Positions 1 to 64,000 of a stretch of DNA of 64,000 nt are shown here, one piece after another; position 1 is the first letter of the stretch, and every line of letters starts with the position of its first letter. The stretch is from the IMG/VR virus record IMGVR_UViG_3300037337_000106, positions 3,929-67,928 of that record; one strand, given 5' to 3'. This DNA is from a virus (Duplodnaviria; Caudoviricetes). The position numbers and the translations under genes were made by a program. The notes beneath the pieces were generated by a model. That model had not been told where the DNA came from. It did not search any database and was given only the letters and a program-made list of their open reading frames with translations.

Positions 1-298
1 AATTTGCAGTGTCAACTACTGGTTCATATGATCTTCCAGCCATTGCAGGATTAAATAAGAGTGTTGGTATTGATAGTTTGCTCCCTATTAAATAAGAAAT
101 ATATCCACCAGCAGATGACCCTACGATTAAATCAGGGTTCATGTTGGAGACGCTCGATAATATTTTTTTAAAGAAGTCCTTTTCTTTATAATCAATATCG
201 GGTGCATATACACCTTTAAATTGCTGTCTTAAAAAAATAATCTTAGGGTCCTTTTCATCTATAACAGATTCGAGTCCATGTAGGTATGCTATTTTCAT
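1..298 (-). CDS. YqiA/YcfP-like alpha/beta hydrolase (runs off window start; not in ORF track)
   Basis: Manual translation from ATG at 298: MKIAYLHGLES...IVGSSAGG...LLFNPA (HG, GxSxGG nucleophile elbow, NPA). Confidence 0.75.
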   Translation of the reverse strand, partial: MKIAYLHGLESVIDEKDPKIIFLRQQFKGVYAPDIDYKEKDFFKKILSSVSNMNPDLIVGSSAGGYISYLIGSKLSIPTLLFNPAMAGRSYEPVVDTAN

Positions 299-371
299 AA
301 TGTTTCTTTAATTTATATGTAAATATAAACAAAAAAAGTGATATAAAAAAACTTTATATCACTTATTTTAA

Positions 372-965
372 TTAAATCTTTGGTCTACCTAATAATATTT
401 TATCATGACTCGAACCTCCTAGCTTTCTCGAATACCAACCGTTTCCGGGCATTCCTTCTTTATTTCCAAGAAATTCAACCTTTTTTCCAAGAACCTTTTC
501 GATAATGTTTATATCAGAAACAACTGGCACATCATACTTACTTAGTAATATCGCGGCAATCTTACCTGATACTTCTATATAAAATCCAAGTTTTTGTAAT
601 TCATTTCCTCTTGTGGTAATGTACTCTCGTTTAGCTGTACTTGTTCCATCATGTCCGACACCTGAATATTTTACGCCGAATTTAGTTTTCTTACCAAACA
701 TTATCATGTCAAAATCATTGTCTCCATGAATATCAATTCCTTCCCAATAATTCCATTCTGAGTCTGCAAATACATCTGCCGGTGAATTTATTTTTGCATG
801 GCCACCTATTTCGGCATATGCTGTGGAAATTAAATTATAGAATTCGCCAGCAAGTTCCGGATATTTTTTATAATCAAATTTAAGAGTTTTGCCACGTTTA
901 GGATTAAATATCTCACCGCTTGTTTTTTCGTTAATGAATTCTTCGTATAATTTTATGTGTTTCAT
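372..965 (-). CDS. hypothetical protein with shared MKxIKLYEEFINE leader (putative capsid-internal protein)
   Basis: N-terminus MKHIKLYEEFINEK is shared with 8 other ORFs in the window. Confidence 0.6.
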   Translation of the reverse strand: MKHIKLYEEFINEKTSGEIFNPKRGKTLKFDYKKYPELAGEFYNLISTAYAEIGGHAKINSPADVFADSEWNYWEGIDIHGDNDFDMIMFGKKTKFGVKYSGVGHDGTSTAKREYITTRGNELQKLGFYIEVSGKIAAILLSKYDVPVVSDINIIEKVLGKKVEFLGNKEGMPGNGWYSRKLGGSSHDKILLGRPKI

Positions 966-1138
966 TTTAATTATTATCTTTAATTAATTTTTCTATAACC
1001 GATGAGTGACTCATATATACTTGCATATGCATAGGTGTTAACTGCTTGCCTTCCTTTATATATTTCATTATTTCCATTAAAAAATAAGAGGGAACTTCCC
1101 CTGTTTCAATATATTTAGTGTGTTCTATCCTAGTCATT

Positions 1139-2584
1139 TTATTTCATTTTAAATCCAAGCTTTCCGTTTCCTGGGTTTGGTGTAGAAACATTAGGGGCCT
1201 CGAATGTTATATTTGAATCAGTATCATTAAACCCTTTAAGATAAAAGAGTATTTCCTCTGTTTTTAAATTCACATCCATATATAATTGCTTTACCTCGAG
1301 CTTAGAGACTATGGTCTTAAGTGTATTAATATACAGATCACTATCCCCTAGTTTTCCGTTTAACTTATCAATAAGATTCATTGTTAATGGATATGAAAAA
1401 AGACCTACATATTTATTGCTTAATTTAAGTTTAGCCCAGTCAATTCTACTAAAACTACTACCTCTACCTGCTGCTAAATTTACAGGTTCAACAAATTTGT
1501 AAAAGAATTCCTCTTTTCCCATTGCTAAAATACCATTTTGAATAAACGTCTCAATTGTATTTTGATCTATATTTTTTAATTTAGTAATTTCTTTAAGCTT
1601 TAATACAGATGGCAGATTCATGAATTCAGCCCCCTTGAGATATCCATTTACAACTGAGTTTGTCTCTATTATTTTAAATAAATTATAGAGTTGAGATTCA
1701 CCATTTAATGTAAATTGCTCAGGTTTTAAGTCTTTAATGATATTAGTAAGTGTAGGTGCTGCTCCGCTTTTGTATTTTGAAGATATCCCATATCCATCAA
1801 TGTAAAAATCTATTAATGGATTATTACCTGAAGGAAATTTAATTCCATTTGTGTAATTAACAATATTTAACATAAGGGCAGCTCCTAATATTTCTCCAAA
1901 ATCTTTACCTATTGTATTTAAATCAGCAGGACCTAATACCTCTATTCCTTCTTTAATATTTTCAGTATATTTAATATTCTCACTAAAACTTTCTATTTCG
2001 TTTGGATTTTTAAATGAACTAGAAGGCACGTAATCTGCGACTAAGATATACAATTCAGATAACATAGAATTTAAATATGGATTTGATTTTCCATACATTC
2101 TCTCTATGTTTGATGTAACATATCCACCTAATGTACTTAGATTCATATCTAAATCTTCAGGTATTTTAAGATTAGTAGGAGTTAATTCTTTAGACTTAAT
2201 AGAACCCTTAGGTGGATTGTTATCTACTATTTTAAATGATTCACCAGGATTCATTGTTACCTTTCCATTAATATAGGGTTCGGTCAATGTTACTGTATAT
2301 GTGTAAAACTTTCCTGAATTTGCTCCATTTGTATAATCCCCTGGTATAGCCAATTGTATTGAATTGCTAATTTTAAGAGTATTAAGAGCCTTTTCTATTT
2401 TATTAGTTGCTGCTTTAATGTCTCCTCCTAAATCAAATCTAATATCTTTATTTCCATTTTTAGAATTAATACGCCCTTTGCCTAAAACCCTCGATAATGG
2501 ATCTAATATCTGTCCCTCTATAGTTCTTGAATTTTCATTCATTGCGATATCAAACCTTGCTCTAAAATCTCCTATTGTTCCCAT
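1139..2584 (-). CDS. hypothetical protein, possible PD-(D/E)XK-like nuclease domain
   Basis: 481-aa ORF; DFGE...PLIDFYIDGYGISSK resembles a restriction-fold motif. Confidence 0.4.
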   Translation of the reverse strand: MGTIGDFRARFDIAMNENSRTIEGQILDPLSRVLGKGRINSKNGNKDIRFDLGGDIKAATNKIEKALNTLKISNSIQLAIPGDYTNGANSGKFYTYTVTLTEPYINGKVTMNPGESFKIVDNNPPKGSIKSKELTPTNLKIPEDLDMNLSTLGGYVTSNIERMYGKSNPYLNSMLSELYILVADYVPSSSFKNPNEIESFSENIKYTENIKEGIEVLGPADLNTIGKDFGEILGAALMLNIVNYTNGIKFPSGNNPLIDFYIDGYGISSKYKSGAAPTLTNIIKDLKPEQFTLNGESQLYNLFKIIETNSVVNGYLKGAEFMNLPSVLKLKEITKLKNIDQNTIETFIQNGILAMGKEEFFYKFVEPVNLAAGRGSSFSRIDWAKLKLSNKYVGLFSYPLTMNLIDKLNGKLGDSDLYINTLKTIVSKLEVKQLYMDVNLKTEEILFYLKGFNDTDSNITFEAPNVSTPNPGNGKLGFKMK

Positions 2585-2591
2585 ATTTTCA

Positions 2592-3140
2592 TTATTGTTT
2601 TACTAGATGTGTTTTAATAGATGTTCCTAGTTCATTCTCTAATTGTTTTATTAGTTTTATATTATTCTTATCATCATCAAAGAAAGTGATGTCAGTGTAA
2701 CCCTCATCAATAAACCAGCGCATTGCCCCTTGTTTTCTTTCTTGTATGTTTCCTACCAGACCATGAACAGGATCATTGACCGCCCATATAAATTTTTTGT
2801 CAATATGAAATCCTAAATGAAATCTAAAAAATTCATATATCATTTCTCTATTATCACGTGCTGTAATTACTCCAATTGCAATGCCATTATTATAATTCTT
2901 AGTAAGTATATTAAAATATTTGTCAATGATTTTTCCGGCTTTCATTATTTCTATTGACTTGAATTGATCAAAGTTAATTATATGACGTTGATTCTTTTCA
3001 TATGAATTAAATTCCTCAGGTGTTAACTCATATGTCTTATTGCTCTTTGGGTCAGTTACCTTAATTTTAGCTGAAGTAATTAATATAGTATCATCTATAT
3101 CAAATATCAAAATCTTTGTTGTGCTGTACTTTTCATTCAT
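2592..3140 (-). CDS. HAD-superfamily phosphatase
   Basis: FDIDDT motif I, ITAR motif II, FFDDD motif IV. Confidence 0.75.
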   Translation of the reverse strand: MNEKYSTTKILIFDIDDTILITSAKIKVTDPKSNKTYELTPEEFNSYEKNQRHIINFDQFKSIEIMKAGKIIDKYFNILTKNYNNGIAIGVITARDNREMIYEFFRFHLGFHIDKKFIWAVNDPVHGLVGNIQERKQGAMRWFIDEGYTDITFFDDDKNNIKLIKQLENELGTSIKTHLVKQ

Positions 3141-3204
3141 TTACTATATATCTGAGTAAATATAATCATTTTTTATTAAATATAAATATATTTTAACTCT
3201 TATT

Positions 3205-3855
3205 TTAAAATTTAGGAATTCCTCCTATTTTAATTGCTCTTTTTCTCCACGATATTAGAATTTGCTTCTTCTCCCTTGGTGTTAATGCTTGATTGTTTAG
3301 ATATCGAGTGACTGATGTTAGCATGCTTTCTCTTCTCTTTTTCCCTTCAAATCTTAATCCTTGTAAGTTTGCGTCTATTTCCTTAGGTAAAATATAGTAT
3401 AGGTATGATGGAATCAAACTCATTTTAATCATATTACGCTGATCAGAGTCATCCTCATACGGTTTTCCATCCTTGTAGTTATGTATTGATTCTCCTTCTT
3501 GCGTGATATGTTCTATTTCATGGCGAACTATATCACATAATAAGAAATAAAGAGTGCTCCATTGATCAGGTAACCATGTAGGATTAATATTAATATCTAT
3601 ATCGATGAAGGGGGTTTGATAGCAGTCATTTTCGTCTAGGTCCCTGCCATCAGCTCCAGTAGAATCAAGTACAATGATACCTGTTTTGTTTGTAAAAAAT
3701 AACCTTGCATTAAAATCAAATCTTAGATTTTTAGTATCGATATTAATACTGTAATTTGAAAAATTATCAGAAGAGACAGTGTAGTCTTTTTTCCATGACT
3801 TAATAGTTTCGCGTACAATTTTTGTTGATAACGAATCATACTTACTTCTACTCAT
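3205..3855 (-). CDS. putative zincin metallopeptidase
   Basis: HEIEH (HExxH) plus downstream EIDA. Confidence 0.55.
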   Translation of the reverse strand: MSRSKYDSLSTKIVRETIKSWKKDYTVSSDNFSNYSINIDTKNLRFDFNARLFFTNKTGIIVLDSTGADGRDLDENDCYQTPFIDIDININPTWLPDQWSTLYFLLCDIVRHEIEHITQEGESIHNYKDGKPYEDDSDQRNMIKMSLIPSYLYYILPKEIDANLQGLRFEGKKRRESMLTSVTRYLNNQALTPREKKQILISWRKRAIKIGGIPKF

Positions 3856-3902
3856 AATATTTTTCTTTTAAGTTATATCATAACATGTCATATTGTTTAA
3901 AA

Positions 3903-3929
3903 TAAAAAGAACCCTATAGGGTTCTTTTT
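3903..3929. terminator. intrinsic terminator, potentially bidirectional
   Basis: aaaaagaaccc-tata-gggttcttttt. Confidence 0.8.
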
Positions 3930-3950
3930 TATTGGCAATCAGTATGTTAA

Positions 3951-4568
3951 CTATATAGTTGGAGTATTCTGATCATTTGCATCCAATGTCCCTATCCCAT
4001 TTATTACATTATAACTTAAAGTAGCTACTCTTTCGCCCTGTGTGCCTGTTTGTGAATTAACATTTTGAGTATTTAGCGTAATTAACTTGCCAACTGATGC
4101 AACATTAAATGTTTCAGTAGCTGTCGAATTTGTCCAAACATATGAATTGCTGGCCCTGTTAGGGGTGCCTCCTTTCCATAACGTAACATCAATATTAACA
4201 GGAAGCTGTCCTGTATTGCCATACCAAAATGCCCTAAGATCCATTAAAACATTATTAGATGATGGATATGCTGCCTTGTATTGTGTCACATTAAATAAAA
4301 CTGACTCAAATCCATTACCGGTATTATCTCTTCCCCATTCCAAGAAAGGTGAAGTTGATGGCCACTGTGCCTGTAGGCCGTATCCTAAATAGGTACTTAT
4401 TGAGGTTTGACCGACATTAGGTGATACTATTCGAGTCCTAGTATCTAAATCACTTCCATCATTAAATTCATAAGTTACCATGACCCATTCGGAAACAAAG
4501 ACAAACTCTGTGACTGAACCTGCTCCATTTGCTCTACGTAACATCCTAAAAAAATTTATGTTACTCAT
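3951..4568 (-). CDS. putative tail-fibre-associated structural protein
   Basis: S/T/N/G-rich beta-type sequence overlapping the end of the tail fibre gene. Confidence 0.45.
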   Translation of the reverse strand: MSNINFFRMLRRANGAGSVTEFVFVSEWVMVTYEFNDGSDLDTRTRIVSPNVGQTSISTYLGYGLQAQWPSTSPFLEWGRDNTGNGFESVLFNVTQYKAAYPSSNNVLMDLRAFWYGNTGQLPVNIDVTLWKGGTPNRASNSYVWTNSTATETFNVASVGKLITLNTQNVNSQTGTQGERVATLSYNVINGIGTLDANDQNTPTI

Positions 4569-7398
4569 TGCGTTTTAATTCGTCTATTTGTATTTGTTGA
4601 TCTTTAATTGCTTCTATTAATATAGCTATAATTTTTTCATAATCTATTGTTTTATATTTAGTTCCACTGTCATCTATAAAGGGTAATTCCTTTTCCCTAA
4701 CAATGTCAGGAATTACCCTTTCAACTTCTTGTGCAATTAATCCTATGTCATGTTGTCCTTTCCTAGAACCAATATTCCAGTCATATTCAACTCCTCTCAT
4801 TGCCTTAACTTTATCTAATGCATTCGATACTGTGGTAATATTGTCCTTTAATCGCTCGTCTGAGACTGATGTGGAGAACGCAATAACGTCACCTGCGACA
4901 TTAAGATCTCCTGAAGCGGATAATGACATGACAATTGTATCGTTAATATATGACTGTATTTGACTGGATACTGAATTAAAAAACGTGTAATCTCCATTAT
5001 TATTACCTATTGATTGATTAGTGAACAATCTATAATTATTAGTAAGAATTTGATCATTGTTTACTGGAATGCTCCAAAAATAATTAGTTCCATCAAAATA
5101 AAACCCTAAAACATCTACAATACCAAGTTGCGTTGACGTTGTATAGCCACCTCCTCCTATTATAATAGATCCAGCAGGTAATGACATAGTGTATGATTGA
5201 CTAGCATTCTGTTTTACAAGAATTACACCAGTATCTCCGGTAACTGCATTTGAAATACTTAATGATCTATTTCCTCCAAGTGTTACCTTAGCATTAGATC
5301 CTAGATTTAAATTCCATGCAATAGTAGCCTGATCTGTTAGGTTGTTTTGTGAAATTGTCATTTTTCCATTAAGATCTAACTTACTACCATCGAATGTTAA
5401 GTTATCTTCTCCCGCTAATGGTTGGCTTGAGCTTCCAGTTGCGGTTACTAGTCTGTTGTTTACGTTATTAATCATTGATAATGAAGCAGAAGGTCCTTGA
5501 AAACCTTGATCTCCTTTAAATCCTTGAGGTCCAGTAAATCCTTGAGGTCCTTGAAAACCCTGATCTCCTTTAAGACCTTGATCTCCTTTAAGACCTTGAG
5601 GTCCAACTGCACCTTGAAAACCTTGAGGTCCAGTAAGTCCTTGAGATCCTTGAAAACCTTGAGGAGCAGTAATACCCTGAGGTCCTTGAAAACCTTGATC
5701 TCCTTTAAGACCTTGAGGTCCAGTAAATCCTTGATCTCCTTTAAGACCTTGAGGTCCAGTAATACCTTGAAAACCTATAAATCCCTGATCTCCTTTAAAT
5801 CCTTGAGGTCCAGTAAGTCCTTGAGATCCTTGAAAACCCTGAGGAGCAGTAATACCCTGAGGTCCTTGAAAACCTTGAAAACCTATGCTTCCTTGAAAAC
5901 CTTTAAGACCTTGAGGTCCTTGAAATCCTTGATCTCCTTTAAGACCTTGAGGTCCAGTAATACCTTGAAAACCTATGCTTCCTTGAAAACCTTGAACACC
6001 TATGCTTCCTTGAAAACCTTGAACTCCTGCAATTCCTTGAAAACCTTGATCTCCTTTAAGACCTTGAACACCTATGCTTCCTTGAAAACCTTGATCTCCT
6101 TTAAATCCTTGATCTCCTTTAAGACCTTGAGGTCCAGTAAATCCTTGATCTCCTTTAAGACCTTGAGGTCCAGTAATACCTTGAAAACCTATAAATCCCT
6201 GATCTCCTTTAAATCCTTGAGGTCCAGTAAATCCTTGATCTCCTTTAAGACCTTGAAAACCTATACTTCCTTGAAAACCTTGATCTCCTTTAAGACCTTG
6301 AACACCTATGCTTCCTTGAAAACCTTGAACTCCTTTAAATCCTTGATCTCCTTTAAGACCTTGAGGTCCAGTAATACCTTGAAAACCTATAAATCCCTGA
6401 TCTCCTTTAAATCCTTGAGGTCCAGTAAATCCTTGATCTCCTTTAAGACCTTGCACACCTATGCTTCCTTGAAAACCTTGATCTCCTTTAAGACCTTGAG
6501 GTCCAGTAAATCCCTGATCTCCTTTAAGACCTTGAACACCTATGCTTCCTTGAAAACCTTGAACTCCTGCAATTCCTTGAAAACCTTGATCTCCTTTAAG
6601 ACCTTGATCTCCTTTAAATCCTTGATCTCCTTTAAGACCTTGTACACCTATGCTTCCTTGAAAACCTTGAACTCCTACAGTTCCTTGAAAACCTTGATCT
6701 CCTTTAAGACCTTGTACACCTATGCTTCCTTGAAAACCTTGAACTCCTGCTATTCCTTGAAAACCTTGATCTCCAACAGAACCTTGAACACCTATGCTTC
6801 CTTGAAAACCTTGAACTCCTGCAATTCCTTGAAAACCTTGATCTCCTTTAAGACCTTGTACACCTATGCTTCCTTGAAAACCTTGAACTCCTGCTATTCC
6901 TTGAAAACCTTGAAAACCTTGAATACCTATGCTTCCTTGAAAACCTTGATCTCCTTTAATACCTAAAGAACCTTGATCTCCCTTAAGACCCTGGAAGCCT
7001 TGATCTCCCTTAAGACCCTGAAACCCCTGAAAACCCCTGTCCCCTTGAAACCCTCTGTTTCCTTGAAAACCATTATTACCTTGACTTCCACTAAATCCAT
7101 CTCTACTTATTATCTTCCAAACAATATCACCAACAAGTGCGCCTGCGCCTATTAGGGAGGTATCAGTAGAAAGAACTCTATATAATGTAAGAACCTTTGA
7201 TATATCATTGTCAGTATTAACGGTTCCGTCACCATTACTACCCATTACCCTATATCCATTAATAACTTGACCGATAAGATCTAAATTATAATCCATTTCA
7301 GTGTGAAATAATGATCTACCAAGTGAACCCGGGTATTTTGGAGCATATTTTCCAGTAGGTCCTCTCATATTAGAGTCTTGTAAATTGTCTTGTGCCAT
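4561..7398 (-). CDS. collagen-like tail fibre with C-terminal intramolecular chaperone (peptidase S74) domain
   Basis: Long Gly-X-Y tract; SDERLKDNI...W...GLIAQEVE...IDYEK...EAIK C-terminus. Confidence 0.85.
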   Translation of the reverse strand: MAQDNLQDSNMRGPTGKYAPKYPGSLGRSLFHTEMDYNLDLIGQVINGYRVMGSNGDGTVNTDNDISKVLTLYRVLSTDTSLIGAGALVGDIVWKIISRDGFSGSQGNNGFQGNRGFQGDRGFQGFQGLKGDQGFQGLKGDQGSLGIKGDQGFQGSIGIQGFQGFQGIAGVQGFQGSIGVQGLKGDQGFQGIAGVQGFQGSIGVQGSVGDQGFQGIAGVQGFQGSIGVQGLKGDQGFQGTVGVQGFQGSIGVQGLKGDQGFKGDQGLKGDQGFQGIAGVQGFQGSIGVQGLKGDQGFTGPQGLKGDQGFQGSIGVQGLKGDQGFTGPQGFKGDQGFIGFQGITGPQGLKGDQGFKGVQGFQGSIGVQGLKGDQGFQGSIGFQGLKGDQGFTGPQGFKGDQGFIGFQGITGPQGLKGDQGFTGPQGLKGDQGFKGDQGFQGSIGVQGLKGDQGFQGIAGVQGFQGSIGVQGFQGSIGFQGITGPQGLKGDQGFQGPQGLKGFQGSIGFQGFQGPQGITAPQGFQGSQGLTGPQGFKGDQGFIGFQGITGPQGLKGDQGFTGPQGLKGDQGFQGPQGITAPQGFQGSQGLTGPQGFQGAVGPQGLKGDQGLKGDQGFQGPQGFTGPQGFKGDQGFQGPSASLSMINNVNNRLVTATGSSSQPLAGEDNLTFDGSKLDLNGKMTISQNNLTDQATIAWNLNLGSNAKVTLGGNRSLSISNAVTGDTGVILVKQNASQSYTMSLPAGSIIIGGGGYTTSTQLGIVDVLGFYFDGTNYFWSIPVNNDQILTNNYRLFTNQSIGNNNGDYTFFNSVSSQIQSYINDTIVMSLSASGDLNVAGDVIAFSTSVSDERLKDNITTVSNALDKVKAMRGVEYDWNIGSRKGQHDIGLIAQEVERVIPDIVREKELPFIDDSGTKYKTIDYEKIIAILIEAIKDQQIQIDELKRNE
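5495..7090 (-). repeat. collagen-encoding mosaic of 9-nt units (GFQ, GDQ, GLK, GPQ, GSI, GVQ)
   Basis: Recurring ccttgaaaa / ccttgatct / cctttaaga / ccttgaggt units. Confidence 0.95.
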
Positions 7399-7400
7399 TT

Positions 7401-7910
7401 TTATTGATTATATTTATTATATAGTTTTTGTAATTTTTCTAGATCTTCTTTATTATATCCTTCTAGATATCCACATTCGATATACGTTATTTGTTTAAGA
7501 ATATACTCAGAAACATTAAGTTTAGTGTATATATTTTTTACTTCTTTGAAATCTTGAAAATACGTAGTGTTTAGTCCTAACATAGATGGTGCGCTAATAT
7601 TACTACTTTTAGTAATAAAAATACCATCAGTATTATAGACTAGATTTCGGTTAGTGTTGTTATTAAATATTGTGAATTTTTTTAATTCAAATAAAAGAAG
7701 AGGTGAACAGCTGAGGTCCCTTTTGCTTGGTTGTGTAAATATTTTAATATATTCATGAAGCATATTAATGTCTTCAAATGGACCTGCTGAGATGACATTA
7801 TCGTTTATATTATTTCTAATAGAAAACAAAATATTTGTTATTAATCCTTCATTTCTTTCAAACACGTTTAAATGCTTAAGTGCTATATTTAAAGATATTC
7901 TATTTGTCAT
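7401..7910 (-). CDS. hypothetical protein
   Basis: 169-aa ORF in tight operon. Confidence 0.55.
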   Translation of the reverse strand: MTNRISLNIALKHLNVFERNEGLITNILFSIRNNINDNVISAGPFEDINMLHEYIKIFTQPSKRDLSCSPLLLFELKKFTIFNNNTNRNLVYNTDGIFITKSSNISAPSMLGLNTTYFQDFKEVKNIYTKLNVSEYILKQITYIECGYLEGYNKEDLEKLQKLYNKYNQ

Positions 7911-7912
7911 AA

Positions 7913-8296
7913 TTATCCAATATATTTGCTTAGGAAAAATGTTATTATTGCACCGCTGGCTGTCAATATTGCAATTAATATTTTGTTTATTGAATTTTTC
8001 CAGCGAACAAGATCCTTATGTTCTTCGGCTATTTTTTTTCTTTCACTTAATAAAGATTCTTGAGATTCTCTAAATTCAGAGTTTTTCTTGTTTTCAACAA
8101 TTACACCATCAAATGGACTTAGTAATTGTTTTTTAATTTCTCTGATTTCTGTCTTCATTTCATTCTGATTTTCTACTAATTTCTCTAATGTATTTTCTAT
8201 TTGAACATAATTAGGATCTTCTATTCTTCTTTTAAATGAAGAGAAGAGATCATACAGCTCAATAATCATGTCGTGTGGGCTTCTTTCTGGTGTCAT
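7913..8296 (-). CDS. coiled-coil protein with C-terminal TM helix (holin/XhlA-like candidate)
   Basis: Heptad region then ILIAILTASGAIITFFL; ATG at 8296 preferred over TTG at 8308. Confidence 0.45.
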   Translation of the reverse strand: MTPERSPHDMIIELYDLFSSFKRRIEDPNYVQIENTLEKLVENQNEMKTEIREIKKQLLSPFDGVIVENKKNSEFRESQESLLSERKKIAEEHKDLVRWKNSINKILIAILTASGAIITFFLSKYIG

Positions 8297-8306
8297 TATA
8301 AACAGC

Positions 8307-8354
8307 AATGGGTCTTTTTAGTCTAATGTATATATCAGACTAAAAAGACCCATT
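8307..8354 (-). promoter_or_regulatory. perfect 18-bp hairpin with a GATATATA promoter motif in its loop
   Basis: aatgggtctttttagtct-aatgtatatatc-agactaaaaagacccatt. Confidence 0.7.
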
Positions 8355-8379
8355 AAATAGTATAAGTATGTAAAATGTA

Positions 8380-8727
8380 TTATTTCTTTGGCATCGCCGT
8401 AAAGTTTCTTGCTCCACGTGGAACACCTTGATCAAATGGACCTCTAGCCTTACCTGTTTTTACAAGTTCAATTGCATCTTTAGGTGATTTTGCTAAAACA
8501 TCATAATCAGTGTCATTGTCATTTGAATCCCAGAATGTCACAATGTACATTGATTCTTTGGCTTCGTCAATACCTGATCCAATCGTAGGAGTACCATAAT
8601 GTGCAATCCATTCTTCTCTAGTCATATTAGCCTCTCTTGCTTTCATTCCTAGAAAATCATTATCATGATATATTTTAGCTGATTTGGAATCACTATTGAA
8701 CTCCTCGAATAATTTTACTTTTTTCAT
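8380..8727 (-). CDS. hypothetical protein with MKKVKLFEEF leader
   Basis: Shared N-terminal motif. Confidence 0.6.
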   Translation of the reverse strand: MKKVKLFEEFNSDSKSAKIYHDNDFLGMKAREANMTREEWIAHYGTPTIGSGIDEAKESMYIVTFWDSNDNDTDYDVLAKSPKDAIELVKTGKARGPFDQGVPRGARNFTAMPKK

Positions 8728-8807
8728 AATTTAATAACTTGATTGTATTTCATCATATTGATTTGATTTATCAATAATCGAAGGAATGTAAAAATATTTA
8801 GTTCCTT

Positions 8808-9194
8808 TTAAATTTGTTTTTCTGGATTGTCAGTTTTCCTTAATGGATACAATTTAGTAGAATCAACTTTACCCTCTACTATAATGTTTTCATTTAGTTT
8901 TATTAAAGTACCTTTCATGAAATTTTTGCCCGTTGAAACATCTATCTTAGTTCCCTTTGACATTTTAATCATGTCACTGTTCTTTACAATAACAGAACCT
9001 ATAATATCTTTTTGTGGATCGCTATCCATTAAATAAAGGCTATCGGTCTCATCTCCTTCTCTTTCAGAACCTGCAACATTAATGTTATATTTCTTTGCAC
9101 CAATTGATAATTCATATTCCCCTGTAATTTTAGCATCGTACGATACCTTTTTATATTCTGAAATGAATTCCTCGAATAATTTTACTTTTTTCAT
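8808..9194 (-). CDS. hypothetical protein with MKKVKLFEEFISE leader
   Basis: Shared N-terminal motif. Confidence 0.6.
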   Translation of the reverse strand: MKKVKLFEEFISEYKKVSYDAKITGEYELSIGAKKYNINVAGSEREGDETDSLYLMDSDPQKDIIGSVIVKNSDMIKMSKGTKIDVSTGKNFMKGTLIKLNENIIVEGKVDSTKLYPLRKTDNPEKQI

Positions 9195-9213
9195 TTATAT
9201 GTATTCTATGATT

Positions 9214-9486
9214 CTATGATTTTATGTATTCTGAATAAACCTGTTTACCTTCATTATCTTCTATAGATATTGTATAGTATGTGAATGGCATTTTACGTAT
9301 TCCCTCATATGCTGCAGGAATAAGATCCCTAACACCTACTAATTCTTGATGAATTACCTTGCTATCCTTAATGACCACTAATGCCCATGGGCCTGTTTGG
9401 CTTCCATCCTTAACGCCTTTCATTATTATGCTCCAGTTTCCTTTAGCTTCACTAAGGTATTCTTCGTATAATTTTATGTGATTCAT
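9214..9486 (-). CDS. hypothetical protein with MNHIKLYEEYLSE leader
   Basis: Shared N-terminal motif. Confidence 0.6.
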   Translation of the reverse strand: MNHIKLYEEYLSEAKGNWSIIMKGVKDGSQTGPWALVVIKDSKVIHQELVGVRDLIPAAYEGIRKMPFTYYTISIEDNEGKQVYSEYIKS

Positions 9487-9860
9487 TATTTAAGAAATTT
9501 GTTTATAAAATAATCGAAAAAATCAGTAGCAGTTTTTTTATTACCCCTAAGTGCTTGTTGGTAGTACATTGGTGCATTTCCAAATGTATAATCACCACTT
9601 ACTCCATATATCTTATGAATTTCCTTTCCACCTGAAACTGAACTATATGCATTTAAACTCCATGCTATCTTATTAAATTTAATTCCTCTAATGTCATCAC
9701 TAACTGGCCTTCCCTCTGTATCAAATAGATCCTTAACCCTTTCCCATGCAACAGGTCCTAGTTTAAGAACCTTAGTTGCCTTTCCATTTCCGGAATCGTC
9801 TTTATACACAAAGTCGTTTGATTCATTAATAAACTCTTCAAATAATTTTATTGTTTTCAT
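9486..9860 (-). CDS. hypothetical protein with MKTIKLFEEFINE leader
   Basis: Shared N-terminal motif; GATATATA at 9883-9890 just upstream. Confidence 0.6.
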   Translation of the reverse strand: MKTIKLFEEFINESNDFVYKDDSGNGKATKVLKLGPVAWERVKDLFDTEGRPVSDDIRGIKFNKIAWSLNAYSSVSGGKEIHKIYGVSGDYTFGNAPMYYQQALRGNKKTATDFFDYFINKFLK

Positions 9861-9889
9861 TATTTAATTTTTTTTTGTTATTTATATAT

Positions 9890-10459
9890 CTATTTAAAAA
9901 TTTGCTTTAAATTTTTACGTTTTACCATTTGTTTTATTTTAGTGATATAGTTAGGATCTTCTGCATAACTTGCATTTAAATATTCATAGTATGCATCCTC
10001 TGTCTTTATTTTACTTAGATATCTACTTTGATAAAAAGCATAATCATACACACTTTCTCTCCATGTATCATATTCGGCATGTTGTTTATTGGTACCAGTT
10101 GCAGTTGTAATTCTTGATTTTGCTTCTTTCATACCAAACAGGTTATTGTTTTCTAAAAAGATGTCGCTTTTCCAATGTCCCGTTTCAAGAATAGATTGAG
10201 CCATAGGAATCCATGCAAATTTGATGTTTAAATCTCTCATCATAGTTGCCATTTTTTGTTGACTAAATTTATCAGATTCTTGTACGATTGTAATCCTTTC
10301 TTCAACAGTAATATTTTTAATCGCCGTTGAAGAACCATTGCAATATGTTAGATAGCTGAATCCTGCTGAAAATATACATGCAGCTAGTGCGCATTTTACA
10401 TATGATCTTTTTCGTATTTGTTTAAATTGTAAAGAGTCTTGACAATATACATATAACAT
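9890..10459 (-). CDS. GH73 glucosaminidase/FlgJ-type peptidoglycan hydrolase with N-terminal TM segment
   Basis: AQSILETG, NNLFGMK, YAEDPNY motifs; the track start (TTG 10498) lies inside a promoter, so ATG 10459 is preferred. Confidence 0.8.
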   Translation of the reverse strand: MLYVYCQDSLQFKQIRKRSYVKCALAACIFSAGFSYLTYCNGSSTAIKNITVEERITIVQESDKFSQQKMATMMRDLNIKFAWIPMAQSILETGHWKSDIFLENNNLFGMKEAKSRITTATGTNKQHAEYDTWRESVYDYAFYQSRYLSKIKTEDAYYEYLNASYAEDPNYITKIKQMVKRKNLKQIFK

Positions 10460-10566
10460 ATTAGATGTTTGTTGATTAATACATGTAAATATAAACAAAA
10501 AAATCCGTATTAAAAAATCCGGATTGTTAAAATTTTGTTAAAATGTTAGATTTAAATGTTTTGGAA

Positions 10567-10881
10567 TTAATTACTATCCGGTAATTCCTTTTCTATATTT
10601 AGTGTCCATATCCTATCGTTAGGTACTATGAATTTTCTATTATGATCGTAAAGAAAAAATGTAGTTTTCCAGATACCCTGTCTGACTATTCTTGCCTTTT
10701 TAATTCCATTTATATAAACGATATCATCCATATTGAAATCACTTCCTGCTAAAAACTGAATACCTAGTAAGATTTTAGATAAAGTGTCCTTCGCTGCTAA
10801 TGTTAATACGGCAACAGCAATTGCCCATCCCCATTCCTGTACAAGTATTGATGTTATTAATGTAATTTCGTTCATATTCAT
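10567..10881 (-). CDS. small membrane protein, MscS-like middle segment
   Basis: TM helix then FNMDDIVYING...IVPN resembling the MscS beta domain. Confidence 0.45.
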   Translation of the reverse strand: MNMNEITLITSILVQEWGWAIAVAVLTLAAKDTLSKILLGIQFLAGSDFNMDDIVYINGIKKARIVRQGIWKTTFFLYDHNRKFIVPNDRIWTLNIEKELPDSN

Positions 10882-11699
10882 ATCCTATCATTCCAATAAT
10901 TTTTATAGTCTTCAAATGATCCTTTGAATTGTCTTATTTTTAATAATCTAGCATCCTCACCCTCACCTGGTTGAATCGGATTAGGGGTAACATTTGGTAA
11001 ATCATTTCTTTTTCCTATTGTCAGAGTTTCATCCATTTGATCAGGTAATACTATATGATCCATTAACCAATCCGCCAATAGTGCACCATATTCTAAATCT
11101 GAAGGAAAATGAAATGCTCCAATATATCTTGAATATGCAACATTAGCTCCTATTTTCTGAAATTTATCTTTTAATTCGGGAAACATTAAGCTTAAAACAT
11201 TTGCTGCTAATTTACCCTGAAGTGCATGTCCACTTGGAAAACTAGGAGACTTAGCAGAGTCCTTTATATCAAATCTTAATGATATGCCTAGCATAGGCGC
11301 TAGCTGATATGGCCTTGGTCTATTATACTTATATTTTAACTTAATTATAATGTCTGTTGCTTCTTCCAGTAGATCGTCAATATATGTTTCTGGAAATATT
11401 AAATATTCTTTTTCGCATAATTTTTTAAATTCTGAAGTAACATCATTGTATTTATTAACATAGTCGATTTGATCCTTTGCAGATTTTTGCTGAATTTCTG
11501 CAGCCATTATTAATAATTCATTCCTTGTATTAATTGAAGAGTTTGATGGATATAAATACACAGGCACACTCCATTCATCTATCTTAATTAAATTAAGAGT
11601 TGCAAGTGAATCTAATTCAAATTGATGTTTCCTTGACGGTACTTCTGTATATTTAAAATTGTCAAGTGAAAATGCATTGTATTTTTTAAATATATCCAT
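10878..11699 (-). CDS. PAP2/haloperoxidase-family phosphatase
   Basis: KYKYNRPRP, SPSFPSGH, SRYIGAFHFPSD. Confidence 0.85.
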   Translation of the reverse strand: MDIFKKYNAFSLDNFKYTEVPSRKHQFELDSLATLNLIKIDEWSVPVYLYPSNSSINTRNELLIMAAEIQQKSAKDQIDYVNKYNDVTSEFKKLCEKEYLIFPETYIDDLLEEATDIIIKLKYKYNRPRPYQLAPMLGISLRFDIKDSAKSPSFPSGHALQGKLAANVLSLMFPELKDKFQKIGANVAYSRYIGAFHFPSDLEYGALLADWLMDHIVLPDQMDETLTIGKRNDLPNVTPNPIQPGEGEDARLLKIRQFKGSFEDYKNYWNDRI

Positions 11700-12146
11700 G
11701 ATTTATATATCTTTTATTTTACTTTCAAAATAACGCTGTCCTAATATTTGGTATGCCTCATATAGTTTCATTGCTGCCTCATCTACTAAACCTCCTATTT
11801 CTTTATCTAGCTTACATACTGGATGTTGGATTAGATGTCTATCGAGCATATCCGACAATACTGAAGCCCTATCCATGGCTTCAAAATAATATTGTTTTTT
11901 TATTTTTGGTTTTTTGCACATGCTAGGCTAATGTTAATTCGAGATTTAATTGAGATACTACTACCTTCCATTCACTAGCATTAATGTTGCATGCACTTTC
12001 ATTGTCTCCATTTATTGCGAATTTGTGAAATAATTCAGCTAATTCAATTGCAGCCATATAATTACCCCTCTTTGACAACATTCCATTATATGGACATGTG
12101 TCTGATGACTTTAACATTAAATCTATTATTACGTGTGTTTCCATAT

Positions 12147-13259
12147 TTAGTTACTTAAGGGTGCTGCTATTGCAGGATGAGAATTATAATTATTAAGTTT
12201 GAATGTAATATCTTTATCTAGTGTGTCTAAAATTTCATCTACACATAGTAAATGCCAATTTTTATTTCCTGAATTTATATTAAGCGTTGGTAATTTAAAA
12301 GGTTCTCTAATTATTTGAGTAACTGCATGTTCTATATGATTTGAATATAGATGAGTATCTCCTAGATTACCAATTAACTCATCTGGAATCATATTAACCA
12401 TTTTGGCAATAATCTCTAATAACAATCCATATGATGCGATGTTAAAAGGAAGACCTAATAGGGTATCAACTGATCTTTGATTCCACATTAATGAAATAGA
12501 TCTTGTAGGCGTAATCTCATAATATTGATTATCGAAATCGGGAATAATATCGTAATTGTGTTCCATTCCTGTTTCATAATTACGAGAAAACCACACATCG
12601 TATCTTTCCTCATATGTTAATTCCTTAGTATACATTTGAAATCCATAATGACAAGGTGGTAATGTCATTAGTGAAAGAGAATTTACATTCCATGCGCTTA
12701 CAATAAGTCTTCTAGAATCAGGATTTGTTCTTAAATCATATATTAATGTTTTAATTTGATCTATAACCTTTTCTCCAATTAAAGTATGTAGTCCATTATG
12801 TCCAAGGGTTGTTATTTCTCCAGTGTTCCATGCTCTCCATTGTTTTCCATAAATAGGACCTAAATCACCAAACAGTGTATTAAAAGAATCATTAGACATG
12901 ATTTCTTTTTCAAATTCATCTATACTGAAAAGATGAGGATATGGTGAACTAAATGCCGGATTTTCTAAATTATAATTATCAACATATACTTTATATGCGT
13001 CGCCAGTCCATATACGGCATTTATTTTCTAGAAGATATCGCAAGTCTGTTCTTCCTTTTAAAAACCAAAGAAGTTCAGTTGTCATTGTTTTAAAAGCAAC
13101 CTTTTTTGTTGTTAAGATTGGAAATCCTTCTGACATTTTATGTCTAATTTGTTTTCCAAATATAGAAGTTGTTCCAGTTCCGGTTCTGTCTTCTTTTTTA
13201 ATTCCATCATTAAGGATTTCTTGTAATAATTCAACGTATTGTGTGTCTAATTTATTCAT
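12147..13259 (-). CDS. thyA: thymidylate synthase
   Basis: EDRTGTGT, LGPIYGKQWR, LPPCH, NQRSVD, PFNIASY, DTHLY. Confidence 0.95.
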   Translation of the reverse strand: MNKLDTQYVELLQEILNDGIKKEDRTGTGTTSIFGKQIRHKMSEGFPILTTKKVAFKTMTTELLWFLKGRTDLRYLLENKCRIWTGDAYKVYVDNYNLENPAFSSPYPHLFSIDEFEKEIMSNDSFNTLFGDLGPIYGKQWRAWNTGEITTLGHNGLHTLIGEKVIDQIKTLIYDLRTNPDSRRLIVSAWNVNSLSLMTLPPCHYGFQMYTKELTYEERYDVWFSRNYETGMEHNYDIIPDFDNQYYEITPTRSISLMWNQRSVDTLLGLPFNIASYGLLLEIIAKMVNMIPDELIGNLGDTHLYSNHIEHAVTQIIREPFKLPTLNINSGNKNWHLLCVDEILDTLDKDITFKLNNYNSHPAIAAPLSN

Positions 13260-13927
13260 TTATTGTAATGTATATTTAATATATTAATGATAAAATCCAA
13301 TCTGTTATTCTAAACCAACACCACCAGTATACAAATGCTAAGGCAAAAAGTGCAGCTGTTTCTAGAAAACCCTTAAAATATTTTATGTTTTTCATAAGTA
13401 TTGGTAAAATGCGTCTTTTGCCTTTTGAAGGTTAGCAGAGTCACCTTCTATAATTGTCATAATAATAAATTCAGCTTCGTCTTCAGTACATTCACATTCT
13501 ATTATTCTAATGTAAGTGTTAATGTCTATTTTAAGCTCTTCTGCAACCAGTGAGTCTATTGCGTCGTATAGTGTTTTCATATATCTTTAGAATAGTCTTC
13601 AAGATTTTTAATTTGTTGTTCTAAGTCATTGACATGCCACTGATAGTCGAATAGTTCTTCGATATCTAAATTTCCTGATTTGTGCGATTTATAAGCCTTT
13701 GCAAGATCTCTTTTTGCATCTTGTAGCATTTTTTCTAAATGATGTTTAGCTTGTTGAATAGAATCCATACTGTAATCTATTTCTACTCTCTTGTTTTTCT
13801 TAAGAACATTTAAATCAAAATTCCAAAATGTTTTAAGAAAACCTTCTAATGTGTGTTTAGAATCGCTCATGATATTTATTATTTTTATAGATATTATATT
13901 TATTATAACATAAATGTTTAAATTATT

Positions 13928-14149
13928 TTATCTATATAACGTTACAAAACTTCCGAAATTTTTGTCAAATACCCGTATTAAATTTTCATAGTCACTTGAC
14001 ATCATTTCAGAAATAATTTCATCACCATCCATTTCTAATTGTTTTGAAAGTCTTCTAGCATATGCCATTAATGCATATGCATTGCCATCTGGACCTGTTA
14101 AATCTATTTCTAGTGTTGTAGCTGTCTTTTTGTTTATTGGCTTTATCAT
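13928..14149 (-). CDS. conserved small phage protein
   Basis: IDLTGPDGNAYALM...MMSSDYENL. Confidence 0.55.
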   Translation of the reverse strand: MIKPINKKTATTLEIDLTGPDGNAYALMAYARRLSKQLEMDGDEIISEMMSSDYENLIRVFDKNFGSFVTLYR

Positions 14150-14437
14150 AATATATTTGTTTTAATTATAAGTAAATATAATCAATATTAGTTTAATATT
14201 GAAATAAATAGTGTTAATGTTTTGTTAATTTTACATTCTTTTCGGGTCACAGTTAATACCTCCAAATAATTTAAAGCTTATTCTATCCCAAATGTTTTCC
14301 AGTAATCTTTTAAAATTTTTCATTGTTATGTTTATTAATTATATTTAAATATAAATAATATATATAACAATTAAAAATTTAAAGTGTTAAATTGCTGTTA
14401 AAGTCTTCATGTCCATTTAATACTGCCTATTATGCAT

Positions 14438-14467
14438 AAAAAAACCCTGTATTAATACAGGGTTTTT
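14438..14467. terminator. intrinsic terminator
   Basis: aaaaaaaccctgtat-ta-atacagggttttt. Confidence 0.75.
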
Positions 14468-14479
14468 GTGTTTTACTCT

Positions 14480-14812
14480 TTAAATGCTTCCAGGATGCAA
14501 TATACTAATTGCATGTGCTACTACAACTGAATCCCTAATTGTAAGAACTCCTGCACTTTGTGCCTGCTGCGCAACTTGAATTAATACATTTACTGCACCT
14601 CCAACATCCATTCCTTTAATTTCTTCAAAGATTGGAGAAATTTCTTTCTGATTGGCATTATTAGTATCGCGTGGTGGCTGACTTTCTGATTGGTTTGAAT
14701 CAGAATCAGGATATTGGTCAGAAAATTGATCAATTTCCGGATATCTCCGGGTATCGGGACGTGAAGTGTGTTGAGAAACTTCAGATTGTTCAGCAATATT
14801 TGATTTTTTCAT
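14480..14812 (-). CDS. hypothetical protein with disordered N-terminus
   Basis: 110-aa ORF downstream of a class II promoter. Confidence 0.5.
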   Translation of the reverse strand: MKKSNIAEQSEVSQHTSRPDTRRYPEIDQFSDQYPDSDSNQSESQPPRDTNNANQKEISPIFEEIKGMDVGGAVNVLIQVAQQAQSAGVLTIRDSVVVAHAISILHPGSI

Positions 14813-14877
14813 AGATATTAATTTTAATTTATGTTAGATTAGATTATTATATAAATTTATTTAAATTTGTTTCAATA

Positions 14878-15774
14878 TTATATTGATTTAAGCATTTTAA
14901 TTAAGTTAGGTTGTGGGCTCATATCTGTTTTATCCTTTCTAGTTGATGTGTGAGTTAACATACCTTTAACCTTTCCTGACCATGCATCTTTACTGAAATC
15001 AAAAGCATCTGCAGGCGTTTTAATAGCTAGCCACTCGATTAGTCCTTTTTTAATATCTATTCCATCTCTTTCCTTTACAAATAGAATTAATTCTTTTAAT
15101 GATTCTATTTGCGCATCTGAATATTTATGGTAAAATTGATATCCTCTGAATTTAAATCCAAGATCGCATACTTGACTTTCATGTACCATTGTGCCACTAT
15201 ATGTTTTATATCCAGTAGATGTGGGTGTCAGTGGACCAAAATTACAAACTTCAACACCTACTGAATTAACATGCATATACTGTGAACCATTGTCACCTAA
15301 ATGCCATGCGTATCCACCATCAGGCATACATTTCACAATAACACCATCATATTTTGTATTTCCATTTCTAACAGATTGACCTCCTATTAAAAATTCAGTA
15401 CCTATTTTTCCTCGTGTGTCATTATTCCATTGATCTACTACTGCAAATGGATTTTCACCACCGGCAGTGTGATGTAAAAACAGGTATTCTGGTAGATGTG
15501 GGCCTGAATTATATTCGTCAGGATCTAAATAAGCTAATTCAAATTGGTTTTCAGTAACCTGTGAATCTAAATGTTTCTCTAAATCCTTTTTAAAAATAGC
15601 AGTTTGAGTCAATGGACCTACCATTCCATCAATATTCATTCCATGAATTCCTTGAAAGTTCTTAACTGCATATTCAGTATTAGGTCCAAAGTTACCATCA
15701 GGCTTTAATCCTAATGCAGCCTGTAGTAGTTTTACATCTTCTCCTTTGTCTCCTCTTTTTAGCAATCTTCTCAT
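14878..15774 (-). CDS. endolysin: peptidoglycan-binding domain plus N-acetylmuramoyl-L-alanine amidase
   Basis: LKRGDKGEDVKLLQ...DGNFGPNTE...DGMVGPLT; LHHTAG; TH...DKTD. Confidence 0.85.
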   Translation of the reverse strand: MRRLLKRGDKGEDVKLLQAALGLKPDGNFGPNTEYAVKNFQGIHGMNIDGMVGPLTQTAIFKKDLEKHLDSQVTENQFELAYLDPDEYNSGPHLPEYLFLHHTAGGENPFAVVDQWNNDTRGKIGTEFLIGGQSVRNGNTKYDGVIVKCMPDGGYAWHLGDNGSQYMHVNSVGVEVCNFGPLTPTSTGYKTYSGTMVHESQVCDLGFKFRGYQFYHKYSDAQIESLKELILFVKERDGIDIKKGLIEWLAIKTPADAFDFSKDAWSGKVKGMLTHTSTRKDKTDMSPQPNLIKMLKSI

Positions 15775-16179
15775 TTTAATATTTTATTTAATTGTTTAAT
15801 ACATTCTTGTATCTGTGTATACATTACATTCATATTCTTATGTTGAAAGGTGCATTTATAAATAACATTATCGGTCATTTTATGCCTTAGTTCACATCGC
15901 AAAGTATACCTTGGTATTTTTTTAAGTAAAGGTTGTAAGTGAATAATATCCCATATTTGTTTTCTAGCTAACCCTGTAAATCCACACTCTGTTTTAATAT
16001 AAGCAATTAGGCTATAATCTAAAGAATCTATTGTTGCGAAATTTTCTACTTCTTTAATATTATTTGTTATTAAATATAACCTATATGCAGTGTGATGATC
16101 TGACTTTAATATGGTTGGTATACTGCTTGATTCTAATTTTTTATTAATATAAGGTGAGGGAATCTTCATTTATTATAGA

Positions 16180-16890
16180 TTAATCATTATTTTGATTATT
16201 ATTATCTAATGTCGGTGCAATATCTGTTCTATATGGATATAAAGGGCCTTTCTTGTCAATTATTTGTTTTGATTTATTAATTGAATTTGATACTCCATCT
16301 TCAGTTGCTTTTTTTTCAACGGACACTGTCTTTAATTCTATATTATCATCTGTTGAAATTACATCATATTCAAACAAATCCTTCTCTTCCTTTATATCCT
16401 TTGTATGTAGAGAATATTCAAATGAATCCTCTTTTTCAATTATAGATTCTGGCCTAATATAGTCAACTAATGATTTAATAAATCCAAGTGCCACTAATGG
16501 CAATATCGCTCCAGATACTGCAGCTAATATTCTTTTCTGTGCAATAGGTTCCCACTCTACTAAATCAAATAATTCTATCCATCCCTTAAAATCAGAGATA
16601 TGTGAGTATGCATAGTACATATTTCCTTGCATTTGAACGAGTGTAATTGTAATGAATAATGACCAGATTAGAGTTTTGTTCATTTTTTCTAATATAATAA
16701 GAGCTGCGAGAGAAGCAGCAGCTCCTAATTCAAATCCTATTGCTAATGTGATAGCTAACCAATCAGGATTTGATAATTTAAAAAAATCTACAACGTGAAT
16801 CGTAGAAACAATACTCGTGAGTAAATATAAACCAACAAATGTACATATTATAAATATATTTGTAATTTTATTCTTTGATGTTTTCATCAT
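16180..16890 (-). CDS. multi-pass membrane protein in the lysis region
   Basis: Four hydrophobic helices. Confidence 0.55.
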   Translation of the reverse strand: MMKTSKNKITNIFIICTFVGLYLLTSIVSTIHVVDFFKLSNPDWLAITLAIGFELGAAASLAALIILEKMNKTLIWSLFITITLVQMQGNMYYAYSHISDFKGWIELFDLVEWEPIAQKRILAAVSGAILPLVALGFIKSLVDYIRPESIIEKEDSFEYSLHTKDIKEEKDLFEYDVISTDDNIELKTVSVEKKATEDGVSNSINKSKQIIDKKGPLYPYRTDIAPTLDNNNQNND

Positions 16891-17082
16891 TGTTTTTATA
16901 AAATATTTTGTTAATTAATAGATCTGGATTATTTAATCTTTCTTCTCTAGCCTTACATCCACAATCACTGGCGCCAGTTGCCTTTGCAATTCTTTGAGCT
17001 AATTGATCAAGTCTAAGAGCTCTAGCTGCCTTTGCTATATCACTACCAACACCATATATCTGTTTATTTTTTTCAATAGCCA

Positions 17083-17373
17083 TTACTTAATAGATTCTAA
17101 TTCCTTTATTTCTTTTTCGATTTGATTCTGTCGCTGAACATCTAGCATTTTTCTGTCAGTTGCCTGTATCATTCTTTTTTCAATCTTAAGTCCTTCTGTT
17201 TTAAGATCAAGTTTTGTTGGTAATTTAACAATAAGTTCTGTATTTGATTTACTTTGTTTTTTAAGAGTATCAATTGAGAATCCTATTCCACATGATTTAA
17301 ATAGTATTAATATCAGTAAAATCGTAACTACCTTTATGCCGTGTTTTGTAAAAAAATCATTTAATGTATTCAT
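17083..17373 (-). CDS. membrane-anchored coiled-coil protein (spanin-like candidate)
   Basis: TM helix ending in FKSCG, then coiled coil. Confidence 0.4.
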   Translation of the reverse strand: MNTLNDFFTKHGIKVVTILLILILFKSCGIGFSIDTLKKQSKSNTELIVKLPTKLDLKTEGLKIEKRMIQATDRKMLDVQRQNQIEKEIKELESIK

Positions 17374-17401
17374 AGTAAAAATTATTTTAATTAGATATTA
17401 T

Positions 17402-18487
17402 TTATCTATTGTTTATTTCGTTAATTTTTTCAGGTGTTAACATCTTTAGAAACTCAACAAACAATTTAATAGCAGTTTCAACGTCTTTCTTATGAGCTGA
17501 TTCCACTGTAGTATGCATATATCGTAATGGAGTTGCAATTATAGCGGTAGGTGTATTTTCCATAAAAAAGGACATAGTATCATTTCCCATCGATCCTACT
17601 GTTAATTGTAGAGGCATTTTATGTATATCTGTAATTTTCCTTAACATTTTGTTTATTTTTCTATGATTTTGTGCAGTATATTGTAAACAAGGACCTCTTC
17701 CTGCCTTAGTATCACCATTAATTGCAGTAGACATTTCAGGTGTATCAGTTGCATGACATACATCATGAACTATTGCAATATCGGCATTTAATTTCTTTGC
17801 AATTAATGCAGCTCCATGTAATCCTACTTCTTCTTGTACTGAGTTAACAACATATAAATCATATGGAAGATTTATACCTTCTTTTATTATCAACCTGAGT
17901 GCCTCTGCTATAATATATCCTCCTATCTTATTGTCAAGCGATCTTCCAACATAAAAATCACCTATTTCTTCTAATTGAGTATCAAATGTTATTAGATTTC
18001 CAACCTCTACACCAGCAGCTAGTACCTTCTTTTTATTTTTAAGTCCCATATCAACCCATAATTCATGTTGAGAAAATCCAAGTGATGTTGTATGTTCCCT
18101 CGTATGAATAGCAGGCCATCCAAAAACTCCCCTAAGTTTTTTACCATCATGTGTATGTATCATTACAGTTTTAGAAGGTGCAATCATATTATCAGAACCA
18201 CCATGTCGTTGAACTCTAATCATTCCACTAGATTCAATTGATGTGATTATCCATGCAATCTCATCACAATGTGCCTCAATAACAACCTTTTGAATATTAG
18301 ATAAAATCCTATCACCTGATGCTGTTTTTTTCTTTAGAATTCCATATGTTGTTCCATATGCATCGGTGTTAATTTCATCAACCATTGGACGCACATAATC
18401 TGTCCATATATTCTGTCCTTCCGTTTCCTGACCTACTGGTGAAAACGCGTTAAGGTATTCGTGTAGAAATTTTTCGTTATTTTTCAT
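17402..18487 (-). CDS. M42-family metallo-aminopeptidase
   Basis: AHCDEI, LDNKIG, QEEVGLHGA, RYMHT. Confidence 0.9.
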   Translation of the reverse strand: MKNNEKFLHEYLNAFSPVGQETEGQNIWTDYVRPMVDEINTDAYGTTYGILKKKTASGDRILSNIQKVVIEAHCDEIAWIITSIESSGMIRVQRHGGSDNMIAPSKTVMIHTHDGKKLRGVFGWPAIHTREHTTSLGFSQHELWVDMGLKNKKKVLAAGVEVGNLITFDTQLEEIGDFYVGRSLDNKIGGYIIAEALRLIIKEGINLPYDLYVVNSVQEEVGLHGAALIAKKLNADIAIVHDVCHATDTPEMSTAINGDTKAGRGPCLQYTAQNHRKINKMLRKITDIHKMPLQLTVGSMGNDTMSFFMENTPTAIIATPLRYMHTTVESAHKKDVETAIKLFVEFLKMLTPEKINEINNR

Positions 18488-19229
18488 CTGTATATTGATT
18501 TAATCTTTTGATAAATTCTCTATAGTAATATTTAATGTCGGTTTGTGTTAGCGTAAATATCTGTGGTTTATCTTCAGTTTCTGATGCAATCCAAACCTCA
18601 CATCCAGTAGGAACTATTCCTGTACGTTCCCAAAATGCAATAGCATATCCAGCTACTTGTATAAAATAATCCTGAATCCATTCATCTTTTTTAGGTCTTC
18701 TGGAATTCTTATAATCTATGATTAATATTTTACCATCATATAACTGCGATACATTGTCCAATGTACCTGCATATCCTTTGCTTGACCATATAAATTTTTC
18801 TGAAGCTAGTACTGTTTGAATTCTATCGAAAAATAAATCATGATGCATCCAGAATTTTAAAAACATTTCCCAACCTGCTGTTAACCACGTGCCTTCATGT
18901 TCATTCTCGTTAAATTGGTTGATTTCTTTATCACTGCCTGATATGTATATTAGCCTTGATAGTCTTTCACAAGGGGTGCCTTGTATTAACTTGTACAACT
19001 CAATTAATCGGTGCATTATAGTTCCTCTATTTCCTGATAGATTCGTAATCCTATCAGCTTCTTCATGTCCTATTTTGTTTCTCCACTCATCAATTCCAGT
19101 ATCGTCTCTTGTATTTCCAAGAACAGTTGTCATAGATGGAAATGTCCCAATTATAATATCATTAACAGTTACTTGATAGTGACGTTTTCCGTCAACGTCT
19201 ACCCTTACAATAGATTCTGTATTATTCAT
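18477..19229 (-). CDS. PD-(D/E)XK exonuclease (Cas4/RecB-like)
   Basis: PSMTTVL, RGTIMH, AGTLD, IIDYKNS, QVAGYA. Confidence 0.85.
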   Translation of the reverse strand: MNNTESIVRVDVDGKRHYQVTVNDIIIGTFPSMTTVLGNTRDDTGIDEWRNKIGHEEADRITNLSGNRGTIMHRLIELYKLIQGTPCERLSRLIYISGSDKEINQFNENEHEGTWLTAGWEMFLKFWMHHDLFFDRIQTVLASEKFIWSSKGYAGTLDNVSQLYDGKILIIDYKNSRRPKKDEWIQDYFIQVAGYAIAFWERTGIVPTGCEVWIASETEDKPQIFTLTQTDIKYYYREFIKRLNQYTDEK

Positions 19230-19233
19230 CTTT

Positions 19234-19656
19234 TTAGATTATGTTAAAGATATAATTTAAAAATATTAATCCACCTGAGAACATTCCTAGTACTAGTAAA
19301 TTTCGAAAAAATGCTTCAATATTAAAATAATCATTTTCAGGATAAAGAACTACTAAAAACTGTTCGGTTCCTTTTATTTTACTTATTTCAGGAAATGACA
19401 AGTCAGATAATCCATATTTTATAAGAAGGTCATTTACAGGTGCCAATTGCTGAAAAACTATAGATTGCTGAACCAATTCAGGTTGATTCATGAACTCTTC
19501 TTTAATTGACATTACTCCATATATTCTTCCAATCCAATCAACACGAAGATTTGCAGCATTTAACTCCTTTTCAATACCCTTTACTGCGTTAAAGTACTTT
19601 CTAGATATATAAGCCTCTTTAATAAAGTAAGGCCAAAATAATAACGTATCTTTCAT
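19234..19656 (-). CDS. hypothetical membrane-anchored protein
   Basis: LRVDWIGRIY; C-terminal TM helix. Confidence 0.5.
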   Translation of the reverse strand: MKDTLLFWPYFIKEAYISRKYFNAVKGIEKELNAANLRVDWIGRIYGVMSIKEEFMNQPELVQQSIVFQQLAPVNDLLIKYGLSDLSFPEISKIKGTEQFLVVLYPENDYFNIEAFFRNLLVLGMFSGGLIFLNYIFNII

Positions 19657-19703
19657 TTTTTATTGTATTTATATATTATATGGATAATTTATAGTATGTT
19701 TCA

Positions 19704-20237
19704 TCATTTATATAGGATTTTTATGATACTGGCTTCAACTTTACCTTGTTCATCGAATGCTTCTTTCTCCCATACCCTACTATAATAATCTGGAAAGTAT
19801 TCAAAATCATAAAAAATCTTTTTATATCTAACTCCGTTTAATTCTACTATTAATTCTTTTGAAAGATATTGTCTAAGATGAATTAATTCATGTGCTAGGA
19901 TTTCAATAGATTCTCTTCTGTTAGTTTTTTTTATGTGAATAACGTACTGTCCATTTTTTGTCTGATAGATTAATCCCTTTAATTCAAATCCATCAATTTG
20001 GTCAGATGTTAATGGAAAAACAGCAACCTTTACACTATCTATTTTCATAGAATTTAGACCTGCTAATACAATGGTATCTAAAAAGCTGTTTTTAGTCCTG
20101 TTGATTACTACATTTTTCTCGGTAAATGCAACCTTTTTAAAAGTTATTTCGGGTTGTTTGTTTATTAAAAAATATATTAATATAATTAAAATTAATCCAA
20201 AAATGATTTGAATCCAGATGTGCATTCTTTTTTTCAT
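19704..20237 (-). CDS. membrane-anchored zincin metallopeptidase
   Basis: N-terminal TM; LAHELIHLRQ; WEKEA. Confidence 0.7.
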   Translation of the reverse strand: MKKRMHIWIQIIFGLILIILIYFLINKQPEITFKKVAFTEKNVVINRTKNSFLDTIVLAGLNSMKIDSVKVAVFPLTSDQIDGFELKGLIYQTKNGQYVIHIKKTNRRESIEILAHELIHLRQYLSKELIVELNGVRYKKIFYDFEYFPDYYSRVWEKEAFDEQGKVEASIIKILYK

Positions 20238-20276
20238 GATATCTTTAACCTTTTATTTTAGATTATATATTTAATA

Positions 20277-20304
20277 AAAAAGAGGGTCACCTATGGCACC
20301 CTCT
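20277..20304 (-). terminator. intrinsic terminator
   Basis: AGAGGGT...ACCCTCT-TTTT on the minus strand. Confidence 0.7.
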
Positions 20305-20511
20305 ATGATAGTTTTGTAATAAATTACTGGTTTCGAATTATTTAATGTCTTGTTCTGAAAGACTTCAATGACTGTTTCATCATCACCGCACGATACTATT
20401 TATACCATAACGCGAATAGGTTTTAAGCAATATATTTTACAGGATATCTTTTGTTTGATATAAGTTCAAGTTGGGTTAAGTTGCTGAACGTATCCTTTAA
20501 AAATAATATTT

Positions 20512-20688
20512 TTATGCCTTTTTGGATTCAGATACATTAACCCTAACATCCTGTGCAAGTGTCTTAATAGTCTGCATTGCCTTTCTGACACGTGTTCCTG
20601 CAGCTCCGTTCCCTTTTGCTTCAAACTTAGCTGCATCTTCTCTGATTGAATCAACTGCTTCTGTAATCTGATTTAATAATTCTTCCAT
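20512..20688 (-). CDS. histone H1-like protein Hc1 family (not in ORF track)
   Basis: Manual translation MEELLNQITEAVDSIREDAAKFEAKGNGAAGTRVRKAMQTIKTLAQDVRVNVSESKKA; GNxAAGTRxRK signature. Confidence 0.85.
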   Translation of the reverse strand: MEELLNQITEAVDSIREDAAKFEAKGNGAAGTRVRKAMQTIKTLAQDVRVNVSESKKA

Positions 20689-21641
20689 ATCTAATTTGTT
20701 TTAATTTAATATTTATATAGATATTACTGAAAATGTTTCAGATAATAATTATTTATTTTTTAAGATTTACAAAACTTCCATTCAATTCAATGGCAATAAT
20801 ATGTGCACATCCACCTTGAGTTAGTTTAGTAATGTATGCCTCTGGATAGTGTATGTTATCATACACTCTAATTTCGTTTAAATAATGTACCTTTACAACA
20901 TTGTTTGTTTTTTTAAATGACAAGTTGTTAGCTCTAGTTACTGACTTAACTTCATTTTTTTGATTTTGCATTTTTATATATTTAATGATTTAATAACAAT
21001 CTCTAACATATTAGATTCTCTTTTAAATATTCTTTCCTCTGAAATTGCTCTGTCTTTTTCCATTGCTACGTGTATTTTTTTAATAATAATAGCATGTACT
21101 TTTAAGTGTAGATTTTTTGCAATAGAAAAAACAGAATTAGTAACCTGTATTCCGTTAACATTAACCATTACATCATATCTTAATGGAAGATTTGAAATGT
21201 AATACTTATCGGTCAATGGAGTCATTTCTATTTTAGTGTCTTTGTGTTTTAAAAGACTGTCTATTATCTCAACGAATTGAGATTCCTGTGAAGTAGGTTC
21301 ATACATAAAGAACCTATTTTTTATTTTTTTAAACATTTTTTTTTATATTTAAGCTTGTTCTAATTCTATCTAGTAATCTTTGTATGTCATCTTCATTATT
21401 GATTGACCACCCTTTAGTCTTTAATACAAAAAATGCACCGTTGTCATGATCTATTCCAAGGCTTGATTCACAATTGATGGTTAATTTTTCATAACCATCA
21501 CCATCTGAAACACAATTCGAAGATTGAGTAAATTCATATGTCGCTCTATCTAATTCGGGTTCTTTTTCCATTTTATTTAGTTTTATATGTAAATATAAGC
21601 AATAAACTCTACATTAAAAAATATAGAGTGTTAATGTTTTG

Positions 21642-22556
21642 TTAAAAGTTTCTTTTTGTTTCATACAATCCTTTGAATGTTGGAAACCTTAATGAATAAC
21701 TTCCCTTTTCGTTAAGAGTTTCTTCGAAATATTGCACTGTTATCTGCTTTCCTAAAATTTCATTAGGATTTTGAAAAAAGAATCTCTTTTGTTCATGATT
21801 AAATCCACTACCTACTTGAACTCTATTTCCTCTATGTTCTATGACTACGTTCTTCATCATCATCTCTTCGATTTCAACTCCATTAACAATAACTCTGTTA
21901 ATTGCGTTTTCAATATCTATTACAATGTATTCTGCATCACTGAATTGTTTAACCTTAAGGACATCATTACTTCTCTTTCCAATATAGTCTGCATCACGTC
22001 TAAGCATTAAACCTTCCCATCCATTTGCCTTTGCTTTTTTCATATAAAGTGTTAGCATATTTTCATTTAATACAATTTTTTGATCCAATACACCTATATT
22101 TTTAAATGTTTTTTGAAAGAATAAATTTTCCAATTGCACATTTCTAATTCCAAAAAGAGTGTTTCCCTTTTTGTTAATAAAATCATCAGTTGGTATGATA
22201 TCAAACATATAAAAGAAAGGATTTCTAATCGAATGATCTTTCTTTTTAATTTCTTTAATAATTCCTTGAAAATTTTCATTTCCATTTTCATCCATCATGC
22301 AAATTTCACCATCAATAACTACATTCTTTAATCCTAACGAAATTATCTGAGAATCTAAGTTCCTAAGAGTTGTGAATTCATTACCTGCCCTAGAAAAGTA
22401 TTTAGGTTCTCCATTATCATCGATAATACAAATACATCTGCAGTTATGTACTAATACATTGTTAGCAAAAAAGTTTTCATTATCTTCAATTTGAAGATCG
22501 TATTTATCAAAAGATTTATCTAATCTCTTTATTGATTTAATTCTAATATTTTCCAA
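21642..22556 (-). CDS. ATP-dependent DNA ligase, C-terminal part, led by a 38-aa C-intein
   Basis: MENIRIKSIK...YDLQIEDNENFFANNVLVHN|CRC; ligase motifs DGE, FD, EGLMLR, LKVK, VGSGF, SLRFP. Confidence 0.9.
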   Translation of the reverse strand: MENIRIKSIKRLDKSFDKYDLQIEDNENFFANNVLVHNCRCICIIDDNGEPKYFSRAGNEFTTLRNLDSQIISLGLKNVVIDGEICMMDENGNENFQGIIKEIKKKDHSIRNPFFYMFDIIPTDDFINKKGNTLFGIRNVQLENLFFQKTFKNIGVLDQKIVLNENMLTLYMKKAKANGWEGLMLRRDADYIGKRSNDVLKVKQFSDAEYIVIDIENAINRVIVNGVEIEEMMMKNVVIEHRGNRVQVGSGFNHEQKRFFFQNPNEILGKQITVQYFEETLNEKGSYSLRFPTFKGLYETKRNF

Positions 22557-23416
22557 AGTTCTTCTTTATTTAAATTATTATTAATATCTGATTCCCATAG
22601 AGTTATAACTGTCCATCCGAATGACTCTATTTGTTCTTTTCTTTTTTTATCATTTTTCCATATATCTTTTACCAATACATCTCCTCCCCATTTTGCAATT
22701 ATATCATTCTCTTTATATTTGAATGGATTGGCATGCCAGTAGTCACCATTTACTTCAATTACTATTTTTAATCCTTCTATTGTTATATCAGGTCTTGGTG
22801 AATATCCATCTTTTTCAAACAAGTTGAGTGTATTCTCTGATACATAGTCTATATCTAATTGTTCTAATAATGATTCAACCTTAATATGTATTTTAGATCG
22901 TTGCCCATTATTGTGTTTTCTACCAGGAACATGTACCGGATATTCTACACCATATCTTTCTACCATAGTTTCCTTAATTGTATCTTTTACAGAATCTACT
23001 GCAAAAACATTAGATTTACCATACCTATTAAGAACTGTTTCGTTCCTTTCTTTGAATTTATAACTATTTTTGCCTAACACGTTAGTATCTCCATACTTTG
23101 AAATGCAAGTTTGTTCACATTTTTTACGCACATTCTCTAAATTTGAAGTTTCTTTTATATTCCTTGTCTGGATATTAAAAGATTTTAGAAGGTGTATTAT
23201 TGTTCCTGCGTTATCATTATATTTTAAATTTAACGTCCTAGAAATTTCTAAAGCACTTAATTTCTTAATAACATATAAGTCGTATAAGATTTTTTTTGTT
23301 AGAATAGTATTTCTTTCTAGCATTACTAATGCTTTATATGGTAGACACCTTGAATTATGTCCTTTTATTTGTGTACTTTTTTCAAATTCCTTATTACACC
23401 CTGCACAATTAAACAT
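22529..23416 (-). mobile_element. free-standing Vsr/DUF559-like homing endonuclease between the split-intein halves
   Basis: PDI...IEVNGDYWH...D..RKE...GWTVITLWESDI; KYG/RYG repeats. Confidence 0.8.
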
Positions 23417-23459
23417 AGATTACTTTTTATTATATATATCTTTTATTTTTAGTAAAAAG

Positions 23460-24278
23460 CTAGATGGTTAATAATTTTTCATCTCCATTTAATTCATCTG
23501 TTCTTCTCCAACATTTTAGTTCTGGTAACCATACTCTGTGATTTCCTGTTAATGTTAATGTCTTTCCATTTTCAAGCGTTAATTCAAACCATTCTGAATT
23601 ATCTTCACTGATATCGTTTAAGTTAACCATCCAATCTTTAATATGTTTAAACTCTATTTTATCAGTTATAATATTATATGATTTAATCTTACCCTTAATT
23701 TTGTTATCTACTACTTCCTTTATCTTAATAAATTGACCATCTTCAAATTCTATCAAAGTGTCTTCCGACAAACAACCATCTAGCTTGCGACTTAGGTACC
23801 ATACGTCATTGTTTAGATCTATTTTCTTTGCCATTTTTTCATCGTATGAATTTGCCAAAGCAACATCAAATGTAGGTATTAACCCTGGCATCACCTTGTT
23901 AATCATGGATGTAGTTGAACGCGTCTTTAGGTTTCTATCAATAATACTAAATATTAAATCCTCGTAGCTCTTATTTGCCTGTACGAATCCATTAACACTA
24001 GAGATCGCAGTATGACCTGTTATCCATCTATTGTTTAAATCGTCTAGTAAAACGAAAAGATTAGTATATCCGTATTTAACTAATTGTGAATTTTTTTTAC
24101 AATTTTCTGAAGTAACACCATACTGTTTAAATGTATCATATGTATATTGCAAGGCTTTTTTTACTGTGATATTTTCAGTATATAATTTAAGCACATTTAA
24201 TTTATCAGTGTTTGAGTTTGTTTTATTAGACTCATTAATAAAATTTTGAATTGATTGTAGATCAGTGAAGTTGTTCAT
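23460..24278 (-). CDS. ATP-dependent DNA ligase, N-terminal part, followed by a 104-aa N-intein
   Basis: Motif I SRKLDG|CLSEDT; intein block B LTGNHRV; Cys1 at 23774. Confidence 0.9.
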   Translation of the reverse strand: MNNFTDLQSIQNFINESNKTNSNTDKLNVLKLYTENITVKKALQYTYDTFKQYGVTSENCKKNSQLVKYGYTNLFVLLDDLNNRWITGHTAISSVNGFVQANKSYEDLIFSIIDRNLKTRSTTSMINKVMPGLIPTFDVALANSYDEKMAKKIDLNNDVWYLSRKLDGCLSEDTLIEFEDGQFIKIKEVVDNKIKGKIKSYNIITDKIEFKHIKDWMVNLNDISEDNSEWFELTLENGKTLTLTGNHRVWLPELKCWRRTDELNGDEKLLTI

Positions 24279-24289
24279 AATGTTTTGAT

Positions 24290-24358
24290 TAATTATTATA
24301 TGTAAATATAAACAAAAAAACCCTGATTAAAAAATCAGGGTTGTTAAATCTTTGTTAA
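24290..24358 (-). promoter_or_regulatory. class I (early-type) promoter cassette, representative of ~26 copies
   Basis: TTAACAnnnnnTTAACA-N~25-TTG(T/A)TTATATTTAC; this copy contains a terminator hairpin. Confidence 0.8.
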
Positions 24359-24367
24359 AGTTTTACT

Positions 24368-24703
24368 TTAAATATTAGGATTGCCTAATACATATTTAGA
24401 GTGATCTAAGAATATGTTATAATCTACTGTTATTTCATCGTCAATTAATATACCATTTGAATATAACATAAATTCTCCATTAACCAGGATTGCGGTTGAA
24501 TTAGGTGTACGACTATCATTACAGTATCTACCTAAATCAGCAGTCTCGTACCATGGAACTTCCATTCCATCCTGAAACATACATCTACCATCAGGCGTCC
24601 ATATTGTAGTTGTCCATATACCTATTATTTCGTCTAAAGGAATATCTGCAGTTGCGAATATTCCCATGCCTTCGATATCTGATTGTCTTATTGTATATTT
24701 CAT
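24368..24703 (-). CDS. SET-domain protein
   Basis: SDIEGMGIFATADI, RYCNDS.TPN (NHS variant), EITVDY. Confidence 0.75.
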   Translation of the reverse strand: MKYTIRQSDIEGMGIFATADIPLDEIIGIWTTTIWTPDGRCMFQDGMEVPWYETADLGRYCNDSRTPNSTAILVNGEFMLYSNGILIDDEITVDYNIFLDHSKYVLGNPNI

Positions 24704-24723
24704 AGTTTTTAAATTTATGGTTC

Positions 24724-25656
24724 TTATTCGATTTTAACATTATGTGTTAAAACGTTATTCGCGTAATACGTATGTGGATTATCAAGTGTCATCTTATATA
24801 CTGTTCTTTTTTCAATATTATAATCAATTGAAGATACTTCTATTATGTTTCCTTCTATATCATATAACATATCGTTTAATTGTATGTCAATTAATGGTAT
24901 AAATTTCCAGATACCATTTCTTTGTATTAATTGAGAGTGACTAGGTGTTGCCTCGAGCAGTCCATTATTTATTATAATAGTATTGTAGACTTCAACAGGT
25001 ACTATTGATGCAATACTAGAATTTTGACTTGTTGTTTTTATATAATTGCTATTCCATTTATATAATTCATTAACATCATTAGTATCGGCGAGTGTTTCAA
25101 TTCTTGCGGATAATAATATTTGATTTAAGTATAGTAATTCTATGGGTGATGTACTTCCACCTGGTAGAGTTATCATTGTTCCTTTTACAAAACAAGAGAC
25201 TGAAGTACTCATATATACTATATTTGAATCTAGTCCATCTACTCCAGCTGAATTAACTGCCCTAACCATTACCGCATATTCTGTATTAGCGTTAAGCGGC
25301 GATACGGTATTAGGTGGATTAGTATAATTAGATTTTAATACACCATCGAAAAATACTCTGTAAGAGGATGCTCCCGATACTGAGCTATGCGTGAATGTAA
25401 TTGAAGTATTCGTTGAACTGGTTTTTTGTAGGTTTTGTGGAGCAGGCAGTTGTGCAGGTTGTGCAGAATGATTATATCCTCTCCATTCACTATATGATGC
25501 TGGATTACTACTAGAAGGTCTAGTAGCGCTATTTTGATTTATAGCGCCATATGACCCGTTTTCCGCAGCATCTATTGAAAGATTACTAGAACTAGCTCTG
25601 CCTAATTCTGTATTAATTGTACTTGCGGAAACAGGTCCACTTGTTGAAATTGCCAT
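24724..25656 (-). CDS. virion/fibre-tip protein with FN3 domain and C-terminal Hint domain
   Basis: Fibre-type N-terminus; APQNL...YAVMVRAVNSAG (FN3); CFVKGT...TPSH...YYANNVLTHN. Confidence 0.7.
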   Translation of the reverse strand: MAISTSGPVSASTINTELGRASSSNLSIDAAENGSYGAINQNSATRPSSSNPASYSEWRGYNHSAQPAQLPAPQNLQKTSSTNTSITFTHSSVSGASSYRVFFDGVLKSNYTNPPNTVSPLNANTEYAVMVRAVNSAGVDGLDSNIVYMSTSVSCFVKGTMITLPGGSTSPIELLYLNQILLSARIETLADTNDVNELYKWNSNYIKTTSQNSSIASIVPVEVYNTIIINNGLLEATPSHSQLIQRNGIWKFIPLIDIQLNDMLYDIEGNIIEVSSIDYNIEKRTVYKMTLDNPHTYYANNVLTHNVKIE

Positions 25657-25731
25657 AATCTAATAAAATCTTTATTTTATATATCAATGTTACTTTATTT
25701 AAAGATTGGATATATTACTTATAATAAAATA

Positions 25732-25908
25732 TTAAGTATTGGTTTTTCTTTTTAATAAAATCCACAATACTAAATATAGTAAAGGCCCACCTGGTGTAAA
25801 TATAAATAAAAGTCTCCAGCCATTTACCGAAGTATCAGTCCATTCGCCAATACCGGTGCATACTCCTCCAAAATATGATTTTCCTCTAATTCTTTTTAAT
25901 TTCTTCAT
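25732..25908 (-). CDS. PspC-domain membrane protein (not in ORF track)
   Basis: Manual translation MKKLKRIRGKSYFGGVCTGIGEW...WRLLFIF...LYLVLWILL. Confidence 0.8.
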   Translation of the reverse strand: MKKLKRIRGKSYFGGVCTGIGEWTDTSVNGWRLLFIFTPGGPLLYLVLWILLKRKTNT

Positions 25909-25997
25909 GTTGTTTTGATTAATTATTATATGTAAATCTAATCAAAAAACTCCATATTTTAAAATATGGAGTGTTAATTTTTTGTTAAACTAATTAA

Positions 25998-26630
25998 TTA
26001 ATCCCACCAGCCATTAATATTTTTGTTTATTATATTAAATAACATAGTCTGTGCTCTTTCTTGATTAATATATGACATGTTCATTGCAATTATTTGTTGG
26101 TCTTCTTCTCTATCCTTTCTGTCAAATACACCTTCACCATTTAAAACTCTCTTATAAATGAGAGGATATTTATTGAAATAGTCGCTGAAGTTTTCTTCTA
26201 AAGTTCTAGATTTCCACGTCGATGAATCACTACCTTCGATCGGTTCAAACCAGTGCTTTGTTTTATGGTAATTAGAGTACTCAGAGGCATAAAAATCATC
26301 TTGAATCAATTGAATCAATTTACTGCAAACCATCATTCTTCTTGAATCCCGGTGAGCCATAGTGTGAATGTCTCTCTTTCCTATATAATTAGACTGTGCA
26401 TTTAATTTGTGTTTTAAAACCTCAAAAATATAATGAGAATCATAGTTTCTGTCATTCCATATTACAGGAAACCAGTAAATAAGATTTTTAACTCCATATT
26501 TTAAATGGAGATGCATATATTTACCATCATGGTTCCACCATAAAAATATCGAGTCGACTTTGTGTGTAATCCAATTTCTTGCAGCTCGTTCATCTTTCCA
26601 TTCATCGAATATGTCTTTATCTGGTTCCAT
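25998..26630 (-). CDS. conserved hypothetical phage protein
   Basis: IWNDRNYD...C-terminal WWD. Confidence 0.55.
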   Translation of the reverse strand: MEPDKDIFDEWKDERAARNWITHKVDSIFLWWNHDGKYMHLHLKYGVKNLIYWFPVIWNDRNYDSHYIFEVLKHKLNAQSNYIGKRDIHTMAHRDSRRMMVCSKLIQLIQDDFYASEYSNYHKTKHWFEPIEGSDSSTWKSRTLEENFSDYFNKYPLIYKRVLNGEGVFDRKDREEDQQIIAMNMSYINQERAQTMLFNIINKNINGWWD

Positions 26631-27136
26631 TGTCTTTATTTGATTTATATTATGATTATACTATATCGGAAAACAATTCATTATACATTTCATGTAATGC
26701 TATTTTTTTACTTTCAGCGTCTGTGTACTGTTGAACTAATTTATCAATTTCCTCAGTATGTTGAGGATGTTCACCAATCGCAACTGGTGTTTTTAAATAA
26801 ATTTCTAATCGAGCTAATGCATCATGCATATCTGCCGTGTATTTAGAATTTAATGCGGTAATTAATCTATTTTTCATATTTTTATTTATTAATGTTATGT
26901 GTAATTATATTATATTAACAGGTAGATTGATATTGGAATATTACCATAATTCCACATCTGTCAAATCAATAGAAGTTCCTGTTAAATGACTTTTAACTAT
27001 AAGAGATTCTCCAATTCCGTTTGGTGTAAATGTAAAATCATATAACCCATACTTGCCGAACAAATCTTTTATTTTTTCTTGCCACTCCTTAAGCGCCCTT
27101 TCCTGTTCAGGTATAAGATTGAATTGAATTGCCATA

Positions 27137-27820
27137 TTAATATTGTGTTCTAAGTAATTTTACAACATCCATCGCATCTTCAACTGCATTATGCGTAACA
27201 ATACCTTCAATTCCTGCCCTTTGTTTACATTCATAAAGATTTGGAACATGTTCATCATTTTGCCAGTCAACAAAAAGAATTGCAGGATCTAATACTCTAC
27301 TTCTAATAGAAAATATCTGTTTCCATCTTGGAAGTAATTCTAAAAACTTTTTATCAAATCCTGCAAAGTTTTTACCAGCACATGTTAGATATGTTTTAGG
27401 TAATGTTGATGTTATTGCAGGATATATTATGCCATCTATACTCACAACACGGCCTCCCATAGGACCGTTGGGTCTCTTGTAATCTGGATCTATTCCATTT
27501 CTAAAGCAAAACTGAAATAATTTTTCTACAATTTCATTTTCACTATAAAATTTACAGCCATATGAGGTCTCACATTCGATTTTAAGCTCTTGTGTTTTAG
27601 CCTCACTGTAATTATAAATGGCCTCTATTAAATCTTTATTTAAGTTAATAGCAAATACACTTCCTATTATGTTTTCACGTAGGATGACTCCTTGGAAACT
27701 AGGGAGCTCATCTATCGGTAACATTTTGTTTGTGTCTTCAATTACTGCACCTATGCTTAATATTTGACAATTTAAAGGGTCTAAACCTGTTGTTTCAATG
27801 TCGATACTTATATACTTCAT
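27137..27820 (-). CDS. DEDDh 3'-5' exonuclease
   Basis: DIETTG, NFAGFD, HNAVED. Confidence 0.85.
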   Translation of the reverse strand: MKYISIDIETTGLDPLNCQILSIGAVIEDTNKMLPIDELPSFQGVILRENIIGSVFAINLNKDLIEAIYNYSEAKTQELKIECETSYGCKFYSENEIVEKLFQFCFRNGIDPDYKRPNGPMGGRVVSIDGIIYPAITSTLPKTYLTCAGKNFAGFDKKFLELLPRWKQIFSIRSRVLDPAILFVDWQNDEHVPNLYECKQRAGIEGIVTHNAVEDAMDVVKLLRTQY

Positions 27821-28224
27821 ACTATTTAGTTTTTAATTATATTCTAAATCTTTAAAAAGTTTACAAATTCGGTAGCATTTTTAGCCTCCATAAAAAACTT
27901 AATAGAAGCTTTTAATGTTGCCTTTCTACCTGAAGGAGTAGTTATATGTAAAAATGAACTTTCATTTAAGTTATCACTAATACCCCATGTTAAATAATAG
28001 TTGGGAGTAGCAATCCCTTTACGGGTAGTAGATGCTTCGCGATATGATACAATGTTCATTGATTTCCAGCTATCGGATATGTATTTTCTTCGCATTGAAC
28101 TTACTAGTGATAATACACATTGCGAACCATCACTTTTTTCTTTTTCAAAGCTCATTAAAACTTTTATTTTTCCTAAAGTTTCATGTTGTATTTGTTTTTC
28201 CATTTAGATTATATTTAAATGTTA

Positions 28225-28461
28225 TTAATTATTTAGTACCTTTGAATCTACTTTAATAAATTCATATTTTCCTTTAATATAAGTATTCAATGATATTCCC
28301 TGTGATTCAGCTGTTGAAAAAAAGAAGTAATCAGAATACTCAACATTTGCATATTCATATGTCGCATGTTTAAATATGATACTTAATTTTTTGTTGTCGA
28401 AATTATATTCAGATGATTCTATTGTTGAAGAATCATATTGATTAGATTGTGTCTTGATCAT
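28225..28461 (-). CDS. KTSC-domain protein
   Basis: SSTIESSEYN...L.IIF...YEYANV...AESQG...N.YIK. Confidence 0.75.
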   Translation of the reverse strand: MIKTQSNQYDSSTIESSEYNFDNKKLSIIFKHATYEYANVEYSDYFFFSTAESQGISLNTYIKGKYEFIKVDSKVLNN

Positions 28462-28676
28462 TTTTTTGTTTTTTATGTTTTTCAGTAAGTACTTTTATTA
28501 AATCTCGATATGCATCAACTGCATCATTTGCGTTTACTTCCTTTGCTCTTATTAGTTCATTAGTTTTTGCATTCTTAATCATGATAGTATCGATATCTAA
28601 CACTATTAAAAATTCTCCAATAATTGTTTTCATATTTGATTGTTTTAATTTGTTAAAGTAAATATAACTTTTTTAT

Positions 28677-29264
28677 TTAACTTAAAAATTTTAATATTTT
28701 TTGCTTGATGCCAGTTTGTTTAATACCTTCACTCATCTTTGGTGTCCATACAAAATTATCTAAACCCCAAACCCTCGATTGATCTCCATAATATTTATTA
28801 GTAACTTCACGTTGCATTAACAAATCATCCACTGCAACCCAATGTGTTATTAATGGATTGTCCGCAACATGTTGCATAATTTCTAAACATCTCTGTTGCT
28901 CGTATTGATCATTATGACTCCATTCAAACCCATCAGGTTTATTACATCCTATAAAATTAGGAGTAATTGCAATTGGTCTTTTAGAGATTCCCTGTGATAT
29001 GTAATAATCACCTAGTTCATTTAATGATGCATGTTTCTTCCAATCAGAAGAAACAACAATTTCTGCTCCTGTCTCTTCTAAAATTTCATTTAAAACATTA
29101 ACAGCCTTTTTATCAAAGTTATCAAAACGATGAAATACATCACAATCTTTATATGACAAAGATTCCGGATGTTTCTTAATCCATTCATTCCATTTTCGAG
29201 TTCTTCCGCCCCAATTATTATCAAGGCAAATTACGCCATCATTGTCTAAGAATATTATTTTCAT
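28677..29264 (-). CDS. HAD phosphatase (Swiss-army-knife RNA-repair type)
   Basis: FLDNDGV, VVSSDW, R..EI, WVAVDD. Confidence 0.75.
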   Translation of the reverse strand: MKIIFLDNDGVICLDNNWGGRTRKWNEWIKKHPESLSYKDCDVFHRFDNFDKKAVNVLNEILEETGAEIVVSSDWKKHASLNELGDYYISQGISKRPIAITPNFIGCNKPDGFEWSHNDQYEQQRCLEIMQHVADNPLITHWVAVDDLLMQREVTNKYYGDQSRVWGLDNFVWTPKMSEGIKQTGIKQKILKFLS

Positions 29265-29266
29265 TT

Positions 29267-29791
29267 TTATGTAATTTTATATGCCCAATGTAAAAGCCCT
29301 TGGCGTGTTTTTAATCCAATACTTTCATCTGTTATTAATTTATTCTTTCGAATACACATTGACTTTAACATTCCAGAATGACGTGGAATAAAAGATTTCC
29401 ATCTACCTATTTGTCGGTTGTCATCAACTGACCTTCTACCGTAATAAAAATTAATATACCAATTAAACCATCCGTATGGATCTTGGTCCTTTATCCAATT
29501 AGCATCTATCCATCCTCGATAATCCATCCCACATTTAACCTTATATTTATTAGTATCGACGTCGTATGTGTTTCTAATTAATTTATTTGAATTAATAGAT
29601 TTGGCTTCCAGTAAAAATTTAGAGTGGACATGTTCCGTCCAATATCGATCTACTTCTACGTTTCCAAAATAATTGCCTCCAAATATTCCTTCATTAATCA
29701 TTTCAATTGGAGAATAGTTTGGAGTAAAATCATTTCTATCTTTAAATTGATATATTGATAACTCTTTATTATATTCTGGAATGTTTTTCAT
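29267..29791 (-). CDS. conserved hypothetical protein
   Basis: FGGNYF...DPYGWFNWY...GRRS.DD.RQI.RW...RQGLLHWA. Confidence 0.55.
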   Translation of the reverse strand: MKNIPEYNKELSIYQFKDRNDFTPNYSPIEMINEGIFGGNYFGNVEVDRYWTEHVHSKFLLEAKSINSNKLIRNTYDVDTNKYKVKCGMDYRGWIDANWIKDQDPYGWFNWYINFYYGRRSVDDNRQIGRWKSFIPRHSGMLKSMCIRKNKLITDESIGLKTRQGLLHWAYKIT

Positions 29792-29793
29792 AA

Positions 29794-30714
29794 TTAAGCT
29801 AGTTTCTTATATGTTTTTATTAAATTATCAATTCTAACACTTAATTGATTTTGCGATTTTGAATCCTTTACAGATACTTTAAGTCCATTAACAGAAGACA
29901 TGATTGCAGTTAATTCAGTCAATATATTACCAACGGTACCTTTGTCAAGAATAGTTTTAGAGCTCTTTGCTAGGTGCATAGATATGATATCTTCCATATC
30001 TTTATATGATTTAAGTCTGCGTGCTACACATTCATCATAAGTGCCAACTATTGAACTAGTTTGGCGTTTTTGATATGCATCAGTGCCTGCTATATATTCT
30101 CCATTTAGTCTAACATAACTAATTCCAGAATGAGATGGCATTACAATTTCTAAACGTGAAATGCCATATTTCAAGAGAGTCTCATTAAATATCTTATCTA
30201 TATTAGTGGTATACGTGCATTTAGTTTCAAATATGTTTTTAGCATCTATTGAATATAATGGAATAATTTCAGGAAATGTACTAACAGGATATGTAAAAAA
30301 TTCAAGTTCATAAACATCAACTGTAGTTACGTTCTCGTAGTTGGTCTTAAGATTTCTAAAAAATCTAGTTACATATATTTCATCTTCAACATTTTTATAA
30401 ATCCACTGATCATCATCTTCATCATATTCTCTTTCCAGTTTTGCAATAGAATCTGTTATTGTATTATATTCACTAATGGTAAAAGATTTCTGATTGCATG
30501 CATTAATATAACCTGTTATAATTCTTGAAATTTTATCACAGGTGACGATTTCTGGTTTCTCATTAGTTACAACTAATCCATTTGCTCTATATCCTAACAA
30601 CAGATCACCTACTAACTTTCCATTTACTCTAAAATTTAAAGCGTTATGTGATGGTGTCTTAAATGCATACATCTTATTTTGAGGATCATAGCCGATTTTA
30701 ATTGATAGTTCCAT
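29794..30714 (-). CDS. hypothetical protein
   Basis: 306-aa ORF behind a class I promoter. Confidence 0.6.
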   Translation of the reverse strand: MELSIKIGYDPQNKMYAFKTPSHNALNFRVNGKLVGDLLLGYRANGLVVTNEKPEIVTCDKISRIITGYINACNQKSFTISEYNTITDSIAKLEREYDEDDDQWIYKNVEDEIYVTRFFRNLKTNYENVTTVDVYELEFFTYPVSTFPEIIPLYSIDAKNIFETKCTYTTNIDKIFNETLLKYGISRLEIVMPSHSGISYVRLNGEYIAGTDAYQKRQTSSIVGTYDECVARRLKSYKDMEDIISMHLAKSSKTILDKGTVGNILTELTAIMSSVNGLKVSVKDSKSQNQLSVRIDNLIKTYKKLA

Positions 30715-31698
30715 TTGTATATTGTTTTAATTTGTATATGTAAATATAATCAAAAAACTCCGTATTAAAAAATACAGAGTGTTAAATCTTTGTTAAATAT
30801 CTTCTTCTTGTTTTTCCTCTTGTTCCTGAAGATATTGATACCATGCCGGATTTGGTAATTCTGAATAATGGTCCCACATTTCACGTTCAACTATGTCTTC
30901 GATATCTTCTTTATCCTTTTCTTCTGATTTAGTCATTTTATGTATGTTTACATTCTTGAATATTAACCTTTGAACTTCCATATGTTTGATGAGTTCCACC
31001 ACTCCAATCTCCGCTTAATTCAACATAAACACCACTTACCTTAAATGTTTCACTATGATTATACCCAGTTTCACATGTTGCATCATCCCCTATATTAAAA
31101 AGTATTGGAAATAAATGACACGCATGTACTGAACGTTTTCTATTTTCTTTAGTAAAATCTCTAGCTATTTCACCATATAAACCTCGACGTTGACTTACTT
31201 CAACTAAAGTTACCTTTAACTCATTTATTCTTTCAACAAAACCGGTTACTATTGTAACACGACCTGATGTTTGTTGTGAATAACCATACTTATTTCCAAT
31301 TACTATTTTATTTCCTAGTGCGTCTCTCATTACTATTTTCGGAATATTTAATTAAACAATACGTGTAAAACATTGCCCTCTTGGTCTTTTAAATTTATAC
31401 TAACTTTATAATTTCTTTAGTTGTTATTTTTAGTTATTATTTTCTGACAATTTAATTGAATGAGATGTTGGATAAAACCCATCGTATAGAAATTCTTCTA
31501 TCACTTTAAATTTATCTGAAGTAGCTGACATAATACTCTTTCCTCTGAATCCATCTGCTTCGACATATAGAATAGCAACTAAAGATGAGTCTGATATACC
31601 ATTAGGTACTAATTTAATGTCCTTTAGAATACCATACCTACCATCATTGTGCATTACAAAATCCCCTATTTTAATACATATTAGACTGCTTTTCATAA

Positions 31699-32433
31699 TT
31701 ATTTTTTTTCATTAGTAGGTTTCATCCACATTCCGCCCTTAAAGATTAATTCTAAAAATCCTGGAATAATTTCATCAATATCATTTAGTAATCTAAATGA
31801 TCTAGGAGTATCTGCATTAAACATCTTAGTTAATTCTTCTCTAATTCTTTCGTGACTTACGGTTTGCTCTAGTTTTTTTAAGATATTAGGCTGTTTCATT
31901 GCATCCCAAATGTCAGTGTGCATTGTTAGTTTTTTAGTAATAGTAAATCTTAAAGCTCTTAATATTCTTAAAGGATCATCCATTAGTGTAATCCTTGCAT
32001 CCATAGGGGTCCTTAGGATGCCTCTATTTAAATCAGATACTCCATTGAATAAATCAATTAGGTTGCCATCAATATCTTCTGCAAGAGCATTAATTGTAAA
32101 ATCCCTGCGTAGTAAATCATCTTCTAGATTTCCAATTTCCAAAATAGGTTTGCGAGTTCCTTCGATGTATCCAACTTCCTTTCTTGCCATTACAAAATCA
32201 GCAACTAAACCTTCATTGATATCTCCCTTTAGGAATTTAGCTCTAATTGTAAAACAGTCAGGAGTTTCTAAAAATATTTCGAAATTTCTTTCAATCATCC
32301 AGTTTTTCATTTCTAGCCAACCTTTTTCTACTGTCGCTGCATTTTCACAAACAAATGTAAAATCTATATCTTTGGAATCTACACCAAGAAATTTATCCCT
32401 GATACAACCTCCAACTTTGTAAATATTTGCCAT
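31699..32433 (-). CDS. tRNA nucleotidyltransferase (CCA-adding/poly(A) polymerase family)
   Basis: VGGCIRD, DID, DLLRRDFTINALA, DDPLRILRALRF, ERIREEL. Confidence 0.92.
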   Translation of the reverse strand: MANIYKVGGCIRDKFLGVDSKDIDFTFVCENAATVEKGWLEMKNWMIERNFEIFLETPDCFTIRAKFLKGDINEGLVADFVMARKEVGYIEGTRKPILEIGNLEDDLLRRDFTINALAEDIDGNLIDLFNGVSDLNRGILRTPMDARITLMDDPLRILRALRFTITKKLTMHTDIWDAMKQPNILKKLEQTVSHERIREELTKMFNADTPRSFRLLNDIDEIIPGFLELIFKGGMWMKPTNEKK

Positions 32434-33081
32434 AATAATGTTGTTTTAATTATAAGTAAATATAATCAATATATTGACATATTAAAAATATAAGGTGTTA
32501 AATCTTTGTTAAAATTATTAAAGATCTACAATATTGATATTATTCTAGAATCATAAGGACCAAAATACTCGACTATAACAAATTGTGCTGTTTTATAACC
32601 ATCAGTTAAAAGCAATGGATTCATATATTTTATTTATTAAGTGTTAATATTCGTTTACAATTACATGAAATTCTTTTTCTGAACACTCTATTAACTCATC
32701 TATATAATCTTGTGCCTCTTCATTAGATTCAAAATTATTTACTATAGTATGTTCATTCATAAATCTAATTTCAACACGTGGAATAAAATAAATCATTTTA
32801 TTGGATTCATCTACTCTGTACCATTTATAATCATTGAAATATGATGATTGTTTTCTATCGTTATCATGAGAATGATATTCTAATGAATATGTTGACCAAC
32901 CTGCAATAATAGGCGAAGTCATGCCGTATTTAATTCCTAAAAATCTCACTGGTATTGAAGGGATTGCCTCATACCATTTATAATCAGATTCTTTTTTCAT
33001 TGTTAACGTAATGGAACTTACCTTGTCTAATTCAAAATAATGTTTTTGCATGTTATGTTTTTTAATTATTTATATGTATGA

Positions 33082-33615
33082 TCAGTTAGAAAGAAATAAG
33101 TATTCAAGATAATCAAACATTTTTTTAAGTGGATGTTTTCCAGCTATGCCTAATGAAGATATAAACATTTCATTTTCTTTTTTATACATTTCAAACATCC
33201 TACCTTGATTCATTTTAGAATATTGAACATTTGCAATACGGTCACATAGTTTAACAAATACTGCATTGGATGTTTGTCTTACTCCTTCATAATATTTTTC
33301 GTTTGCTCTTTCTTTTCTATTCTTTCCCTTTTCATTAGAAACGGCATATATAATGTTAGCAGCTTCTAATCCTAAAACTTCTCTAACATCATTATAAGAA
33401 ACTCTAGTATCTTCAATTAAATCGTGTCCATATGCTGCTAAAATAACATTATCCCTAGATGATGTTTCACCGTCATTTAAGTTTGGTATAAGATCAATAA
33501 AATCTCTAGCAACATTAGCAACCATTCTTAGGTGAAATTCATAAGGAAGATATATATCATACATGTGGTTTGTGCCACTATGTTGCTCCAAACACCATTT
33601 GATTTGTGATTCCAT
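33082..33615 (-). CDS. HD-domain hydrolase, small alarmone hydrolase (SpoT-HD/Mesh1)-like
   Basis: PYEFHL, HDLIEDT, VKLCDRIAN. Confidence 0.8.
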   Translation of the reverse strand: MESQIKWCLEQHSGTNHMYDIYLPYEFHLRMVANVARDFIDLIPNLNDGETSSRDNVILAAYGHDLIEDTRVSYNDVREVLGLEAANIIYAVSNEKGKNRKERANEKYYEGVRQTSNAVFVKLCDRIANVQYSKMNQGRMFEMYKKENEMFISSLGIAGKHPLKKMFDYLEYLFLSN

Positions 33616-33699
33616 AATTGATTTGTTTTAATTCGTATATGTAAATATAATCAACATGTTGACCTATTAAAAATTTAAAGTGTTAAATCTGTGTTAAAG

Positions 33700-34218
33700 T
33701 TAATGAATACGTTTATTTAAAATTCTTATTGCTTTATTAGCACATTCATTAGTTAGTCCATATCCAATATCGATACAATCAGGGTGATTAATGTTATTAG
33801 AGCAACATACGAAATTTCCTAATTGGCTTTTTAACATATCTCGGTCATCATCCAAAATTATATAATTTTCTATTTCTGTGTGTAAATTAAGAACTACTTG
33901 AATTTCATCACCTCTTTGTAAACTGACATGATATTCTTCGTCTTTAACTCTTCTCCATAAATCGGGAGTAATTCCTATAATTTCACCAGGATAACATCGA
34001 TGTTCCCACATCATGCGTAACCTTGCCAATCCCATATGTCTCCATGAAGAACTGATAACTAATTTAGCATCGGTTTCATTTACAATTCTTGCTAAGTTGT
34101 TTACAAACTCCGGATGAAAAATACCTCCAAATTTATCATGCCCTTGTGGAATTACATTAAGTACACCGTCAAAATCCAGAAATATTACTTTTTTGTTTAA
34201 TATTTCTTTAACTTTCAT
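33700..34218 (-). CDS. HAD phosphatase (Swiss-army-knife RNA-repair type), second copy
   Basis: FLDFDGVLN, VISSSWR, RGDEI, YIILDDD. Confidence 0.78.
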   Translation of the reverse strand: MKVKEILNKKVIFLDFDGVLNVIPQGHDKFGGIFHPEFVNNLARIVNETDAKLVISSSWRHMGLARLRMMWEHRCYPGEIIGITPDLWRRVKDEEYHVSLQRGDEIQVVLNLHTEIENYIILDDDRDMLKSQLGNFVCCSNNINHPDCIDIGYGLTNECANKAIRILNKRIH

Positions 34219-35298
34219 AATTAACTTCTATATATTAGTTCCTTGTTTTTGTAAATACTCAACACTGAACCCTGTCCATGTGAAATTGCAAACTGCCATC
34301 CAAAATAATCATAGACTGTTGATGGAAAGTTTTCAGTTAACATATCAATTGCATCTATTTCTTGACCTTCGATACTCGCAAGCTCCCATATTAAATTAGT
34401 GACGCACATTGGTCTCTCAGTATATGGCATATACTGACGTGCATCATATTTATTCTGTCTTTCGATTACAAATTGCATTAGGGTAGTGAACGAAGTCTCA
34501 TCTGTAAAATGATTCTTTATCCTTAATGCTCTTGTTCTTTCAATTTTATTTCTTATTTCAATCTTATTAAAATAATTTTTTACAGATAATAGTTCCTCTG
34601 GACTTTCTAGATGATCCTTTAATCTTTGCACTAATGATTTATTTTCTAACATTTTTTTTATTTTTTAATTGTTTTTATTGATTGTTTTTTACTAATGTCC
34701 TTTAAGTTTGCAAATTCATTGTCATCTTGAATTCCCATAACATCTTTTTCTATACGAGCTGCAATAATATCTAAGTCATCTATGCTAATTTCTAGGAAAT
34801 AATTTCCTTGTGCGTAGTCTAGAAAAATACTTTTTATTTTTTCAGCATTTGATCGGTTATCTGACATAATATAGTTGTTTTAATTTGTATATGTAAATAT
34901 AATCAATATATAGACCTATTAAAAATTTAAAGTGTTAAATCTTTGTTAATGTTTATTAAAACAATACATGAATTTTAAGATAAAAAAACCCCAAGGTACC
35001 TTAGGGTTTTCAATAAACAATATGAGAAGTCTAATTAATCCTTAGACTTCTCATACATCTTTGCAAAGGGGTTGTATACAACCTGTGTTGTTATTAAACA
35101 ACTTTTCTCCTGTGGTAATGATGTGTGATTCTTTGTAACTAATATACTATTGCCTTCTATAAAGAAAGTTTCAGCGTTAATATTTAAATTGACAACATTT
35201 TTTGCACCTTGAATAAAATGTCCTGATGTTGATGTTGGTGCTACGTTTACACCTGATGTTAATGTGCTCATAATTTTGGTTTTATTTTTAAAATTCTA

Positions 35299-36444
35299 TT
35301 AGTATTCGTATTTCATTAGTTTAAAATATTCATCTCCAGTAATTGATACATATTCATTAAATTCTTGAAATTCATTTGCTTGTATTTTGGCAGTTGTAAT
35401 GTCATCAAATATTGTTGAAAACTTCTCACCTTGTCTAGATATACTTACAATATTGTCCTTTAACTGAAGAGGTACTCTATATAGACTTGCAATTGCATCC
35501 TTTGCATTATCATTTGAATACTCAACACCTAAGAAAAACATTCTATCTGTACTTGGGCAATAACATCTAACATATGCTATATTTTCATCGTTTACATTTC
35601 CTTTAAATAAAGTATACACTCCGATATTAGCACTATTAGTAGTACCTACTAAAGCCTCATCTGTTGTATCGTTAACATACGTATCTATTTCATTAAGTTC
35701 GTTTCTAACAAAGTTAAATACTCCTTCAGATCCATTGACTAATTCATGATATTGTAAAACAGCAGACTTAATTTCCTCATTTTTTTCAGTAGCAAATTCA
35801 TTAAAAGTGTAAGTATTGTCATTTAATTCATTTAGCAATTCTTCTGAAATGTGAAACCCATTTATTGAATAGTATTTAGTCTCATCGTAAAACTCAATAG
35901 AAGGACCATCAACACAATGTGGTAGGTTATTTAAACGCTTAATATATTTTGGAGGTTGAATAGCGAAAACAACATGTTCGAATTCAATAGTCTCGAATAC
36001 ATTAGATTCGTTTAGTTCTCTGTATTTATTAAATATCTCATGGTTAACTACCCCTATTTGTGAAAAATAGTCATAGAATGATACCCATCCAAAGTTATTC
36101 CATCCAATATATGAATATCTTAACTTTAAGTTTTCTTTGAATTTTTCTAAGAATGATAAACTTAAGGCATTAGCTCTATACTTCTCTAACATTGATGGAT
36201 ATTCAGATAATTCCATATCAAAACCATCGATCATTGTTATTTTAATAGCAGCTTCGATTAATGAATCACAATAAATTATAGTAGGGTTTGGCAATTTTAA
36301 GAAATCATTGTAAAGCCAATTTATTCCTTTTTCAAACTTTTCCTTGTCAATGCCTTTTCCACATTCATCGTATGCTAAGTTAATCCATTTGTCTCTAATA
36401 ACATCGATCATCGCGGTTTCCTGTGCTGTTAATTCTGTTTTCAT
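35299..36444 (-). CDS. DUF6745-like phage protein
   Basis: WVSFYDYF...PHCVDGPSIEF...CPSTDRMFFLGV. Confidence 0.6.
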   Translation of the reverse strand: MKTELTAQETAMIDVIRDKWINLAYDECGKGIDKEKFEKGINWLYNDFLKLPNPTIIYCDSLIEAAIKITMIDGFDMELSEYPSMLEKYRANALSLSFLEKFKENLKLRYSYIGWNNFGWVSFYDYFSQIGVVNHEIFNKYRELNESNVFETIEFEHVVFAIQPPKYIKRLNNLPHCVDGPSIEFYDETKYYSINGFHISEELLNELNDNTYTFNEFATEKNEEIKSAVLQYHELVNGSEGVFNFVRNELNEIDTYVNDTTDEALVGTTNSANIGVYTLFKGNVNDENIAYVRCYCPSTDRMFFLGVEYSNDNAKDAIASLYRVPLQLKDNIVSISRQGEKFSTIFDDITTAKIQANEFQEFNEYVSITGDEYFKLMKYEY

Positions 36445-36770
36445 TTTTTTTTAGTTTTAATTAATTATTATATGTAAATATAATCAATATATAGGATCTA
36501 TTAAAAATTTAAAATGTTAAATCTTTGTTAATGTTTATTTGTCTTTATTAATCATTACTGGAAAGTCTCGAACAATACTATATACTGTGAAAAACACAAA
36601 AAAAGCATTGAGTAACATTAAAAACATTCCCAAATAAAATAAATATGTGTCTTTCATACTCATTAGATTTAGAGAAAGATTATGAATTTCAAATGATAAG
36701 AACACATAAATAATCTTAAAAATAATAATTCCGGCGTTTTGAATTGTTTTCATGTTTTTTATATAATATA

Positions 36771-37436
36771 TTAATGGATTGTTTCATTAGAATGATGGTC
36801 CAATTCATGTTTTAATAATGATTGTATTGGTCTGTTTTTAATTAATGATAAAACTTCTTCTAAAGAGTATGGATGGAAGTCTAAACTTCCATCAAGCCCT
36901 ACATCCATCATTTTACCTGGACCTATCTTAAATTCATGTGGAGTGTGAATGTGACCATGAATATGCATAACACCATTTTGCATGTCTTGCCAACTAGCTA
37001 AAGGGTAATGACTCATAACGAATTTGTTTCGATTTGATTTATTGCCTTTAACTAACGGAGGGGTTACTATTGTTACCATTTTTAATTCGCTTACTGATGT
37101 AAAAATATCTCTAACACCATCTTTATTATTCATAATATGATGATCGTGATTTCCCAAAAATAAGTGGATATTTTTACATCTTAATTGATTTCTAAATTCA
37201 GTAATGGAATATATTCCACCGAAACTCCAATCACCTAGGTGTATTAAGATATCGTTTTCTCCTACTAATGTATTTATATTATCTACTATACGATTGTTCA
37301 TCACGTGTAACGAATCATAGTCCCTGGTCCCTTTCTTGCCATCCCATTGTGATATGCCTGAACATATGTTAGTATGGTTATAATGTGTATCACTTGTAAA
37401 GAACAATTTTTGTCCTGGAATAAGTGTGATTTTCAT
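36771..37436 (-). CDS. calcineurin-like metallophosphoesterase
   Basis: SDTHYNH, HLGD, GNHD, HYP, HGHIH. Confidence 0.88.
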   Translation of the reverse strand: MKITLIPGQKLFFTSDTHYNHTNICSGISQWDGKKGTRDYDSLHVMNNRIVDNINTLVGENDILIHLGDWSFGGIYSITEFRNQLRCKNIHLFLGNHDHHIMNNKDGVRDIFTSVSELKMVTIVTPPLVKGNKSNRNKFVMSHYPLASWQDMQNGVMHIHGHIHTPHEFKIGPGKMMDVGLDGSLDFHPYSLEEVLSLIKNRPIQSLLKHELDHHSNETIH

Positions 37437-38149
37437 AATATGATTGTTTTAATTCGTATATGTAAATATAATCAATATATTGACCTATTAAAAATATAAA
37501 GTGTTAAATCTTTGTTAAAGTTTTATTATAGAATACATATTCAATATCATTTTGTAGGCATTTTGCCTTACTGAATACCATAATGAATTCTTTACTAAAT
37601 CAGTTAATTTGATATGTACTAAATTCCTCTCCGAAGTCCATATTCTATCAGATACTGTATTTCGTACTGAAGTCCTGGTTTGATTTCCTATGGAAATGGA
37701 TATTGAATGACATATGTCGTTACATATATTATCATATACTGAATCGCATACTGAATCACATACTGCGTTTCGTGCTGGATTCCATGCTAAATCATTTATA
37801 GGTTTACCTAGTTTCATATTACTCTGTCTATATAATCATTTAAGAAACATTGGGTGTTAAAACTTTGTTAAATCTTTTTAACACTTTCATTTTATCTATT
37901 TCAAATCCAATACATTCAAGGCTTTTACTAGAAAAAATAACAGCGCTAAGATTAGAATCCATAATAACTCTGTCGTACTCACCTGTTATTTTTTCCCTGA
38001 CAACGAAACAAAAAATGTTTTTAGGGCGTCATTATTTAATCCATTGTTCGAATGAGAATATGAAGTACTTACATTGTCATTAAACCATTCATGTGTTTCT
38101 GATTCAAAGTAAATTCCATCTGACTCGAGATATTGATTTCTTTTCATTT

Positions 38150-38794
38150 TTATAATGAATTAGGATAATATAATAATGTTGGATTCTTTTTTTGTATATC
38201 TATATTAGGATATTTACCTTTAAATTGTAAGGTATCAAATCTAGATGTTATTAAATGAAAACCACTTTTTGTTGGTATAATTTTTTCGATCTTAGGGCCT
38301 ATTATATATCCAATAGGCCCGCCTATATCATCATATTCTATTACAGTGTAAGGGCGACAATGGTATTCAATATGTGCCATCATTACAGGAGAAACTTCAT
38401 CAACATCATCGATATCAATAATCCATCTTTTTTCGTGAGTCTTTAATTGTCCAACTACTGAATCAAATAATGCTTTTTGATTTTGATTGCCATCTTGTAT
38501 CCTCCGTGCAAGTGTAACCATCATAGCTAGTGAAACGTCTTTATGATTTTGTTTTTGAACATGAATATATGCTCTAGCTTTAAACATTTCACATAATTGA
38601 ATAATCTCAGCATATCTTGATTCTAGATGTTCGATACTTTCGATGCAATACGTCTTTATTGTGCGTACTGACTGATGTGAACTTCTTTCTTCAATAGGTT
38701 GATCTTTCTTTCGCTTTAACACATATAACATATAGAAGTCTCCTTTGTTTTCAAAATCAAGAAGTGTTTTAATTATTTCTAAATTATCTATCAT
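38150..38794 (-). CDS. hypothetical protein, possible AEP (primase-polymerase)-like fold
   Basis: WIIDID and TKSGFHLI motifs. Confidence 0.4.
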   Translation of the reverse strand: MIDNLEIIKTLLDFENKGDFYMLYVLKRKKDQPIEERSSHQSVRTIKTYCIESIEHLESRYAEIIQLCEMFKARAYIHVQKQNHKDVSLAMMVTLARRIQDGNQNQKALFDSVVGQLKTHEKRWIIDIDDVDEVSPVMMAHIEYHCRPYTVIEYDDIGGPIGYIIGPKIEKIIPTKSGFHLITSRFDTLQFKGKYPNIDIQKKNPTLLYYPNSL

Positions 38795-39541
38795 AATATT
38801 GTTTTAATTATTGTCTTTGAATAAGGAGCATTATCATCATGTTCTCTTTCTAGTTCTAAATTAAGTTAAACTTAGTTAATTTGTCTCGACTAGTCTCTTT
38901 GTTAATTCCTATTAAATATTGGTTAACATTATGCACTATATATTTGCTATAAAACATTGTAATATAACTTAAAGTTACTAAACTCTTATCAGAAACTTTA
39001 TTTTTAAGATTGATTTTTTTGTTTTTAAAGTCACTAATTGCCTGTAAAATATTATTTTTGTAACCAGATTTTCCATCTACTAAATTAATAATATTATTCG
39101 AAAGGTATGAATTCACTACGATTCTTAACTGGTGTGGTTTTTTCCCCTTGAGGTATGATATAATATACTCGTCATAATTAATGATATTAAAAATACCATC
39201 ATTGTTTTTGTATATTGCAATTTTAAAATTATTTATCATGATGTAGTTGTTTTAATTTATATATGTAAATATAAACAATATTTACGTCTAACAAAAATTA
39301 AAAATGTTAACTTTTTGTTAAAATAATCTAGCTGGACAAATTGCCATGTGATCGTAAAAACTCTCGCATCGCATCAACTACTTCTTTATCATTTTCACAT
39401 AGTATACCCCTTATTAGAATATCTCCATTTTCACATAGTCGTAGTATTTCATTATTTTCATTTGCACATATAAATGTAAAATCATTACGATATAAAGGTG
39501 CAGCTGCTATGAAATGCATGCCATTTGTTAATTCATCCATC

Positions 39542-40267
39542 TTAAATAAATGTTATAGTATTAGTTTCTTTGTCCCAATCAAATGTTATTGGTATATTAG
39601 TATATCGGTATTCTTCATTTAATATTGAAGCATTAAAAAAGTGAGTACCATTGTGGAATAGATATCCTGCACTTCCATGAATATGCCCAAACACATGAAT
39701 TTTTGGCTTAATCAAATCAACTCTTTCTCTTAATAGTGAACAACCTAGTAGAGGTTCATTATGTGGATATCCACTGGTATCTAATATCCCTGATGGAGGA
39801 CCATGTGTAATTAATATATCAGTGTCGGATGGAATTGCTTCCCATTTTGACATTAGCCCAGGTCCATTCTTAGGGAGATTAAATGCCCAACTATAAAATT
39901 CAGGCTGCCATGGAGTTCCGTATATTTTAATGTTATCTCCGGTTAAATCTCCATTAGGTCCATCATTATATATTGTTAATTGATTGTCCTGTAAATAATC
40001 AATCGAGGTATACTCTCTATAAATTCGATTAGCATCATCTGGTTTGTTTTCAAATAATCTATCATGATTTCCTGCTATAAATATTTTTGAATCATATTGA
40101 CTCAGTGAATTATACCAATAACAAAAGTCCTTTGCGTCATTTGAATTAAAGCCTGAATTCATTAAATCACCAGCATGAATTAAGATATCTCCACCTGGTA
40201 AATCTGCTGGATTTATTAAACCATGTCTAGTGTGAGTATCTGATATTAACGTTATTCTCTGTTTCAT
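39542..40267 (-). CDS. metallophosphoesterase (MPPED/239FB-like)
   Basis: SDTH, HAGD, AGNHD, ITHGPP, FGHIH. Confidence 0.88.
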   Translation of the reverse strand: MKQRITLISDTHTRHGLINPADLPGGDILIHAGDLMNSGFNSNDAKDFCYWYNSLSQYDSKIFIAGNHDRLFENKPDDANRIYREYTSIDYLQDNQLTIYNDGPNGDLTGDNIKIYGTPWQPEFYSWAFNLPKNGPGLMSKWEAIPSDTDILITHGPPSGILDTSGYPHNEPLLGCSLLRERVDLIKPKIHVFGHIHGSAGYLFHNGTHFFNASILNEEYRYTNIPITFDWDKETNTITFI

Positions 40268-40556
40268 CCTTTTAAGTTTCTTTTTATAAATTTAGACTCA
40301 TTCTTGTTTAGGATAATAATATATCTAACGTTATTCTTGTCTTTATATACCTGATATCTTACGCATTCTATTTGATGCCATTCGTTAGTGTAGCTATAAT
40401 CCTTTAATTGACTCTCAATACTTCCACATGATATTAAACTAAATGCAAATATTATTAATAATTTCTTCATAGATTGATTTTATATCTTACTCAAAGGCTT
40501 AAATACTTTAGTTATATTGACAGTTCACTGGAATGTTTCAGTAATTTGATAAAATA

Positions 40557-40973
40557 TTATGTATACTGCTCACAACGTCTCTTATAGTTTCCTAAAAGAC
40601 CTATGATGTTGTCAGCACCTACTGGATTTGCAGAGTGAGAATAGAATATTGGTAGTTTTTGATTATTATCAATACAATAATCTACTAACCATTTTGCACA
40701 ATCCATACCTGTTTTTTCAGTATAATTCTGTGCATCTTGATAATCCTTGCTTACCTGATAATCATGCCAGTATTCCTCTGGTGTATAATGTTCATCCGCT
40801 AAATCATGATCGAAAGATATTAAATAAGGAAGACCAAATTTAGTTATCCATTGTGTAAATTGCTCATAATTCAAAACCCATTCAATAGTACCTGCTTCCT
40901 TTGGTACTCTTCCTTCTATATCTAAGTAAGGATTTCTTAAATCATCTAACCATAATATTTTTAAATTGCTCAT
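40557..40973 (-). CDS. cyclic-phosphate-processing receiver-like domain protein
   Basis: LWLDDLR, ISFDHDL, TGMDCAKWL, HSANPVG. Confidence 0.75.
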   Translation of the reverse strand: MSNLKILWLDDLRNPYLDIEGRVPKEAGTIEWVLNYEQFTQWITKFGLPYLISFDHDLADEHYTPEEYWHDYQVSKDYQDAQNYTEKTGMDCAKWLVDYCIDNNQKLPIFYSHSANPVGADNIIGLLGNYKRRCEQYT

Positions 40974-41059
40974 AATATTGATGTTTTAATTTTGTATATG
41001 TAAATATAAACAAAAAAACCCTGATTAAAAAATCAGGGTTGTTAAATCTTTGTTAAAGT

Positions 41060-41593
41060 TTAGACTGAAAAGAACATGTATTTTTTCCATTCTTCAGGAA
41101 TATATTCAATAGATTTCATTAACATTAAATAATGAGGTCTTTTTGGTACAGGTATTTCTTTACCGAATTCCTCTAAACTTAAATCAGCCTTTTCTCCGTT
41201 GCATCTTTTGCATGCAGTTACTAAATTATCCCACGTATTTCCACCTCTCTTGGATTGAGGAACAACATGATCTATTGTTAGTGTCTTGATATTATCATCT
41301 CCACAATATACACACATGTTTCCATCTCTCTTAAATACATTCTCCCTTGTTAATGGAACTTTATTATGTCGAGTGTTTACATATTTTTGAACCCTAATAA
41401 CCGATGGTTTCTTTATAATAGTATTTGGATTAACTAACTTGAAATTGCAATCATGTTCTTCAACAATTGCAGCGTTTCCTTTAATAACAACGACAAATGC
41501 TCGTAGGCTACTGATAATACTTCTTGGCATGTAACTAGAGTCAAGCACTAGTGTTTTGGTGTACTTTTTCATCGATATTGTATGATTATACAT
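41060..41593 (-). CDS. HNH endonuclease
   Basis: RD...CVYCG...TIDHVVPQS.RGG..WDNLVTAC..CN..K. Confidence 0.9.
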   Translation of the reverse strand: MYNHTISMKKYTKTLVLDSSYMPRSIISSLRAFVVVIKGNAAIVEEHDCNFKLVNPNTIIKKPSVIRVQKYVNTRHNKVPLTRENVFKRDGNMCVYCGDDNIKTLTIDHVVPQSKRGGNTWDNLVTACKRCNGEKADLSLEEFGKEIPVPKRPHYLMLMKSIEYIPEEWKKYMFFSV

Positions 41594-41704
41594 ATTAGAT
41601 TAAAGTGTCTTAAAATCATCTAATATATGATTAATTATTATATGTAAATCTAAACAAAAAAATCCGTATTAAAAAATACGGAGTGTTAAATCTTTGTTAA
41701 AGTT

Positions 41705-41776
41705 GCACGACCCCTAGGAATCGAACCTAGCCGTAGTAGTTTTGGAGACCATACCGGCACCTTGCCTGTGAGAAGT
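41705..41776 (-). tRNA. tRNA-Trp(CCA), atypical (short D arm, mismatched acceptor)
   Basis: Loop CTCCAAA; T arm CTAGG-TTCGATT-CCTAG. Confidence 0.6.
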
Positions 41777-41849
41777 ATTTAAAGAAACTGTCTAAGCTAA
41801 TTTCTACCATATAGGTTGTCTAAAGGTTGCTCTGTTTCTTTAATATTAG

Positions 41850-41921
41850 AACCTCTAACGGGAGTCGAACCCATGTTTGATCTTTAGAAGAGATCCGTTT
41901 TTCCAATTAAACTATAGAGGC
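41850..41921 (-). tRNA. tRNA-Arg(TCT)
   Basis: Cloverleaf; GATCT-CTTCTAA-AGATC. Confidence 0.9.
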
Positions 41922-41922
41922 A

Positions 41923-42158
41923 AATTCCTGAATTTCGTTTCAGGAGACGTAAGTAAATAACTTCCTAGAAGTTAATACCTAACAGCAACTACGCTGCTAA
42001 GGCAAATTTGTCGTTTGCGTTGATATTAATCTCGTCCTATATTCTATATCGTAATCAACACCATTCATGCCCTTTTTTAATACTTTTAATTTAGTGGACA
42101 TGTCGAGAGTCGAACTCGAGTCTTACAAAACGTTTATAAGCTTCAACAATTAATATTT
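41923..42158 (-). ncRNA. ssrA: circularly permuted two-piece tmRNA (acceptor piece ~42158-42095; coding piece 42072-~41923; tag ANDKFALAA at 42018-41989)
   Basis: GGGCATG/CATGTCC-A acceptor stem with G3.U70; T arm TCGAG-TTCGACT-CTCGA; tag ORF GCAAACGACAAATTTGCCTTAGCAGCGTAG. Confidence 0.88.
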
Positions 42159-42159
42159 G

Positions 42160-42232
42160 AAATCCTAATAGGACTCGAACCTATATCCTCTGTGTTCGTA
42201 GCACAGGGCTCTTCCAATTAAGCTATAGGATT
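42160..42232 (-). tRNA. tRNA-Arg(ACG)
   Basis: CTGTG-CTACGAA-CACAG. Confidence 0.9.
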
Positions 42233-42238
42233 ATATAG

Positions 42239-42320
42239 TTCCCCTTGCGAGAATTGCACTCGCACACCATAAAGGCACCAGATTTTAAGTCTGACATGTC
42301 TACTGTTCCATCAAAGGGGA
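42239..42320 (-). tRNA. tRNA-Leu(TAA)
   Basis: Loop CTTAAAA; long variable arm. Confidence 0.85.
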
Positions 42321-42418
42321 ATTTAAAAGATAATCCCGTAGATTATCTGCTCAACTTAAGGTATTGAGTTTGTTTGAAATTAATTCATTACCAAGTCATT
42401 CTCCATTTTGGAGATGTC

Positions 42419-42491
42419 GGGTGTTAGGACGGTACCGCCCCGTCTTCTCAAGATTCACAGTCTTGCGCTTCACTAAAAAGCTTCAAACACC
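42419..42491 (-). tRNA. tRNA-His(GTG)
   Basis: Loop CTGTGAA; C73; non-canonical T loop GGCGGTA. Confidence 0.8.
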
Positions 42492-42503
42492 ATATTAATT
42501 TTG

Positions 42504-42572
42504 TTGCGATTACAAGTTACGCTCCTGTCTGAAAATACTTATGAGATATTCTCGATCCTAGATCAAATCGCA
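42504..42572 (-). tRNA. tRNA with CAT anticodon (Met/Ile2), truncated D arm
   Basis: AATAT-CTCATAA-GTATT; TGCGATT/AATCGCA acceptor. Confidence 0.7.
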
Positions 42573-42576
42573 ATTT

Positions 42577-42701
42577 AAGTATCGTATTAAGTTTGTCTAT
42601 CAAGATTCGAACTTGATCAACCGAAGACAACGTTATGATATAGAACGGCCGTAATGTATCATAGGCTGGTGCACCATTTCTTTAATATTTTACCGATACT
42701 T
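42577..42701 (-). ncRNA. putative Y-shaped small RNA containing a T-arm module
   Basis: Terminal stem AAGTATCG/CGATACTT; TTGTCT...ATCAAG-TTCGAAT-CTTGAT-AGACAA. Confidence 0.5.
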
Positions 42702-42703
42702 AG

Positions 42704-42788
42704 TAGAGAGAAGAGGTTTCGATCCCCATCCATTTTATTGGACCAACTGTTTAGCAAACAGTGCTAGAACCATTCTAGTTTACTCTCT
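42704..42788 (-). tRNA. tRNA-Ser(GCT)
   Basis: Loop TTGCTAA; long variable arm. Confidence 0.85.
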
Positions 42789-42795
42789 ATTATTA

Positions 42796-42866
42796 TTCAC
42801 ATTGGGAAGATTTGAACTTCCATTTCATCACACAGGGATGCGTGCTAACCGTTCTACTACATGTGA
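42796..42866 (-). pseudogene. tandem duplicate of tRNA-Ile with a destroyed anticodon loop
   Basis: Near-identical D and T arms to 42873-42944; anticodon arm CATCCCTGTGTGATG. Confidence 0.7.
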
Positions 42867-42872
42867 ATATTG

Positions 42873-42944
42873 TTCACCTGGGAAGAATTGAACTTCCATT
42901 TCATCCTTATCAGAGATGTGTGCTAACCATTCTACTACAGGTGA
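42873..42944 (-). tRNA. tRNA-Ile(GAT)
   Basis: CATCT-CTGATAA-GGATG. Confidence 0.9.
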
Positions 42945-42949
42945 ATTTG

Positions 42950-43088
42950 CGCCCAAAGATGGAATTGAACCAACCTTACTAACTACATATTTAATCACTT
43001 TCCATGCTTTATCTAGATCATCGGGAAGTAATATTAAATCATCGTTAGCCCACTTACCACTAAGAACGTTCTTATTGACTATTCGGGC
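42950..43088 (-). ncRNA. 139-nt tRNA-shell RNA with an extended anticodon-position arm
   Basis: GCCCGAA/TTTGGGC-G acceptor; T arm GTTGG-TTCAATT-CCATC. Confidence 0.6.
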
Positions 43089-43185
43089 AATTGATCGCTA
43101 AAGGTGAGAGCCTTACACCGAATATTTTATTCACGGTCGTCCTGTCATAACACCACGGTCTCTTTTTATTTATTTTAGCGATTTG

Positions 43186-43257
43186 CTGCTCCACTAGGAA
43201 TCGAACCTAGATAAAATGATTAACAGTCATCCGTAATAACCTTTATACGATAGAGCA
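43186..43257 (-). tRNA. tRNA-Asn(GTT)
   Basis: Loop CTGTTAA; G73. Confidence 0.9.
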
Positions 43258-43291
43258 AAATTATCCGTCTTTCCGGATTGTCTTATTTTAG

Positions 43292-43363
43292 CGGACCCTG
43301 AGAATTTCGAAATCTCGACCCGTTGCCTAACAAACAACCGCTCTGCCTCTGAGCTAAAGATCC
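43292..43363 (-). tRNA. tRNA-Asn(GTT), second divergent copy
   Basis: GTTGT-TTGTTAG-GCAAC; G73. Confidence 0.75.
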
Positions 43364-43415
43364 ATATCCGTCTTTCCGGATTGTCGTTTGACGTTCAGCA
43401 TTACCTTTAACGTTG

Positions 43416-43488
43416 TGCGGATTACAGGTTACGATCCTGTCTCTCATGGGCTTCAACCATGCGCTTTCACCAGATTAGCTTAATCCGC
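43416..43488 (-). tRNA. tRNA-Phe(GAA)
   Basis: CATGG-TTGAAGC-CCATG. Confidence 0.88.
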
Positions 43489-43564
43489 AATTGCATAATA
43501 TCATAGTTTCAATTAGAATATGTAGACATTATGATTTAATCAACCTTAACATGTTAAGGTTTAG

Positions 43565-43645
43565 TGGGACCAGGTGGATTCGAACCACTCCCTTTCGGAC
43601 GGGGTTTACAATCCCGCTGCCGTATCCAAACGACTTTCTGTTCCC
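43565..43645 (-). tRNA. tRNA-Tyr(GTA)
   Basis: Loop TTGTAAA; long variable arm. Confidence 0.85.
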
Positions 43646-43669
43646 AGTTTTTAAGAAAACTTAAATTTG

Positions 43670-43739
43670 ATTACTAACGGGATTCGAACCCTATTCTCCG
43701 GCGTCGAAGCCGGTATGTTGGCCATAACACCTTTAGTAA
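43670..43739 (-). ncRNA. tRNA-like element (Arg-TCG-like, 8-nt anticodon loop)
   Basis: TTACTAA/TTAGTAA acceptor; CCGG-CTTCGACG-CCGG; GGG-TTCGAAT-CCC. Confidence 0.5.
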
Positions 43740-43837
43740 AAACTATTAGTAGCTATTTCCTGCAAGATTTAACTTCCATAGTATGTGCATAAACGAAGTA
43801 AGGATTGCAGTCATTTGTTTGTTTATTTACATTTTTG

Positions 43838-43908
43838 TACCCTGTGGTGGTTACGCTCCACCGCCAATTGCATGTAAAACAATTACGCTTCTATTACGCC
43901 AACAGGGC
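43838..43908 (-). tRNA. tRNA-Val(TAC)
   Basis: ATTGT-TTTACAT-GCAAT; T loop AGCGTAA. Confidence 0.82.
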
Positions 43909-43967
43909 AAATCTAATTCTATGATCGTATTATGTAACTCTATGAATTAGTAACAGTCTTATCATTG

Positions 43968-44038
43968 TACCCCCGGTAGGTAATGCTCCTACTTCCCCTA
44001 GTTAAAAGCTAGGTGCTTCACTTTAAAGCATCAAGGGC
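43968..44038 (-). tRNA. tRNA-Lys(TTT)
   Basis: CCTAG-CTTTTAA-CTAGG; T loop AGCATTA. Confidence 0.82.
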
Positions 44039-44127
44039 GTATAATCATAAGTACTCTAAGTTCTTCTCTCTCCTTCAAATATAACTTAGAATGTTTTGGG
44101 AGATACTTATAATTAAGATTTTATTCG

Positions 44128-44211
44128 AAGAAGGTGTGGGATTCGAACCCACAACAGTACAACCTGTTACTTGTTTTCAAAACAAGCTCCTCATCCAACC
44201 GGATACCTTCC
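44128..44211 (-). tRNA. tRNA-Ser(TGA)
   Basis: CTTGT-TTTGAAA-ACAAG; long variable arm. Confidence 0.85.
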
Positions 44212-44212
44212 A

Positions 44213-44320
44213 TTTAGTATTATCAATATGTCAATTAACGTTTGTTTTTAATTATAAGTAAATATAATCAAAATCTTTTAATATAAAAAACTTTAAGTGT
44301 TAATTTTTTGTTAAAGTTTT
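44213..44320 (-). repeat. ~105-bp promoter plus boxA-like leader, three near-identical copies (also 46269-46372 and 47295-47400)
   Basis: tttagtattatcaatatgtcaattaacgtttgtttttaattataagtaaatataatcaaaat... repeated. Confidence 0.9.
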
Positions 44321-44322
44321 AG

Positions 44323-44394
44323 TGGTCCCGGCAGGATTTGAACCTGCGACCATTTCGTTATGAGCGAACTGCGCTACCACTGCGCCACGAGACC
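44323..44394 (-). tRNA. tRNA with CAT anticodon (Ile2 or elongator Met)
   Basis: GGTCTCG/CGGGACC-A; loop CTCATAA. Confidence 0.88.
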
Positions 44395-44458
44395 ATTTCT
44401 TTTTTAGAGTTTTTCTGAGGAGAACTCAATGAAAAGAGAATCATATAAACTACATCGT

Positions 44459-44532
44459 TGCGACGCTGTAGAGTCGAACTACATTTAATGTAGCTTATGA
44501 GACTACCTCCGATACCGACCGGTCCGCCCGCC
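44459..44532 (-). tRNA. tRNA with CAT anticodon, atypical acceptor and D arm
   Basis: GTAGT-CTCATAA-GCTAC; TGTAG-TTCGACT-CTACA. Confidence 0.6.
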
Positions 44533-44539
44533 ATTTATG

Positions 44540-45187
44540 TTAAAATTTCATCTTTCTGCCTTTAATCCAACCTTCTATTAAATATGATTCTAATAATGAC
44601 ATTTTAATACTAATATTTTGTTTTAATTCAATGTTATAAATCCAGCATTTACCGAACTGTGAGTTTAAAGATCCGGATTGTTTAATTGAATTAGATGCTC
44701 CAATCTTTTTCTTTGTCTCTTCATTATGTTTTCTACCTAACCATGTTTCTCCGGACCATGCTCCGCTATCGAAAACTGCATTTCTCCAACGTTGTTTAAA
44801 TTCTTTATCATTAGTGAATTTTTCTTTAAATGCATTTCCACCAGCAATTGATCGATTCCTTTGAATTTCTTCAGATATAAAGCCTCCACCTAATTGAATA
44901 TTCATGCACATTTTGTCATTCAGCATATCTTCATTAACCAACTCCTTTTCTCTAGTCTTTAAAGAATTTCTATCTATTAAGAACTCAACAATCTTTGTGA
45001 CATGGTTTTCTTTGCCATGTTTATTTATAGAATGCCATAGACGTGTACCTGAACCAGCATAACCATCTTCTAGGTTGTCAGTTGAATGCATTCCAATATA
45101 AAACATATTTGTAATGATACATGTTGTTTTATAAATGTAATGATATTTACGAACCGAAGCTCTTTTAATTCCTTTTGTCTTTTGCAT
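44540..45187 (-). mobile_element. free-standing GIY-YIG (Seg-like) homing endonuclease in the tRNA array
   Basis: YIYKTT...FYIGMH...GYAGSG; NUMOD3-like GRKHNEETKKKI. Confidence 0.85.
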
Positions 45188-45220
45188 ATAGTATATATCC
45201 TATAAAATATGCAGAAAAGT

Positions 45221-45289
45221 TATGGTCGGCGGATTCGAACCACTCCTTTGGGTTATGAGCCCATCATGCTACCATTACACTACCCCGCA
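45221..45289 (-). pseudogene. initiator-type tRNA-Met(CAT) with a non-complementary 3' acceptor strand
   Basis: TGCGGGG...TGGG-CTCATAA-CCCA...CCGCC then GACCATA instead of CCCCGC. Confidence 0.6.
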
Positions 45290-45296
45290 ATATTTG

Positions 45297-45370
45297 CTGA
45301 TTTGAAGGGATTTGAACCCTACTCCTGGTTTCCAATAACGGACCCGTGCACCATTACACTACAATCAATC
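45297..45370 (-). ncRNA. tRNA-like element without a readable anticodon
   Basis: TAGTGTAATGGTGCAC D arm and AGGG-TTCAAAT-CCCT T arm; aberrant central arm. Confidence 0.45.
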
Positions 45371-45452
45371 GAGAACTTCGAAATTCTCAGGTTTAAGTTA
45401 ATTACTCTTAAACTTACTCTTAAACTAATTTTCAATAATAGAAAATATTTAG

Positions 45453-45523
45453 CGGTCCATAACGGTAACGATCCGTTTTCTTCTGGGCGACAACCAGGTA
45501 TACTGCCTTTGTACTAATGGACC
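45453..45523 (-). tRNA. tRNA-Asp(GTC)
   Basis: CTGG-TTGTCGC-CCAG; G73. Confidence 0.82.
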
Positions 45524-45614
45524 AAATATAAACAGTAGTTGGCTAGAGGGTTTTGCGGACCTTAACAACATATATATCCACAATTGCTGTTTATGACCAA
45601 TTGCTTAACTAGTG

Positions 45615-45687
45615 TGGAGCTGACGGGCCTCGAACCCGCATACTTTTCGTTGCAAACGAAGTGCTAATCCATTTTAGCTACAACCCC
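45615..45687 (-). tRNA. tRNA-Ala(TGC)
   Basis: GGGGTTG/CAGCTCC-A with G3.U70; loop TTTGCAA. Confidence 0.9.
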
Positions 45688-45707
45688 TTATTTAATCTTA
45701 TTTTTAG

Positions 45708-45778
45708 TAGCCCGACGGAGTAACGCTCTCCGGTTTTTGAATTGAAAGTACAATGTCCTGCTTTTAGACGACCGGGCC
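45708..45778 (-). tRNA. tRNA-Glu(TTC)
   Basis: Loop CTTTCAA; T loop AGCGTTA. Confidence 0.78.
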
Positions 45779-45872
45779 AATTAATTTAAATTATGTAATA
45801 TGGTTTTTTGAATCCATATCTTAATCTACTATTACGCTTTAATCTCTTAAGCTAATTACTAATTTAAATTAG

Positions 45873-45946
45873 AGCTCTCTTTCAGGATCGAACTGAATCT
45901 ATTCCGGGTTACAAAGCCAGTGCACCACCATTTATGCGTAGAGAGC
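45873..45946 (-). tRNA. tRNA-Thr(TGT)
   Basis: GCTCTCT/AGAGAGC; loop TTTGTAA. Confidence 0.75.
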
Positions 45947-45978
45947 AAATTATTAGTCTTTCCTAATAGTCATTATAG

Positions 45979-46061
45979 TACTCTTACTCGGAGTCGAACC
46001 GAGATGCCATTACAGCGTTGGTTTCTAAGACCAGTGCGTCTACCAGTTCCGCCATAAGAGC
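45979..46061 (-). tRNA. tRNA-Leu(TAG)
   Basis: Loop CTTAGAA; long variable arm. Confidence 0.88.
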
Positions 46062-46192
46062 AAATATCCTAGCACCACCTAGGAAAACTGTCCGGTTTAT
46101 CCAATTCAAAAGAACCCCAAACGAATATATGGGTTAAGGATCAATGCATGTAGCCGGCAATCATTGCAGTATTGTAATCTTTAAAGATTTAG

Positions 46193-46268
46193 TCGAGAGA
46201 GTGGGATTCGAACCCACGTGATCTGCAGTCCAAGTGCAGCTAGATAAACCTGACTCCTATACCTCTCG
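46193..46268 (-). tRNA. tRNA-Pro(TGG)
   Basis: CTGCA-CTTGGAC-TGCAG; C1-G72. Confidence 0.85.
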
Positions 46269-46372
46269 TTTAGTATTATCAATATGTCAATTAACGTTTG
46301 TTTTTAATTATAAGTAAATATAATCAAAATATTTTAATCTAGAAAACTTTAAGTGTTAAAGTTTTGTTAAAG

Positions 46373-46444
46373 TTATCTTATTAGGATTCGAACCTAAACT
46401 GAATCATTCAAAGTGATTAGTGCTAACCGTTACACTATAAGATA
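46373..46444 (-). tRNA. tRNA-Gln(TTG)
   Basis: AATCA-CTTTGAA-TGATT. Confidence 0.85.
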
Positions 46445-46490
46445 TTGTAATTCTTTCTCTAATAAAAGAAGTCAATTGCTATTTAATGTT

Positions 46491-47174
46491 TTACCATTTC
46501 ATCTTCCTACCTTCAATCCAACCATTATCTAAATATGATTGAATTTCATTATTTTTTATTTTAATAGATTTTTCATCTGTAATTTTATAAATCCAACATG
46601 TATTATATTGTGAGTTTAAAGATCCTTTTCCATGATCGATCTTAGACACTTTCATTTTATTTATAGAATCTTCTTTATGTTTTCTATCAGTCCAATTTAT
46701 TAAAACTAACATTTTGTTTCTATATTCTGGATCTTTCCATAATTCTTTTAACCTTATTTTATTTCTTTCTGCATTCCGTTTTATAAATTCAGGATCAGTC
46801 CAATTTAGTTCATTCATTTTTTTACCTCCTTTAGATAATTGTTCTTTAGTCATGCAACCCGCACCACCTTCTCCGCCTAACGCTAAATTCATGCATTGAG
46901 GATCCTTTAATAGATCTTCATTAACCATTTCTTTTTCTCTAGCTTTTAAAGAATCTCTATCTTTTAAATATTCAATTATCGCAGTGACATGATTTTCTTT
47001 GCCATGTTTGTTTATTGAATGCCATAATCTTTTACCTGAACCAACATAACCATCTTCTAGGTTATCAGTTGAGTGCATTCCAATATAAAACCTTTCAGTA
47101 ATGATACATGTGGTTTTATAGATGTAATGATATTTTCGCCTTGAGGCTTGTTTAACCTTAATTAACTTTTCCAT
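46491..47174 (-). mobile_element. free-standing GIY-YIG (Seg-like) homing endonuclease, paralog of 44540-45187
   Basis: KYHYIYKTTCIIT..FYIGMHSTDNLEDGY.GSG near-identical to the other copy; central region divergent. Confidence 0.85.
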
Positions 47175-47220
47175 ATAGTATATATCTATAAAAATATGGA
47201 AATGTTAAAAAGGTTCCCGG

Positions 47221-47293
47221 AGCGAATAGACAGGATCGAACTGTCATTTCCAGATTGGAAGTCTAGAGTAATAAGCCATTATACGATATTCGC
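47221..47293 (-). tRNA. tRNA-Gly(TCC)
   Basis: GCGAATA/TATTCGC-T; loop CTTCCAA. Confidence 0.9.
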
Positions 47294-47568
47294 GTTTAGT
47301 ATTATCAATATGTCAATTAACGTTTGTTTTTAATTATAAGTAAATATAATCAAAATCTTTTAATCTTGAAAACTTTAAGTGTTAATTTTTTGTTAAAGTT
47401 TCCATTTTGCATTTCCAACCGTTTGTTTTCCTTTCTACGGTCTTAAACAATTCTCTTAATAATCTTTCCTTTTCACACATATTCTATTGTTTTTAATTAT
47501 AAGTAAATATAATCATTTTATTTGACTTATAAAAACTTTTAGTGTTAATGTTTTGTTAAAGTTATTAG

Positions 47569-47638
47569 AGTTTCGTAGTGGAATCGAACCACTTCTGATA
47601 GGGTTGCAAGCTATCCAATCTCCAAGATTAAACGAAAC
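47569..47638 (-). tRNA. tRNA-Cys(GCA), short D arm
   Basis: GTTTCGT/ACGAAAC-T (U73); loop TTGCAAC. Confidence 0.75.
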
Positions 47639-47648
47639 GTGTTAAATT

Positions 47649-47685
47649 AAAAAAGGACCAATCAGTTTTGAGAGGTCCTTTTGAA
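47649..47685 (-). terminator. intrinsic terminator (attenuator) just before the first tRNA gene
   Basis: AAAAGGACC-TCTCAAAACTGATT-GGTCC-TTTTTT. Confidence 0.8.
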
Positions 47686-47706
47686 TATTTATATGTTAAT
47701 AGATTT

Positions 47707-47853
47707 TTAACTCATATTAACTTTATGATCTTCAAAAGAACCATTGTGTTTCCATTCTCTAGTATAAAAGACACATGTTTGATCTCCAGTTGGTAGGGCT
47801 AGATTCATCTCAAGTAGACTAATATTCTGTGATATGATTTGCAATGTTTTCAT
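47707..47853 (-). CDS. 48-aa putative attenuation leader peptide containing all 20 amino acids (not in ORF track)
   Basis: MKTLQIISQNISLLEMNLALPTGDQTCVFYTREWKHNGSFEDHKVNMS*; codons 38-41 are complementary to the terminator 5' arm. Confidence 0.7.
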   Translation of the reverse strand: MKTLQIISQNISLLEMNLALPTGDQTCVFYTREWKHNGSFEDHKVNMS

Positions 47854-48007
47854 TTTAATTTGTTTAATTATATATAAGCTTTATTTTCTTATACATATTA
47901 TATTATTATATATCTTTTAGTTTCAGCTAATTCACTATAAAAGAGCTTTATTTTTAATTTATTTTCAAAAGGTGTATTTCTTCACGAATTTAAATTATTT
48001 TATACTA

Positions 48008-48036
48008 ATTATATATAACTTTTTATTTTTGTTTCA
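48008..48036 (-). promoter_or_regulatory. class II promoter TGAAAC-N17-TATAAT, representative
   Basis: Same spacing at 14846-14874, 19675-19703, 20712-20740 and 61963-61991. Confidence 0.7.
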
Positions 48037-48163
48037 ATTAAATAATAAATGTAAATCCAATAAGTACTAATAATGAAAGTATAGCAATTAATATGAATAT
48101 ATTGACTTGTCTCTTTATAAATTTCTTTTCTTCGGTATTCATTAATAAATTATTTGTTATAAC

Positions 48164-48517
48164 TTATACCTTTGATTTTTGTTTTGTTTCAATTTCTTTT
48201 ATGTGTTTGCAATTTCCTCTTCTAAATGTGGAAGCAGGACAATTACAACTCCAATCGCCTTGTTTAAATTTTACTAAATATTCCGATTTTCCATTTGATG
48301 AAGGTACTTTAAATTCAAGATCTATCTGAGACCTAGACTTCACTTCTAATGCAACTTGTTTCTCTTTATATATTATATCATCAGTATACTCAACATCCTC
48401 CCTTGTTGTTCCAGGATCAACCTTGATCCATCCTGGACAGATGTATGTCCCGCTTAATGTGTTAAATATTCCAAATGTTTTGAAAACAGGATCTCTTGGT
48501 ATTTTATATTTTGCCAT
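48164..48517 (-). CDS. SWIM zinc-finger protein
   Basis: WSCNCPAS...CKH. Confidence 0.75.
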   Translation of the reverse strand: MAKYKIPRDPVFKTFGIFNTLSGTYICPGWIKVDPGTTREDVEYTDDIIYKEKQVALEVKSRSQIDLEFKVPSSNGKSEYLVKFKQGDWSCNCPASTFRRGNCKHIKEIETKQKSKV

Positions 48518-48962
48518 AATATGTTTAGTATGTTAGATTAACTAATTATTCTTCGAACCCCCTAGAATGTACAATAGTAACACCATATAATTCCTCATAC
48601 TTTTTCTTAAAACCAAATGGCATGTATTTTACATAATCTCCTTCAAATAACCATTTAATGGTTTTTTCACAAACGTCATGTAGGGATTTATCACTACTTC
48701 TATTTGTTTCACCAAGATATGATGCATTTTGTTGAGAATCCCAATCAGTTTGATATGATATTGTAATTCTTCTACCCTTTGACATGTGAAAATTATATAA
48801 TTTTCCGTCGATATTTATAAATCCTGGAATCATTTCAAATAATATGTTTGTGTCTTTATTGAAATTAGTCATAATTGATTGTTTTAATTTGTATATGTAA
48901 ATATAAACAAAAAACTCTGTATTAAAAAATACAGAGTGTTAAATCTTAGTTAAAGTTCTTGC

Positions 48963-49505
48963 TTAAATATCAATGGTATTTTTACTACCATCTGTCATTG
49001 AATAAACAATATGTGATGGAATTAAGACATGTTCATGTGTATTAAACATTTCCACGTATTTTTTCCCCATACCTGATTTTAAATATGCAACAGTCATATG
49101 GGGATGATAATCAGGATAGTCTGTTTTATACGGAAGTTCGCATAAAGATTTATTGGCGGCATGCAAATTATCTCCCTTAATATCAAATTTAAGCACATCA
49201 AACTCTTTGTTTTCAAATAATGAAATGTTATGTGCGAGACATTTATCAAAGCCCAACCCTTGTAATTTTACCTTAACTGCATTTAATGATACATCGGCAT
49301 TAAGTCCATATAGTAGTGTACAATGTGATTCAGTTTCTAAACCATGCCCTCCTCCTTCTTCTGATTCAAATAGATCAGATGATATTATTTCTTTATGAAT
49401 TTGCGCCATTTCTGGAAAGTCAAAATATAACATTGCACAATTAGCACCATACGTTTGTTTTTTAGCCTCGTTCATAAATTCCTCAAATAATTTTATTTTT
49501 TTCAT
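48963..49505 (-). CDS. 2H phosphoesterase (T4 gp57B/Acb1-like) with MKKIKLFEEFMNE leader
   Basis: HCTLLYG and YHPHMTVAY (two HxT motifs). Confidence 0.75.
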   Translation of the reverse strand: MKKIKLFEEFMNEAKKQTYGANCAMLYFDFPEMAQIHKEIISSDLFESEEGGGHGLETESHCTLLYGLNADVSLNAVKVKLQGLGFDKCLAHNISLFENKEFDVLKFDIKGDNLHAANKSLCELPYKTDYPDYHPHMTVAYLKSGMGKKYVEMFNTHEHVLIPSHIVYSMTDGSKNTIDI

Positions 49506-49879
49506 TCTTCTTCTTTTTTAATTTCCTTTCCCTTTTCAATAGCCCAATCAACTCCTTCATCTCCTCCCCATAACAGCCAACTAACATATCCTTTATCGAG
49601 CCAGGGCGTACTTTTAAATTCAGGTGATATTGCTGAATTTTTTCTATGCCTATTAAATGATGCCATTCGAGATACAACATCAGCAGATATCTTTTCTTTA
49701 TTTGCTAATTGATTTGCTCGTTGCCATCCAACTGCAGTACCAGCCTTTATTTCATCTCTACCATATTCATCGCGCCAATCAATTGCCATTTTTGCATTTT
49801 GAGATGCGGCAGCTGGATAATCATTATATGTTTCCTCTGATTCGTTTAAAAACTCTTCAAATAATTTTATCCTTTTCAT
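49502..49879 (-). CDS. conserved phage domain protein with MKRIKLFEEFLNE leader
   Basis: GTAVGWQRANQLA...RMASF.RH...WLLWGG; true start probably ATG 49879. Confidence 0.65.
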   Translation of the reverse strand: MKRIKLFEEFLNESEETYNDYPAAASQNAKMAIDWRDEYGRDEIKAGTAVGWQRANQLANKEKISADVVSRMASFNRHRKNSAISPEFKSTPWLDKGYVSWLLWGGDEGVDWAIEKGKEIKKEEE

Positions 49880-49886
49880 TAAATTA

Positions 49887-50342
49887 TTACTCTTTTTCAG
49901 GCTTCCATGGAAGTTTTTTGTCATGACCTCCATCTCTAACTTCTTTAGCTAAATCTTTATCTGCATTTCCCCATGTTCCTTTTCCTTTTTCTAAGAATGC
50001 ATTTACTCTTGCATATCCCCATCCTTCTTGCGTCATTCCTTCGTAATGACTTGAATTCCATGCTCCCATTCCTCTTCGCATTACAGCTCTAATAATTCCA
50101 ATAGGAACACCAGAAGCCTTTGCTTTATTGTCTAATCCAGTATTAACTGCAGCATTTGCTAGTTTTTCGCGAGATGTTGCCTTATCCTCCTTTTCACTGA
50201 TAAATACAGGATAATTGTTATGTCCACAATTATGGCACATGAATGGATCATTTCCTCCTTCTTCAAGTCTCCATTTCCAATCACATGAATCACATACTAC
50301 CTGATTCGCTGAAAATTGTTCGAAAGTTTTAATTATTTTCAT
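49887..50342 (-). CDS. Zn-ribbon plus DUF5824-like protein with MKIIKTFEQF leader
   Basis: CDSC...CHNC; KAKASGVP...RRGMGAW..SH...WGYARVNAF. Confidence 0.6.
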   Translation of the reverse strand: MKIIKTFEQFSANQVVCDSCDWKWRLEEGGNDPFMCHNCGHNNYPVFISEKEDKATSREKLANAAVNTGLDNKAKASGVPIGIIRAVMRRGMGAWNSSHYEGMTQEGWGYARVNAFLEKGKGTWGNADKDLAKEVRDGGHDKKLPWKPEKE

Positions 50343-50359
50343 TCTTATTTTATTTTATT

Positions 50360-64000: not shown

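What the first reader, a model, noticed from the sequence alone, without database searches (positions are those of the whole stretch)
47640..47853. Candidate pan-amino-acid attenuator controlling a phage tRNA array
Seen: an unannotated 48-codon ORF (47853-47707, minus) ends about 70 nt before the first tRNA. All 20 amino acids occur in its first 36 codons, and the stretch EMNLALPTGDQTCVFYTREWKH has 18 different residues in 22. Synonymous codons are also sampled: Ile ATC/ATA/ATT, Gln CAA/CAG, Glu GAG/GAA, Leu TTG/CTA/CTT, Ser TCA/AGT. Right after this stretch, codons 38-41 (GGUUCUUUUGAA, 47742-47731) can form 12 bp with UUCAAAAGGACC (47685-47674), supported by an inner GUUAAU/AUUAAC helix. That partner is the 5' arm of an intrinsic terminator (AAAAGGACC...GGUCC-UUUUUU) directly before tRNA-Cys, so the two helices are mutually exclusive. 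Established: this is the layout of trp/his-type ribosome-mediated attenuation, but those leaders sense one or a few amino acids. Inference: a ribosome that completes the leader masks the antiterminator and transcription stops. Stalling at any codon, from starvation or anticodon-nuclease defence, allows read-through into an array covering all 20 amino acids. This would be a general tRNA-depletion sensor, and I know of no description of it. Caveats: the array also has internal class I promoters (47490-47559, 47328-47396, 46300-46369, 44245-44314), so the attenuator may matter mainly for transcription from the class II (48008-48036) and GATATATA (47907-47914) promoters. Stalls at codons ~34-36 would partly cover the antiterminator.
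Basis: partly seen in the sequence, partly recalled or inferred. Interest (0 to 1): 0.95.

Follow-up and report, generated by a model that had tools for sequence, protein, structure and literature searches.

The report
All-amino-acid leader switch before phage tRNAs
A tiny gene that spells out all 20 amino acids sits inside a stop/go RNA switch just ahead of this phage's tRNA genes and is kept in related phages, so it probably lets transcription run into the tRNA genes when ribosomes decode slowly; nobody has tested this at the bench.

Summary
The 48-codon ORF (47853-47707, minus) uses all 20 amino acids by codon 36. Its codons 38-41 pair over 12 bp with the 5' arm of a hairpin-plus-U6 terminator that ends 10 nt before tRNA-Cys. 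That pairing beat 2000 of 2000 shuffles.

The new evidence is comparative:
- Relatives reached through a neighbouring RNA ligase gene carry homologous leaders only 24-48% identical to this one.
- 38 of 43 distinct leader peptides keep all 20 amino acids, against about 1% of same-length ORFs.
- 46 of 47 distinct loci have a terminator 23-37 nt after the stop codon.
- In one relative (L036) the terminator arms are entirely different, yet the ORF holds a matching 9-bp complement.
- Leaders that lack Ala and Arg occur where no tRNA-Ala is detected and tRNA-Arg(UCU) lies upstream of the leader.

Caveats:
- There are no compensatory double changes among the 12 closest sequences.
- A ribosome at the stop codon would not cover the antiterminator arm.
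- A promoter-like repeat follows tRNA-Cys.
- No tRNA-Trp was found in the window.
- There is no RNA or bench evidence.

My searches found no published account. This scan has already reported the same design in relatives of this phage. My best reading is a ribosome-mediated attenuator that senses general decoding (confidence 0.5).

The parts
47897..47926 (-). Promoter-like site (CTGAAA, 18 nt, TATAAT) that contains the GATATATA motif, about 45 nt upstream of the leader start codon
   Evidence: Consensus scan, 10 of 12 matches. The same TGAAAC..GATATATAAT..TATAAT block is conserved upstream of all tRNA-Cys-type leaders of relatives. Activity not tested.
47707..47853 (-). Leader ORF of 48 codons plus stop; all 20 amino acids are present by codon 36
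   Evidence: Homologues are kept open in 58 loci with lengths of 34 to 51 codons. The start context scores like a real gene (46th percentile of 65 long ORFs; random ATG median -4.56 against 5.58 here). Pooled pN/pS is 0.50.
47746..47774 (-). Predicted hairpin inside the ORF (codons 27-36), just upstream of arm A
   Evidence: Part of the MFE fold. Conservation not examined, so this part is weak.
47731..47742 (-). Arm A, the antiterminator 5' strand: GGUUCUUUUGAA, codons 38-41
   Evidence: It is invariant, including the synonymous positions, in 12 distinct relatives, apart from one wobble-compatible change.
47695..47721 (-). Inner hairpin GUUAAU..AUUAAC, with the stop codon (47709-47707) in its loop. 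It may act as a pause or synchronising hairpin and as part of the antiterminator.
   Evidence: It is paired in 12 of 12 relatives, with one G-U change. It is also present in L036. The pause role is inference.
47674..47685 (-). Arm B, the shared strand: UUCAAAAGGACC. It pairs either with A (12 bp) or, through its last 9 nt, with C.
47649..47682 (-). Intrinsic-terminator-like hairpin AAAAGGACC/GGUCCUUUU with an inner UCA/UGA helix, followed by U6 (47654-47649)
   Evidence: -14.5 kcal/mol. An equivalent hairpin plus T-run is found in 46 of 47 distinct related loci. Paired in 12 of 12 relatives. Termination not tested.
47568..47638 (-). tRNA-Cys (GCA), the first tRNA; it starts 10 nt after the U-run
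   Evidence: ARAGORN; Rfam tRNA hit at 30.4 bits.
47496..47563 (-). If it is a promoter, the later tRNAs do not depend on the switch.
   Evidence: Five copies in 41500-48600 (family D3). Promoter function not tested.

Best explanation
This is a ribosome-mediated transcription attenuator placed in front of phage tRNA genes.

Proposed sequence of events:
1. A conserved promoter starts an RNA whose first feature is a translated 48-codon leader.
2. Arm A lies inside the leader (codons 38-41) and arm B lies downstream. Both are transcribed before arm C. If A is free, the 12-bp A:B helix forms first, helped by the small hairpin around the stop codon. B then cannot build the terminator, and RNA polymerase runs on into tRNA-Cys and beyond.
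3. If a ribosome follows the polymerase closely and is over codons ~34-48 when B emerges, A:B cannot form. B pairs with C, and transcription stops at the U-run 10 nt before tRNA-Cys.
4. Every amino acid occurs upstream of arm A. Slow decoding of any codon type therefore holds the ribosome back and favours read-through. The cause could be starvation, loss of a tRNA species, an anticodon nuclease, or a general translation block.

The effect would be negative feedback: more phage tRNA when decoding is slow, less when it is fast.

Shown here: the ORF, the three arms, their statistics and their conservation. Inferred: translation of the ORF, termination at the U-run, the ribosome positions and the direction of regulation.
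For: 1. Three-arm layout. A:B is -14.7 kcal/mol against -6.06 +/- 1.59, reached by 0 of 2000 shuffles. The terminator folds at -14.5 and the A..B fold at -19.8. The two states are near-isoenergetic: the terminator form is the MFE of the 98-nt A..C piece (-22.7), and the antiterminator form is the MFE of the 221-nt leader (-40.5).
2. Nucleotide-level constraint on the arms. Among 12 distinct tRNA-Cys-type relatives, 2 of 51 helix columns vary, both G-U compatible, against 26 of 59 other columns (Fisher p 5.6e-7). In four metagenome runs no variant is listed at 47640-47729 or 47731-47742, while 11 sites vary in codons 8-42.
3. The same design with other letters. L036 has a different terminator (GAGCCCGAC/GUCGGGCUU). 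Its ORF carries UCGGGCUCU complementary to that 5' arm: -18.0 against -9.3 +/- 2.1, 0 of 300 shuffles. Swapped arms fit badly: -2.6 and -6.7 against -16.6 and -9.2 for own arms.
4. The tRNA-Ser-type relatives. A synonymous Leu change (CUG/UUG) in the ORF tail goes with CCCGGAUC/CCCAAAUC in the terminator's 5' arm and the matching change in the 3' arm. Each tail fits its own arm better than other classes' arms in 20 of 23 cases.
5. Completeness. 38 of 43 distinct leader peptides (34-51 aa, 24-48% identical to the window's) have all 20 amino acids. Controls: 5 of 587 ORFs of 44-51 aa, and 396 of 33,833 46-aa windows. Column-shuffling the 31 tRNA-Ser-type leaders gives 25.2 complete on average (maximum 29) against 31 observed; 0 of 2000 shuffles reach it. 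His and Trp sit at different positions in different leaders (alignment). All 7 population variants of the window's own leader keep 20; A19G occurs only together with T22A (my reading).
6. Translation is plausible. The ORF stays open in 58 loci with lengths of 34 to 51 codons. The start context is typical of this phage's genes. pN/pS is 0.50 and 0.67.
7. The leader tracks the array. In L019, L052 and L053 the leader lacks Ala and Arg. No tRNA-Ala is detected in the complete L052 array by ARAGORN default, ARAGORN relaxed or Rfam, and tRNA-Arg(UCU) lies upstream of the leader.
8. A promoter block is conserved upstream of the leaders.
Against: - No compensatory double change exists in either helix among the 12 closest distinct sequences. 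Strict covariation for this type rests on a single relative, L036.
- Arm A ends 21 nt before the stop codon, so a terminating ribosome would not cover it. Trp34, Lys35 and His36 lie so close to A that a stall there would partly cover it (sequence geometry).
- I found no anti-antiterminator, so an untranslated leader would read through by default.
- There are no runs of any codon, so sensitivity to one amino acid would be low.
- pN/pS of 0.5-0.67 and codon-position variability of 21:22:29 and 30:27:37 are only weak coding signals.
- Five of 43 distinct leaders lack 1-2 amino acids, and L039's leader lacks three.
- Many tRNA-Ser-type leaders have Met only as the start codon.
- In the tRNA-Ser-type relatives the ORF/terminator complement is short. 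It beats shuffles at no more than 15 of 300 in only 13 of 31 loci.
- A promoter-like repeat follows tRNA-Cys.
- Several other tRNA genes or small arrays in the relatives have no such leader: L025, L033, L040, L057, L067, L086, L088.
- Most leaders were retrieved by peptide similarity, which favours intact ORFs.
- There are no RNA data.
Confidence: 0.5

Rival explanations
1. Ordinary small phage gene with its own terminator. The 48-aa product is a functional micro-protein. The hairpin plus U-run simply ends its mRNA. The A:B helix shapes or protects the 3' end, or is a processing site, for example for a double-strand RNase. tRNA-Cys is made by leaky read-through and processing. Nothing senses stalling.
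For: The ORF is conserved, open and has a gene-like start. pN/pS is below 1. The tRNA-Ser-type leaders have strongly conserved peptide blocks, WSDSLCG and YNNEPKQ. The helices are conserved without compensatory changes among the closest relatives. The later tRNAs have promoter-like repeats of their own.
Against: - No homologue outside this phage group, and no other family link, was found.
- Sequence identity between leader types is only 24-48%, yet amino-acid completeness is kept (38 of 43 against about 1%). Residues relocate rather than stay in place. A structural micro-protein would not be expected to behave like this.
- The synonymous positions of arm A are frozen.
- In L076's MFE fold the WSDSL and YNNEP codons pair with each other. 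The peptide blocks may therefore be RNA constraints.
- A terminator ending 10 nt before a tRNA, with an upstream decoy for one of its arms, is kept in L036 with different letters. That is hard to explain by 3'-end protection alone.
Confidence: 0.2
2. A real terminator/antiterminator switch that reads something other than individual aminoacyl-tRNAs. Candidates are the overall supply of ribosomes or initiation, the tightness of transcription-translation coupling, or a phage or host protein that binds the leader. Amino-acid completeness would then be secondary.
For: The alternative pairing is well supported. There are no codon runs. With no translation the fold predicts read-through, so any drop in translation would switch it on. 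Some leaders lack 1-3 amino acids.
Against: Completeness is far above background and is kept through relocation of residues. The Ala- and Arg-less leaders match arrays without a detected tRNA-Ala and with tRNA-Arg(UCU) placed outside. Both point to the content of the leader mattering.
Confidence: 0.15
3. A tRNA-binding RNA switch of the T-box kind, or another known cis-regulatory RNA family, in which uncharged tRNA stabilises the antiterminator and the ORF is incidental.
For: It sits in a translation-related context and has a terminator/antiterminator pair.
Against: No T-box or other leader family matched 40500-48600, even at E up to 1. The only overlapping hit, GibS sRNA, scores 30 bits against a gathering score of 115. 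The leader is too short for a T-box. The ORF is kept open across indels.
Confidence: 0.03
4. Chance: an AT-rich genome throws up a short ORF, a hairpin and a complementary 12-mer.
For: One all-20 ORF per 68-kb contig is about what chance gives (2 of 319). There are 11 and 15 stems of at least 12 bp on the two strands of the contig.
Against: 0 of 2000 shuffles reach the A:B duplex. The whole arrangement recurs in dozens of diverged loci.
Confidence: 0.02

Closest known systems
Leader-peptide transcription attenuators of amino-acid operons: trpL, hisL, pheL, leuL, and the multivalent thrL and ilvGMEDA leaders (textbook knowledge, recalled; seen here only as papers in the listings)
   Same: A promoter, a short translated ORF, an intrinsic terminator, and an alternative helix that shares one strand with the terminator and overlaps the ORF. 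Ribosome position decides which helix forms.
   Different: - The regulated genes are tRNA genes, not biosynthetic enzymes.
- There are no runs of one codon; instead each of the 20 amino acids occurs at least once.
- The antiterminator's 5' strand lies inside the ORF, 21 nt before the stop, rather than at or after it.
- No 1:2 anti-antiterminator was found, so no translation predicts read-through rather than super-attenuation.
- No Rfam leader family matches.
Translation-stress-sensing leader attenuators of antibiotic-resistance genes, e.g. vmlR in Bacillus subtilis (PMC9226507) and mef(E)/mel (PMC4335068); I saw only their titles and abstract starts in the listings
   Same: The logic is the same: a stalled ribosome on a short leader opens an antiterminator, so a general block of translation turns on genes that relieve it.
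   Different: Those leaders respond to drug-stalled ribosomes and control resistance proteins. Here the output is tRNA, the proposed signal is slow decoding of any codon, and the element is phage-encoded.
The trn operon (long tRNA array) of Anabaena sp. PCC 7120, silent until translation is impaired (PMC8421152, passages read; PMC10272220, abstract start and a term search)
   Same: An accessory array of about 26 tRNA genes is switched on under translational stress, with an RNA-repair ligase co-regulated. In this window an RNA ligase gene lies 4 kb upstream of the array.
   Different: [quoted passage not shown] The words attenuator, leader and terminator do not occur in either text. It is chromosomal or megaplasmid-borne, not phage-borne.
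T-box riboswitches (recalled)
   Same: They sense the tRNA charging state and act through a terminator/antiterminator choice.
   Different: They bind tRNA directly, need no ORF, are more than 200 nt long and control synthetase or amino-acid genes. There is no Rfam T-box hit here.
Earlier reports of this same scan on other DNA (AI notes e1-5810993, e1-6049444, e1-6057946, e1-6233778)
   Same: They describe the same design: an all- or nearly-all-amino-acid leader of about 45 codons, a switchable terminator and then tRNA-Cys. Two of them share short words with my relative L035, so they are the same phage group.
   Different: This window is a separate, saltier-habitat lineage with a 48-codon leader only 42-48% identical to theirs. 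Added here are the L036 arm swap, the Ala/Arg match between leader and array, and the geometry caveats.

Membership tests
Ribosome-mediated (leader-peptide) transcription attenuators | A short ORF with its own start lies between the promoter and the regulated genes and is translated | tested here: inconclusive
   The ORF is present and kept open in 58 loci. Its start context is gene-like. pN/pS is 0.50-0.67. Translation itself cannot be shown with these tools, and no RNA or ribosome data exist.
Ribosome-mediated (leader-peptide) transcription attenuators | An intrinsic terminator lies between the leader and the regulated genes | tested here: met
   A hairpin of -14.5 kcal/mol plus U6 ends 10 nt before tRNA-Cys. 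An equivalent is found in 46 of 47 distinct related loci.
Ribosome-mediated (leader-peptide) transcription attenuators | A mutually exclusive antiterminator shares a strand with the terminator and overlaps the ORF | tested here: met
   A:B is 12 bp and is reached by 0 of 2000 shuffles. It is present in 13 of 13 distinct tRNA-Cys-type loci, including L036 with different arms.
Ribosome-mediated (leader-peptide) transcription attenuators | Regulatory codons: tandem or clustered codons for the amino acid(s) made by the operon | tested here: not met
   There are no runs. 20 different amino acids occur in 36 codons. This is the point of difference that defines the variant.
Ribosome-mediated (leader-peptide) transcription attenuators | The stop codon is placed so that a terminating ribosome covers the antiterminator's 5' strand | tested here: not met
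   In the window arm A ends 21 nt upstream of the stop. In the tRNA-Ser-type relatives the complementary stretch is the last 2-3 codons, so the feature is met there.
Ribosome-mediated (leader-peptide) transcription attenuators | An anti-antiterminator (1:2) pairing gives termination when the leader is not translated | tested here: not met
   The MFE fold of the untranslated 221-nt leader holds the antiterminator. The upstream hairpin at codons 27-36 does not involve arm A.
Ribosome-mediated (leader-peptide) transcription attenuators | Read-through rises when the ribosome stalls in the leader | not testable with these tools
   This needs a reporter, a coupled in vitro system, Term-seq or Ribo-seq.
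T-box riboswitch / curated Rfam leader families | A match to the family covariance model | tested here: not met
   cmscan of 40500-48600 at E up to 1 gave no T-box and no His, Trp, Thr, Leu or Phe leader hit.

The most novel reading that the evidence does not exclude
Phages of this group carry a general decoding gauge. The leader holds one or a few codons for every amino acid whose tRNA the phage supplies. A shortage of any single aminoacyl-tRNA, including the loss of one tRNA species to a host anticodon nuclease, stalls the ribosome before arm A and opens transcription into the phage's replacement tRNAs. The leader's amino-acid set co-evolves with the tRNA set behind it: leaders without Ala and Arg occur where no tRNA-Ala is detected in the array and tRNA-Arg(UCU) sits outside the switch.
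Probability: 0.33. Interest if true: 0.9.

Novelty: new variant of a known kind. Interest (0 to 1): 0.78.

Why it matters
Leader-peptide attenuation is a textbook mechanism, but it is known for amino-acid operons and senses one or a few amino acids. A leader that samples all 20 and gates tRNA genes would be a sensor of overall decoding capacity. It would give a concrete answer to an open question: how and when phages deploy their tRNA arrays. The possibilities include codon-usage matching, compensation for host shut-off, and escape from tRNA-cleaving defences. It would also be a compact, portable 'translation health' switch for synthetic biology. The design is directly testable in a coupled transcription-translation system with a 220-nt DNA fragment.

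Tried and rejected
- Distant homologues of the peptide. The word-indexed search found only the peptide's own cluster. Full HMMER against 1.84 billion representatives gave only itself plus two weak partial hits in proteins of 839 and 950 aa, which I did not follow. tblastn against 50,697 phage records gave nothing below E = 1.
- DNA similarity to known phages. Only two short hits (76-79% over about 80-90 nt) in Chryseobacterium phages MA9V-1 and MA9V-2. The MA9V-1 region showed no tRNA array nearby.
- The SWIM-protein neighbour as an anchor. It gave two distant loci without tRNAs.
- Metagenome collection. Both scans found nothing.
- The 16-nt anchor around the stop codon. It gave 28 stretches. 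Of the 14 I examined, 13 were unrelated and one was a contig already known. The other 14 lay on contigs I already held, so no further arm variants of the tRNA-Cys type were obtained.
- The joint alignment of all leaders was too divergent for a pattern search. I split it into two closer sets.
- RNA evidence. No RNA holder was listed among 21 runs. The four runs laid are DNA contigs and say nothing on expression or 3' ends.
- Strict covariation within the 12 closest sequences: none.
- Codon-to-anticodon matching of the leader to the window's tRNAs. By eye, most codons are readable, but so is nearly any codon, so I make no claim.
- Rows left out:
  - L104 (GTG start), and L148 and L149 (partial matches), were dropped.
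  - Identical sequences were collapsed (58 loci to 47 distinct).
  - L138 had no detectable terminator.
  - L036 was left out of alignment A7 because its arms are not in register.
  - Loci whose first tRNA lies under 500 nt from the locus start were skipped.
- Supplementary files of papers were not consulted.
Full report
WHAT IS THERE. The window is part of a 67.9-kb viral contig, estimated 31% complete, with 31% G+C. On the minus strand a 48-codon ORF (47853-47707) ends 68 nt before tRNA-Cys, the first gene of a tRNA cluster that runs down to 41849. The peptide reaches all 20 amino acids at codon 36.

Codons 38-41 (arm A, 47742-47731) are complementary over 12 bp, one of them G-U, to arm B (47685-47674). 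The last nine bases of B form a hairpin with arm C (47659-47651), which is followed by U6. A small hairpin, GUUAAU/AUUAAC, encloses the stop codon.

The terminator hairpin folds at -14.5 kcal/mol and the A-to-B fold at -19.8. The 98-nt A-to-C piece prefers the terminator form (-22.7). The whole 221-nt leader prefers the antiterminator form (-40.5, z -2.13). The two states are therefore close in energy, as expected of a switch.

IS IT MORE THAN CHANCE? The A:B duplex (-14.7) is far outside dinucleotide shuffles of the upstream 202 nt (-6.06 +/- 1.59; 0 of 2000). Completeness by codon 36 is rare: 2 of 319 ORFs in the contig, and 0.24% of 36-residue windows in long ORFs. Seen alone, that is what one expects once per contig. 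The single-sequence case is therefore suggestive but not compelling.

CLOSE RELATIVES. Two IMG/VR contigs carry the same leader at 98% identity. Against them the ORF has six substitutions, five synonymous and one D42N. The stretch from codon 43 to the U-run has none.

The 90% cluster holds seven peptide variants, and all keep 20 amino acids. The loss of the only Ala (A19G) occurs only where T22A has supplied another (my reading).

In contigs of four metagenome runs, 11 sites vary within codons 8-42. No variant is listed at 47640-47729 or in arm A.

DISTANT RELATIVES. The peptide has no detectable homologue outside its own cluster. The RNA ligase gene 4 kb upstream gave 80 related loci at 61-93% identity, and many of them hold tRNA arrays. 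In front of these arrays sit short ORFs that align with the window's leader at only 24-48% identity. There are two types:
- Type I precedes tRNA-Cys, as in the window.
- Type II precedes tRNA-Ser.

Two peptide-anchored scans brought the total to 58 loci and 43 distinct peptides of 34-51 residues. Of these, 38 contain all 20 amino acids. The exceptions lack:
- Leu (L099);
- Arg (L105, L106);
- Ala and Arg (L107, L108);
- Thr (L036, only 34 codons);
- Ala, Asp and Trp (a 42-codon leader in L039).

Controls from the same loci: 5 of 587 non-leader ORFs of 44-51 aa, and 1.2% of 46-residue windows in long ORFs.

When the residues of each alignment column are shuffled among the 31 type II leaders, 25.2 stay complete on average (maximum 29). 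The observed number is 31, reached by 0 of 2000 shuffles. The reason is visible in the alignment: His sits at position 8 in most leaders but at 12 or 14 in those that lack it at 8. The one leader that lost the conserved Trp carries a Trp in an insertion. These sequences are related, so the shuffle count is not a probability. The direction is nevertheless clear.

THE SWITCH IN RELATIVES. A hairpin plus T-run lies 23-37 nt after the stop in 46 of 47 distinct loci.

In all 12 distinct type I sequences, arms A, B and C are paired in every cell. There are two one-sided G-U-compatible changes and no double changes. Only 2 of 51 helix columns vary, against 26 of 59 others (p 5.6e-7). So the arms, including the synonymous positions of arm A, are held at the nucleotide level.

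L036 is the informative case. Its leader, inner hairpin and tRNA-Cys are homologous to the window's, but its terminator arms are unrelated in sequence. Its ORF holds a 9-bp complement of the new 5' arm (-18.0 against -9.3 +/- 2.1; 0 of 300). Cross-pairing between the two designs is poor.

In type II the complement is short, 5-8 bp, and occupies the last codons. It beats shuffles at no more than 15 of 300 in 13 of 31 loci. It still follows the terminator class. CCGAG pairs with CUCGG, and CCGGG with CCCGG. GAUCUGGG pairs with CCCGGAUC and GAUUUGGG with CCCAAAUC. The last two differ by a synonymous Leu codon change that matches changes in both terminator arms. Each tail fits its own arm better than other classes' arms in 20 of 23 cases.

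DOES THE LEADER MIRROR THE ARRAY? In L019, L052 and L053 the leader lacks Ala and Arg. There tRNA-Arg(UCU) lies upstream of the leader, directly after the SWIM gene. The apparently complete L052 array shows no tRNA-Ala by default ARAGORN, relaxed ARAGORN or Rfam. The other leaders use AGA for Arg and have tRNA-Arg(UCU) and tRNA-Ala behind the switch. This is one or two evolutionary events, so it is a hint and not proof.

IS THE ORF TRANSLATED? In favour:
- The ORF is open in every locus, with lengths of 34 to 51 codons.
- The ATG is conserved, with one GTG.
- The upstream context scores at the 46th percentile of this phage's long ORFs. The genome has almost no Shine-Dalgarno motifs (2 of 65), as in Bacteroidota.

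Weak or against:
- pN/pS is 0.50 and 0.67, and there is little codon periodicity.
- Most loci were found by peptide similarity, which favours intact ORFs. The ligase-anchored set is not biased in that way, and every array start of the Cys or Ser type visible in it has a leader.

MECHANISM, INFERRED. A and B are made before C, so a free A captures B and transcription continues. A ribosome over roughly codons 34-48 at the moment B emerges prevents this, so B pairs with C and transcription stops 10 nt before tRNA-Cys. The hairpin around the stop codon may pause the polymerase until the ribosome arrives.

Differences from trp and his:
- A ribosome parked at the stop codon would not cover arm A, which ends 21 nt upstream.
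- There is no anti-antiterminator.
- There are no codon runs.
- Trp34, Lys35 and His36 are too close to A to be sensed cleanly.

In type II the geometry is the classical one.

LIMITS IN THIS WINDOW. If it is one, the switch alone governs only tRNA-Cys. No tRNA-Trp was found.

KNOWN OR NEW? Four full-text searches found no account of attenuation in front of phage tRNA genes or of an all-amino-acid leader.

The nearest published system is the Anabaena trn operon. It is induced by translational stress through promoter repeats and a repressor, not a leader.

Within this scan the design has been reported several times. Two of those notes concern relatives that share short words with L035. Those notes are unchecked AI reports; I used them as leads only.

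VERDICT.

Noticed in passing
window 41989-42141 (-): Rfam permuted tmRNA model (RF04321) hit at 50.3 bits, above its gathering score of 47, inside the tRNA cluster. A phage-borne two-piece tmRNA would fit a translation-rescue theme.
   Followed up: no
window 51943-53079 (-) and 48963-49505 (-): An RNA ligase (PF09414, E 1.5e-18, with an OB-fold domain) lies upstream of the tRNA cluster. So does a 2H phosphoesterase that matches the anti-CBASS Acb1 family (E 6.3e-07). The ligase travels with tRNA arrays in many of the 80 related loci.
   Followed up: partly
window 46491-47174 (-), 44540-45187 (-), 41060-41593 (-): Two paralogous ORFs interrupt the tRNA cluster; they share a 296-nt repeat at 81% identity, and Pfam gave no clear family. 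An HNH endonuclease gene lies at the cluster's end. They look like mobile insertions.
   Followed up: no
window 47382-47480 (-): A 32-codon ORF lies between two copies of the 68-nt repeat, just before tRNA-Gly. It was not analysed.
   Followed up: no
L076 4215-4358 and other tRNA-Ser-type leaders: The two conserved peptide blocks (WSDSLC and YNNEP) are encoded by stretches that pair with each other in the MFE fold (UUCGUUAU with AUAACGAA). The 'peptide conservation' may therefore be an extra RNA helix of the switch, analogous to segment 1:2 of trp.
   Followed up: partly
window 43669-43739 (-): A tRNA that ARAGORN leaves unassigned. By eye its anticodon loop reads CUUCGAC, which would give Arg(UCG). 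It is unlike the relatives' tRNA-Trp.
   Followed up: partly
L018, L055, L063, L076: about 25 nt before tRNA-Ser: A conserved motif, TTGACATATTGGATAAAAT, sits directly in front of the first tRNA, after the terminator. It is too close to the tRNA to be a sigma-70 -35 box for it. It may be a processing signal or a phage-specific promoter.
   Followed up: no
L052 8127, L062 15322, L019 14955, L039 18937: In one sub-lineage tRNA-Arg(UCU) sits immediately after the SWIM-domain gene and upstream of the leader, outside the proposed switch.
   Followed up: partly
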